In this document: in pieces, positions 1 to 64,000 of the stretch
How the letters are laid out: every line of letters starts with the position of its first letter
Numbering within the stretch: the stretch's first letter is position 1
Position numbers and translations under genes: made by a program
Assembly (NCBI GenBank): GCA_976551045.1
Contig: CDPCPM010000073.1
Span: forward strand, 27,218,001-27,282,000
Direction of reading: 5' to 3'
DNA length: 64,000 bases
Source of the DNA: Glaucostegus cemiculus
Taxonomy: Eukaryota
The notes under the pieces: generated by a model
Databases searched by the model: none
The model's input: the letters and a program-made list of their open reading frames with translations, nothing else
Told to the model about the DNA's origin: nothing

Positions 1-1459
1 AAACAATGACGCTCCATCAATCCACAAAAGGTGAAGATAATTTGATTCTCAATCCTTAGCACACCTTGCCTTGTACGAGGGTTCTCAGTTGAAAACTGGA
101 GGACCTTGGCTGCTGACTGTTGTAGGCACATGACATAAGTGGTTCATTATCATGTGAAATTCATGCAATTTGGTATAAGGGGCAATACTGTCGAAAAGAA
201 GAACTCCAATCCCTTGTAATTTGTCCCCTGTTGACAGTGTTGTTAGTAGCATCAACACATTCTACTCTATCTTTGATAATTTATTCCTTTGACTTTAAAG
301 CAATGAATTTCAGAGCCAGAATAAATCGTGCTTTTACATACATACATTTGCCACTCACGACAGGGAATTAATTTCTAGGGAATAAAAGCTTCTGATCATT
401 GCCATGCTCCAGTGCAGGGCCAAAAGACTGATGCTTTGTCATTTGGATACACATCTGATCCCTCAGGTAGGCACAAAAGATTTGGAGGTACCAGCAAGAG
501 GAAGAGTAGAGGGATCTCCCCAATATCCTGGACACTATTTAAACACTGTGGTCACCCAAGATCCTGTGCATTGAGCTGTATTGACAACAAATATGGTGCA
601 ATTCCAAACAATACCATTTGGCATTATACAGTGCTAATGACTAATATATAATAAAAAAAGGAGAGCAGCTCATAATAGATTACATATATTAAAATACCTG
701 ATGACGAATCAGGACTTTGTATTGTTTCTACATGTTTAGATCAATTGAATAGTGCCATTACAATAATCCCCAAATCCGCAATGCGTTTCCTGCACTGGAA
801 AAAGTGACCGGATTTCAAAGCAATAAAGCTCTGTTTCTAGACAAGGAGAAAATTCAGAAGGAATTTTATGCTCTTAACATATTGCTTTTGCCACTGGAAG
901 CTACTGTGGCAGGCACCAGAACATATTTTAAGAATAAACAACTGAGGCAGAGGAAGATAATGGATAATGGGGAAAAGGGCAGGGCAGTGGAATTTGACTT
1001 GGAATGATTAAGCAGACAATAGATACAAATGTGATGGGCTTGTGTGTGGCTCAGTGATCCCTAATGCACTATATTAGAAGCACAAGCTGATGCTCAATCT
1101 ACTAACATTGATAGGTCACATTTCGGCTTATAGATGCCTCTGTATATCCACAGAAAGTATCTTCATCTCTTTGCAGAAAACAAAAATATTGAGAGAAATC
1201 AGAAACTGTAACAGAGTTTAATGCTGAGTGGACAAGAAATACAGATGAAAAGAAAACTGGTAACGAAGAAAGAGTATTAGGCTGTCTGGTGCTGACTGTA
1301 CTCAATTTTTACTACCTAACAAATTTAATTTGTTTGAATAGAATTGTTCAAAAGAAAAAATATTTAAACCATTAAAGTGTAACAGCATTGCAGCAGTCAC
1401 AAATTAGCATTGTCTTCTTCTATTCTTCCTTTCATTAAATGTTATATGTCACAAGGTAG

Positions 1460-1556
1460 ATCTGATGAAAGGTCATCAACCTATAATGTTAACTCCTTTT
1501 CCCTCTCTGTAGATGCTGCCTGACCCCTTGTGCATTTCCAGCATTTTCTGTTTATA
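1460..1556 (+). mobile_element. Penelope-like terminal fragment, degenerate
   Basis: CTGATGAAAGGTC...AGATGCTGCCTGACC...TTTCCAGCATTTTCTGTTT. The same motif family recurs at ~7025, 14865, 44305, 50060, 55745 and 62100. Confidence 0.55.
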
Positions 1557-2529
1557 TCTAGCAAACTAGAACTGCGACAAGATTATATAGTGGCGTGACT
1601 ATGTTGCAATATTCTTTAAGTATTAAGCATTTAGAAATAATGCAAGGATCAATTAAATCAAATCTTGTGCTATAACAGGAGCCTATCTCAGAATGCTGCG
1701 GGTGGCTTTCAAAGCATTTCAATTTATTTGTCTGCGTTTGGTAAGTTGACGAGATGAACAAGCTGGAAACAAAGTGCCTCTGCAGAGAACTAATAGACCT
1801 GCCGAGTCTTCAAGCTGCCTAGTCAGCTGGGGCTCCCCAAGAAACTGATAGAGTTGTGTAGAAAAATTATTGCCTACTAATTGGCTAAGCTTCCTGGGCC
1901 TTAACGCTCCTGTCAACAATACTAAGCTATGTGATAGAGCTGTCATACATGTTCAACTTCCCAGTTTAATATGGTTCTTGGAGGTAATCTGCTGTGCTCA
2001 GTAGTTGCTGAAACTCAAACAGTAATATGGATGGAAGCCACTTTGAGAGAATGCCATCTATCCAGGTGCATAACACTCCCACTGTTACCAGATTGCTCTA
2101 ACATAAAGTACTCAACTTTTAAAAGCCCAATATTGGACAATGTTCGGGAGATTTCATCAAGTGACCTACCTCCAATCACTGTCACCCTGCAACTTGCCAT
2201 TGGCAACACTACATATCCATCTGCACAGCATATGGTCTTTTCACCAATCGGGGGAAAACAAATAAACTTCATCCAATATGAAAAAAATTTGCCCATCAGG
2301 CAAAGCTCCTTTTCCATTACTTATTTATAAATAAACAAATCTATTCAAAGACAAAGAAATGCACACAATTATTTTAATGCCCCTATGACTTTTTCCCCCC
2401 AGGTGTGACAATATTTTGGAGATTAAAGCTTAATTCATGGAGTCTGCTTGCATCAGTGGTCTCTGAGCCAGATGTTTCTGAATTCTTTCACTCCAGCAAC
2501 TATGCTGCTACATTGACTATGTGTGGTGC

Positions 2530-2750
2530 TGCAGGAGCGCTGGGCTGTCAGAGGTGCCTCCCCTTGGATGAAACTTGCCCCATCTATTCTCCAGTGAAAA
2601 TAGTAGACACTAAAGGAGCCATTTTTTGTTCAGAAGTACAGGGCAATAATCCTCATTATCCTGACCAAAAATTCAGTGAAAGAATCAGTGATGATTTGGA
2701 GCTCAGCATTCGAGAATGCACATACATGTCTGTTGTGGCTGTAAGGTAAC
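2530..2750 (+). mobile_element. Old SINE fragment (DeuSINE/SacSINE-like)
   Basis: Degenerate similarity to segments at ~24400-24610, 14200-14350, 17560-17717 and 51310-51480. Confidence 0.4.
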
Positions 2751-2854
2751 ACAACAACTGGACACAAGAAAATAGGAGCAGGAGTAGGTCGTTAGACCCC
2801 TCACCACTGATCTACGCTGGCCTCAACATAGCAGTTTGGTTAATAGTCGTCTTG

Positions 2855-3258
2855 GTGTAGCGGCCAGCATAATCAAAGACCCCACCCATCCAGAACATTC
2901 CTCTTCTCTCCTCTTCCATTGGGTAGAAGATACAGGTGCCCGAGGGCACGTACCACCAGACTTAAGGACAGCTTCTACCCCACTGTGATAAGACTATTGA
3001 ATGGTTCCCTTATACAATGAGATGGCCTATGACCTCACGATCTACCTTTTGTGACCTTGCACCTTCTTGCACTACACTTTCTTTGTAGCTGTGACACTTT
3101 ACTCTGTACTGTTATTGTTTTTACTGTATTACATCAATGCACTTCGTACTAACAATGTAACTGCACTGTGTAATGAATTGACCTGTATGATCGGTTTGTA
3201 AGACAAGCTTTTCACTGTAGCTCAGTACAAGTGACAATAATAAAGCAATCCCAATAAT
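2855..3258 (+). mobile_element. Rex1/Babar-like LINE 3' end
   Basis: Encodes ASIIKDPTHP..LPLGRRYR..RTTRLKDSFYP. 3' UTR ends GTGACAATAATAAA. Close sister copy at 55030-55330. Confidence 0.8.
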
Positions 3259-4214
3259 CATGGAGGAGTTGACAAGGGTTGAACAGCTTTCCTCTCATCC
3301 TGTAAGATTAACTCCACTCTAGTGGAGACCTTTTTGGAGATGAAGTGCATCACAGCAGAACAAAAGACTGAGTAAGTGGTTGGTGTTATGACAAAGCCTT
3401 GCTTGTCCCTGCCCCACACCTTGCATGGATTATCCAGGATCATATTGAATAGCGGTGCAGCCTTGCAGGGTGTGGTGACCGACTCCTGCTCCTATTTTCT
3501 GGTATCCTCATGTTCCTCACTCAGATTATGTATATGGTACACCTATTGGTTAGGATCATAGCTTGCAGATCATTATGTAGCAATAGAGAATAGTAACTGA
3601 TTTTTATTTGTAAAGAATTCTCTATAATCCGTGACATTTAAGGTTTTTGTTAGACCAAAGAAAGAACATGGAGAGTGGTTGGTGCTGCTCTCTACGTTTT
3701 CCTTGGATCTGTCATGCAGCAAGGATCACGTCCATTACACCACTCGATGAACGAAGTCTGCACTGCAACTTCAGGTCGAGTTGTCTGGCTATTGGTGGAG
3801 ATGGTTCAGGAGGATTCTTGCAATGGCTTTTCTGTATCTGACTGTACTTGTATATACCACAGGGAGCAGCCAAGCTCCAAGTCATCATCGATTCCAAATG
3901 ATTCATTCACTGAAGTGAACAAGAGACGGGCCATAAGCTAAACATCTTCATGAGAGAAGTCCTCCAGAGGCTGCCACCATCGAACAACACCATTCCCAAC
4001 ACAATGAGAACCTGAACTACTTAGATCACTGTTGGCACCCCGTTCTCAAGGAAGGCAGATATTGACTCCTCTGGTGCACCAGCACAATTTTTAGCCACCA
4101 AGGAAAAGAGTGCTCAAAAACCAAGACCACAAATGCAGCACTGAGCTCATGCTTTACTGAGCAGCATTAATCCATGACCCTGTGTTTTTTTTTTGAGAGA
4201 CAGACAACTTACAG

Positions 4215-4535
4215 TAGGCACCTCAATACACTGCGAGCTTCACAGAGCTGTCTCTGCAAAATCCTCCAAATCCACCAACAAGAAAGGTGGACCAATGTCC
4301 TCTCCCAAACTAACATCCCCATCACTGAAGATTTGATCACACTGTGATGAACAGGCCATAGAGCCCAGTCCACTAAATAGACCCCAGACTCCTGAAAAAA
4401 GTACTCTACCCTGAGCTCCATCACGCCAAGACATTTCTAGCATAGTAAAGATGCTCTCAGAGTCTCCTTGAAGAAAAAAATATCCACACCAACTCACAGA
4501 CACTAACCGCACAAAGTATCCAGGAAGGTACTAAG
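4215..4535 (+). mobile_element. RTE-clade LINE fragment, degenerate
   Basis: Plus-strand remnant ..CLCKILQIHQQERWTNVLSQTNIPITEDLITL resembles the RTE/BovB ORF C-terminus. Confidence 0.6.
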
Positions 4536-4828
4536 CAACTCAAGTCTCACTGATAGGAGTACTTGAAGATCAATGTATCGAAGAATTCAATTGTGTACAT
4601 CTGTATTGCCTGAAGTAGGACACGAGTCAATGATATTTGCCTCAAGAGTCATGACATTACTCCAATCAACAAAAGTTATCCAGTATTAATTTTAAGATCA
4701 ACTTCATGTAAATTGAATACTCCATTCTCATAAAGCCAGCTTGGATCTTCCACATATTCAGTTGAAAGCTATGTTATGAGTGTAGATACTTAACCAAGTA
4801 TGGTACATGCTGGTAAAAAAAAATTAAA

Positions 4829-4887
4829 AATATGAAGTTCTGGAAACAGAATATGAAGTTCTGGAAAAAAAGGAATATGAAGTTCTG
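4829..4887 (+). repeat. Three tandem copies of AATATGAAGTTCTG
   Basis: Exact 14-mer at 4829, 4850 and 4874. Confidence 0.9.
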
Positions 4888-5404
4888 TTTTAAATTACAA
4901 CAGAAGAACTTTTCAGAAAAGAGCGCAACACACTGGAGTTTCTGATCTTCTGCATTTAGCAGACAAGTATTAAAAGCTGGAATAAATGACAGTGATAAAG
5001 TGAATGGAGAGGCATTGTGGAGCCAAATGAAACCTCAAGTCTGGCTGCAATGAACAGTGCTTTATTAGATCTCATTGTTAACAGCTTGAGTACTAAGAAA
5101 GCAATAAAAATTACACTTTGCCAAAAACAGCTAACAAATAGAATGTGTGTTTACAGCCACTGACGCAAAAATATCCCCTGCCATTTGCCTATTAAATTAT
5201 CTGCAGAGTACGATAGAGCTTTATTTGCATTACCTTTAAAAGAAAGAAAAGCTTAATACTACATGTGAACTGATAGACCTAATTGAACTAATCAAACTAG
5301 TATTTATATTTTAACATACAACTAAATTTAACAATTGTTCTTCTTATTTCTCCTCATCCCAAACTAAAGACTTATTAACTACCACCTTAAGGATACAGTA
5401 GCAT

Positions 5405-6111
5405 TGTGCGCCAGGTTGGATCGGCAGTAAGGAAAGCGAATGCTATGTTGGCATTTATTTCGAGGGGTATAGTATATAAAAGCAAGGAAGTGTTGATGAG
5501 GCTATACGGGGCACTGGTGAGGCCTCACTTGGAGTACTGTGTGCAGTTTTGGGCCCCATACCTTAGGAAGGATGTGCTGATGTTGGAGAGGGTTCAGAGG
5601 AGATTTACTAGGATGATTCCTGGGATGAAAAAGTTTACATATGACGAGCGACTGTCGTCACTTGGACTGTACTCGTTGGAGTACAGAAGAATGAGAGGGG
5701 ACCTAATAGAAACGTACAGGATGTTGAAAGGAATGGACCAAGTGAATGTGGTCAAGCTGTTTCCCTTGGTGGGGGAATCCAGGACAAGAGGACACAAACT
5801 TAGAATTAGAAGAAGCAGGTTCATAACAGAGATAAGGAGGAATTTCTTTAGCCAGAGGGTGGTGAACCTGTGGAACTCCTTACCACAGAGAGCAGTGGAA
5901 GCCAGATCATTGGGGATATTCAAGAAGGAAATAGATAGATATCTAATTGGTCAAGGTATCAAGGGATATGGAGATAAGGCAGGGATTTGGACTTAGAATA
6001 GTAGGTTTTTTTTTTCCCCCCCCCACCTTCCCTTCCCTTTGGAGCAGACTCGATGGGCCGACTGGCCTGCTTCTGCTCCATTGTCTTGTGATCTTGTGAT
6101 CTTGTGATCTT
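5405..6111 (+). mobile_element. 5'-truncated young CR1 LINE (ORF2 C-terminus, 3' UTR, 8-mer tail)
   Basis: 196 open codons with LVRPHLEYCVQFWAP, LERVQRRFTRMIPG and FFSQRVVNLWNSLP. 3' hairpin GGAGCAGA...TCTGCTCC. Tail of (TCTTGTGA)3. Confidence 0.93.
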
Positions 6112-6314
6112 ATGTAACTGAAAGACTAAGCCAATTTTCTATGCAGAAGGGAACTCAAGGTGGACCACCAAACATTGGCCTTCCTAGCCCCACAAAATCA
6201 GGCCTGACACATTTCAGAAATAACACAGAAATTAGATTTGATTAAGGCATGAAAGACCAGTTGGACGAAGAATTAGAAACAGGAGTACATTATACCTCAA
6301 AAGGAGACCAATGG

Positions 6315-6495
6315 CCACTGTAAATTGCTCTCAGTGTATAGGTGAGTGGTAGAATCTGGGGAGGAGTTGATGGGAATGAGGGGAGAGTAAAAGGGGATTA
6401 ACATAGGATTAGTGTATATAGCTGCATTAATGTTGATGCAAGCTCAGTGGGCTGTAGGGCCTGTTTCTGTGCAGCATCTCTATGAGTCTATGTAA
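6315..6495 (+). mobile_element. V-SINE (HE1-like) 3' half with CR1-type tail
   Basis: GGCCACTGTAAATTGC..GTGGTAGAATCTGG..GGGCTGTAGGGCCTGTTTCTGTGC. Similar to 26385-26700. Confidence 0.6.
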
Positions 6496-7334
6496 AAATA
6501 ACCTAAGATCATACCTTTTTTATGTGCAATCATCAGAATTTCCCAGATGGTACCCATGTTGAAGTTACACAGAAAATTGTGCCAGGTTCTGTGTCAGTAT
6601 CACAGAAAGGATTTTATGGGTAAATTTAGCACACTTTTCTCTGCACAATAATGAGAACAACAGCTAAAACAATATAGCAATAGCAACATAGATTGCAGTG
6701 ATTCATTTCAGCTTTTTACTCTCATAGCTACATCATTATGCAAATCAGGGGTATTCACACTGTGAAGTTTATCTGGTGAAAATAATGTGTCTTGGGTTGG
6801 CAGGGAAAAATGGACAGCATTGGATAATCCCCTAATATTAAATATTAAACTGTAAGAAACAATTCCACTAGCAGCAATTTCACAAATTGACTATTGATTA
6901 ACTTGTGTAACAGGTAGCTGATGAGAAACCTCTTGTGCTCAGCCCATGGTAAATTTCTACGTCTTTAGTTGTTTAATCCTTCTAAACATAGCAAGGAGAG
7001 GTCTTGATCGTTCCGATGATCTTTCATTGTGATGAAAGACCATCGGACTGAATCAGTATCTCTCCACCATCAGACTCACAGAGTATTTAAAACACTTTGT
7101 TTTCATGTCTGAAAATCTCATTTGCACTATGGCCAATGTCCATGTACAGTGCACATCTAACACTGCTAAAGGTCAAACTGTATAAATCCTTGTTACACCA
7201 ATACCAGTTGACTTCAGGCTGTTCTATGTCTAAATTAATGTAGGTTTAAAACCTATGCCACCTTGTGATTTGTGTAAATCCATGAAAGCTTGTTGTACAG
7301 ATAATGCCATGAATTGTACTTACTTTCGGGTGCA

Positions 7335-7645
7335 TTTTCATAGTGGTTAAATTACTGGACCAGCAGCTGGAGTTCTGGATTATTGATTCAAAGACAAGTT
7401 CAACTCCCAATATGGCAACCGGGAAAATAAATTGAAATAATGAACTAAACCTGGAATTTAATGAAAGGTAATCTCAGTGATCGGTAAATCTGCTGGATTA
7501 TTGCAAAAACCCATCCAGATCACATGGAAGGAAATCTGTTCACCTTATCTGGTATTGCTTACATGGGAGCCCAGATCATTGACTTTTAACGGCTTCCTTG
7601 TTTCAGGGGAATGCTGGCATTGTCCGTGACATCCACAATAAACAA
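7335..7645 (+). mobile_element. tRNA-derived SINE, old
   Basis: A-box-like TAGTGGTTA and B-box-like GTTCAACTCC. Body similar to 12920-13210 and 21715-21860. Confidence 0.6.
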
Positions 7646-7994
7646 ATACACCTTGGTCAGTTGTTAATTGCAGCACAGGAGGAGTATTGAACAAGATGGA
7701 GGTCAGATGCCAGCATATCTGCCCTCTTGCTTTGCTACTGGAATCACCAACAAATCCAAGGGCAGTTGCATTTACACTTCACATCCAGCCCTTCAGCTTT
7801 AAACCAACCATGACTGCCAGATCTACCATGGCCTCCTTATTTTGAATGGGGTCATTGACCTTTATTAAAGAGTTTTTTTTCTTTTTCTTTATTTCACTTA
7901 CATTTTTAATTAACAGTATTTACATGTATTTTATCTATTTTAATTTTGTTTTACCACTAATTAAATTTCATCTGATGGTTCCCACATTATGTTA

Positions 7995-8400
7995 TGACAT
8001 AGGAGACAATTTGGTCCATCAAGTCCAAGCCAGCTCTCAAAGCGATCCCATTAATTCCATTCCCATATTTTCTTGCCTCTGTAACCTACTGGGTCTTGCA
8101 TGCCTATCAACTTGCTTCTGATTTGCATACCTCCCATTGACACTGGGGGTAACTTTGCATAACCATCAACCCACCAACCAGCACATCTTTGGAACATAGC
8201 AGGAAACAAGCGCAACTGGGGAAACCCGTGCAGTCACAGAAAGAACTTGCAAATTCCACACTGGCAGCATCAGAGGTCAGGATTGAACCTGGGTTGCTGA
8301 GGGGAAATCCAAGCAGTCGCAGGGAAAACCTGCAAATTGCTACACAGTGAGCTTCAGAAATCAGGATCGAACCTGGGTTGCCAAGGCACCACTGCCCTCT
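7995..8400 (-). mobile_element. V-SINE-like element with a duplicated head segment
   Basis: Minus strand shows the B-box GGTTC(A/G)ATCC twice, in two tandem units of about 85 bp at ~8218-8385. Confidence 0.6.
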
Positions 8401-8412
8401 GCATAGATGTAC

Positions 8413-8700
8413 ATACAAGTCCTCCCCAAGTTATAAGCACTTGACTTATGAACGATCCATCCATACAAATGAGTATTTGGAAACTGGCGGGATGGATCTG
8501 CTGCGGAACTGCTGGTATCTTCTGTTGTGTGGGAACTTGGTTCACGGGAATAGCCAAATGGTTGAGTTAAACACCCTGTTTTATCTACACGTGTCCCCTG
8601 GTTGGGCTGTGCTTTTATTTAAATATATGGTTGGGCAACCGCATTTCCTACTTGGGAATGGCTCAGGTTACAAACAGTTCTCAGGAGGGAGGAACTAGTG
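8413..8700. mobile_element. Tigger/pogo-like MITE, degenerate
   Basis: Starts TACAAGTCCTCCCCAAGTTATAA. Internal similarity to 12340-12740. Confidence 0.55.
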
Positions 8701-9644
8701 AAAAGCCCTTTCTTTGATAGCACAAAGTGAGGAATGGTCCTCTGGGTAGTCTGGGAGTAGGGGTTCATGATCTGCCACCTGAGGCCTAGTTGCAACTCCC
8801 AGGTAGCTTTGCTTCATGGGATGGCTGCAGCAGCAAGGCCTCAGGGATGTCGGGAGCCATGCAAGTTGTCTTCAATGTACGTTGGGCTAATGACCTACAA
8901 AGGGTATCTCAGAATCAGAACAAGGGTGAAATTGGCTAAAGAAAAATCACATATGATGGTTTTCGCAAACTTTTCTAGCCATTATGTAAAATCTAATTTG
9001 TGCAAAATGTTATTATTTTGCTGGTGGATCTACTTTACCATTGACATTCTTGGTCATGACATTCGTGGTTCAGGAGTAATAGCATACAGTTTAGCTTGTT
9101 ACGCTGGCTTACTTCTTTGAAAAGGTTGCTCAGAACATGCAAACGGTGGTACCTATAACTGCTCAAAAACTGCTAAAGATAGTTATAACTTTAAATTGAA
9201 CGCTACATTTCAATGACTGGCTTTTTTTTAAGGTTATGCATCACAACAATTAGATTTCTGCTATTCTACACTAAGAAATATGGTTCATAAAAGTAATGAG
9301 GAGTAATATACATAAAATGATATAGTCACTTTGCTGAATTTACCTTTGATCTGATGACATTATTTTGTTGAAAAATGGCTAAATTTTTAGTTATCTAATG
9401 ATTGCATATGATGCAAAGCTGAACATCGGAGCTTACCAGCCCTTACGGCTGCCAGCCCCAACATATAAACTCCACTGGCAAAATTCAAAACCAGAATGCT
9501 CTATAATGATAATCAAGGGATTTCACGCATACTATGGATTTTCCCCCCAAGTGTTTTAACAGGGTATTTCAAAAGTTGTAATGTGTTACGGGTGGGGAGC
9601 ATTGAAGGTACAACCATGGGGTTCAGATACACCAATGATTTTTT

Positions 9645-10440
9645 TAAATCATTCATTCATTCAAGGGACGTGGGCTTCACAGGCTGAGCCAGCATTTAAT
9701 TACCCATCCCTAACTGCCCTTGAGAAGGTAGTGAGCTGCCACAGTCTGGGTTGTGGGTATACCCACAATACTGTTCAGGGAGGGAGTTCCAGGATTTTGA
9801 CCCAGCGACAGTGAGGGAACAGTGATATATTTCCAAGTCAGGATGATGAGTGGCTCAGAGGGAACTTCCAGGTAGTGGTGTTCCCATGCTGTTGCTGCCC
9901 TCATCCTTCCAGCTGGTAGAAGTCATGGGTTTGGAAGGTGCTGTCTAAGGACTCTTGGTGAGCTGCTGCAGTGCATCCTGTTGACGAATGAACTGCTGCT
10001 ACTGTGCATTAGAGGTGGAGTGAGAGTGTGGTTGTGGATGGAGTGCTATGTCCTGTATGGTGTCGAGTTTCTTGAATGTTGTTAAAGCTGCATTCATCCA
10101 GACAAGAAGAGCATTTCATCATACTCCACATTTAAGCCTTATAAATGCTAGACAGGCTTCTGGGAGTTCAGAGGCAAGTTACTTGCTGCAGGATTCCTAG
10201 CCTTTGACCTGCTCTTATAGCCACATTATGTATATTGCTACTCCAGTTTCTGGTCAATGGTAATACCAGCGGTGGGGGTTCAGTGATGGTAATGCCATTG
10301 AATGTCAGGGGATGATAGCTGGATTTTCTCCTGTTGGATATCGTCATAACCTGGCACTTAGGTGGCAAGTAACATACATGCCACACATCAGCCCAGGCCT
10401 GGATAGTGGCCAGGTCAAGCCGCATTTGGATGTGGACTAT
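9645..10440 (-). mobile_element. L2/CR1-group LINE 3' region, degenerate
   Basis: Minus-strand remnant DLATIQAWADVW..KCQVMTIS..PLTFNGITI..AGQRLGIL. Its 3' end matches the plus-strand copy at ~13960-14175. Confidence 0.75.
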
Positions 10441-11684
10441 TATTTGAGGATAGTTTAAGTGAGGGTTTGTCCAACATGGAGAGGGGTCGTTTCAAGGTTC
10501 CAAGTGCAACAAGTTGGGAAGAGGTGCAGATGGGGCAAACCACCTGCAAAGACGTTGGGTCAAATGGTTATGCTGTACACAGCGTGTTTAATTATTTTAT
10601 AATCCAATTACGTGTTATTAAGTATAGACAACCGCACCCTTGAAGAATACATGACTTTACTAACTCTTACTTTTTGAATTCGTGCACACATATTAGAGAA
10701 ATTCAGGATCACAAACAAACACCCATAATTTCCATCCAGTTTAAATCACTTTGCCACTATAATTACAGACAGAACATGATGATATCGTTATTACATGCAA
10801 TTCTGGCAGAAAACCACAGAATGATGTTTATTTCCAGGCACAACACCAACTCAAACATTGCAGAGATTTTCAGACTGTTGTTTCCCATCCAATGCTAAAG
10901 TGGGTAAGTGCATACCTCTCAGGCTAGTGCAATGTCACAAATCTGGTTCTCCCAACCGCATCCACAGTTCACGTAATGAAGAAATAAATGTATTGGTAAA
11001 GGATTTCAAGGATCAGTCATCACTGCCCTAACACCATGTGTGAGCAGTAAAACAGCAAAGCAGGCATGGTAAAAATACCCATCAGCATCTATGCTGCATG
11101 ACTGCAAAAATCTCAAGGTTTACTAATAACAGTTTGCTTATAGCACATTGGTGCGATTATAAAAAGCTCTGGCAATCTCAACTCCATCGATTGCATTTCC
11201 TGCTGATTTGCATTTTTGGTGAGGATTTGCCCAGGGTTCTTTTTAATCCCAATTCCAAAGAAAACACATTATGTAGTAAAACTCAAGGCCCTCACAGACT
11301 TTGTTTTCTGCTAATCATTTTTCCTGAAGCACTTGGCTGTGAAATGAAAGCTTTGATGCCCGTTACCTTTTGGAATACAGCCACTAGCTGTAATACTTTA
11401 GCTTGTTAGACAGGAGCTGGCAGAAATCCAAGCTCTTTCATCCCTCCCCTTGTTTGGGGGAATGTCAAGGTTTCAGGCTGTCATTAACCAAACACACCCA
11501 ACACTGTGGCTGTTCTGCAAGTTGCGATGTTCTGGATAATGCTGCATCACTTATCAGTTTGATTACTAGGTTGGGCACTCACCAACTCTTTCCCACTTTA
11601 TATCCCCACCAGTCCTTTCATTCTATTGAACAAAGGACTGATAAAATGCAGCTTTCCATTACATTTCTGTACAAGCTCCTCTCT

Positions 11685-12297
11685 AAGTTCCTGGGTGTCA
11701 ACATCTCCAAGGCTCTATCCTGGGCCCAACACATTGATGCAATCTTGAAGAAGTCATGCCAGCAGCTCTACTTCATTAAGAGTTTGAGGAGATTTGGTAT
11801 GTCACCAAAGACTCCTGCAAATTTCTATAGGCGTACGGTAGAGAGCATTCTGACTGGTTGCATCACAGCCTGGTATGGAGGCTCCAATGTGCAGGATCGC
11901 AAGAGACTGCAGAGGGTTGTAGACTCAGCCGGCTCCATCACGAGCACTGTGCTCCCCACCATCAAGGACATCTTCAACAGGCAGTGCCTCAAGGCGACAG
12001 CATCCGTTATTAAGGACCCTCACCATCCGGGACATTCCCTCTTCACGTTACTATCATCAGGGGAGGTGGTACAGGAGCCTGAAGACCCACACTGAATGAT
12101 TCAGCAACAGCTTCTTCCCCTCTACCATCAGAGGACTGAATGGTCCATGAATCCATGAACACAACCTCATTATTCCATTTTTTGTACTGTTTATTTTGTA
12201 ATTTATAGTCGTTTTATGTCTTTGCACTGTACTGCTACCACAAAACAACAAATTTCACAACATATAAGTCAGTGATAATAAATCAGATTCTGATTCT
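11685..12297 (+). mobile_element. Rex1/Babar-like LINE 3' fragment
   Basis: KFLGVNISKALSW..LRRFGMSPKT..ESILTGCITAWYG..IKDPHHPGH. Tail GATTCTGATTCT. Confidence 0.88.
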
Positions 12298-12337
12298 ACA
12301 GCTCACCCCTCAAACCAATATGGACATACCTGTGACC

Positions 12338-12740
12338 CATCACCTCCCCAGGTGATGAACACCTGGCTTATGGGCACCCCATATACGTGAACGAGCATTT
12401 GGAACACCGGTGGGTTGGATGGGGATGGATTTGCTGGCTGCAGGCATCTCCTGGGTGGGAACGAGGCATTTCTGCATACCTTCTGTCCCCCCACCAACCT
12501 GACCCTCCCGAGCCACAACAACCAGGGGCTGGATCAAGCCCAAGCAGAGCTGGAAGCACTGAGCAGATTCACTTGCTCACTGGGTCGGCGAGGCCAGCTG
12601 CTCTTCTCACTCTCCTGTCACAGCTGTTTCTGTGATCCTCTCTCACACAAAGTTTTTGTCCAATTCCACCCTACAAGCAGTTCATATTATGAACAATTCT
12701 CAGGAACAGAACCCTGTCAAGACCTGGGAACTGCCTGCAA
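12338..12740. mobile_element. Tigger/pogo-like MITE
   Basis: Left end CTCCCCAGGTGATGAAC and right end ACCTGGGAACTGCCTGCA form imperfect TIRs. Confidence 0.55.
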
Positions 12741-12919
12741 TGCACATGTGTGCACTATTTACTGTTAATTAACTCAATCAAGCAACATTCAAGTTAAAAC
12801 TTAGTGATAAAGAACAGAAGTAAACTTTAAAAAAAACAGCATTTGTCTACACTACTCTAGCCTTTTTTAAGTGAGGAAATCTGTAAAGAAAGACTTACAT
12901 TTATAGTTAGCTGCTCACT

Positions 12920-13210
12920 TTAATGGTAGAAGGGTTATTACTGGTCAAATAATCCAGAGTTTTGCACTAACAATCCAAAGACCTGAGTTCAAATCCCACC
13001 ACAGTGGCTGTGGAACTTAGATTCAGTTAATCAGCAATTTTAGAAAAAGAAATACTATATAGTCATCAGTACTGAGGAAGATCATGAAGCCACCAGATAT
13101 TCAGAACAGCCCACCTGGTCCTCAAATGCCCTTGTGGGGAGGAAATCTGCCATCCTAATCTAGTCTGGTCTGTTTGTGACTCCAGATCCATTGATGTAGT
13201 TCACTCAAAG
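12920..13210 (+). mobile_element. tRNA-derived SINE
   Basis: B-box GAGTTCAAATCCC. Body shared with 7335-7645. Confidence 0.65.
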
Positions 13211-13248
13211 CCCACTACTGTTGCTTCAGCTAGTGTTCATAGATTCAT

Positions 13249-13267
13249 ACACACACACACACACACT
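13249..13267. repeat. (AC)n microsatellite
   Basis: About 9 AC units read directly. Confidence 0.85.
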
Positions 13268-13464
13268 AGTTGATTTCATCCACAAGTCAGAAAATACACA
13301 AACAAAAATCCACGATAAGTTAAACATACCTCCAGGGTATTGCAATGAATGGCATTAGAAGCACACAAGACTGATAAGAAAGAACAATTACAAGTGGAGA
13401 GAGGAAACTACTGCCATTTATAGGAACGAATGTTTGTATGTTTGACTTTTGAATTAGACAATAT

Positions 13465-13531
13465 TATGGGGGCTTGTTCATATATAAGGGTGCCCATAAG
13501 TGGGAGCTCGTAACTTGGGGATGGCCTGTAC
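13465..13531. mobile_element. Right terminus of a Tigger-like DNA transposon
   Basis: Ends GTAACTTGGGGATGGCCTG-TA. The reverse complement matches 12340-12396 over about 55 bp. Confidence 0.6.
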
Positions 13532-13679
13532 ATTAAAACGGAGAAAGAAGAAACAAGACAGATTACTTGGCACCAACTGAGTTACCCAATTTGCACGTGT
13601 CGAAGTTGGTCCTTGTGCAGTCAACCTTGCAACGTTCTCCTCACAGACAAATGGGGAGCTGTTTTAAGAGGAACTAGAT

Positions 13680-14180
13680 AGATCTGCCATTGATATCCAT
13701 GAAGTGCCGTGAACCATCAGCAACAGCAATGTATTCCACCACAATTCCGGCCTGGCATATCCCTCACTCAAATGTCACTATCAAGCCAGGGAGTCAACTC
13801 TGGCTCAATGCAGAGTGCGGAAGGACCAGCCTTCCTTTGGAGGTACCAACCCAGTAAAGCCACACCCAAAGACCACATGTGAGATAAATAGTAAAATCAG
13901 CATGCAATAGCTAGAGCCAAACTATCCCAAAACCAACAAATCTGATCAAAGCTCTACAGCGCCATCACTTCTAGTCTTTTGGAAATATATTGCTGCTCCT
14001 TCTTTGACTCTGGATCTAAACCCTGGAACTCCCGACTCAACGGTACTGTGGTAGCACCTTCTCCAGAAGGACTGTAGTGATTTACGAGGAAGGCCTATCA
14101 CCAAAGAGCAATTTAATATGGGCAATGAATGTTGGCCATGCCAGGGATGCCAAGATCCCACAAAAATGAATTAAAAACTC
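13680..14180 (+). mobile_element. L2/CR1-group LINE fragments
   Basis: 3' part matches the reverse complement of 9645-9830 (AAATATATTGCTG..CCTGGAACTCCC..GGGCAAT..GGCC). Confidence 0.6.
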
Positions 14181-14629
14181 TCCTTCAGTAGCTCCCAAAT
14201 TACTTTACAGCCAATTAAATACCATTGAAGTATTGTAATTAAGGTCATGTAGGAAATACCAAAGCTAATTTGCTATTTGTGGGATCTGGTAATGTGCAAT
14301 GTGATAATGACAAAATAACCTGCTTTGGAAGTATAATTGAAGGATACACATTGACCAGCATAACACAGAAAAGTGAGCCTCAACTGACATTGACACATGG
14401 GAAGGCTGGTGAATGCAACCAAACTTCTAGTTACATGAGGCAACAATAATTTGGATAACTAAATGCTCAGCAATGAAATGTGACGTGGTGGTTGCAAGAC
14501 AGGTGGGCATAAAAATCCACCTTTCAATCTGCTGCTCTCTAACCCTTCCAATATTCCCTCCTTACCAACACTGCCAATCTCCCCTTCACAAACCTTGCCA
14601 ATCTCAGCCTGGCAGAACACCTTAACTGA

Positions 14630-14990
14630 CATACAGCCCACTCCACCTGCCCATCACCCACACATCATTCCCACTGGTCCCCCTCCCCTACTGTTCCCAC
14701 CCATCTGGATTCCTCTCCTGTCAGATTCCATCATCTTCAGCCCTTTGGCATTCATTACCTCCCAGCTTCTGGCACTAATTCCACTCTCCCCTCCTCACCT
14801 ATCACTTGGTAGCTCTTGCTCCCCCCCCCCCCCCTTTGCACTGGCCATCTCCCCTCTCTCAATCCAGATGAAGGGTCACAACTCAAAACATTGACTGTCC
14901 ATTTCCCTCCATAGATGCTGCTTGACCCACTAAGGTCCTCCAGCATCTTGTGTCTTGCTCCAAATTCCAGCATCTGCAGTCTCTTGCATC
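14630..14990 (+). mobile_element. Penelope-like element terminal region
   Basis: Pyrimidine-rich tract followed by GATGAAGGGTC..AAAACATTGACTG..AGATGCTGCTTGACC..CCAGCATCTGCAGTC. Confidence 0.65.
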
Positions 14991-17717
14991 CGAGCTACAG
15001 CATTCTTCCTCCTATACAGAACCTCCCAACCTCCTTCCAATCAGCTCTTCCTACAAATAATGGGGCCAATGGCTCACGCCCATTGTTATATTCATTGCCG
15101 CCACCATTCAACACAAAATACTTTTGAAATAGCAATGTGAACATTTATTAATCAAAAAAAGTGACTGGGCAAAAGGAAGTTTACAAGGAAACAAGGAAGT
15201 TTCAGTCAGTAATGATTTTGCATAGTCTCTGAAGTTAGTAATTTTGGTGGAAAAGGTTTGAGCCTCCTCTTGGTTGTCTACAATTTACTGCTGTTTAGAA
15301 ATGTCATAGTTTAGGGATGGTTTGTATTCATCAGGATAACCGATTAAAACATTTGGCACCACAGCAGCAAGTCTGTCACATCCCTGAGGAGCAACGTTTA
15401 TTCTCACTATAGTGCAGCACTGTGTCCTTTGCAAATGTTGTAGTCCGTTAGCCAAGTTTTGCACATCTAATGAATGAAGCCTATTTAGTGCTGCTGCCAA
15501 TCTTGACAGACTTTAGTCATGTGGCTTCACAGTGAGACGCGATGCTGACAAAGCTCACTTCTTGTAGCAGCACTCCATGGTTAATCTGCTGCAGTAGCTG
15601 CACAGTGATAAGGTGAAAGTTGCTCACAATACCAAGACTCATAAAGCAGCTCCAGTCACTGTTTGAGGTTCTTTCAATCAAAATATTACTCAAATACTGG
15701 ACAGTAGACTTGGAGCACTGGGAATTCCAGCTCAATGCACTGAACAGATAGCATCTTGTTCTCCAGCTTCACAGATTACAATTTACAGAAATGTACCTTC
15801 TACAGGTATTAAAATATTTAAAAGTAAGCTAACCAATAAATATATAGAACATTGGTAATACACAGATAACTATACAACAATGTGCAATTTAAGCAGTTCA
15901 CTTTCATCTACCACTGCACGCTATAATGCCATATTTTAAGATTTTTTTTTTAATTCCTCCACCATAGAAGTTAATGTATTTTTTTCCACTGAGCCAGAGA
16001 AAGTTAACAAATAATCGAGTCATTTTATTGGTTGTTCTTATTTTGTTAAAGTTCATTAAATCACTTTGTTTTATTGGTTTCTACGATGTTTAACAAGTAA
16101 TAGTGATGTCCTTTTCAGTTTGCTGTCCTGAATACAGTGAAATACCTTTATACAGTGAAAAAGAGATTCTATCCATTTTTGCAAGATTCAGTTCAAAACA
16201 TTGCAAGGCAAGTGATAACAGCTGGGTTGAATATGAAGCTAATGCCATGCAAGTTGCATCAAATTATATTGAACTTGCACCAGACAAAAATCCCATTAGA
16301 TCAACTCATCTGCCTTTGTACTCCACTCGTCTACCACCCTAATGTTTCATCTAAACACATCAACTCTGTTCCTTTCTCTTTCATGCACCTAAAAAGCTTC
16401 CCTTTAAATGTGATTCACTTCAGTTTCTCTGTAGTTTCACACTCTGTGAAGTACTGTAGGTTAAGTAAGGAAACAAAGTGTCATCTCTGTCAAACTTTCA
16501 GCTCTGTAACCAGACGCTTTTATAAGTCCCACACTAACACTATCTTTGCCCAATGTCTCATCAAGCTGGTCTGGTTAACCTAGAAAAATAAAAGCTGTAT
16601 GTGTGTACTGTAAGCAGCATGCCCGCCAACAGAAATGTAGTACTTCTTATCAAGGGTACCATCTAGGGGAAAATCGTTCAACCGCAAAGTTGAAAAACAA
16701 GCTAGCAGACCTACTTTATGTTACTTTGTTCCTTCTTGGTCTCTGACATTTCTTTGCCACATAACCATTCCTTCCTGATTTACCCAGCTGAAAATGAAAT
16801 TAAGTTTAGCAGTTAGACTATTACTGAAAGCTGACTGTGAAGCACAGGTCTGATCTCATGACCAATATATCTGAAGGAGATTAGAGCCAGGGCCTAGTCA
16901 AATCAAGGGCTAAGCCTAAGCCTATCAGAAAGTCAAAGCTAAACTAAATATATGTGTTTACCAAACATCTGATTGAAAGCCAGAAAGTACACAGCAGTTG
17001 TTCTCATTTTCCAGTTTTCTCTAATACCCAATATTTGTAAGAACTTTACCCTATTTAAATGAAACCAAATATATGCTACTGTTTAATGTAATGACTTCTA
17101 GAAAATTATAGTTTACACAGTGCCATATTTTCTTGATTGTGTATGTACGTTCACATTGGGAATAAATCTGTGATTTCCACTCCCTCAGAGCGACCTCCAC
17201 TGTTAAGTTCCCTTACTCTTCCAGTATACTCAACCATTCTACCCTTCTGTTTATTGCTAATCTAAGGAGTTGATGCTTTCTGTCCAATGTTTATTCACCA
17301 AGTCAGAAAGTCAGTGATTCCCGCAAACCACCCCAGCCAAGTGCTCAGGCAGTAATGGAATACCGAGGTAGACAAGCAGAAAATAGCATGGAGGCAACAG
17401 TGCTGTACCCTCCCACCAACAATAATTGAGAGCCCATCTCCACCCAGATTTAGAGAGGGCATTGCAAGTTGAACTGCAGAAAGTTGAGAAATACCACAGC
17501 TAGTTTGAACACACTAAGCTCCCATAAGCAGAAATGTGATAATGATACAGATTAAAGGATAAATTATGATCAGGACATCAGGGAACCTCACTTCTTTGAT
17601 ACAGTGCCACTGGAGTTTTTACATCCACTTGAGTGAGCAGCTAGAATCTTGGTTTAACATCTCATCCATAAATCAGCACACCCAGCAGTTCAGCGTTCAC
17701 TCAGTACTACACTGAAT

Positions 17718-18153
17718 GTACGGTGGAGTGCATCCTGACTGGGTGCAACACAGCCTGGTAAGGAAGCTCCAATGTGCAGGATCGAAAGAGGCTGCAGAGG
17801 GCTGTAGACTCAGCCAACTCCATCACGGGCGCAACTCTCCCCGCCATCGAAGGCATCTTCAAGAAGGCAGCATCCATCATTAAGGACCCTCACCACCCGG
17901 AACATGCCCTCTTCTCATTACTATCATCAGGGAGGAGGTACAGGTGCCTGAAGACCCACACTCAACATTTTAAGAACAGCTTCTTCCCCTCTACCATCAG
18001 ATTTCTGAATGGCCCATGAACACTACTTCAGTATTTTTCTGTTGGACAACTTATTTATTTTTGTAACATAGTAATTTTTATGTCTTGCATTGTACTGCTG
18101 CCACAAAACAACAAATTTCACAACATGCACCAGTGATAATAAACCTGATTCTA
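17718..18153 (+). mobile_element. Rex1/Babar-like LINE 3' fragment
   Basis: QDRKRLQRAVDSANSITG..IIKDPHHPEHALFSLLSSGRRYR. Homologous to 11830-12297. Confidence 0.88.
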
Positions 18154-20424
18154 ATTCATCAGGCAAGATTTTTGCACTCAAGTTTCCAGAGTGGAATTTA
18201 AACCAATGACTCAGAGGGTAGAATGACAAATGAGCCACCAAACTGGAGGCACTCCCCAGACAGGCCAAGGAGGGAACTCCCTACACAGACCTCAAGGGTT
18301 ACAAGGATTTCTTACCAGCAGTGGGTGGCCACATACATTCTACTTGTTGATTGACTTCATAGCTAAGTGAATTTGCCAATCATTTTACTTGCTCTTGCAA
18401 AGTACAAGCTACCAGCTGTAAGACTGTATAAAGGAACTCACTGAAGTAGAAAGATAATTTGTTGCAGTAATGCAGCTTAATTAGATGGAGGGTTAGTAGA
18501 GTTTTATATAAACATACTTCTATCTTTTTTCACTTTAAATATTTTATTATTGGGCATTTCCAGGAGGATTAAGGCTTTATTCTGGATAACATGCTATGAC
18601 TAATAACCACATAGATGCTTCAGGCCATAATTTAAGTATTCTCTCTAAAACCAAGCCAACATTACAAAAAGAGATTGCAACTCTTTGGTGATTCCATTAA
18701 TATAATTAATGGGCATAAAAACATAAGCTTCATATTGATAAGGATGGCTTAGAGAGGTTATTTAGTTTTTCTAGTCAAGCAGCTTAGAGGCCAAACTTTT
18801 CCCCTTATGACTTCTAACAACATGACTAAGAAGAACATTTCAAAGTTATTGGTCACCATCTTTTATGAAGATATTAATTCTGATCTCCTCTTTCTCCCAA
18901 ATGTCCCTATGTGTTGCAGTTATATTTAACATGAAATAGTGGTTTGTTGCCTTCAGTGAGGATCACTTGCTGAAGACTCCATCCTCAATGGAAAAGGAGA
19001 AACAAACTCCACCACTGATCCCATGGTTTGTGCTCCCCTTCAAGTGGGATATTGAGTCAGAAAGGGATATACATCGCTACAAGATCCAGTCTGGTGCAGG
19101 ATATATGTCAGCTCACATGATATGAATGCCCTAATTTCCAGATTTGGGACATCAGCCTGTGTTACACACTTCTCCAGTGTGGCTGTGTTCCCTTCTGGGC
19201 CTTTGCACCCAGCACTGGATAGGAAGTAACCATGCCCTGCAGCACCTTCTGGCTGCTAGCCAACAAACCAGCCTGAGGATAGCAAAGTGAAGAGTTTCTG
19301 GGTGGTATCACCTCACTGCCAGTTTCTCACTGATCCCCACCAGACAGAGATTGGCCAGATGCAGGGAGTATTAACCATCTCAATTAGCCTTCCTCAAAAG
19401 CTGCACCCTTCAAGAATGGAGGGGACAGTTACATCCATTCCTAATTCATAACCCTTGTTCACTCCAATAGCAAGCATTTTAACCCTCAACCTTACCCCAA
19501 ACTCCATTCCCAAAGCAGATCCTGAAACCCTAGAAAATGGAAATGGGAATCCCCTATTTTAAGTCTCTGATCCTTCTTTCTTCTCCCCTCTGATTGTGAA
19601 CTGAGTGATCCAAGATGTATTGGATGAGAAAAATTGGCTCTGCATCTAACAGTGCAGCTCAGCATTCTATTTGCTTTGTTGACTGAATCGAAAGCTTGCA
19701 GTGTCTTAGTTTATAATATGATTGTGAATTAAATTCTGTTGATATCTTTAATCAATTGGCATCCGATGCTATTTCTGTAATGCTGGTATTCAAGGCGATA
19801 AAGTCAATAACACTCGTGGCACTGATTCAGCAGAATGGCTTGCATTCCTCCAAATGTCCTCTGAGACTTTTTAAACACACAGCACTGTGGGGACTGTGCA
19901 GTTCGTGTGCAAACAGTTCATCAGCACTGGCAGATGAATCAGAGAGGAGGAAGAAAAGCTCCCACTGAAAGCTTCAATGTGTCAACAACGAAAGAGAAAA
20001 GCCCTAGAAATGTTTCATACATTAGCCTCCCAAATAATTCCAGAGTTTGATTTTTAAATTACAACTGCAAAGGTATCATACCACCACCTCTACCACCACC
20101 CAATGACTGTGAGTGCTCACCTCTAACATGGGTCACTGACAACAATCATGACCAGGACTCTCGGAGATGATCTTTTCCATTGATCAAGGATGCTGATTCC
20201 AGCTGCAGTATCCCTACTATCATCCCACCCGAGATCATCAGACTCAGGACCGATGAGGCTCAAGTCCCCAGTCTTCTGGCCTCATATCCACCAGCTATCA
20301 AGCTATTGGTATTGATATTGGTTTATTATTGTGACTTGTACCGAGGTACAGTGAAAAGCTTGTCTTACAAGCAGTGAGCAAGAGTGTATCCATATTTCAA
20401 AAATATTGATATACAATATAAAAT

Positions 20425-21030
20425 TGTATAGTGGGTCGACTGGATTGCCTTTACTGCAAAGGGATTTGTGTGCAGGAATAGAGACACCTTGCTCTAATTA
20501 TATAAAGCTCTAATACAACCATACTTGTAAAATTGTGCACAGATCTTATCTCCCTACCCAAGGAAAAATGGTTTCACAAGATTGACTCCTGGGACATTGG
20601 GTTTGTTGTAAGATGACAAATTAAGGAGTCTAGGCTGGTACTCTCGAGTTTAGAATGAGAGGTGATCTCATTAAAACTTTCAGAATTCTTATGGAGTTTG
20701 GCAAGGTAGATAAATGTCACTCCTGGCTTTGTCTAAACTCAAGGGTCCCAGTCTCGGGTATAGGAAGCTGACACTCAGAACTCAGGTGAGAAGAAATAAG
20801 AAAGGATTGTGAATCCTTACAATTCAGCATCCAAAAGGGATGTCAAGGCTCAGTCGTTGAGTACATTTTAGACAAATATTGATAGGTATTAGACAAAGGG
20901 AAGCAAGGGACATGTGGTTGGTGTGGGAATGAAGCACTGAAGTGGAAGATCAGTCATCATCTTATTGAATGCAGAGTGGCTACGAGGAGCCAGATGGTCT
21001 ATTCCTGCTCCCTTTTCTTATATTCTTACA
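20425..21030 (+). mobile_element. CR1 LINE 3' fragment, highly degenerate
   Basis: Colinear similarity to 5405-6080 (GAATGAGAGGTGATCTCATT, 3' ..TTCCTGCTCC). Confidence 0.75.
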
Positions 21031-24000
21031 TTACAGAGAAGGCCCAAAGATTCCTCTCAAGGCCCATAAAGTACATTTACCTTGGCCTCTACCGGTCAAT
21101 GCTGCTTCCTATCAGTTTTCCGGAGGGGTGAGGGAGGGAATTGCTTCTGAACAGGCTTCCCGCCACCTATCTTCTCCCAACTCTCCTCACAAGTTGGAGT
21201 TTCACCTCTGACTTCATTGGTACAAGTTGTTGCCTTTTAAGTAGGGCCCTCAGGTGAGGATCACCAAAGCAAAAGTGCCATCAGCGATATGGCAAATCAT
21301 GGATCAATAAATCACCTCTCCCAACATTAGCCCTTCTCAAGTATCATTCCTACACATAGAAAGGTTTTAAAGTATTACCAAGCTTTCAGATCCCCAAGAG
21401 TATCAGGAGTCGAGCACACTTGTAGGTTTCCTTTCAAAATTTTGTTAAATATAATAGAACCTCAAAGCACCTAATCGTGTCAATTAACATTGACTATATG
21501 AATACCAACAGCCTGCAGTCACAGAGCTGCTGTTTGTAAAAAAGCTCAGTGCTGGGTAACTATGGACAGGGAATGAGAATGCAGTGGAAGGAATGCCTTA
21601 TCTTGATGCTTGGCTCTTACAACTGAATAGCTAAATTAATATATTGTAATATATTTAACCACCTTCAAAATTAACACAGGAGTGTGGGAGAAACTGAAAG
21701 CCTGAATCAAGTATGGTAACCTCATGGTTGTAACACTGAATTAATAATCCAGAAGTTAAGAGTTCAAATTCCATTAGACGAAATGTGAAATTCAACCTGC
21801 AAGTCTATACTGGAAAAATAATGCTGAAACTTACTGAGCTTCTATAAAAACTCTGCTCTCAGCAGCCAGAGGTCCTGCTGGGTTTATCAAAGGCAAGCTA
21901 GTTAGAATTGCTGGGTGATTCGGGAAGAGACCCAGACTCGTGCATTTACAATCTAATGAAGGAGACTGACTGCCGTCCATGCCTTCCTGGTTCATGAACT
22001 GTTTGAGGTAACTCAGAAGCTTTTAATAAGCAAGGATCATAAATTGAAATCAGGCTAACCTTTAACACGTCTGGAGATTAACATTTAAATCCCTGTTCCT
22101 CCAAGTTTTCTTTATTCCCCAATTGTACTTCAGCAGGAAACAACTGGTCACCTTTTCTCAGTAACCAGATAGTAACGGTGCTGAATTTGTTTCACTTCCC
22201 AGCTTAGAGCTGTTAGTCAACCGTAATATCTCAGCCGACAACTGCTGGCAAAAATAAGGTCCCTCTTCCTGGCAGCATTCACAGGAGACTAACTGGCAGT
22301 GTAGACCAATTATAATTAAGAAACTAGAAGGATTCATTTTTAAGGTGAGAAAATGCTTTATAATTAAAGGAAATCTTTGAGAATTGAAAAAAATACTAAA
22401 ATGCCTTGAGAAAATAAAAGTATAAATCCAAGCAATACACCAGGCCAAATTTCCTTCCGGGTGGAAATATACACATGACAGAAAGAAGTAGGGGAATTAA
22501 GAATCAAAAGTTTTGTTCTGAATGCAGAGTTGTTGTTTACGGTGCTTCACCAGGGGTTTTGAGAGCCTCCATAGAAGTTATGGAGAGGGTGGGGAGTTGC
22601 AGTAGGGTGGGGGGTGGAACAGTGGGTATAAATGGTAGAAGGCAGGAAAACCATGAAGAATTTCAGGGCCACAGTGGCCAGGACTGACTCACAAAAGTAA
22701 ACAATTTCAGCAACAAAGTAAACTGAGCCACAGTAGTCAGGCAGGTCATCCAGGCAGGAATAAACCTTGTGTGGCTTAAATAAGTATTTGCCAGGATGCA
22801 CTAAATCACTGCTTTCAACAATCAAAAAAAGCAGAGAAGAGTTTAGTCATCAAAGCTTTATCTTGAAAGTGTTATTTAACTCAACCACCCTTCTAGTGTG
22901 CTCTGGGAATTTTATCCTGGCTCAGCAGGTCTCTACTGTCTAACTGGTCTTGATTGATGTCGCGTTAAGCTGCCTCCTGACCCTGATCTGCTTCAGCATT
23001 AGACAGTCGTCATCATAACTCACGAAGGGTAGTGCTTGCAGCCTCTCTCCATCCAACAATCACTGGCAGTTGGGCTCATTCAGAGTCCATTAAGATGATT
23101 CTGCTTGGTGAGTCCATGTGCCCAGAATACTAATGACCACAATCACACACCAGCGGGTGTTTCTTGGCATTTGTTCCAAAAGCAAACACCACAATTTATT
23201 TCATTATGGATGAGGTTCAAGCATTTTGATGCAAGGATTTGGAATGTTGCATAATTTCAGGTGAATGCTTCCAGAATACTTCCCGCACGATGAATATCAT
23301 ATGAATTCTATCTAGTTAAGTTAGTACAGTATTACCATCATACTTCTTTTAACGAAAGTCAATTACTAATTAGATCCAATCTCTGAATCCAAGGCTGTGC
23401 AAATAGTCAAGTTTAAATAAACTGTTCTCTAAATACTGACTCAGTACTTTGAATTTCAATGTACATATTGCAAAAATTAAGATTACTCCAGTTGTTTGCC
23501 CCAGTTTAATGACTTTGACCAGCCAGGTAAAACTTTTAAGCTAAAAGAAAATGTATCCAAGTAGTAATAACAGAGAAGATTAAACATATAGTGCTAAATC
23601 TAACATTATGCAGAAACTGACCTCCACTAAAAAAAAGCCATAAATGAAAGTTGCACATCTACAGTGTCACAAGGGAAACCTTTAAACTTGATTTTGAAAA
23701 GGGAAAATGTGGCAGGGTTTTATGGGAAGGCCAGTGGAGTGGGACTACTTGGAAAGCTATTTCAACAAGCCAGGCTGTGCTTTACGATTCTGTAGGCAGG
23801 AGCTGGATCAATAGTAAGGATTGGCCTGTCATTCTGCTATACTTGCTGCTTTATTTGAGGCCACCTTTTTGGTCGAAAACACTGTGAAACAACGATTGGA
23901 AAAATTATTGCTCCTCGAGCTGAGTTACTTTTTCCTTCCATTCCTTTGATTTGAATTACATACAAAGGTTACAATAACAGACAGCTGGTAATAATTTACA

Positions 24001-26384
24001 TTACAGTATTTAAATCAAAGGATGAAAGTAATCCCATCCATAATCACAGTTTAAAATGTGTAAGATTTTTTTCCTTCTAAGCTTTTGTGGACAATGCAAC
24101 AGAACCCTTCCCTTCCCAATTCCCCCCCCAACCAAACTAATAATAAATCGCCTGTTTAAACCACCACCACGTATACCATCGAATCCACTGGGGTATCTTC
24201 ACCAATAAGTTATGCGTAATAAAAACATAAAGCTGGTCTTTACAATTTTGTTATACAAGAACGGAAAGGAATCATTTTCCTGCAGTCCGCTGTTTAATTA
24301 ATTGTCCCCTTGACACCAAAACACCAAGCTTAGGCAAAGCATTGCTGAGCAGTACAGAGGGGTCATATCTAGGTGAAAAAGTAATAAAGCTGTAAATATT
24401 CTTCATGCAGGAGAAATCACATGGCACCATTTCAAAGGAACGTTCTCCCTGCTGCCCTAGGACAACATTTATTCCTCAACCAACATCCACTAAGTCAGAT
24501 AATTATTCTGTTGTTTGACAGACCTTCCTGCACATAAATTGGCTGCTGTAATTTCTGCATTATACCACAAGAAGTGGGACTTCTGGATGTTTTGTCTGAA
24601 GCAGTGAAAGATCCAAGATATAAGCAAGTCTACTTTGATGAATTGTAGAACAGTTTTTAACATCTATGGAAAGATTTAAATACCATAACCATCATGCCCT
24701 TACTGTCCCAATCTCTGTCGTCTTCCTCCCATTTTGTTAAGAAACAATGTATGAGTACGTTTCCAGCAGCACTCCTGTATTTCACTCAAGCAGGCATTCT
24801 ACACATTCAGCCTTGGTCCAGCTGGACAAAGAAAGAAAGTAATAAGATTCACAATCAACCCTCTTTAGCTGAAATGCAGAATTCATATCCAGGAATGAAA
24901 GCTCAAAGGATCAAGATGTGAAACCCTCTCAATCAGGTAATTCATTTCCTCGGTAGAATTTATTTTTAGATTAACTATTGCCTTAAAAATGTATTGAACA
25001 TAATGTGTAATGTATTAGAGTAACAGTTTACAATTCCTTCAGCACAGTTACATATCTCAGTGGCACAGGAATGAGTGTAAGTTAATTCCTGATGCGCGAT
25101 TCATCATTCCATTATTGATCATGACTCCTTTGTATCTTACTCCATCCACCCAACTAGGAATCAGTTTTTGAAATTGTCAGTTGACCTAGAAGCAACAGAT
25201 TTTTTTTTTGTTGATATCCCAGATTTTCACTGCTTTTGTTTGAAGTACTCTCCAATGGCCAAGTTCTAATTTTTTTTCTGAACTACCAATAAATCTGTGG
25301 TCTTTTGCAACCGGAGGGAAAACAGCGTGGTTCATATTGTGAACTAGTCCTGCAAGTTGATATACGTCAAGGAAAACAACACACTAAAGCATAACCAGCA
25401 GGATTACTAATGTCTTATACCTGTGGATTAGTACAACTACATAATAATAGAGCAAATATTATGGGATTGATAATCCTCAAATTATTGTTCAAGGGTAGAA
25501 AGATAATGGAAAATTCAAGCTGAAAACACTACAGTAGACAGAGGAAAACTTCCACCTCAAAGAAAACCTAACGATATAATTTTATTATCATTTTGTTATG
25601 TAACTGCAACACAAACATTTGCAAAGAATCTGCTGGAAATTCAGTGGGTGTAACCAGATGATGTTTGGATTAGGAATGAAGTTAGACACACATCAGTGAA
25701 GTACAAATTTGCCCAACAGTTTGTGAGGAACATTTGAACAAGCGACTAGCTGCCTACAATGTAGCAGAAACAGGTGACAAACCAATTTCCTACGAAAGTT
25801 CACCGGATGTTATCAATTAGTTAAAGGTCAAAACATGCAACCAGACTCGCCATTGGCAACATAAACAAACCAAGTCAAGAGAAAATTGTTTGACAGCAAA
25901 ATCTGACATGTGGTCATTCAATTATTAATTCTGCTCTTGGACACTTACTAAAGTTCAATATCTTAAAGCTTTTAGGAGTAAAACATGATTTCAACATCCT
26001 CAAGGAATTAAGGGTTATATTGGCAGATGTACACGTACGAAAGTCCTCACCTAACCTTTTCACCATTTTCACTATTTGCGATTTGAAAGCAGATATTGAA
26101 GCTGCAAGACACAGCTGGACACGGTGTTCATGTAGTGAAGCATAGGCATCAGAGATCAAAAAACTAACACTAAACCCCAAAATACCAAGGGGACCAATTC
26201 TCTTGTCGTTAGGTCGTTGATCTTACAGATGAAAAACTACAAATCTCTTTGCTCTTTCTGGATTTTTCACTGCTGATGCAAAACAGATGAATAGTTATCT
26301 TGTTAAACCTTTGCTTGTTTTTGTTATAGTTTTCCCATTAATCCATTCCCTGACCTGTTAACATCTACCTCCAAAAACGTATAC

Positions 26385-26710
26385 AATAGCACCTGTATTA
26401 GCTGTGCCACTTCTCAGCTCCAGTGACCTGGATGCTGTCCTTACCTCCAATGCTGCCTGTGTGGCATTTGCACATTCTCCCTTTGACTGAGTGGGTTTTG
26501 TCCAGGAGCTCCAATTTCCTTCCATAACCCAAAAGATGTGCAAATTGATTGGTTAAGTTGGCCACTGCAAATTGCCCCTCATGTGTAGGTGAATGGTAGA
26601 ATCTGGAAGGAGTTGATGGGGATGTGAGAAGAATCGGCTACAGAGGAACAGGGTTGCTCTCTGAGCTGGCATACATTTGATTAGCTAAAGTAAACTCCTA
26701 CATTCTAATG
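26385..26710 (+). mobile_element. V-SINE (HE1-like)
   Basis: TTTGCACATTCTCCC..GGGTTTT..CCCAAAAGATGTGC V-domain-like core. Confidence 0.65.
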
Positions 26711-26832
26711 AAGCATGAAATCCTCTTTTGGAAATCCTTGTTGAATGTGCTCCCACCAGCAGCGAATTCCAGATAATAAAAACTCAGTGCATAGATGATA
26801 AATGTCTTCTCACACAATTCAACCTTAAAATG

Positions 26833-27090
26833 ACAGCATGGTAGTGTAGTGGCTAGCCTAACGCTTTACAGCACCAGTGACCCAGGTTCAATTCCGGCCG
26901 CTGTCTGTAAGGAGTTTGTACATTCTCCGAGTGTCTGCATGGGTTTCCTCCAGTTTCCTCCCACATTCCGAAGACGTACAGGTTAGGAAGTTGTGGGCAT
27001 GCTGTGTTGGCACCAGAAGCATGGTGATACTTGTGGGTTGCCCCCAAAGCTGTATTTCACTGTGTGTTTCAATATACGTGGCTGATAAAG
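26833..27090 (+). mobile_element. tRNA-derived V-SINE-like element
   Basis: A box GTAGTGTAGTGG, B box GGTTCAATTCC. Sister copy at 53210-53507. Confidence 0.85.
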
Positions 27091-27580
27091 ATGTGGAAGC
27101 CATAGAGAGGGTGCAGAGGAGGTTTACGAGGATGCTGCCTGGAATGCAGAGCATGCCTTATGAAAGCAGGTTGCGAGAACTCAGCCTTTTGTCCTTGGAG
27201 AGAAGGAGGATGGGAGGGACCTGATAGAGGTATATAAGACGATGAGAAGTATTGATTGGGTAGATAGTCAGAGGCTTTTCCCCAGGGCTGAAATGGTGGC
27301 CACAAGAGGACATTGGTTTAAGGTGCTGGGGAGTAGATACAGAAGAGATGTCAGGGGTAAGTTTTTTACTCAGAGAGTGGTGAGTGCATGGAATGGGCTG
27401 CCGGAAGCAGTGGTGGAGGCGGATACGATAGGGCCTTTCAAGAGACTGTTAGATAGGTAGATTGAGCTAAGAAAAATAGAGGGCTATGGGTAAGCCTAGT
27501 AATTTCTAGTGTAGGGACACGTTTGGCACAGCTTTGTTGGCCGAAGGGCCTGAATTGTGCTGTAGTTTTTCTATGTTTTA
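27090..27580 (+). mobile_element. 5'-truncated CR1 LINE inserted in the SINE tail
   Basis: ERVQRRFTRMLPG and FFTQRVVSAWNGLP with a frameshift. 3' end GGCCGAAGGGCCTG..TTTCTATG. Confidence 0.9.
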
Positions 27581-30034
27581 TCTTATTTTATTATATCAAA
27601 ACTTTTCAATGATTTTGAACATCTCAACCAAACTTCTTTTCAATCTTCCCAACTTCATGTGTCAATTAAAAGAAAGTACAATACAAGTATTTTCTTTTGC
27701 TGTGAATATAGTTACAGAATTTAATAATTATATTAAAGTTGGTCAGAATGTAATGGTGCAAAATGCATGAAGGTAACTTGATACCAAGTGTTAATTACAC
27801 TGTCACTGAATCTTTGTCACTGTCACTGAATGTCATTGTACTTTATTACACAAACTCAAATTCCTCCTTAGAATTACAAGAACAGCATCCATTCTTCAGA
27901 CACACTACTCTAAGCTAAATACATTAAAAGGTCAATTGCTCTGAAAGCAAAAATACTATCTGCAGAGCCTAATTTCCCTTAGTGACAGTTAATAGTTAAA
28001 ATTATAATTAGAATCTGACCAATTAGCAGGAATCTAATCTTCATTAGCACTTTTTCAGATCAATCCAGAGCAAAGTTTAAATCACCTGATGTCTATATTG
28101 GCCTAAGAGAATACAAGGAGTTTTTTTAAATTCAGATCAAGCTGAAGGAGGTTCCATGCTACTACTTCCAGGTACCAACAAGGTTGAAGTGTGTCAATGA
28201 GAAAATAGTTATATTAAGGGTCGCAAAGCTTGAATCTATGAGGACTTCAAATGGTAGTCCTAATCTCAACCTTCCAGTCCAGCACAATAACTCAATATGT
28301 TGTTCAATCTGATCTATTAACTTTAAATAAGGTAAATACTCACATTGTTCAGTTGAACACCTACAGTCAGCCATGCACTGTAACAGATTCCACTTTATCC
28401 AACATATTGGTAACCCACATTAGTCATATGAAGTGTACTCTAAGTTCCATTTCAACAAGAAAGTTACTTCAAAAATTTTCATAAAAATAACTCAATTTCA
28501 GAAAATAGCAAAAAAAAAATTAAATAGGGCCATCTGCTTTATCCAGAATTGTCCTGCATGTTTTCCTTGTTCACTGGTCTAAAACTAGATTAGGTACCCA
28601 ATGGTTTTGAATCAGATCATCATCAATTATACAAGCCTCTTATAAAATGGATATATTTTTGCTTCTTCTCCCTTACTAATGATGAGAGGAAGTGTTCTTA
28701 GAAGCACAAAAAGATAAAGAGATTGCCATGCTAATCTGAATATTCTGCCGAGTAGTCAGATGTAGTTCACCATGAGGAACATATGAACATAAATAGGAGC
28801 AGAGGTTACCTGTACGGCTGCTGAATCTGCTCCATCAGGATTGGATGACTGATCCAATCTTGGCCTCAACTTCACTTTCCTCATTGCTCAGCATAACCTC
28901 CGACTCCACTATTAACCAAAAATCTATCCATCTCAGCCCTAGATCATTTGTTTGTACATGAATGTTTATCTGTAATTTGCCACATTACATACCTTGATCA
29001 TTGCCTTTATACCGTAGGCAGGCTGCTGCTTTAGCTTTGCTGTTGGAAACTGAGTCGGACAGAACATTCCCTCACCTTCCACAGTACTTTAACAGCTCAC
29101 AAATGGAATATTTGATCAATGTGTGATATACAAGAATATTTTTGAAACTTAACTGTACTTATCCACTACTGAATAAAATTGTTTCCAAATCTCTAGAACA
29201 AACATCAAAAGAAAATTTCCAGTAAAATATTCAATTCAACTCTCAGAATGTAGTGGTGTTTTACAAAGGGATCCCTATGTGAAGCTTTCCATAAATTACT
29301 ATGTGTGGGCTATACCTGAACGATTATAATTACTACTTTATTAGTGAATGAATTGCCCTTATGTTTTAATGGAGAAGAGGATAAGAATTTAGTACAACTG
29401 ACAAATAGACAAGGGCACAATAGTGAAACTCATCCATTCAAATGCCAAAAGTAGTTTTGGGATTTTCAAACAATAACATAAGTGAAAAGTTATCTTAAAA
29501 TATTCTAGTCTAAGATCATTGACTACTAAATCTTTTGTCTTTCAATGATTGTATTGAGATTTAGAAACAGTTTTTTTTTGATTCAGCACTGAACGTGCAG
29601 TCAATCTTGTAGAAAGCTACCATCCGATCAACTGTTTCAACTGTGGCCCCTATAATGACATATAGAAGGCTGAGAGAGCATTGCATCAGCCTCAGTTGAC
29701 ACAAGGCAAAGCTAATGCAGCAGCTTATCTAGTACAGAGGGCAGTAATTATCATGGGAAAGTACAAGGCAGATTACACACCAAGCTGGCTGGAAGGAAAA
29801 TCTCTATACAGACAAATAATCTCTTAATTCTAATTTAAATAATGTTAAAATATCTGGACATGTAAACCTTGCATAAACTAACTTAACACAGCAGAACAAT
29901 GATTCCAGCTTCCTCCTCTATTGTCCACAATGATACTCTTTTACTTATTACTCAGAGAACAATCTGATGGTATGGCTGTGAGCTCTGGTACAGAAGCAGG
30001 TGATCAGGGACACCGTTTTCTGTGAGTGTAGGAC

Positions 30035-30300
30035 ATGGAACATCAAACAGTACAGCACAGGAACACGCCCTTCAGCCCACCATGTCCACGTGAACATGAT
30101 GCTAATCTAAACTAATCCCATCTGCTGGGACCTGTTCTGTACCCCTCTTTTCCCTGCCTGTTCACGTGTCTGTCTAAATGCCTCTTAAATGTTGCTGTTG
30201 TATCTACTTCGACTGTTCACGTGTCTGTCTAAATGCCTCTTAAATGTTGCTGTTATATCTACTTCGACTTCCTGCCCTGGCAGCATTCCAAGCACCTACC
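30035..30300 (-). mobile_element. CR1-type 3' end containing a 55-bp tandem duplication
   Basis: Minus strand GGGCTGAAGGGCGTGTTCCTGTGCTGTAC tail. Duplicated units at 30158-30212 and 30213-30267. Confidence 0.75.
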
Positions 30301-31249
30301 AACTTCCCATTTACAGGAAAGCACCAATTACAAACAGAATGTCAGCAAAGGCAAAACAAAATCATTAATTGATCATTGATTGGTAACCAGAGTAAGTGTT
30401 CAATTTCACAACTTTGGATTAGTGCTTTTGATTACAGAGATAAAACATAACCCAGTGGCCTGGGCTGGAAAATGCATGGATGCACTGTTTCTGCTTTGAT
30501 GCCTTTCACTGTGAAGCAGCCAAATGGCACCCTTGCCCTGATGCAGAAAGTGAGGGTGCTAGGGAAGTTAGAACTCGTATGTCCCAGGGACCTGGAACTC
30601 CTGCCAAATTTCACAGCAGGATCTCAAGATCGATTTCTACAGCATTTCCATTCTCAGCCAATGTTGGCCAGAGAGCCTGGCTGCTGGGCAGTAAAAGTTG
30701 CCCAACAGCTCCTGGCTGGGCAGCACGAGGCCACAGCCAGAAACTGTTGGGCACAGTTCCTGCCAGTGGGGAAATACTGGGATTGTACTGAGGACCTCCG
30801 CAGTCAGAATGAAGGGAGAGATTACAGAACACTTATGATTACAGGGTGGGGTGGTGAGTTGGCAGAGTTGAGTAAACTGGAATCACGGTTGACTTTTAAA
30901 CTTTAACCGCATCCCTTTTACCTACTGAGTGGCATTAATATACAAACCCTCACTGGTCACCTGTTCAGTGTCCAGGTTTGAACAGCGTCTCCAATAATTT
31001 ACGAAAATTAGTAGGACTTTTAAACCACAATCTGCAATGGAAAGGCAGTGCTAGAGATCAGCAAATATGTTTCTGGGTCTGCTCCCAAGTAAGGCTCAAC
31101 CATGAATCTAGTAAAACTCTAGCAAAATCAAGCATGACGTGAAGGGACACTTAATGATCTTCTGAAAGACTTAATTGCGACAATGCTGAAGAAACATGAC
31201 ACCATCCTAGAACTATCGTCCGCCTTATCTACCCTCTTGATAACCAAAC

Positions 31250-31712
31250 TCAATCTGGATTGGAGGGTTTATGTTATAATGAGAGATTAGATAGGCTGGA
31301 TCCATTTTCCTGAAGTAGAAGTGGCTAGAGGTGGCATGCAAAAGGCAAGTAAAGTTACAAGAGGCATAGATAGGGTAGATAGCCAGTTTCCCACTGGAAG
31401 GCATAGGCTTAAGAAGAGCGGGAAGAGGTTTAAAGGGGATCTGGGGGGTACATTTTTCAGGAAACCATAGCTGGTATCTGAAATGAGCCACCAGGGGCAT
31501 GGAGGGATATGGAATTAATGCAGGAAAGTGGGATTTGTATAGATAGGCACAATGGATAGTGAACAGGGTGACCAGTGAGGGTTAGTATTAATGCCACTCA
31601 AAAGGTAAAAGGGATGTGGTTAAAATTTTAAAATCAACTATGATTCCAGTTTACTCTGCTCAGTGATATGCAGTGGGCTGAAGAGCCTGTTTCTATGCTG
31701 TACAACTGACTA
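31250..31712 (+). mobile_element. CR1 LINE 3' fragment, degenerate
   Basis: GAGAGATTAGATAGGCTGG..GAGGCATAGATAGGGTAGATAG..GGGCTGAAGAGCCTGTTTCTATGCTG. Confidence 0.7.
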
Positions 31713-33229
31713 TAAAACCATCCCTCACAAACATTCTGCAGATATATCCTGGAAGAAGCTCAGCATCTAGAAATGAGAGGACATTTCATCCCTGCAAACA
31801 GCTACCACCACAAAAGTCAAAACTAGTAATGCTGCAAAAAAAAATCAGATCCCAGTCCCTTCCCAAGTGACAACCATCTCTTTGACATGCATCACTTCAC
31901 TATAGTTCAGTCAAAACCTTAGACTTTCCATCATTATGGTTGCGTGTTCAACACAACAACGGCAGCAGATCAGAAAACTCCGGCACCTGCCCCTCAAGCA
32001 AATAAAGGTAAAGTGCTTCTTCTTTGAGCTTGCAGCAGCTCCATAGTCTATGGGTAGCTGCATTATTTGTGCTATTAAAGCTGACTAGACAAGTCTGCTG
32101 CCTCCGGGCTACAGTGAATGGATTCAGTAGCACAAACGGTGCAAGCCAGCTCCAAGGAGCTGAGCTAACTGAAGAGATGGTGCAAGAAACTTGGGTCCAT
32201 TCACTTAGGACAGGAGGGGCAGAAAATTCAGCAGGTGTGGGTAAAGGATAACTAAATACTGCAACCAGTCACAATTTTGGCAATATGTTATCTTCTGCTG
32301 AATGGTGCATACAAATCTATAACAACTGAGAAAAGAAAAGAACCAGATAGAAGTTCTAAAGCATTTGTGCTTTTTTTTTATTTTGCACAGCGAGTTGTGA
32401 CAGGAAAAGCAGATTCGATAATTCCTTCATATAGGGTAATGAATCAATACCTGAAGGGGAGAGGTTTATAGTGCTAGGCGGAAAATCTAGGGGCATAGGA
32501 TCAATTAACAAACTCTTTCAAAGGGCCAGCACAGGGCCAATGGGTCAAATGGGTTCCTTCTTCGGTGTGTAATTCTAAGTATTTGACCCAATCATTAATT
32601 GAATGGTTTATTAATGAGACTTGAGTGACAAAGAGCTAGGTATACATTTCCACAGATTTGAATACGATCTCAAATATTCACTAAAATATGTATGATAAGA
32701 TCATATTTTCATCTCAGAACATTTTGTCAAATTATAAATGTTGTTTCCAAATGCAAGAAACTATTGACTAACAATATTTTAAGTAATATCTTTCAGACTG
32801 CTTTAAGGGTGCAGATTTCAAATCTTTACAGTATGTATCTTCTTGCATTTTAGAGTCAATCATCTAAGCTGCTTTGCAGTTTAATATGGCTTACTATGGA
32901 TTAGACCAGAAGTTAAGAAGATTTGCCTCCTAATACTTACCAGGATAAAAGATATTTCATCCTTATGCCTCCATGGCTGGCAATTTGTGGTTTTGTCTCT
33001 GCTTAAGTCAAAAGAAACAGAAGAATCTGTTGTTTTGGTCTTGCAGTGGACTTTGTAGTAGGGTTTTACCACCTTAAGTAAAATAATTAGTGTTTTGGCA
33101 GCTTTGAAAAATCTGGAAAGGGAAAAGAAACTGAAGACTAGGCTGATCCCGCTGAAGTAATGTTGGTAATTCTGTTCACCATAATTCAGCACGACCCACT
33201 GTCACCGGAGAGGATTCAGTGAAGACCAG

Positions 33230-34058
33230 TGTTACGAAACCAGCAACAAAAGAAGCACACCAAGTCATACTTCAGTGTTAAAACTACTTTATTAATAACT
33301 ACATCCGATAATATGCAAAATAAGAATAAAAAGTTAGTATATTAGTACACAATAAAATGTTAAAATCTTAAACTATAACCCCAAAACTACTCGTCGTGTG
33401 TGTGCGGCAAGTTCCTAAACTCCCAGTCCAGGAATTAGTTCTTAAAGTTCAGTTCAGTAAGCCGTAAGATGACACGAATAAAGGCTTCTTCACAAGCACT
33501 GTCCACCGAAGACAAAATATAGATATAGAGAGAGATTAGAGAGGAATCACGAAATCCGAATGTTCCACTCGAAACTCAAACGACACTTCAGGGCTTACTC
33601 GGTTGTGACTTTCTCACCCTGAAAACTCCTTAATCGTGACTGTCCATGCAAATACCTGTGTTCTTCTACAGGTTAGCAGCAAAGTGAATTCCGTCACTTT
33701 GTTCCACAGTATCTGCCACTCTGAAGAGCATCCAAAATGTGGTTGTTCATGCAAACACCTGTGTCCTTCTACAGGTTACCAACAAAGTGAACTCCACTGG
33801 ACTACTCCAGAAATCCATCCACGGATTTTAGTGACAAACACAGTTACTGTCCTTCATCCAACGACAGAAACAAAACAAGCTGCCTTCTCTCCTTCTTCTC
33901 TCTTTCTTTCTGTCTGTCTGTCTCTCTCTCTCTTATCTTTTTCTTTCTTGCAATGATGTCACCACGTTAGTCTTATCTTCTGCTGACGTAATACGTTGCA
34001 CACACACACAATGTCCCATCTAAAAGGGATATTTGCCTAAGTAAGCTACTTCGTAACA
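33230..34058 (-). repeat. 3' LTR
   Basis: 829 bp at a constant offset of 5827 from the 5' LTR. Identical 106-aa incidental ORFs at 33636 and 39463. Preceded by a purine-rich tract on the minus strand. Confidence 0.96.
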
Positions 34059-34068
34059 CCTCCCACAC
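34059..34068 (-). other. Polypurine tract (short)
   Basis: Minus strand GTGTGGGAGG directly abutting the TG of the 3' LTR. Confidence 0.7.
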
Positions 34069-34183
34069 AAACAAAATTTTTTTTCAAAAAAAATTATTAT
34101 CCGCGCATATAGTTAGTGATGTTAGTAATTATCATCCTACATAATAACAGTATATCAGATTAGTAACGATATAGGTCTTTCGT

Positions 34184-37100
34184 TTAACATCGAGAAAGGC
34201 AATCAGCAATTACATTATCTTTGCCTTTAACGTGAATTATCGTGAGATCAAATTCTTGTAGAATTAAACTCCAATTTAACAGTCGTCTGTTTTTGTTTTT
34301 CACTCGGCTCAGAAACACCAACGGATTATGATCTGTGTATATAATCAATGGTTTCTGAGTTGGGCAAACATACACATTGAAATGTTGTAAGGCTAAAACA
34401 AGTGAAAGCAATTCTTTCTCTATCGTAGAGTAATTTTTCTGATGCTCATTAAACTTCTTTGAAAAGTAAGCTACAGGGTGGTCAATATCATCAAGGTCAC
34501 TCTTCTGCAACAACACAGCTCCTGCAGCTTCATCACTGGCATCTACTGCTAATGAAAATGGCTTTTCAAAGTCAGGTGACTTGAGCACAGGATAGTAACA
34601 CAAAATGGTTTTTAGCTTCTCAAATGCTTCTTGACAAGAATCTGTCCAAACAAATTTCACTCCTTTCTTCAGAAGATTAGTTAAGGGAAGAGCAATATCA
34701 GCAAAATTTTTACAAAATTTCCGATAATATCCAACCATTCCCAGAAATCTTCTAACAGTCCTGATGCCTGTAGGAACAGGGAATTCAGATATCACTTGAA
34801 CTTTTGCCTGAACAGGTGCTAACTTGCCTTGACCTACAACATAACCAAGATATGTCACAGTGGCATGGCCAAATTCACTTTTAGCCAAATTGACTGTAAG
34901 GTTAGCTTTGGAAAGTCTTTCAAACAACCTTTCTAATGCAATGATGTGATCCTCCCACGTATCATTCCCTGTCACTAGATCATCAATGTAGGCATCTGTA
35001 TGTTTTAACCCATGAATCACTGAATTGATCATTCTTTGAAATGTTGCTGGGGCATTTTTCATTCCAAATGGCAAAACATTGTATTCATACAATCCAGAAG
35101 GGGTCGCAAAGGCAGAAATCTCCCTTCCTCTCTCTGTTAATGGAACACACCAGTACCCTTTTAGTAAATCAATCTTTGTAAGAAATTTGGCCGTCCCCAC
35201 TCTATCTATGCAATCATCTACCCTTGGAATGGGGTATGCATCCGACTTTGTCACAGCATTCACTTTTCTGTAATCCGTACAAAATCTAATGGTCCCATCA
35301 GGTTTTGGCACAATAACACAGGGCGAACTCCAGTTTGAACTAGAACGTCTGATGATGTCATTTTCTAACATATACTCAATTTCCTGATCAACAAGTTTAC
35401 TCTTATCCACATTCATTCGATATGGGTGTTGTTTGATTGGTTTTGCATCCTCAACGTCAACATCATGGCTAATTATTGACGTTTTGTTTGGCACATTGGG
35501 AAAAAGATTTTTAAATTTTAAAAGTAACTGTTTCATCTGCTGTTTCTGTGAATCTTGTAAATGGTCCAACTTTGTCTCAAGGTTCTCCAAGATATTTTGG
35601 TTTTCTAGCCTTGCTGAAACAATATTTGGTCTACATTGGCCTTCCTCATTGTCAACAACAGATGTCTCAGGATCTTTCACCTCATTCACTGTGGCCACCA
35701 CTGTATTCCTCTCATAATACGGTTTCAACATATTTACGTGACAGAGTTGGGTTTTCTTGCGTCTCTCTGGGGTTTTTAGCAAATAGTTGAGGTCGCCTAT
35801 CTTAGATTCGATAATGAATGGTCCTTCAAACCGCGACTGCAATGGATTTGTCTGACTAGGGAAAAATGCGAGCACTTTTTGACCCACTGCGTATGTCCTT
35901 GGCTGAGCACGTTTGTCATAATATTCCTTCATCCTAATCTGGCTTGTTTTTAAATTCTCTTTCGCTAGCTCACAGACTTTCTTCAGCCGAGTTTTAAACT
36001 TTTGGACATAATCCAATAGACTCAACTGCACTTCTTCATTAACCCATTGTTCTCTTAACAACTCCAAAGGTCCTCTCACCTGATGTCCAAATACAAGTTC
36101 AAATGGACTAAATCCTAATGACTCCTGAATTGCCTCTCGAATGGCAAACAACAGTAAATGTATTCCTTCATCCCAATCCTTCGTGTTTTCAAAGCAATAA
36201 GTCTTCATCATATTTTTGAGAGTAGAATGAAATCTCTCCAATGCTCCTTGAGATTCTGGGTGATATGCAGATGACACAATCTGCTTTGCTCCCAGCTCAT
36301 GGATCAGTTGCCGAAACAAATTGGACATAAAATTACTGCCTTGATCAGATTGGATTTCTTTTGGCAAACCAACAAACGTAAAGAATTTTAAAAGAGCTTT
36401 TGACACTGTCTTGGCCTTAATATTTCTAAGTGGGATTGCCTCTGGAAATCTAGAAGTTGTACACATGATGGTTAACAAATATTGATTCCCAGCTTTAGAC
36501 TTTGGCAATGGTCCAACACAATCCACAATCACCTTTGAAAAGGGTTCACCAAAAGCAGGAATGGGTTTCAGAGGAGCCACAGGGGGTTTTTGATTTGGTT
36601 TACCTACCATCTGACATGTATGACAGGTTCGACAAAACATCACCACATCCTTTCTCAAACCAGGCCAATAGAATTGTTTCAAGATCTTCCCCACAGTTTT
36701 ATTCACCCCTAAATGACCACCTAAAGGCATGCTATGGGCCAGGTTTAAAATCTCATCCCGATAAACTTTAGGAACTACTACCTGATGAATAACTTCCCAC
36801 TCCTCATTCACAGTGACATGAGGCGGTCTCCATTTCCTCATTAACAATCCATCTTTGACATAATATCCAACTGGCACTTTTTCAATTTCCTCACTTGAGA
36901 GTGCTTTTTCCTTCAGTTCAGTCAGTTCAAGGTCTTTATTCTGTTCCACCATAAATTCTTTCCTTGACAAAGACAAATCTTTGTATTCAGGCTCACTACC
37001 AAAACTTTGATCCTCCAATGAAGACAAAAAAGTGTCAGACAAATCATCATAACTTTCCTCTTGTTTAGGACTATCACAAGGAACAATTTCAGACTGTGTA

Positions 37101-38884
37101 GAATTCTCGGCCTTAGCTAATTCTTTAGCTTTAGCTCGGGTTACTGCACAAGATGGATAAACGTCTGCGTCATCCTCAGATTCAGTAAAGCTTGGTTTAG
37201 TTGTTAACTGTACCACAGAAACAAATTCTTCACCTGCAAGGTCATTTCCCAATAACAAAGAAACACCCTCCACTGGTAAACTTGGTCGTATCCCTATCTC
37301 AACAGGTCCTTCCACAAACTTTGATTTTAGAAACACCTTGTGCAAAGGCACGAACATGGTATCACCTGTAACACCTCGCACTAGGTTTACCTCACCAGTT
37401 TCAGTTTCCTTACCAAAATTTAAAACACTGTCCAGCAAGAGAGATTGGGAAGCTCCAGTATCTCTAAGGATTTTCACTGGTACCTGGGGTGACCCATCCT
37501 TCAGTGAAACAAAACCTTCTGATACATATGAACGGAATTCCTCCCTCACCTCATCCAGCTTTTCAGTCTTCATCTCTAGCAAGGACTGATCTTTCACAAC
37601 CTCCCCTAAACCTCTTCTATTTCCGGGTTTAATGACTTGACAACAGGCAGTTGGCACAGCTCCCTTTTCTTGCTTTTTCTTCAAAACAGAACAGTCAAAT
37701 TTCATATGGCCAGGCTTCTTACAGTAATAACAAAGACGCTCAGCAGGTTTCTCCAGCACTGGCTTCTTGTCATCCTTCCCTTTCGGATTATCTCCCAATT
37801 TAATCTCTGGTTTACCTGGATTGTCTCTGTAACTCCTTTGAAAGGTTTTAGGTTGTCCCCATCTGTATTTATGGGTTAAAGCATAATCATCTGCCAACCT
37901 AGCAGTTTCTTGTAAAGTGTCCACATTCTTTTCATTTAGGTATGCAGCTATTTCAGCTGGTACACATCTTTTAAAGTCTTCTATTAAAACTAATTCTGTC
38001 AATTTGTTATAATCATCAACTACATCTTTCGCCATACACCATCGTTCAAAACATATTCTCTTTCCATTGGCAAACTCCATGTATGTTTGATCTGAAGTTT
38101 TCTTCAAGTCTCTAAACTTTTGTCTGTACGCTTCTGGTACCAACTCATACACTTTCAAGATTGCTTGTTTTACTTTTTCATAATCAGCTGCCTCCTCCAC
38201 AGACAAAGCAGAATAAGCTTTTTGAGCTTTGCCTTTAATCACACTCTGTAACATAAGAGCCCATCTCCTTTTTGGCCAACTTAAACTCGTAGCAACCTTT
38301 TCAAAATGTTGGAAATACTGTTCAACCTGATCTTCATCAAAAGGAGGGACTAATCTAACCTCCCTACTGGCTGAAAACTCATCATCAGAATCAGAATCTG
38401 AACTCTTTCTCTGCATTCTTAACTGATGTTTCCTTTGTTCCTCCCTCTCTTTATTTTCCAGCTCCATCCTCCTCAAATTCAATCGGTCCTTTTCTAACTC
38501 AGCATCTATCTTTCTTTGTTCTGCTTCAGCCTCAAATTTCAATCGGTCCCTTTCTCTTTCAGATTCCAGTCTCCTTTGCTCTCTTTCAGATTCTAGCTCT
38601 AATTTCTTTTGTTCTATTCTTGCTTGTTCCTTTTCAGCCTCTATCTTTGCTAACTGAATTTGGGCATCAGAAATCACTTGTTCACTGCCAGGAAATTGTT
38701 TTACTACTCCCTCTTCAAACACTTGCATCTTTACATAATGACCAGCTATTATTTTCTGGATATCTGCTTTTTTCATAGATTGTGTTACTGTCGTAAGTTT
38801 TAGCTCTGTAGCAAGAATTAATAATTCAGACTTCTTCATTCTCTGCAATCCACATGGTGTGGGTTTTTTCATAAACGCATCCAT
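34184..38884 (-). CDS. Gag-Pol polyprotein, 1566 aa from first ATG: coiled coil, capsid/SCAN-like, CCHC knuckle, protease, integrase, RT, RNase H
   Basis: Uninterrupted ORF. CYYCKKPGHMKFDC (~37691-37732). LRDTGASQS protease (~37450). HHCC, VDCVGP, SDQGSNF, ERFH and GPF integrase motifs (~35720-36900). RT with YIDD at 34979-34990. RNase H VDAS..EKELL..TDH..ADCLSR at the C-terminus. The ORF-track start at 38911 is a TTG; first ATG is 38884. Confidence 0.96.
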   Translation of the reverse strand: MDAFMKKPTPCGLQRMKKSELLILATELKLTTVTQSMKKADIQKIIAGHYVKMQVFEEGVVKQFPGSEQVISDAQIQLAKIEAEKEQARIEQKKLELESEREQRRLESERERDRLKFEAEAEQRKIDAELEKDRLNLRRMELENKEREEQRKHQLRMQRKSSDSDSDDEFSASREVRLVPPFDEDQVEQYFQHFEKVATSLSWPKRRWALMLQSVIKGKAQKAYSALSVEEAADYEKVKQAILKVYELVPEAYRQKFRDLKKTSDQTYMEFANGKRICFERWCMAKDVVDDYNKLTELVLIEDFKRCVPAEIAAYLNEKNVDTLQETARLADDYALTHKYRWGQPKTFQRSYRDNPGKPEIKLGDNPKGKDDKKPVLEKPAERLCYYCKKPGHMKFDCSVLKKKQEKGAVPTACCQVIKPGNRRGLGEVVKDQSLLEMKTEKLDEVREEFRSYVSEGFVSLKDGSPQVPVKILRDTGASQSLLLDSVLNFGKETETGEVNLVRGVTGDTMFVPLHKVFLKSKFVEGPVEIGIRPSLPVEGVSLLLGNDLAGEEFVSVVQLTTKPSFTESEDDADVYPSCAVTRAKAKELAKAENSTQSEIVPCDSPKQEESYDDLSDTFLSSLEDQSFGSEPEYKDLSLSRKEFMVEQNKDLELTELKEKALSSEEIEKVPVGYYVKDGLLMRKWRPPHVTVNEEWEVIHQVVVPKVYRDEILNLAHSMPLGGHLGVNKTVGKILKQFYWPGLRKDVVMFCRTCHTCQMVGKPNQKPPVAPLKPIPAFGEPFSKVIVDCVGPLPKSKAGNQYLLTIMCTTSRFPEAIPLRNIKAKTVSKALLKFFTFVGLPKEIQSDQGSNFMSNLFRQLIHELGAKQIVSSAYHPESQGALERFHSTLKNMMKTYCFENTKDWDEGIHLLLFAIREAIQESLGFSPFELVFGHQVRGPLELLREQWVNEEVQLSLLDYVQKFKTRLKKVCELAKENLKTSQIRMKEYYDKRAQPRTYAVGQKVLAFFPSQTNPLQSRFEGPFIIESKIGDLNYLLKTPERRKKTQLCHVNMLKPYYERNTVVATVNEVKDPETSVVDNEEGQCRPNIVSARLENQNILENLETKLDHLQDSQKQQMKQLLLKFKNLFPNVPNKTSIISHDVDVEDAKPIKQHPYRMNVDKSKLVDQEIEYMLENDIIRRSSSNWSSPCVIVPKPDGTIRFCTDYRKVNAVTKSDAYPIPRVDDCIDRVGTAKFLTKIDLLKGYWCVPLTERGREISAFATPSGLYEYNVLPFGMKNAPATFQRMINSVIHGLKHTDAYIDDLVTGNDTWEDHIIALERLFERLSKANLTVNLAKSEFGHATVTYLGYVVGQGKLAPVQAKVQVISEFPVPTGIRTVRRFLGMVGYYRKFCKNFADIALPLTNLLKKGVKFVWTDSCQEAFEKLKTILCYYPVLKSPDFEKPFSLAVDASDEAAGAVLLQKSDLDDIDHPVAYFSKKFNEHQKNYSTIEKELLSLVLALQHFNVYVCPTQKPLIIYTDHNPLVFLSRVKNKNRRLLNWSLILQEFDLTIIHVKGKDNVIADCLSRC

Positions 38885-39034
38885 TGCTACTGGTTTCCAC
38901 ACACACGCCAATTAAGAAAATGTATTGGACCAACCCCAATGTCCAAATTCAGACCTCCAGCACCAGTCTTAAGTTTGACTGCAAGCCAAATCTTTGGACT
39001 GGATCCCAGAACGACACTCATTAATCTTGGGAAG

Positions 39035-39052
39035 ATCCCGGACGAGCCCCCA
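39035..39052 (-). other. Primer-binding site for tRNA-Pro
   Basis: Minus strand reads TGGGGGCTCGTCCGGGAT, the 18-nt complement of the tRNA-Pro 3' end (same sequence as the MLV PBS). Confidence 0.95.
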
Positions 39053-39056
39053 ATTT

Positions 39057-39885
39057 TGTTACGAAACCAGCAACAAAAGAAGCACACCAAGTCATACTTC
39101 AGTGTTAAAACTACTTTATTAATAACTACATCCGATAATATGCAAAATAAGAATAAAAAGTTAGTATATTAGTACACAATAAAATGTTAAAATCTTAAAC
39201 TATAACCCCAAAACTACTCGTCGTGTGTGTGCGGCAAGTTCCTAAACTCCCAGTCCAGGAATTAGTTCTTAAAGTTCAGTTCAGTAAGCCGTAAGATGAC
39301 ACGAATAAAGGCTTCTTCACAAGCACTGTCCACCGAAGACAAAATATAGATATAGAGAGAGATTAGAGAGGAATCACGAAATCCGAATGTTCCACTCGAA
39401 ACTCAAACGACACTTCAGGGCTTACTCGGTTGTGACTTTCTCACCCTGAAAACTCCTTAATCGTGACTGTCCATGCAAATACCTGTGTTCTTCTACAGGT
39501 TAGCAGCAAAGTGAATTCCGTCACTTTGTTCCACAGTATCTGCCACTCTGAAGAGCATCCAAAATGTGGTTGTTCATGCAAACACCTGTGTCCTTCTACA
39601 GGTTACCAACAAAGTGAACTCCACTGGACTACTCCAGAAATCCATCCACGGATTTTAGTGACAAACACAGTTACTGTCCTTCATCCAACGACAGAAACAA
39701 AACAAGCTGCCTTCTCTCCTTCTTCTCTCTTTCTTTCTGTCTGTCTGTCTCTCTCTCTCTTATCTTTTTCTTTCTTGCAATGATGTCACCACGTTAGTCT
39801 TATCTTCTGCTGACGTAATACGTTGCACACACACACAATGTCCCATCTAAAAGGGATATTTGCCTAAGTAAGCTACTTCGTAACA
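39057..39885 (-). repeat. 5' LTR
   Basis: 829 bp, TG...CA ends with 9-bp terminal inverted repeat, followed after 4 nt by the PBS on the minus strand. Confidence 0.96.
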
Positions 39886-40094
39886 CCAGTGACGGCAGAG
39901 ACAGAGAAAGCTAATGGAAAATGGAAATAATGCTTTAGAGGAAAAAGACCTCAGTTTAGATCTTCTTCAGATATTCAACAATCTAAATGACACAGGTGAT
40001 TTGAGACAAAATAATATATCTGATGTAATCACAAATTCTATAAAAAGGGACATGAACCAAAGCTCAAATGTGAAGGTAAATAAATTATATTTAA

Positions 40095-40810
40095 ATATCT
40101 TAAATGCTGCTTGTTATATACATTAGTGACTTAAATGTGAATGTATGATTAGTAAGTTTGCAGATGGCACAAAAATTGAGTGTTGTTGATAGTGAGGAGG
40201 GTGGTCTTAGGCTGGCTGCAGGATGATATTGGCCGGTAAACTGGGAGGGAAATGGCAGATGGAATTTAAACCTGATAAGTGTGAGTTGATGAATTTTGGG
40301 AGGACTTGGAAAAAGTATTGAGGAACAGAGACGATGTGTAGAGGTCCACAAATCTCTAAAGGTGGCAGCACAGGTAGAGACAGTGGTGAAGGCAGTATAC
40401 AAGATGCTTGTCATCTTCAGCTAAGGCATAGAGTACAAGAACAGGGAAGTCTTGATACAACTTTCTGAAACGTTGGTTAGGTCATAGCTGGAATATTGTG
40501 TGCAGTTCTGGCAGCCACACTATAGGAAGAACATGATTGCACTGGAAGGGTGCATTGGAGATTCACCTGGATGTTGCTTAGGATGGAATTGGGAGGAGAA
40601 ACTGCATAGGCTGGGAGGGGAACTGATAGAGGTGTAAAAAAAAAATTGCAAGAGGAGATGGTAATAAACTAGTCACTATGGCAAACGTGTCTATGACCAA
40701 AGGGCATAAGTTTAGAAGGTGAAGAGTAAGAGGTTCAGAGGGAATCTGAGGAAGATTTTTTGCATCCAGATGATGGTTGCATTCTGGAACACAACCACCA
40801 TGGTGGAAAC
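40095..40810 (+). mobile_element. CR1 LINE fragment, degenerate
   Basis: Remnants ISKFAD-TK, WQMEFKPDKCE and LEYCVQFW. Confidence 0.8.
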
Positions 40811-43614
40811 ACGTATTCACACAGCATGACCCATCTCTGTGTTGTATGATTTTACCTTGCACATTGATCCATAATAAATTAGCAGCTGACTGAAAACGGA
40901 ACAAGATGCCTGTGCAGGAGGTTTTACAAGCAGAGACGAGGCGAGGCAGTGTTTTGGGAAAGTAGGGGTGATGTATGGTGGTGGACGAGGAGGGTAGAGT
41001 CAAGATTGCAAAAGGTGCCCCCCCTTCTTATCCCTGTGCCCCTCCCCCAGCAAGAAGGAACAATCCACTAAGGAACAACCTTGAAGAATTAGAAGGATTT
41101 GCAGAGGAAGAACACTGGACAAGTAAGCCACAGAGAAAGGTTGATTTAATGCTCAATGTTTCAGGAGAAGGGGAGCCAACAAAGCTCATGAACAAGTGGA
41201 CCAGCTAATCTTTGAAGTTAGTGAGTGAAAAATGGTGACCTAACATGGACAATTATGAGTGAGCCGAAAGGCTTTGGTAACAATTGGAGTGAGGCAATCC
41301 TGAGATTGAACAGAGTGGCAGTGTTTTCCACAGATGGCATTGGCCAACAGAAGAAATGAGAAAGGAACAGAGTCTGTGGTATGGACCAAAAACAATGGGA
41401 CTCAGTCATCACACTGTTAATCTTCGAGGAAATATGATATGTCAGCTGGGAGATAATCATCCTGAAATGGCACACATATGAATGCCAGGATTGGGTGGGT
41501 ATTAATGCTGATAAACACTTATTTGCATTGGTTGAAGTAGATTTCAATGTGGATAGTTTACTAGCTCCCATTCACAAATTCATCAAGTGCAAACAAAAGT
41601 CTTTGCTGTTGAAACATGACTCCTTGAAAAACCAAGGTGTGGAAGGTCACAGCCAAGTATAGTATATTATTCTCAAACTAGCCCAGATTAATTTGATCTG
41701 AAGGTTGGCAGAGAGCTGCAAAATATGTACTGTGGTTACCTCATTTTCACAGCCAATGATTCTTTCATACAACACATCGGCAGTGAGGTCCCAGGCATAT
41801 TAGATGAATACGGTCACCAGCTGTACGATGGCTGTACAGTAGCAGCTGTGTGCTAGATCACTTATGTTATAAGAAATACCAGCAATTCCATAGCAGTTGT
41901 GGTCTGATTAGAAGCAATTCATAATTGATTTTTGTAGGTTTAAGCATGAATACTAATTGCTGCACAGCTAGGGTGCCATTCAACAACCATACTGGAATGT
42001 TGAGAACCTGTGCAAGATTGTTAAGATGAGCTGTGGAACTGTGAGGTAGCACCATTCTTGTCATGAAGCTGTTCTCATGGTACCTGTCCAATCACAGGTA
42101 CATTTTAAACATACAGAAGCAAACATAGTGGCATCAATTCACTTGCCAAATATGAACCATAAATTAAACATTTGAATTAAAAGTTTCTTTAATATTTCTC
42201 TACTACATTACCACAATAGTTACAGCCATTTAATGAAATTGAACAGGCCTTAGATTTTTATCAGATCTTCATGTTCGTACAATTCAATTTATTTTGTACA
42301 GTTACTTTCAATGGTTAAAAACTTAATTGGTAGGAAGCTTGCTTGCTTAACAAGGTGGCCACAAGAATAAGATTTTACAAGATATCTACAAATGGTTCTT
42401 TCAAAATCATTTTTCAAATTTCTTTATTAACTACCTGCGTAATTGCCAGATTGGTTAAGATTAACAGTTTAGTTTGTAACCTTAATTAAATGTGCAATAA
42501 CTATCTTATAGTAACACAAAAGTTCTATCAGAATTACATGCTAATAATTCTCAATACAATGGAGGCAATTTATTATTTCAACATTATCAATAACAAAAAT
42601 ACAAGTGATTCAGTAAGAGTATTGAGATTTGTTGAACATATAGGCTGGTGACTTGCAATGCCTACAGTAACTTTTCATTATTTTATGATAACTAATTAGA
42701 AAGATATTTGGTTATTAGCAAACTGAAATGTGTTTCCTGGTGTTTTACTATTTTTACAGAGATGCTTCTAAGGAATTAAAGATGCTTCTAAGATGCTTCA
42801 AGAATTATACAAACACTATTTTTGGCAGACTAATTCTGTACGATTTTAAAATGAGCATTCTTTTAAAAAGTCTTCTGCAATCCTTTTATTTCAAATTAAA
42901 TGACAGCAGTGTACTGGGTTAACTTGTTCATCAGGACACTGACCTTTACTTGGCAGTTGAGATTAAGCAATTAAAAGCAATAAAAAGTGACAGGAAAGTC
43001 TTCAATGGGGCTAGATGTTGAATAATTGTATGGTAATGAACAGAGTAGGAGGAATGACATCCAGTCAATTATGATGCAGGTCAGTAGCATGACAGAACGG
43101 CAGAACTAGCCCAACAGCTCCCGCTGCTGCTTTCCACGTTTGCTCATCCGACGTTACCTGAAGGTTGGTTTCACAGTTCATTCTGCCTCAGGCCGACAAC
43201 ACGAGAAATATTTCAAATGCGTTACTACACAGTGCATAGAATATTAAAAGGTTCCTCTTTCTTTCTAGGGTTGGGGGCTTATTCATAATAATTAATGTTT
43301 GGTAACAAAACAACGCAAAAAAAGTCATGAAAGATACCTTCTTAAAAAAAAGAATCATCATTGCTACTATTATTTAGACTAGCTCAACGTTTTGAGCTAA
43401 CCTGCGTGCGGACGAATGCAGATATGTGTTTACACCCATCGTGTCTAAGAGGCTAAAGTCAGAGACTATTCTGAGCAATCCTCTACATCAGTCATGCAAA
43501 TGACGATTTCAATTATCACTGAAGATCTTACATTATTCTATAAAGACAATTTGCTCCATAATGTCACAATTATCCAGGGAGCTGATCTTGTCTGGACTAT
43601 TCCAGTAGTCAGTG

Positions 43615-43690
43615 AATAGACAATAGGAGCAGAAGTAGACCTTTCGGCCCTTCGAGTCTACTCCGCCATTTTGAGATCATGGCTGATCAT
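43615..43690 (-). mobile_element. CR1 extreme 3' end
   Basis: ATAGGAGCAGAAGTAGACC..GGCCCTTCGAGTCTACTCCGCCAT is the reverse complement of the CR1 3' hairpin region. Confidence 0.65.
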
Positions 43691-44302
43691 CTTTTAACAT
43701 ACTTTTTTTTAAATAATCTTTTAACATACATTCCCATAACTTATACAGTAAAGCATTTGTTATACTATGCTTCAGGATGTTACTCTCCATGCGAGGTCAA
43801 AAGAACAGGAAAGTAAAATTGCATCTAGTGAAGTAGATTCCAGTGAATATTATCCAGTAAAATTGCCGGTTATTAAAACATACTTTTACAATCCTACTCT
43901 GTGGTAAACGTGGTTTGAGTGTATTTTGTTGTTAGATTGGAAGCCAGTAGTACTGTATGAAATACCAGAACGATTACACTGCTGACAACTTTTACTCGGT
44001 ATTTGCATTACACGGGGACAATGTCGACTGCCAATTCTACAATAGATGCTGGTTTGCATCTGCCGCATCAACAAAATCCATTTGTGAAGGATTTAACCTG
44101 CTGAGTGTGGTTTTTAACAGCTCCAAATATCCTTTAAACTTACCTTGGCCGTAACTGCTGATCTCAGACCTGTCTCACTCCCTGAAACGAACCAAAGGAT
44201 CATCCCACAATGATGATCTACAGGTGCCATCTCCAAGCACCTCTCAACGTACGGAGAACACAGCTTTGCCCCTCCAACAAGGACCAAAGCCATCTTCATT
44301 TA

Positions 44303-44470
44303 AGAGAAACAAAGGACTGCAGACGCTGGAATCTAGATATATATAAAAAAACAACAAAATGCTGGAGGAACTCAGCAGGTCAGGCAGCATCCGTGGAGAA
44401 AAGCAGACGGTCAACGTTTCGGGTCAGTCCTGAAGAAGGGACCTGCCCCGAAACGTTGACCGTCTGCCTT
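44303..44470. mobile_element. Penelope-like terminal fragment with inverted junction and minimal hammerhead motif
   Basis: Minus-strand family copy at 44303-44423. Perfect 21-bp inverted repeat at 44403-44423 and 44447-44467. CTGAAGA..GAAACGTT core at 44430-44457. Confidence 0.7.
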
Positions 44471-46852
44471 ATGACTCAATTTCACTGCACCATTCATAAT
44501 CGCCTCCATTTCCGTCACCAACTTTTGATCCATCTTCATCCACTTCCTGGCAATATCTACCCCTATCCCCATCTCATTCGTCCTGCACATCACGGGCACA
44601 ACTCCCTCCAGCTGTCCCATCACAATGATCCCGTTTCATTTATTCTTCTGATTCAAGCACATGTCACTGGATCCACTGCCGACTTTCTCTGCTCCAGGAT
44701 CTTCCTGTTTTACCTTTCATGACTAAAATCCCAGAACCCTATCTCCACCCCTGCCTTCCTCGTCCTCCCGCACTTCCGTCCCGGGACGAGGCCATCCTCC
44801 GCTCTGGCGCCGCGGGTCCACCCTCTCCGCGTCTGCCGGACTGAGACCCCCGGATTCCCCCTGATCCCCCAGAGAGACCACACCGGCTGGTTCTCTCCGA
44901 GCGCCGCACACACCCGCCGAGTGTTTGCACCTTTGAGACAAGCGCCCCGCCGCCCTCTCTCTCCCTTGGAGAACAAACTGTTGCTTGTTGCTGGTGTGGC
45001 CCCGCTCCGCACCAGCCCGGGGACCCTGTGGCCGGGGTCAGGCGGCCGACGACTCAAGGTAGAAACACCACAGCTTCCTCGCTGGGTTTCAACGCGCCGC
45101 CAGGCTGCCCTTGCGAGGCTACAGCCAGTTCTTATTGCTCTTATATTTCTATTTGTTGCATTTGATACCCTCATACTACCCAACTTTTCAGTTCTGGGTC
45201 GGGTGAGCAGCGCGCTCTTGTTGTAGGAAAACATCCTCACAGACGAGCAGCTCCCCGTAGCAGGATCGGTGGGAATCTGCCTGTTCAACTGCAGCGCGGA
45301 ACCACTGTCACAGACAACCTTCCGACAGCGTCCATCATCGCGCCCACGGACAGAGTAACCCTGTTGATGTTACGTTGCAAGCGCCCCGACAATCTCACAA
45401 ATATATCTCACTCACAGAGAAAAGAAAACTAGACTCCGGTCTCATCCGCAAGTCACGGGGGATTCGTATTTCTTGGGTTTCTTCCGACGTTCCCCTCTCC
45501 CGCGGGGAAGTTACAACGCTTGTTTGGACCCGATGCCGGTATTCTACCGGTATCAGGAGAGCGAGCCGCTAAAGCCTCGCAGTTCCTCTGGTAGGAACTA
45601 CCACTGCCACCCGCTGCGCCGAACCAGGAGTGGAGGAACAGGCAGGGCAGGATTCCTAATCAACCTTGGAAGCTACAATACAGAAGTGGGGGCCACAGTC
45701 CGCGGACCACCGCCAGCATCCCCATCCCAACGGCGGCACCCTCAAGAGGCAAACAACCGAGGTTTCGTCTCGCTATCCCGGAACAAACAGGTCCATTATT
45801 CGGTGCAACTTTTAAGGAAAGTCAATTTCGAGAAATAAAAAAAGGGATCCGGGGGTCGGATCGAACTCGAGCTGGAATTGGACATTTCCAACCGGCTCAG
45901 CCATGGGTTTGCCGCTTGGCATTTAACGCCACGTTTCGCAACTACTTCCCAAACAAGCAAGGCTGTGGCGATTGTACCACAGTAAGATGTACGAATAGCA
46001 CAAGCAGCGCGCAGAGTACATCACACACCTATGCATTTCTGCTTCCCGGATAATCAAACACGAATCGTTCCTACAATTTCTGGCCTTACGATCTCATGTG
46101 ACATTAAATGTGAACAAGCACGCTATATCCATCTGCTGAAGCACACCAGAGCATTCAAGATCCTCAGCAACCATTGCGCTGTGCGGTTCCAGCGCAATAC
46201 ATTCCAAACACAATCTACGTGCTTTTAAATTGCGATGTTACATCCTGGGTCGACTGCCTCAGTGAAACACACTGGCAATGCAAAATCGTAAATCAGAAAC
46301 ATATCGATTCTAAATAGAGAAAACATTAAATCATGAGACGTGACTGCCAAAAAAAACCCCGACACCCTCGCTGAATCTCAATGAATGAGACCGATCTACA
46401 TTGCTTTCAGTGGACTGAATTTCGTGGGGCAAGTGGGAAGACGGAAGCGGCGCTTTCACAAAGATGTTTAAGAGTCGGGGGGTCAGGGCTGATCACTCAC
46501 AGCCGCATTATTTTTTGCTGCTGACGGCGGCGGCTCGCAATTGCTGGCTTTTGTTGCTGCCCGCGCCGACTGGGTGCACTTTCTCCAAGGGGAAAGGGGA
46601 GAGGGATGGGGGGCAGAAAGTACACCACCGAACGGGCAGGGGATGGGAAGCACTGAAGCCTCGGATACCCACATCAGGACCTGACAGTAACTGGGCTGGC
46701 GCATCACACCAGACGCGATCTGCTAACTTCGATGCAGCCAGGGCTGCGGAGTTGTGGAGGTGCAGTGCTACCCCCAGCCCCTTTCCCCCTGAACTCATTC
46801 ATTCACGATGGACTTGGGAAGTTGTGCTGGAGAACGCCGGGCGCGCACATAC

Positions 46853-47062
46853 CAGTCCCTGGCCAGGGAAGGGGAACCCTCTGCCGGGTGCTTCTCGGAC
46901 CTGCCGGGCTCTCTGCTTCTTGTCCTCGCCGCCTTTCTCCTCGCCGTCCAGGCTGCTAAAATTCCACACCAGCAGAGTCTGCACGAACAGCACGGTGAGC
47001 GCCACGATCACGGCGGATTTCGAGCGCCGCGCCAACTTTCGCCCGCACGCCGCGGCCACCAT
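46853..47062 (-). CDS. XYLT1: Xylosyltransferase 1, first coding exon (70 codons: cytoplasmic tail, type II TM helix, start of stem)
   Basis: Translation [39 protein letters not shown] matches the recalled vertebrate XYLT1 N-terminus ([39 protein letters not shown]). ATG at 47062-47060 in context AAAATGG. Phase-0 donor CTG|GTATGT at 46853/46852. Lies in a CpG island. Confidence 0.93.
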
Positions 47063-47160
47063 TTTCACTGTGAAGCCGCTATGCCGGCGGACTCCAGGTT
47101 AGCCGAACCCCAGCCGCCGCCGCCTCCAACCCCCCCCCCCCCATCCAACCCTGGACCCGG

Positions 47161-47457
47161 CCCCGCCCCCTCCCCGGCTCCTGCTCCCGCTCCAGCCAAT
47201 CGCCGCCGCCCTCTCCTCCCCGCTCCGCCAGCGGCCGGCCAATGGTGCCCGCTGCTCCCTCGGCGTCGGCCAATCGGCGGGCGGCTCAACCGAAACATCC
47301 GAGAACCAATTGGGATCAAGTCCTCTCAGCCAATCGGTGGCAGGAAGCTGCGGCTCTCCGACCCACCGTTTGGGCCCGAAGCCAATCAGGAGGCAGGTAG
47401 GGCTGTCGATCAAGGTCTTCGCTGCTGGGCGACAGCCTGCATGTATTGTGACGTCAC
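47161..47457 (-). promoter_or_regulatory. XYLT1 proximal promoter: GC box, six CCAAT boxes and a palindromic CRE
   Basis: CCCCGCCCCC at 47161-47170. CCAAT at 47196, 47239, 47270, 47306, 47330 and 47382. GTGACGTCAC at 47448-47457. All lie 100-400 nt upstream of the ATG. Confidence 0.75.
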
Positions 47458-50059
47458 CGTGGGAAAGTCTCTGTGTGTGAGAGAGCATTGTTGCTGTGCG
47501 TTTAGCGGCATTGGCGGCGGGGTGCGGAGGGGCCACGGGTGCCTGGTGTGCATCGTCTTCCCCGAGTTTAGAGCCACTAGGGGAGGGTACCCGGTGCCTC
47601 ACAGGGCTTGACCTCAACATCCACACACGACGAGCTGCAACTCGTTAGCAGAATTCCTCCCACTACCACATGCAGCGAGCAACAGCAGCGCTTCCTGCCT
47701 AGAAACCTTCCCGCTCCCATGGCCGTACCAGCCCCTGCGCAAAACCTTTGCAAAGTACATTTGTGTGTGTCTTTTTAAAAAACAAAAGCTGCATCTCATT
47801 AAAGGCCACCCTTGGTGCAACAGACCCCTCTAAAACAGATGGGAGAGGCGCTGTGCAGAAGATCCAATTGGTTCTTCAACCGCTCTCCAGAAATTCCTCC
47901 TGACTATTTTAATCATCGTGTTATCCTTTTTACGGGCCATTCAACACTAGGTAGTAAACAGGTGGCAAAGATGGCAAAACGCTAGATTTTTTTTTAAATG
48001 ATTGCAGATTCGGGAGCAAAATCGAATGATTCGGAATTCAATGTTGGAAGATTAGCGTATCTAAAAGAAATTCTTTTTTAGACAACTTAGCATTTCAGTG
48101 ACTGCAAAGCACCTTCAGAAGTCCTGAGATTGTGGAAGGCCCCATACAAATTCAAGTCTTACAGCTTCGCTGCCAATACTATGTGACTCATGGGGTGCTT
48201 ATTTTCAAAGGATGTGTCTGCAGTTTCAACACTTGCGAGGTCCGAATTTCCAATCGGTTTCGCTCCAAGTGAAAGCGCCGAGTTTCGAAAACTCACACTG
48301 AACTGGGGAAATAAGAGATTCGCAATCTTACTTCAGGCTGGAGATGGTTATTCCCTGAGCAACCCCCCCGGAATATTTTCTGTTCTATCGACTACATCGC
48401 AGCTGCGGTGTTTTTTAACCTTCGTCGGATCGCTCCAACTCTGGAGCACCACACAGCACAAGGTGGTTGGAAATTAATTCCGACGTAAGGCACCAATAAT
48501 CACACATAATTAACCTTTTCCGCTGTCCACTCTTCGAGTTTTCACACTTTGTTAAGCAGTTCATTAATATCAACAGTTCCAGGTCAAACGGCTTTTGTTT
48601 CGCAAAGCTTAATGTCTTTATGGTTGAAGGCTTATTTTCAATTGACCTGAAGTGTATTTTCTTTCAGCCTTTAACACAAAGCGTCTAAACTATCAGTTGA
48701 TGATATTGCTGCCGAATCAAATCGCTTTGCTGTCAAGTGGACTGAATTCGTAAGGCTCTCCACTTGCAACAGCTGTTCCCGGGCTAAAACACCATACACA
48801 AAATCATATCGCCATCAACTGTTCAATAGCACAGCTGCTCGAATATACGTGACTAAGATATGCAGTTTAAATGGGCCACGACTCTCTCATGAATATGTAA
48901 TATACACTCAAACAATCAAGCAGCTATCATTTCTATTTGAAAAACAAATTCGGGTGAGCTCCATTAGTTCCATCGATGTAAATGAGAAATTACGATTTAT
49001 TGATTAGTTTTCATATTTGAAACTTTTTTGACCTGTTTAACTAGTGTGCTAACGAACGACTGAGACTTCCGAATATTGACAGTCACGTGTATAGACGGTG
49101 CATTTTGAAATAGGGAATTATCCCATCTATCCTCTCCGACCTGCCTGAACAGCCAGATGCTCCAAAAACAGCCATGGTTACAGGTGCCGCACGCACTATG
49201 AATGAAATGGAGCAGCGGAAAATAAATATTCAGTAGCCTTTAGCTTGTTAAGTCCCTGAGCTACTTAAGTACCCCAAAGATTGGGAAACCAGATTCGCAA
49301 TGTCCAAGTCCGCAAACCCCCTGGCTTTGCACTCTAATTCAATCCAACTCTTTAGCAAATATGGTGAGGTTGTAACAACCTGTTCTACTCAAATAACAGG
49401 AAACACTAGCGCAATCTGGCATCGTTACTTGTCAGTAATTTGGATGAATACTCGAAGGAGGGAAATTGCCAAGCGTTGGGGGAGGAGCAAGTGATTAGAA
49501 ATCCTGTGACAGCTTCTAAACGGAGCAGGAACAGGCAACCAATGATTCTTCGAAGTATTTTTTTTAAGAAAGATTTTTGTTTGGTTTCTACTCGACTGTG
49601 TCATAATTATCAAGTGTTGCAATAACGGTTTTTGCAGTCTTACAATATCATGCCACTTATATAATGCAGAAGAACAAAAGTTTGTTGAAAGGGGAAACAC
49701 CAAGGTAAAATGTGATTATTCTGATTTATACGTTATTGCTAAATTAAAATGGAATTGGCTAAAACCAATGAAAGGTTAAACACAAAGTGTTTCAGATAAA
49801 TAGCCAACCTCAGTGAGAAAGAACATAAAAGTTCTGTTCTATATCCAGGTGAATAGCTTGAGAGAGGAGAAGTCATTTTGTTGTGCATAGGAAGGGAGCT
49901 AAACTAGAAAATGAAGTATGTATTTATCTTGGGTTCACCTAAAACTCCTACTGGAAGTATCTTAACTCTTGCCCAGTACCTTTCACCTGTCACTGAAGAG
50001 CTCACTGATCTGCAGGAGGATTCTGATCCAGCCACACTGAAGTCCAGGCATTTAAATTC

Positions 50060-50155
50060 TTGTGCAACGCACAAGCTGGAAGAACTCAGCAGGTCAGGCA
50101 GCGTCAGTGGAGGGAAACAGCAGTTGATGTTTTGGGTCGAGACCCTTCATCAGGT
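50060..50155 (-). mobile_element. Penelope-like terminal fragment
   Basis: Minus strand CCTGATGAAGGGTCTCGACCCAAAACATCAACTG..GACGCTGCCTGACCTGCTGAG. Confidence 0.65.
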
Positions 50156-53099
50156 GTCCCGGCTTGGTTGGTCCCACTACAGTCAGCGAGCTGGCCTTCA
50201 TGTCTGTAGTTTGACAGTATCAGGGTGATAAAGTTGGTAGACTAATTTGTTGTGACCCTGCCCTTTTGTACATTTTTGCATTACTCTGGTGGCAAGTCTG
50301 GATGGCACACAAACAAAACCTTTTCACTGTATCTTGGCATATGAGTCAATAATATACCAATACCTGTCTGGCACACTTTCAAGCACATGAGTGGTTAAAG
50401 GGGTAGGGGAACTGGTCTGTGCTCCTAGTAAAGGACCACCAGCATCCATGGTCTATCTCCATTGTTCCCTTCTCTTGAGCCCTATGCCTATTAATCTCAG
50501 GGTTGTATGACCCCTAAAGAAGATTGGTAGGGTGTGTAGGGGACACTATTCTATTCCTCCTCCTGGGTATCCATTCTATGATCGACATGAAAGCTACTTC
50601 ATTGCAGCCATAGGCTTGTATTGCAACCACACAGAATTGTGTTTGCCTCACTATTTGTCACAAAGGTGTAGAAGTAGGTTTACACCACCTAGTGACTCTG
50701 GTATTGAAGCATGCAGAGTGCCCTTCTCATTCCAGTACCCGGCCTGTTGGAACTGCACTAACAGCCTCTTGAACACTGAAAAACACATAGATATGTGATA
50801 ACTGATACTGCATCCTGGCTTACATAAGAGGCACTGAAGAAGCATTGTGCAAAGCAGTTAGTTTGCAAGTTTGCTTTGTGCTCTCAAATTCTGCAGTCAT
50901 TGCATGACAACAGTTGCAGACTGAAGTGACAGTCATGATGGACTGCGGGTGTAAATGTGAAAGGAAATGTTTTTGTGCTGATACTCTTTAATTTTTGCTT
51001 CCATGCTCAGTTTGAAAATGGAGGTACTTTGTATCCTTACCCAATTATCTTTCCTCTTCTGCAAAGCAAATCACATTGCAATGATTATATTTTGACTCGG
51101 TCAGGGTGTTATGCATTCAAAATCTCTCTCAGAACCAAGTACATAACCTGGGTCGGTAGTTCAGATGGAATGTTAAACTGCATCTCTAATAGCCCCATGC
51201 TCCCCAACACTCCCCCTTCCCACCCCACTAACCCCATTCAGATGAATATATGGATTTCAGGGCAAATTTTGAAAAGAAACAAAAGATGTTTTCCTTGTGT
51301 TTTAGACAACTTTTTTCCCCCAATACAAACAGCCAAAATAAACTGGTGATTTGTCTTATTGGTGTTTCTGCTACCTTTACTGCTAGTACGTTGACTGCCA
51401 CCTGTCTTTATATTACAACTGCATCTACGGTGTTTCATTGGCTGTGTAACATTCTGTGGGCTGTCATGATATCATGAAAGACATTGTTTATTTTACAATG
51501 AAGAATTTCTTTTAAATAATGCTTACAGGATTTAAAAAGCAAAATTGTTAGCTGTCCCTTCCCCCATACAGAACTACAGACGCAGTCAATATGGCCTGGG
51601 ACTGACTGCGAATAGTTAATGAGACCAACCTTGGATGGCCTCAGCAGGTAGGGCCAGCTAAGTCAGCAGTAAATTTGCTGTTCTGTGATTATTTCATTTT
51701 AGCACCAATAATGGAAAATTTGCCCCACAAATTGTCTTTATTGCACAGGTCAACACTTATTGTAGTTTTTGTCTTAGAACATGCATCTTTTATTTTGGAT
51801 GTATTCTTAAATATTCTGTTAAATGCATACACATTTTACAGATGCTGTTGAAAGATGCAAATTCAGATCACAGCTGTGGACAAAAATTAATTATTTATTG
51901 TAGCACAATTTTTCTTGTGATATGATAGAAATAGTATTAACACTGGTGTTAGTGATAACATTAGCATTTTTGAATAGTGATAGTATAAGTGTTAGTGATG
52001 ATAAGAGTGTTAATATCAGTGTTAGTGATTGTTTAAGTATTTAAAGTTTATATTAATTGATTTGGCATGTTGTTCACTGTTTCACATCTGCTGCTCTTTT
52101 GATACTGGGAAACATCCAGTGTGATTTTTTTTCAAGTACACTTACAAAATTCTACTCTCAAAAAAATGAACAGTGTAGCAAGTGACATTAAGAGAAAACT
52201 TGTTTTTTCATTTGGTTAGGATTGCACTTTGTTTTACTTTATGTTTTCTAAAGGTTTCTGTTTAATCTCCTGAGATGACCTATTTTAAATGTATGTAGCA
52301 ATATCAGTTGGGTTTGGTAGAAGTGATTGTGAGACTTTACTCAAGTAACACATCTTTTACACTCACAACATTGCCACAAAAATATTCTTGTTTTAAACAA
52401 AGGACTGTTAAAATGCACAATGGGATAGTTAAAACAGTACAAAAAAGTACTCATCTCAATAGTTTGAATTTTAACTCATACTTTTCATGTGTGCTTCACC
52501 CAGAAGATACTAAATGAATAGTGATGATATAATTGTAGTTATTTTTTAAAAATTATTTATGAACAAATTGTTTATTTACAAAGTTTGCCAAAGTTTAAGT
52601 TAATTTTGATCGTTTGCGAGCAACTAAGTGGAGGGTTTAAAAATAAATTTGACTAATATATAATAATGTCCCTTGTGCTTTATTACAGAAACATTACTTG
52701 ACCCTGTCCATTTATATTTAAGCAAGTTGTACTTTTATAATGTACTCAGTTGATTTAATGTAACCTTGCAATATTTGCCAATTATCCATTAGTCATTTAT
52801 TAAGAATCTGTTATGTAACACAAATAATATTACTATGTGTTGTTAGAGCACTTTTCAAAGGTGAGACATAAATGTGCATCATCTAACTCCTAAAGACTTG
52901 CTGAGTACTTAATTGTGAACTATCTTTAAAGATGTAGTTGATCAATCAACCAACTTCATTGTCTCTGTCGGCTGTTCTCCTTAAAATCCGAAATAGTAAT
53001 TCTTGTTCTGCCTGTCTGAAAAAGTTTGTTTAATCAACTTATGGTCAGATGGCATTTGTATAGAACAGCAGTGAGTTTCACGTTATCGGTCTGCCATAA

Positions 53100-53795
53100 G
53101 TAAAAAGGTTAGTAAAAAGAAAACAGTGCAGAATATAGTGTTGCAGTTACTGAGAAAGTGCAGCACGGGTAGACGAATAAAGTGTAAGGGCCATGATGAT
53201 TAGGAGATTGGCAAGCACAGTAGTGTAGTGGTTAGCTTAAAGCTATTACAGCGCCAGCGACCTGGGTTCGATTCTGGCTGCTGTCTGTAAGGAGTTTATT
53301 CATTCTCCCTGTGTCTGCATAGGTTTCCTCTGGGTGCTCCAGTTTCCTCCCACATTCCAAAGACATACAGATTAGGAAGTTGTGGGCATGCTGCGTTGGT
53401 GCCGGAAGCATCGCGACACTTGCGGGCTGCCCCAGAAACACTCTACACAAAAATGCATTTCACTGTGTGGTTCGATGTATATGTGACTAATAAAGATATC
53501 TTGTCTTAAGAGTTCATCTTCTAGCCTTTGGGAGGTCTGTTCAGGAGTCTGATAACAGTGGGATAGAAACTGTCCTTGAGCCTGGTGGTTCATGCTCTCA
53601 AGATTCTGTATCTTCTCCCTGATGGGAGACAGAAGTAAAGAGAATGACTGGGAAGGGAGGGGTCCATGATTATGTTAGCTGCTTTCCTGAGGCAGCGGGA
53701 AGTGCAGACAGGGTCAGTGTAGGGGAGACTGGTTTGCATGCCGAACTGGGCTGCATTCGTAACTTTCTGCAGTTTCTTGCAGCCTTGGGCAGACC
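53100..53795 (-). mobile_element. Rex1/Babar-like LINE 3' fragment interrupted by a SINE
   Basis: Minus-strand remnant ..PSGRRYRILRA..TRLKDSFYPTVIRLLN. 3' UTR continues on the far side of the SINE. Confidence 0.7.
53210..53507 (+). mobile_element. tRNA-derived V-SINE-like element, full length
   Basis: A box GTAGTGTAGTGG, B box GGTTCGATTC, tail TAATAAAGATATCTTGTCTT. Homologous to 26833-27090. Confidence 0.85.
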
Positions 53796-55029
53796 AGTAA
53801 CTTATCTTTTGTACTTGCCCACAAATTCTTAGTGATTCTAGTATTCAACTATGTAATCCTCTCTGGACCATCACAATTCAGAGTTGAAGAGTTACAGTGA
53901 ACATGTTGATAACCTTGTATGCTGATCAATAACTACCATTGTTTTTCAATATCATCAATTATTTCTTGTTAACTTGTACCAAAATTCCACCTTGAGAAAT
54001 TTACTACATATCTATTTTTTACTTGCTGACAGCAAGAAGGACCATGGACCAGATTTCCTTGGAATTTCTAACAGTCTCCTTTACATAACATTGTATTTGT
54101 GCTGAAGAGAAGGAGGAAACTTGTATTACATGTATATGTGAGCTAGATATGCATTTCCTCAATTATCTGCCTAAGCCACCGGATGCTTATTTGAATAGCA
54201 CCATTTCCCAAGGTAGAACTAAAGCCCTAACTGCCCACTGGAAAGTTAGATACCCATTAAAATGGATGTAGCTGTTGCTCGAGTCACCTGATTCAGGTGG
54301 GTTGGAAGAATTTGTAATGTGAAAATTTTCTGGAAATTTCTTACTGACTTCTAGTTTCCAAAGCTTATTTCCCTCCAGTTTTGGTCCCTGTGGCTCATAC
54401 TTTACTCCTCCCACTCAGTGCTGTAGTTACCTCCATCTACTGTCACACCCATCCCCCGCTGCATGTTTGAAGTGCCTCTGCAGAAAGATTGAATTTTCCT
54501 ATGGACACACTTCTGAATGCCTTCCTTATGGCAGAGAGGGAACAACAGTGTGGGAAGTGAAGGGAGAAAGGTAGCACAACAGAGGATGCCAGCTGTGAGA
54601 AGCAGTTAACAAGGCTGACCTGTTGTCTGGCAGGGCAAGCGGATCCTCCTTTCATTCTTGCACATCTTCAAGGAGAGCATTCAGGCCCACTGATGAGATG
54701 CTGCCCTGTCTTGGTGGTTTGGCTGGCATATGACTACCCCTGACTTTGGCAAGTTGCACTTCAGATGAAGGAGTGAGAAGGCAATTCAAAAGGGTTAGTA
54801 CAGGAATCCCTTCAATCTACCCTCCCCATAAAATTTGCAAATATATAATCTTGTACATTCATATCACCATTCACAATAAAGACTGATCCTTCCTCTTACG
54901 ATATTCATTTTCTATCAGTATGCTTTGGCTACATTCCTCGAGTAACGAGTTTTAGCACAGGTCCTTGCTTGTCAGTATGTAGTGGTGATAAAGCCTAAAA
55001 CCATGGCTTTTCCCCACTGACCTTTTACA

Positions 55030-55330
55030 GCACCAGACTTAAGGACAGCTTCTTCCCCACTGTGATAAGACTATTGAATGGTTCCCTTATATAATGAACT
55101 GGTCTGTGAGCTCACATTTTACCTTGTGTGACCTTGCACGTTATTGCACTGCACTTTCTCTGTAGCTGTGACACTTTACTCTGTACTGTTACTGTTTTTA
55201 CTGTACTGCTTCAATGCATGTTGTACTAACTATGTAACTGCACTGTGTAATGAATTGACCTGTATGATCGGTTTGTAAGTCAAACTTTTCACTGTACCTC
55301 AGTACAAGTGACAATAATAAACCAATACCA
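55030..55330 (+). mobile_element. Rex1/Babar-like LINE 3' end
   Basis: High similarity to 2954-3255. Confidence 0.85.
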
Positions 55331-55744
55331 GCAGCTGCAGCATGCTTCAGTGCGTCCCTCTCCATCAACCAAGTAAGGTCCAGTTGCTTGTTTAACACTT
55401 CGGGGTGATGAGGCATTTTGATGAATGATTTTGACAGTCTGCTTGGGAAACTATTCAACAGGGTACACCATCTCTTTTTTTTTTCCTCCCCAGAGGACCT
55501 TGAGGACCTTCTGTGTAGACCACTTCCTGACTGACTTGCAATCTGAGGTCTTTTCCTGCACATTTTTTATTTTATGAAGGACAGGTGATACAATTCAATC
55601 CTCCTGAAAGGAACATGACCAGATTCATCCTTTACAAAAATGGGGATAGATAGATAGTCTCTGTACATAAAGAAGTTATGTTTGCATGCTGAGAGTATAT
55701 GCACAGCCTAATGCAGTGACACACAAAGATGATCATCAAGGGCA

Positions 55745-55872
55745 TCAGTCCTGATACAGGGTCTCAAACGGAAACATCAACTATCCCTCTGTTCCACAGA
55801 TGCTGCTTGTCCCGCTGAGTCCCTCCAGCAGTTTGTTTTTTGCTCCAAGTCCCAGCATCTGCAGTCTCTGTT
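55745..55872 (+). mobile_element. Penelope-like terminal fragment
   Basis: CAGTCCTGATACAGGGTCTC..GAAACATCAACT..AGATGCTGC..CCAGCATCTGCAGTC. Confidence 0.6.
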
Positions 55873-58324
55873 GTGCCACCCCAGTCTTCACTGAGGCCAC
55901 TTTGCTTCTGCGCTGAGGTCTCCTGCAGCCTAAGCAGCTGTTTACATTTTTTTAAATTTTCTAATCATGCTAGAATTTACACTGCTTCCTGTGAAAACTA
56001 ACTTGATTTGGTTTGTAGAACTGGGATTCAACTCCCTCTTCTGGTGAATAGCAATGGTGAAATAACAATAGTGGCATAAGTAGTCTGACTACAGCACAGA
56101 GAACGTCCTGGAATTTCAGGGCCTGGGACAGGTTTGTCACATCTTCAAACATGAAATGACTTAAGTGCTTTAAACATAATTTCTGTCTGCACCCCAAGTT
56201 AATTGATGTATTGCCAGCCAGAATGGACAATCTACCAATTAGGTATGTTAAACTTTAACACAGATTTGGTGTGGGCTGCATTATGCTTTGTCATAGGAAG
56301 TACACTGCATACTTTAATTGGGTCTAATTAATCCAGTGGCAGAATTTTTTTTTGAATAGTGGGTCAAAATAGAAACATTGCAGTATGCCTCACAATTTCT
56401 ACAAACATATGCCTTTAAAATCATTGTTATGCTTATCATTAAATGTTTAACACTACCAGGTGTTCAGGGTACCATCTGTACACAGGAATCCTTTACTGAA
56501 TTAAGGCACCGTGTTAACATCAACTCCTATTTATACCTATTCAACAATATGTGGTTTAACTATCAACTCAAAAGCTATGGTGACTTTGATTAGTGTACTG
56601 AGCCTTGGGGAATGCTTTAAAATGTACGATGAATGATTTCTCCATTGCGCTATTACTCCCTTGGCATTCTATAATGTCAGCAGTGCAGAATTGGACTAAT
56701 CCAGATTGGGGGGGGGGGGGGAATATGGGTTAAAGGGCAATGTAGCCGGATTTCCACATAGTAGTTCTTCCCATACTTTACAACAGTTACCACAATTCCA
56801 TGAGAACAATTTGGAACAAGAAGTATTTCAAATCTGGGTTTAGAGAGTTGTATTTTTTGCAAGTCCAGGAAAAGGATCCAAATGTAAGGTGGCTAACAAG
56901 CTCATTGGTTTTCTTTCTCCCTGGGATTTCAATATGTTAATTTCTCTCAATGCAGTAATTCAAGGCTCACAGTGTGTGATTATATCCCCATAATTTCCTT
57001 AGTTTTGTGTTTCTTCGATTCTGGTCACTACCTGATGTTCATTGTTCCACATTGGCAGTTGTGCCTTCCACAGCCTTGGCCCTAGGCTCTGAAATTCCCT
57101 CCCTAACATTCAACTCCCCTCTACTTCTTTCCTCCAATGGGATGTTCCTCAAGCCTAGTTTAAGTGTCCTAGCGTTCCTTTGTTGGATTGGTTTCTTGTT
57201 TGAGGCATGTTTGTGTGTTTTATTATGCCAATGATACTGTACAAGTGCAACTTATTGCTGTAGAATGGTGAGAGATAAAGCAGAGAAACAGTCCTTGGAA
57301 AATGTTCAGATTCTGAAACAGAACTGCTGGAGGAAATTCATGGAACATCAAGTTAGGCTGTTGTATGTCCTGCAGCAGAGATGCCCCATAACTTCCTGGA
57401 GGAGAGTTTAGCAAAGAGAATGATAATTTGGAGAAAGCTGATCAATGTTCAATGTATAGTTCCCTTAGTGCAATAAAGCTAAGACAATGTAGCAGTCTCT
57501 AACCAGTAAAGTATCAAAACCATGCAATTGCATGAATTAAGGGCTCTATTCAATGATACATGCGAAAGGATAACTGAGTAGGGAAAGTTGAATGGAATTA
57601 TTATCCTCTCTATAATTGTCTGCTGATTAGCATTGTTCTTTTCTCCCTAAATATTTCAGACGGATTAACTCAGAACATAAAGCAACAAAGGTCTCTGATG
57701 CCCTACTAATCGTGGCACCAGTTGATAATTAATCATGACTTTTCTCAGGTCTTCTTGACAACTCTGAGATTTCTGTAGTGCCTCTGTTCTCACCTTTTGC
57801 ATCTCCTAGATGTTCTGCTGCCACGCACCCAAACTTTGGAATTTCTTCTCTGTACTTCACTTCCTTTCTCTCTATGACCAGACTTCTGGTCACCTGAACT
57901 AATATCACTTTATCTGTACGCTCTCCTGTGAAGGATCTTGGGACGTGCTACCATATTTAATACACAACATAAATGGAAGTAGTTCTGTTGGATAAATCAT
58001 TGGATTCTACTAATTTACGATGTAAACTGACAATGTTAAGTTAGAACATAAACTTGTTCAAGGTCACCAATAGTTTTTTATGCTCATGGTATTGGCAGGC
58101 ACTGCATGGCTAAGGAAAGACTCTCTCCAATGAATTTAAGTTCTGCTCACCAGTTGTGACTGCCATTGTCCTGGTTAAGAAGCTTGATAGGTGCCCCGCC
58201 TAGTTCCCTGTTATTAAATTGCTTATGCCCTTCAACAGAAGACACAGACTACAAACTTCTGCCAAGATCTGTTATAAATTAATAGTGTAATGTGAAATAT
58301 GTGCAGGCACTCCTTCAATCAAAG

Positions 58325-59612
58325 GAGGTATGATTAGCAAGTTTATGGCTCACACCAAAATTGAATGTGTTCTTGATAATAAAGAATGTTGTCCCAAGCT
58401 TCAGCAGAAAAGTTGGTGGTGCATTCCCAGATGGAATTTAATCCAAACAAGTGTGGGATGTCAAATAAGGGTGGAACATATAAATACTAGGGCCTTAAGG
58501 AATGTTGATAAACAAACAGACCTCAGGGTTGAAGTTCATAATTTCCTGAAAGTGGGGACACAGTAAATAGGATGGTGAAGAAGGTGTATGGTGTTGCTTT
58601 CCTTCATCAGCCTGGGCATTGAATGTAAAAGTTGGGACATCATGTTGTGCAACTTTACCGAACTCTGCTTGGACTCACATGGAGTTTTGTGTGCAGTTCT
58701 GCTTCTCACACTATAGGAAGGATGTGACTGTGCTGGAGAGGGCGCAAAGGAAATTCAGCGGGATGTTGTCTGCATTCTGCATTAGAGAACATTAGTTTGA
58801 AGGAGAGATTAGATAGGCTGGGCTTGTGTTTCCTGCAACAAAGGAGACTGAGGGGGTGATGTGACTGATGTATATAAACAAAAATATGAGAGGCATTGAG
58901 ATGGTAAATCAGAATCAGAATCAGTTTTATTGTCACAACCATATACATACATAGTATGCATAGGAGCGAGATGCCGTCCTCCTCAGGTGCTCGTCCCATA
59001 AAATAACATAACAACCAACAGAGATACACATACACACTTGACAGAATAAACATTAAAAAACATTAAACATTAAAAGCTATGGAAGGTAAAATTAAATTAG
59101 TACGCAGATTAAAATTTAAAATGGCCGGTAAATAAATAAATAGTTATTAAAGTGAACGGGCTGGTGTCGGGCATTTAAAGTGCTGGTACATTTCTGTGCA
59201 CCTAACATCTCTTAGTGTTAACAAAGGAAGATGGAGGGATGAGAGAGTTTGCAGTTCTGATGGCTTGCGGAAAGAAGCTATTGTTCAGCCTGGTCGTTCT
59301 TGCCCTGATACATTTAAGCCTCCTCCCTGATGGCAAAATTGTGAAGAGGTGGTGGGATGGTTAGAAACACGAGACCGTAGATTGAAGGTGAGATGGAGGA
59401 GATTTGAAGGGGCCTGAGAGGAAAGATTTTTCAGAGAATGCACTGCCAGAGGAGGTGGTGGATTAAGGTACAACCACTGCATTTATATTTAGACAAGCAT
59501 TAGAATAAGCGAGGCACAGACTTAATGCAGCAGTTGGGATTAGTATAATTATGCAAAGCAGTTGGCATGGACACAATGGGCCGATGGGTCCACTTCTGTG
59601 CTGTGTGACTCT
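58325..59612 (+). mobile_element. CR1 LINE fragment, degenerate, split by an insertion at ~58907-59360
   Basis: ISKF..TK start and TGTGTGCAGTTCTG. CR1 resumes at ~59360 and ends TGGGCCGATGGGTCC..CTGTGCTGTGTGACTCT. Confidence 0.75.
58907..59360 (-). mobile_element. Rex1/Babar-like LINE 3' end nested in CR1
   Basis: Tail (AATCAG)3 on the plus strand. Minus-strand remnant HHLFTILPSGRRLKCIRARTTRLNNSFFPQAIR. Confidence 0.8.
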
Positions 59613-61059
59613 TTGCCTCATTCGCTCCTTGACTTTAGAGCCAATGTGAGATTAAGATCATTCTTTTATTTCAAAACATGAGAAATATTCAACACTGAAG
59701 TCAGCCTGAGTAATATTAGTCCATATCGAGATCAATGGTAGTGTTTAAGATAAGCTACACATCAAAGTAAAACATTTTACTTGGCACTTTTTAATTTGCC
59801 ATAAATCTGTTAATACTTTAGTGCAACCTAACTCCATCCACACATTCCTTACCATATGGTGTCAGTGGAATATACAGGGAACAGAATCCTCACGATTTCT
59901 GAAGATTTTATTAGCAGTAGCACTTCTGAGTCCGTTCCTATATTTGAAACATTGGTGTCAGATTTTAAAAATATGATTACCATGTGTGATTTCTGTAGCA
60001 ATGAGAACCACCAGTTTTATCATGCCCCCTAGACAGATGAGTAATATTAATACCTGACATTCTTGAAAGAAAGCTACCAGGCAGGATAGGATATTGAGGA
60101 ATTTAATTTATCTTTAATGAAGTGCTTAGTAACTGAATTAGTTCAAAAGGGATCTCAGTACATCCTGGCTTTACCAACAGTCTGTTGTATTTAGAACTGC
60201 AGTCCCAAAAATTATCACTGCAGATGTGAATCTTAGATTCACTAGATAATGAGAATTTAAGTAAGATAAAGTCTATGTGTCGGGGTTTGGCTTTAATGAG
60301 CTTGGTTAAACAGGACAAGTGAAGATGATGTGTTTTAGAATAAAATGACTGCCTGGGAATATTATGGGTAGATATTCCAGAGTCATAATGACACTTTCAG
60401 AAGTGAATTGCAGCATTTGATTCTATCCTTCATTGACTGTAAGATTCATGTTTATGTCTTTAAGTGCTGGATTTTGTTATTAAAGCTAATGTAATTGGGC
60501 ACTCTTCCCAGTTTCCATTTGTGTCAATAGGACTTGAACTGTGGATAATTTCCACAATGATATCAGCAGATTTCCTCTCAAGAAAATTCTCTTGAGAAGG
60601 TATTTTTGTCCTATCTATATTAAGGGGCAAAGAGAACATCAGAGGTTTTGAATTCTCTGTCAATAGTGATGTGTAATGACCGCCTTGATTTTTGCCAGAT
60701 TGAATGGACAATCATAGCACAAATGGAAATGCAAGCAATTCAAATGGGCTATTCACAAGACAAGATCTAAGGACACCTCTTTTTACTGAAGTTTAATAGT
60801 GTTGAACTGTGGGTGGATTAAAAAAAAAGCCCTGATTTCAATCCCAAATTTCATTCTTGCATAGTTGTAAGATTTCCTGCACTATTGGTATCCATTGCAT
60901 CTATTGTTATGTAAGTCCCTCTCATTGAAATTCTTCAAAGTGTTATGTGGAAAGGCTAGAGTAGCAAAGAGTGGAAAGAAACAGAGCCTTATTAGACTGG
61001 CAGCCTCTGACTGGAGTTTTCTGATGATACTAAACTGTGTGGAGTTGTATGCATAGAAG

Positions 61060-61870
61060 AAGATGTAGAGAGGGTTCAGAGGGATATGGACGTGCTGAAT
61101 GGTCAAAACCAAGACAAGTGTGGGGTTATTTATTTTGGTGTACATAAGAGAACAATGGAGTATTTGTCAGAGATTAGTATTCTTGATGTCCAAAGGGACC
61201 TGTCTGTGCTTGTGCATGTCACTGAGACCCATCATGCAGGTGTAGTAAGCGATTAAGAAGGCAAATAGTGTGTTATTCTTTATGGTAAGAGAATTTGCAT
61301 ACAAAGTAAAGAAGTCTTATTACAATTGTAGAAAGCTTTGGTGAGACCACACCCCGGGTATTGTGTACAAGTGGTGTCCCTATATAGAAAGGATGTATTA
61401 GCCACAGAGGGAGTGAAGTGCATGAGACTGGTTCCAAGGATGAGAACTCCTTGAGTAGACTGGGACTGTATTCCCTAGAGTTTAGAAGAATAAGAGAAAA
61501 TCCTCATCAAACTTATAAAATTCTTAAAGGACTTTTCAGGCAAGATGCAGGAAGGAAGTTTGCGCTGTCTGAAGTGTCTAGAGCCAGGGCACAGTTTCAT
61601 AATAAAGCTGCTTAGGACTGAGATGAGAAGAATTTTCTTCACTCAGAGGGTGGTGAACTTTTGGAATTTTCTATCTGGTAGGGATGTGGAGGCCCAGTCA
61701 TCAGGCTCATTCAACAGAGAGAAATAGATTTCTGGACATTAAGGGGATCATGAGATACAGGTGTAGTGCAGGAACATGGGGCAGAAGATCTGCCATGATC
61801 TTAATGAAGGGTGGAGCAGGCTCAAAGGACCTGGTGTCCCACACCTGTTCTTATTACTTGTATACTTTTA
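61060..61870 (+). mobile_element. CR1 LINE 3' fragment, degenerate
   Basis: LSRLGLYSLEFRRIR and FFTQRVVNFWN remnants. Confidence 0.85.
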
Positions 61871-64000
61871 GATGCCATGATTGTTCTCCTTGGCATAGAC
61901 CAGGGAGACTTGAGAGGTTCAAAAATATGAAGGGTGCCTATTTAGCTATTAGAGGGCAGCTGTTTCCACATTGGGAGTGGAAAGCGCTGTTGATGGTGAG
62001 GCTACTGGTCAGTAGTCAACAGACGCATATCTAAGCTGATCAGCACTAAAGTGAGGAGAGTTTCATCGAGATAAAGAGCTGTTGCAAACTGTAATGAATT
62101 GTTTGAAAGGTGACGATATCAATCATCGACCTGAAATGTTAATTGTTTCTCAAAATGCTACCATGCATGCCTGCTAATTTTTTTCCCAGCATTTTCTGAT
62201 TTTTATTTCAGTCATACATGCTTAGTAACTTTTTAGCAAATTAATACTTGGATCCTCTGTGATGTGACTTACTCATTGCTACTGTTGCTGACAGCACCTT
62301 TCCACTTCCTACACAAGACTAAGATTCTACCTAGTGTATACTTCCATCAGGGAGTGCGAGGGAGAATTGCTTAGGTACTGAAGAGCTTCCTTCAGGTGCT
62401 TGGAAGGTGATCTCTCTCCTCTCCAATACTACAAGGCAAGTATTCATGTGTGGTGCCCCCGCCAACCATGGTGGAAGATTAGGATCTTGCTATAGTGAAG
62501 GGTGGCTGATTGAAGTCTGGGAGCCAATGTCCAACTATGTGGCACATCTACACTTGGCATTACCATGAGAAAGCAGACTGTTTTGCAGCCTTTTATCCTA
62601 AGCAACTCTGCAAGGATGACAATCAAAAGAGTTTGATACACCTCTCTTTAGCATTTCTATTAATAAATAAATGTTAATTTTATGTATAAAATGTACATCT
62701 ACATTTATTTTTACAAATTATTACATTTCCATAATGTTTCAAAGCATTGAAGACATTTTAAAATGAATTACAATAAACCATAACTAGACTGAGAATGGTT
62801 TTATTACATGCAGTGTTTTATGGCAATATTTTTTCAGAAATTTGTACAAGCATTTAATAGTAAACTTTTAATAACTATTACTTGATGTTAGAAAGTGTTG
62901 GAAATCTGTATTTTTCAGTTAAACTTTACAAACTGTTCCAACTTTAGCAAACTTTGACAAATTGAAGTAAGACGGTATCCCTTCGAATGAAATAATTTTG
63001 ATTTTGTTTCTTAATGTAAAGTGAGCAATACCAAATCTCAGCTCATTTTGCAACGGTCCCTTTGGTATTGTAATATTATGGTTATCTTGCATATTGTGTC
63101 CACTTTAAAAACACCATGTTGTTTCCTCTTTATGAGTGCTGTGTCTATTGTCGGTTTTAGAAATACTGTGTATTGTGAGCAGGTGCAGTTGATTACAAGG
63201 CAGTAAAGAAACAGCAAGCATTACATTTTATGAAACTGCAGTATGGCTTCTTAAGCAGTGCCTCAGATTGAAGATGATTTGCTCAACTCCAATTGTGGAG
63301 AGTGGAAGATGCATGTTGGGGGAATACCTTTAATGTGGGGTGGCGGATGTACAATCTAGACAGAGTGAGATCTTTGTCCTCTGGAAAGGAGGTCCAAGAT
63401 AATTGGAGACCAGACTCTGCTGCAAGGACTTAACACACATCAATGTGTGGATATGCATATACTCAAACATACAGGCACACAAATGTTCTTGCTTATGCCC
63501 CATGATCTCAGACTAAGCGCACTTCCTGCCTCTGGTTCCTATCTTCAGCAGAGTGTGTGTCTGTGTGTGTGTGTCTCTCTCTCATTGCCTTTCCCCTAAC
63601 TGCCTTCTTCAGTCTTCCCATCCTGTCTTCATTCCTTTTAAGTCTCTTCTCCATTAGTCACTTTCCCTTTGCTTTTCCTCTTGATCCCCCCATTCTCTCC
63701 CTCACTATCACCCTCCCCACTAATGCAGATTCTCTGCAACACTTTATGCAAATAATCTGACCTCCAAGTTGCCTGATGTTGAGCTGAAAGGTTACATTTT
63801 CCCTTTCTTTCCCCACCCACCTTTGTGAGATGGAAGCTTCTAGACACTGAATCCTGATGTTCTCAGAACAAATAAAGCCATCACAACATAATAAAGTTGG
63901 ATGTCCCCAGGTAAGACCTTCATTATTCGATCAGAAGACAAGCCACCTCAACAGATGGACAGACCTGGCTTTCCCCTCGCCAAACTTAATTTGCAATAAA

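Follow-up and report, generated by a model that had tools for sequence, protein, structure and literature searches.

What kind of element occupies positions 33230–39885 of this window (the whole 64,000-nucleotide stretch of DNA that was analyzed), and does its undamaged state mean that it arrived recently and still moves? With a probability of about 0.9, judged from sequence, it is an LTR retrotransposon of the Gmr1-like kind (Ty3/Gypsy, Metaviridae), complete in length, autonomous, and lacking env, which the integrase of its own family placed in intron 1 of XYLT1, late compared with the neighboring repeats, and which has gained no visible mutation since. The family name, the order of integrase (IN) before reverse transcriptase (RT), the SCAN capsid, and the XYLT1 intron 1 site are absent from the initial annotation. 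The element lies on the minus strand and has a total length of 6656 bp; the window contains no N bases. The ends and cis signals are the following:

33226–33229, no strand: target site duplication (TSD) CCAG, left copy
33230–34058, minus: 3′ LTR, 829 bp, TG...CA
33288–33293, minus: AATAAA in the 3′ LTR, predicted polyadenylation signal, the sole one on the element's strand there
within 33230–34058, minus: imperfect 103-nt internal duplication in U3 of the 3′ LTR
34059–34064, minus: GGGAGG purine run, likely polypurine tract
39035–39052, minus: primer binding site (PBS), 18 nt, tRNA-Pro
39057–39885, minus: 5′ LTR, 829 bp, identical to the 3′ LTR; AATAAA at 39115–39120
39886–39889, no strand: TSD CCAG, right copy

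The LTRs had been described as apparently identical by eye, and their alignment bears this out: 829 of 829 bases are the same, with 0 mismatches, and a divergence of several percent is not seen. Their termini carry a 9-bp terminal inverted repeat, and five short microsatellite runs within the LTR are identical in both copies. The perfect CCAG duplication reported earlier is present on both flanks; among the lengths of 3 to 8 tested, 4 alone matches, and a 4-bp match is expected by chance at approximately 0.0045. The PBS, a perfect 18-mer as annotated, is of the tRNA-Pro type, begins 4 nt past the 5′ LTR, and occurs nowhere else in the window. The same 18-nt sequence opens a human tRNA-Pro reverse primer (PMC12217144) and makes up an MLV PBS probe (PMC4587795). 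The purine run GGGAGG abuts the 3′ LTR and, from this position, is likely the polypurine tract—an unusually short one of only 6 nt. A structured RNA ahead of it was considered and rejected (z = −0.99; 33 of 200 shuffles fold equally well). The CpG observed/expected ratio of the LTR is 0.68 versus 0.22–0.28 in the non-island flanks, and that of the ORF is 0.33, near the flank values. In the rest of the window, neither other copies nor solo LTRs are found (best blastn matches of 21 and 27 bp; 0 by tblastn).

The interior holds a single gag-pol ORF at 34184–38911 (minus), which spans 1575 codons from stop to stop without a stop or frameshift and, counted from its first Met at 38884, encodes a polyprotein of 1566 aa:

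34184–38884, minus: gag-pol ORF, 1566 aa plus stop
34250–34648, minus: RNase H (RH), aa 1413–1545, Pfam RT_RNaseH and RT_RNaseH_2
34838–35311, minus: reverse transcriptase, aa 1192–1349, Pfam RVT_1, with YIDD at 34979–34990
35717–36775, minus: integrase, with HHCC zinc finger (aa 704–760) and core D788–D847–E883, 35-residue spacing
within 35717–36775, minus: integrase SH3-like C-terminal domain, aa 1009–1056
37454–37462, minus: aspartic protease (PR) active site DTG, D475
37691–37732, minus: nucleocapsid CCHC zinc knuckle, aa 385–398
37868–38137, minus: SCAN domain, the C-terminal capsid lobe, aa 250–339
38687–38884, minus: Gag N-terminal small helical domain, possibly SAP/LEM/Rho-N-like (a lead only), then a charged stretch

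The order of domains in this single ORF is, by Pfam, SCAN, CCHC, PR, IN, RT, RH, with the integrase (aa 704–1056) upstream of the RT. The SCAN match is clear (E 8.8e-12, 45 bits versus a cut-off of 27), and RT and RNase H match the families RVT_1 and RT_RNaseH. For the protease, Pfam gives no match over aa 441–590, yet the DTG at D475 is present in 120 of 120 relatives. The 4.7-kb ORF had been said to keep all catalytic motifs, and the DTG, HHCC, D-D(35)-E, YIDD, and RNase H residues are all found in an unbroken frame. No env was found, and the 125 nt between the stop codon and the 3′ LTR leave no room for one. With all cis signals and domains seen, the element called intact in the initial annotation is structurally complete and autonomous. 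Two further candidates were rejected: a TcdB_N match as chance, since it is sub-threshold (E 0.22, 12 bits versus a cut-off of 27), and a meaningful upstream ORF, whose 44 codons stop 2 nt short of the gag ATG, as 6.4% of shuffles do equally well.

Gag residues 1–66 are modeled by single-sequence fold prediction as three short helices at a mean pLDDT of 72.7. The best fold match of this model is a Rho N-terminal domain (Z 6.4, rmsd 4.4, 52 aligned), followed by endonuclease VII, SAP, and LEM domains at Z 5–6; none reaches Z 8. Such fold scores are common for small helical models. Pfam gives a sub-threshold Rho_N match (E 0.021), and in an atlas comparison, a SAP cluster is the third match at 0.76. 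Each of these indications is weak, and a SAP/LEM/Rho-N-like nature is offered as a lead; a literature search found no paper on an N-terminal SAP/LEM-like Gag domain.

The Ty3-like RT–RNase H, the integrase placed first, and the SCAN domain together lead to the Gmr1-like assignment. A SCAN-type capsid followed by PR, IN, and RT–RH is given as the Gmr1-like organization (10.1101/2025.03.03.638093), and integrase upstream of RT as a Gmr1-like feature (PMC8220671). Pufferfish Gmr elements are reported with gag-pol in one fused ORF of 1506–1634 aa and no env (PMC11117352). All four features—Ty3/Gypsy RT–RH, IN before RT, the order SCAN-PR-IN-RT-RH, and a fused gag-pol without env—are present here, so that the element shares its order, its single ORF, and its lack of env with the described Gmr1-like clade (Gmr1 of cod, Gmr1–Gmr4 of pufferfish). 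At 1566 aa and 6656 bp, it comes near the pufferfish elements (6058–6465 bp); its LTR of 829 bp, in contrast, is longer than theirs of 337–518 bp (PMC11117352). For the 4-bp TSD and the tRNA-Pro primer, no family-typical values were found for comparison.

Among solved structures, Ty3 Gag-Pol of yeast is the best match for the RT–RNase H (E 1.3e-127). Ty3 differs in having the integrase after the RT, in using two frames, and in lacking SCAN. Copia-type RTs belong to Pfam RVT_2; among the 11 Pfam families matched here, RVT_1 is the only RT family of the two, and Ty1/Copia, which the domain order alone resembles, was rejected. Vertebrate SCAN zinc-finger proteins share the SCAN domain, which is reported to derive in them from a Gmr1-like capsid (10.1101/2025.03.03.638093), whereas the SCAN of this element stands in its native Gag context and neither a C2H2 array nor KRAB is among the Pfam matches.

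Relatives number at least 2133 among the 8000 candidates scored, and no protein labeled Gmr1 is among the matches. IN precedes RT in 111 of the 112 relatives with both motifs (of 120). The best match is from the sawfish Pristis pectinata, whose family comprises 17 gene-model members (15 listed, at 14 loci), such as XP_051892124.1, annotated as uncharacterized proteins. The full-length Pristis member is 81% identical to this copy over the whole polyprotein, and the other 14 listed members are 94–99.6% identical to that member. RT (93%), RNase H (92%), and integrase (88%) are well conserved between sawfish and this copy, whereas the N-terminal part of Gag (66%) and the nucleocapsid region (70%) differ; on these two identities, the two are distinct subfamilies.

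The RT tree comprises 19 rows—the copy in the window and 18 named references—and is midpoint-rooted with no outgroup and no Gmr1 type element; hence, membership in the Gmr1-like clade is argued from architecture. In this tree, the copy is sister to Pristis (support 100/97), and the pair is joined next by Hypanus and by an element of Silurus (100/100); five other teleost elements form a separate well-supported group and share only 53–58% RT identity with the copy. The catfish (Silurus) element sits with the batoid ones (100/100), near marine invertebrate elements, in a 19-row midpoint-rooted tree with no synonymous distances, a placement that speaks neither for nor against horizontal transfer.

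By established LTR-retrotransposon biology, the 5′ LTR would drive a minus-strand RNA ending after the AATAAA in the 3′ LTR. From it, one polyprotein would be made and cut by its own protease into capsid (with SCAN), nucleocapsid, integrase, and RT/RNase H. A host tRNA-Pro enclosed in the particle would prime minus-strand DNA at the PBS, the purine run would prime the plus strand, and two strand transfers would yield identical LTRs. Last, the integrase would join this DNA to that of the host at cuts staggered by 4 bp.

The copy has probably remained competent, as suggested by its residues: of the catalytic or zinc-binding ones checked, all 17 agree with 97.5–100% of 118–120 aligned relatives. 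Among the 468 columns with a conservation of 90% or more, it departs in 18 (3.9%; relatives 0.2–7.5%, median 2.6%). Eleven of these departures are common to a sawfish copy, and no catalytic residue is among the 18. Against competence speak the 7 departures not shared with the sawfish, any one of which could still disable the protein. Against the preferred reading as a whole count also the 6-nt purine tract, the ORF CpG ratio of 0.33, and the lack of a further copy in the window.

The host gene is identified by one exon:

46853–47062, minus: XYLT1 exon 1, coding part, 70 codons, then donor GTATGT at 46852

Residues 1–70 of xylosyltransferase 1, which initiates the sugar chains of proteoglycans, are encoded here. 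They are identical to Mobula in 66 of 70 residues and to Mobula, Narcine, Hypanus, Hemitrygon, and Pristis in 65–66 of 70; skates share 49–50 and sharks 46–58 of the 70. By this exon, the host is a cartilaginous fish and a non-skate batoid. Since no further XYLT1 exon was found in the window and the donor lies at 46852, the element falls within intron 1, 6967 bp into it and on the same strand (sense) as the gene. Other kinds of target were tried and rejected. A coding exon is not indicated: the 77-codon frame at 39893–40123 (plus) has 0 matches among 1.84 billion representatives and no Pfam family, and the pre-insertion site has no frame open for more than 34 codons across it. For another repeat, there is no self-match near the site; for a tRNA or structured RNA gene, 0 tRNA genes and 0 Rfam matches are found.

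The element may conceivably affect XYLT1, but the signals lend this no support, because 27 stronger acceptors lie elsewhere and five AATAAA motifs lie ahead of the element, between exon 1 and it. By a simple pyrimidine score devised for this analysis, the intron (46.8 kb) has 27 strong acceptor-like sites, all of them outside the element (0 of 27 within), and the one weak acceptor, which lies at LTR position 560 and has a branch-like motif, scores below them. The farthest-reaching scenario is a long shot: a Gmr1 subfamily transposing in rays today, with this copy as a segregating allele that would act on XYLT1, in an animal whose skeleton is cartilage, through the weak acceptor at 560 and the poly(A) signal of its sense-oriented 5′ LTR, diverting part of the transcript, and with the SAP/LEM-like Gag domain tethering particles or integration complexes to chromatin.

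How old is the insertion? Outside the element, six other repeat pairs of at least 100 bp are 74.5–90.7% identical (median 78%), which agrees with the otherwise eroded repeats of the initial annotation; because these pairs are so much less alike, the element clearly ranks as the youngest of the repeats seen in the window. The annotated very recent, possibly polymorphic insertion from an active family stands as far as the age relative to the neighboring repeats is concerned; beyond this, it is plausible only, as the LTRs give an upper bound on the age only. Zero differences over 829 bp place the 95% upper bound of LTR divergence at 0.36%. The mutation rate of the epaulette shark is given as 7e-10 per base per generation (PMC10587355)—one species, applied to a ray by assumption—and at this rate the bound corresponds to 2.6 million generations, or 1.3–12.9 million over the confidence interval of that paper. 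Including the intactness of the ORF, with an assumed 10-fold CpG rate and an assumed indel rate, it becomes about 1.4 million; all cases of rate and assumptions range over 0.7–12.9 million. The age may thus be as little as one generation or as much as about a million or more.

A very recent insertion, still polymorphic and from a family transposing now, stands just short of an even chance. It accounts for the zero LTR differences, the five microsatellite runs included, for the intact ORF, and for the high CpG content of the LTR. The sense orientation within the host gene points the same way. An orientation equal to that of the host gene is usually selected against over time. The sister family in the sawfish is multi-copy and near-identical, and Gmr elements of pufferfish are reported with young activity peaks (PMC11117352). 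It is weakened by the 95% bound, which reaches 0.7–12.9 million generations depending on rate and assumptions, and by a coelacanth ERV with 99% identical LTRs: the sister species is reported to carry a solo LTR at the orthologous position, so that the insertion predates the species split (PMC4255032).

An older, fixed insertion of hundreds of thousands to millions of generations, kept pristine by slow mutation in rays and possibly by gene conversion between the LTRs, and now silenced and immobile, is a serious if tentative possibility. The low mutation rate in the shark (PMC10587355) and the age bounds fit it, and identical LTRs are expected with P = 0.19 at 0.2% divergence. At 0.5% divergence, however, P is 0.016, and at 1% it is 0.00025, and gene conversion would leave the intact 4.7-kb ORF, the TSD, and the PBS unexplained. 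The nucleotide diversity of the epaulette shark is given as 0.002 (PMC10587355); with 19% identical LTRs at this very divergence, a polymorphic and a fixed insertion are not separable from LTR data. Current polymorphism or activity has near even odds, and, as mutation in rays is slow, the undamaged state is no proof of recent arrival.

It is highly improbable that assembly or polishing made the two LTRs look identical in an element that had in fact diverged somewhat. Repeats can become homogenized by polishing, but the flanks are unique and carry the correct TSD, the ORF and PBS are intact, and neither N bases nor frameshifts occur, all of which fits a young element whatever the LTR identity. 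That the element is instead a domesticated host gene or endogenous retrovirus is hardly credible: SCAN domains do occur in host genes and the 18-nt tRNA-Pro primer site equals that of murine leukaemia virus (PMC4587795), but there is neither env nor space for it, integrase precedes RT unlike the retroviral PR-RT-RH-IN, the RT–RH is nearest to Ty3 (E 1e-127) with spumaviral and gammaretroviral RTs far behind (E 1e-42 to 1e-31, murine leukaemia virus at about 1e-31), and identical LTRs and multi-copy relatives speak against domestication.

The preferred reading remains that of a Gmr1-like retrotransposon that came late into XYLT1 intron 1. Gmr1-like elements are known and abundant in fish, and the element itself is an ordinary, new member of a known family. 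In the search made, with subscription papers, Repbase, and Dfam outside it, no published account of Gmr1 elements or their activity in batoids was found; the family may already be catalogued, and a manta-ray preprint gives only Gypsy/DIRS1 totals of 2.5–3.7%. As a marker of current transposition in elasmobranchs, the element is of modest interest, its present activity being plausible only, and it warns against reading identical LTRs in sharks and rays as the sign of a recent insertion. The SCAN domain arose from the capsid of this class of elements, of which the present copy is an intact natural example suited to structural study. Should the family be mobile at present, transposition could supply a good deal of new variation in animals whose measured point-mutation rates are among the lowest.

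The Gmr1-like element carries further features (window coordinates):

38687-38884, minus strand: Gag N-terminal domain, SAP/LEM/Rho-N-like in shape
38887-39021, minus strand: upstream ORF of 44 codons
33636-33795 and 39463-39622: imperfect duplication with a 103-nt period, within the LTRs

A segment resembling the Gag N-terminal domain can also be seen in relatives from sawfish and from invertebrates. The upstream ORF has its stop 2 nt ahead of the gag ATG, and 6.4% of shuffles yield as much in a shuffle test. The LTR duplication has a 57-nt core that is 86% alike and is possibly a duplicated enhancer.

The surroundings of the element feature an adjoining open frame, further repeats, and the first exon of the host gene:

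39893-40123, plus strand: open frame of 77 codons with a donor-like site, adjoining the insertion
5391-5996, plus strand: LINE-like fragment
11394-12095, plus strand: LINE-like fragment
27080-27500: LINE-like fragment
40200-40800: LINE-like fragment
30158-30269: 55-bp tandem duplication, 98% alike
44700-47600: CpG island around XYLT1 exon 1
46853-47062, minus strand: XYLT1 exon 1, inside the CpG island

Neither a homologue search nor a Pfam search gave a match for the 77-codon frame. The four LINE-like fragments resemble 3' ends of CR1/L2-type LINEs; in two of them a frame is still open, over 201 codons in one and 233 in the other, and one of these two matches Pfam ALKBH8_N. The tandem duplication is recent. 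Immediately upstream of XYLT1 exon 1, the window sequence contains six CCAAT boxes (47196-47382) and a TGACGTCA site at 47449.

Among the relatives of the polyprotein, two full-length ones (P0035 and P0093) are attributed in their labels to Campylobacter and Candidatus Thiodiazotropha and probably represent animal-host contamination in bacterial assemblies. The Hypanus sabinus protein P0218 (XP_059847699.1), which bears the name "trimeric intracellular cation channel type A isoform X1," consists of the C-terminal part of an integrase together with RT and RNase H, all Gmr1-like, and is probably a gene model running through an intronic element. An element of the catfish Silurus asotus (P0151), with an RT identity of 70%, clusters with batoid elements and not with other teleost elements—a lead toward horizontal transfer or toward a lineage shared since deep in the past.

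Follow-up and report, generated by a model that had tools for sequence, protein, structure and literature searches.

A young Gmr1-like retrotransposon in Glaucostegus cemiculus and a predicted splice that would remove pol

How a single-ORF Gypsy element obtains enough capsid is a question of importance, and it is raised by a locus in the 64,000-nt stretch of Glaucostegus cemiculus DNA analysed here (the window). On the minus strand, which carries all features of the element described below, a frame free of stop codons extends from 38911 to 34184. Its first ATG is at 38884, and the resulting single Gag-Pol ORF (34184..38884) encodes 1566 aa. A frameshift between gag and pol is unnecessary because this frame is open throughout; slippery-type heptamers occur at 15 sites in the ORF. 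An earlier note on this DNA, made from the letters alone, had concluded that the Gag:Pol ratio must then be set by splicing, alternative polyadenylation or turnover. As far as it concerns the open frame this conclusion is sound, and among the three routes splicing has gained specific, although indirect, support from gene models of a sawfish.

Structure and coding capacity of the element

The ORF encodes, in this order, a SCAN-type capsid, a zinc knuckle, protease (PR), integrase (IN), reverse transcriptase (RT) and RNase H (RH). The capsid was located at 37868..38377, and its C-terminal half (38137-37868, aa 250-339) matches the Pfam family SCAN (PF02023) above the cut-off (E 8.8e-12). The CCHC zinc knuckle of the nucleocapsid (37688..37735) matches Pfam zf-CCHC at aa 384-399. 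The aspartic protease (37205..37540) was not called by the Pfam search of the ORF; it was placed by conservation and by its DTG motif at nt 37462 (aa 475), which is invariant or almost so in 32 aligned relatives. The integrase (35717..36775) has an HHCC motif, a DD35E core and a GPF/SH3 module. It matches Integrase_H2C2 (aa 704-760), rve (aa 781-876) and SH3_Tf2-1/Integrase_p58_C (aa 1009-1056), carries the GPF motif at aa 1021 and is similar to foamy-virus integrase (E 6.6e-29). Pfam and motifs define the RT (34838..35437; RVT_1, aa 1192-1349), and the RH (34187..34648) was matched by RT_RNaseH at aa 1413-1545. By motif reading, none of the four enzymes lacks a catalytic residue; those present include D788, D847 and E883 of the integrase with the 35-residue spacing, D1239 and YIDD of the RT, and the D-E-D-D residues of the RH.

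The order PR-IN-RT-RH within one Gag-Pol frame, as read in the earlier note, was thus confirmed by Pfam and motifs, and the profile search it had proposed for rve, RVT_1 and RT_RNaseH matched all three. The motifs RFCTDYRKVN (35287), LPFGMKNAPATFQ (35074), YIDD (34990) and TDHNPL (34336), together with GPF, are present where it had placed them. The integrase, which it had set at ~36900-35720, indeed lies between protease and RT. The span given in the earlier note, 34184..37530, holds only pol; the whole element occupies 33230..39885.

This LTR retrotransposon is 6656 bp long, ends with TG...CA and is bordered by a 4-bp target-site duplication, CTGG, at 39886..39889 (5') and 33226..33229 (3'). 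The 5' LTR (39057..39885) and the 3' LTR (33230..34058) are 829 bp each; the 5' LTR contains one AATAAA (39120) and an internal repeat with a spacing of 103 bp. The repeat was detected as 831 nt, corresponding to the LTR and two flanking G residues, which are common to the target duplication and the polypurine tract. A primer-binding site, which we take to be of the tRNA-Pro type, is located 4 nt inside the 5' LTR (39035..39052), and a short polypurine tract (34059..34064) directly adjoins the 3' LTR. All hallmarks of an LTR retrotransposon are therefore present: TG...CA LTRs, target duplication, primer-binding site and polypurine tract. An endogenous retrovirus or errantivirus was rejected, because the ORF stop is separated from the 3' LTR by only 125 nt, which leaves the element without env. 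The ORF list of the window has no additional long ORF inside the element, the 64-kb window holds no further copies of its LTR, and the region 33000-40200 gave no match to Rfam families at E 0.5.

The two LTRs differ at 0 of 829 sites, which sets the upper 95% bound of their divergence at ~0.36%. Because of these zero differences the insertion is very recent; an assembly that had merged both LTRs would look identical. The identical LTRs mean that the family was mobile very recently, in a slowly evolving genome. In each LTR (39463-39622 and 33636-33795) a 57-nt repeat is present in two copies, which are 103 nt apart and 86% alike. Both LTRs also contain GA-rich microsatellite stretches, and their CpG observed/expected ratio is 0.67 vs 0.31 in the flanks.

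At the N-terminus of Gag a three-helix domain (38699..38884) was predicted, which weakly resembles the SAP, LEM and Rho-N folds. A model of Gag aa 1-70 computed from the single sequence has three helices and a pLDDT of 70.8. The top structural match of the N-terminal model was the Rho N-terminal domain (Z 6.0, rmsd 2.6, 48 aligned residues), and EndoVII, SAP and LEM were also among the top matches of aa 1-62 (Z 5.0-6.0), all of them below the caution level of Z 8. Foldseek returned no match for the Gag N-terminus at E 0.001, its non-significant list being headed by the same families, and Pfam returned none for aa 1-62. In the ESM Atlas, aa 1-70 led to three unnamed clusters with scores of 0.76-0.82, which serve as a lead only. 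The region is retained in most of the 32 aligned relatives. Such a domain could serve to anchor the particle, or the RNA in it, on chromatin. It is followed by a charged, probably coiled-coil linker (38390..38698) of varying length among relatives. A 60-nt tandem repeat (38475-38589) codes for part of this linker, the length of which differs in the sawfish copies.

Outside the element, a GC-rich island (44000-48000, 52-59% GC) lies ~4 kb beyond the 5' LTR. It is probably a host promoter or first exon; seven ORFs scanned in this interval had no Pfam match. Two related repeat fragments, 83-86% alike, were found at 11394-12263 and 17718-18126. The first of them matches Pfam ALKBH8_N (E 5e-6) and is presumably the 3' end of a LINE.

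Assignment to the Gmr1-like clade

The Gmr1-like clade, named for the cod element Gmr1 (Butler 2001; Goodwin and Poulter 2002), is defined by an integrase upstream of the RT. It is reported in an annelid and in crustaceans (PMC8220671, PMC3587641, PMC2774666), is counted among the clades that occur in several phyla (PMC8556966), has ~200 copies in Xenopus (PMC4131045) and appears in a flatworm as a Gmr1/Osvaldo group (PMC12801592). According to PMC11117352, all of its Gmr elements fuse gag and pol in one ORF of 1506-1634 aa. The SCAN domain has been traced to the Gmr1 capsid (PMC4592553, PMC8321522, bioRxiv 2025.03.03.638093), and the last of these sources gives the Gmr1-like layout as a SCAN-type capsid followed by PR, IN and RT-RH (layouts in its fig. 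S1). Thus the order of domains, which headed the earlier note, and the fused ORF are published hallmarks of Gmr1-like elements and already known biology; the order PR-IN-RT-RH has been known since 2001-2002, is common and comes as no surprise.

The phylogenetic placement used the 150 best matches of RT-RH among 1.84 billion representatives. These contained 186 RT-RH units, of which 43 had an integrase upstream, 85 downstream, 51 none near and 7 on both sides. The last two groups and one unit that was too short were omitted from the tree, and seven named relatives were added, giving 135 rows. We found that 49 of the 51 integrase-upstream rows, including the query, form one group (support 0.96) with none of the 84 downstream rows inside; the two outlying rows are gene models that fuse two elements. 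In an IQ-TREE analysis of a 68-row subset, the integrase-upstream group received an SH-aLRT value of 100. All SCAN-bearing rows (24/24) fall inside the query's clade. The outgroups of this tree are unnamed, and its rows include neither cod Gmr1, or any other named Gmr1 element, nor copia. The RT phylogeny that the earlier note had proposed as a check places RT-RH inside an integrase-upstream clade.

The element combines the PR-IN-RT-RH order, an RT-RH of the Ty3/Gypsy type, a GPF integrase, a SCAN-like capsid and a fused gag-pol. Because domain order, capsid, single ORF and tree position agree, it is almost certainly a Gmr1-like Ty3/Gypsy LTR retrotransposon, young and intact-looking, in line with the lineage proposed by the earlier note. 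The affinity to Gypsy follows from the best match of RT-RH among solved structures, which is Ty3 Gag-Pol (E 1.3e-127). Ty1/Copia was rejected despite the integrase upstream of the RT: RVT_1 and RT_RNaseH match, RVT_2 does not at E 0.1, and Ty3 is the nearest solved relative, the tree having no copia row to add. The view that the lineage is confined to deuterostomes has to be given up, given the reports from crustaceans and an annelid and the relatives in molluscs and a sponge found here.

Of 8000 scored candidates, 2129 matched with an E value of 1e-20 or lower. The top one is a protein of the sawfish Pristis pectinata (85%), a match that by itself would make a cartilaginous fish the probable host; the next ones reach 60-63%, and named relatives from oyster, scallop, sea cucumbers, sea urchin and sponge are at ~50%. 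SCAN, PR, IN, RT and RH are joined in one polypeptide in 120/120 best homologues. A single ORF of at least 1400 aa was present in 27 of 78 related metagenome loci, and 11 of these 27 loci with an intact ORF have a similar primer site after CA. In viral contigs one related locus (40%) was found. Several Gmr1-like lineages coexist in rays: Hypanus and Mobula have more distant families, ~45-60% in Gag (P0218-P0245, P0486-P0492), and the RT-RH of the window sits among invertebrate elements in the tree. Three intact long-ORF relatives (L007, L008 and L009) follow one another on a single metagenome contig of 35654 bp and have common 3' ends, resembling a tandem array. Two full Gmr1-like polyproteins (P0036 and P0094) bear bacterial names at NCBI; most likely they are animal DNA in genome bins.

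A predicted splice from the end of Gag to the end of RT

According to standard biology, a full-length LTR-to-LTR RNA of the element would be translated to one Gag-PR-IN-RT-RH polyprotein and cut by the protease. The same RNA would also be packaged; a tRNA would prime its reverse transcription, and integration of the product would create the 4-bp duplication. We propose that the excess of Gag comes from alternative splicing, in which a donor at the Gag/protease border would be joined to an acceptor near the end of the RT. Such a splice would excise ~2.7-2.8 kb, comprising PR, IN and almost the entire RT, and shift the frame, so that the spliced RNA would give a Gag-only protein with a short tail, as in Drosophila copia. 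To this reading we assign a probability of roughly 0.6. The analysis shows the anatomy, domain order and clade of the element, the presence of the sites and the corresponding junctions in sawfish gene models; that the copy in the window is itself spliced, and that splicing sets the Gag:Pol ratio, we infer.

Scanned for splice sites on its own, the window ORF yielded 9 donors from 273 GT and 6 acceptors from 404 AG. The candidate donor GAG|GTGAGG (37544..37552, intron start 37549) is in phase 0 at the Gag/PR border and ranks second of the 9 with a score of 9.7. When the window ORF was shuffled synonymously, 117 of 1000 shuffles had a donor of this strength in the Gag/PR linker. Two acceptors are predicted to be its partners. 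Acceptor 1 (34833..34850) lies below the acceptor cut-off of the window scan; with it the exon would resume at 34833 after an intron of 2716 nt, adding four codons before a stop. Acceptor 2 (34767..34784) is one of the 6 called, and with it the exon would resume at 34767 after an intron of 2782 nt, adding 28 codons in the +1 frame before a stop. The donor and acceptor 2 were called from the window before the sawfish tails were examined.

Two sawfish RefSeq gene models, P0216 (445 aa) and P0217 (507 aa), correspond to Gag up to the donor residue of the window and exit the frame there. The accessions of the sawfish loci concerned are XP_051889476.1 and XP_051866842.1. Their tails match the +1 frame of the end of the window RT (E 9.6e-21 and 4.9e-9, respectively). 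P0216 resumes at the 34767 site, and P0217 at an AG 66 nt upstream, at 34833, the position of acceptor 1. The two models are on different contigs, which differ in length. A further isoform, P0485 (X1; P0217 is X2 of the same name), agrees fully with P0217 for 481 aa before it continues into the protease. Thus the skipped DNA is present at this locus, at least in part, and alternative splicing is favoured over a deletion in the DNA. NCBI builds alternative isoforms from transcript alignments. The locus itself is decayed, with a stop in the protease and a shifted stretch in Gag.

The junction is found in 2 of 18 sawfish models (2 of 16 loci) of the closest family, 15 of the 17 main-cluster members being listed. 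The sawfish junctions come from automatic gene models of another species, and such models favour strong GT-AG sites, so that their agreement with the site lists of the window is not independent. Of 149 short capsid-bearing proteins, 5 carried a tail that aligned far downstream; the tails of the two sawfish proteins were the only ones out of frame. No such junction was seen in other species in this set, which consists mostly of proteins from gene calling that takes no account of introns. With the junction region of P0216 as query, P0216 and P0217 were the only ones returned among 66 candidates.

The sites were also compared across the clade, using 20 non-redundant ORFs (the window and 19 of the 27 intact loci) and synonymous shuffles. 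No conserved donor, acceptor or poly(A) hotspot exceeded the shuffles, and no region was enriched for donors. The donor column is not conserved in the 19 distant relatives, and AG is present at the column of acceptor 1 in 3/19 and at that of acceptor 2 in 3/19. If the splice is real, it would seem to be specific to this family. Strong donors look depleted in RT-RH, where the higher cut-off gave them in 1 of 20 elements as compared to a shuffle mean of 6.8; this was one of 18 region-by-cut-off tests.

The lack of conservation also bears on a different explanation, in which a single polyprotein is processed, Pol is turned over faster than Gag, and the splice is rare cryptic splicing. As the splice sites are not conserved across the clade, most Gmr1-like elements need another route or other sites, and the junction is absent from 16 of the 18 sawfish models. 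Data on the single-ORF Ty3/Gypsy element Tf1, with a Gag:IN ratio of 26:1 reached by degradation, and on Ty5 (~5:1) give a precedent (PMC7175516). However, two loci use one donor, which sits precisely where Gag ends and before the first protease block that is conserved, both acceptors give a prompt stop, and turnover can coexist with splicing. We consider faster Pol turnover possible but unlikely as the explanation. It is improbable that the sawfish junctions are annotation artefacts, or internally deleted non-autonomous copies aligned as introns, with the sites in the window due to chance. Gene models in decayed repeats are unreliable, AG|GT-like text flanks both sides of such junctions, so that a deletion can mimic an intron, and by shuffling the probability of so strong a donor in the linker is ~0.12. 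Against this, the read-through isoform P0485 has protease sequence behind the donor, two independent deletions would need one left end and AG at both right ends, and no such internal deletion was found in the 78 related loci.

Among the routes named, premature polyadenylation within the ORF, a route taken by Ty1/Copia elements of plants, is the one we hold to be very improbable. The ORF has six A(A/T)TAAA hexamers, one of them at 36940 between PR and IN, and splicing with early termination is the strategy described for Arabidopsis (PMC5580714). But no hexamer is conserved across the 20 elements beyond shuffles, and RNA ending in this way would, unless spliced, have no stop codon. Moreover, the 120 short Gag-bearing proteins have scattered ends, with no common end point found among them.

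Alternative splicing of pol thus remains our preferred reading, and it names two exact junctions, which are checkable in RNA. We give even odds to a broader reading, namely that this ray/sawfish Gmr1 family has converged on copia twice (integrase before RT, and Gag from a pol-less spliced RNA), that its spliced RNA could seed Gag-only copies, and that its Gag may carry the SAP/LEM-like tether. The seeding of Gag-only genomic copies is conceivable because the spliced RNA would keep both LTR ends, the primer site and the polypurine tract. If true, such copies would be a ready route for handing the capsid (SCAN) exon to host genes, and the element would be a vertebrate Ty3/Gypsy retrotransposon with a copia-type Gag-only mRNA. 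In titles and abstract openings of the open-access literature, we found no published Gmr1 gag splice or account of its Gag:Pol ratio. In the same literature, neither a pol-removing splice nor an N-terminal SAP/LEM-like domain was found to be described for the Gmr1 clade.

Comparison with known systems

With the Gmr1-like clade the element shares the integrase upstream of the RT, the SCAN-type capsid and the one fused ORF. The pufferfish Gmr elements listed in Table 2 of PMC11117352 are 6058-6465 bp long with ORFs of 1506-1634 aa, as compared to 6656 bp and 1566 aa here, and the LTR of 829 bp is longer than their LTRs of 337-518 bp. The Pristis pectinata family (RefSeq LOC127579869, LOC127581629, LOC127580286 and others), annotated only as uncharacterized proteins, has the same layout, with 83-85% aa identity over the polyprotein and 93% in RT-RH. 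However, the N-terminal Gag and the linker diverge, which makes it a sister family and not the same copy.

The fission yeast element Tf1 also has Gypsy enzymes in one ORF without a frameshift, but the usual order RT-RH-IN, and its ratio is set by Pol degradation (PMC7175516). Drosophila copia has a single ORF with the integrase before the RT and splices out 2950 nt of pol (PMC3735527, PMC5580714), similar to the predicted 2.72-2.78 kb here. It belongs to another superfamily, whereas the RT-RH of the present element has Ty3 as its nearest solved relative and the integrase has a GPF module. The likeness to copia would therefore be convergent. If real, the splice would clearly exemplify convergence with copia. 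It would then also be relevant to the origin of the SCAN domain of amniote zinc-finger genes from the capsid of this lineage. That SCAN derives from the C-terminal domain of a Gmr1-like capsid, the part that corresponds to Pfam SCAN at aa 250-339 of the present ORF, but here it is still located within a retrotransposon Gag, without KRAB or a C2H2 array.
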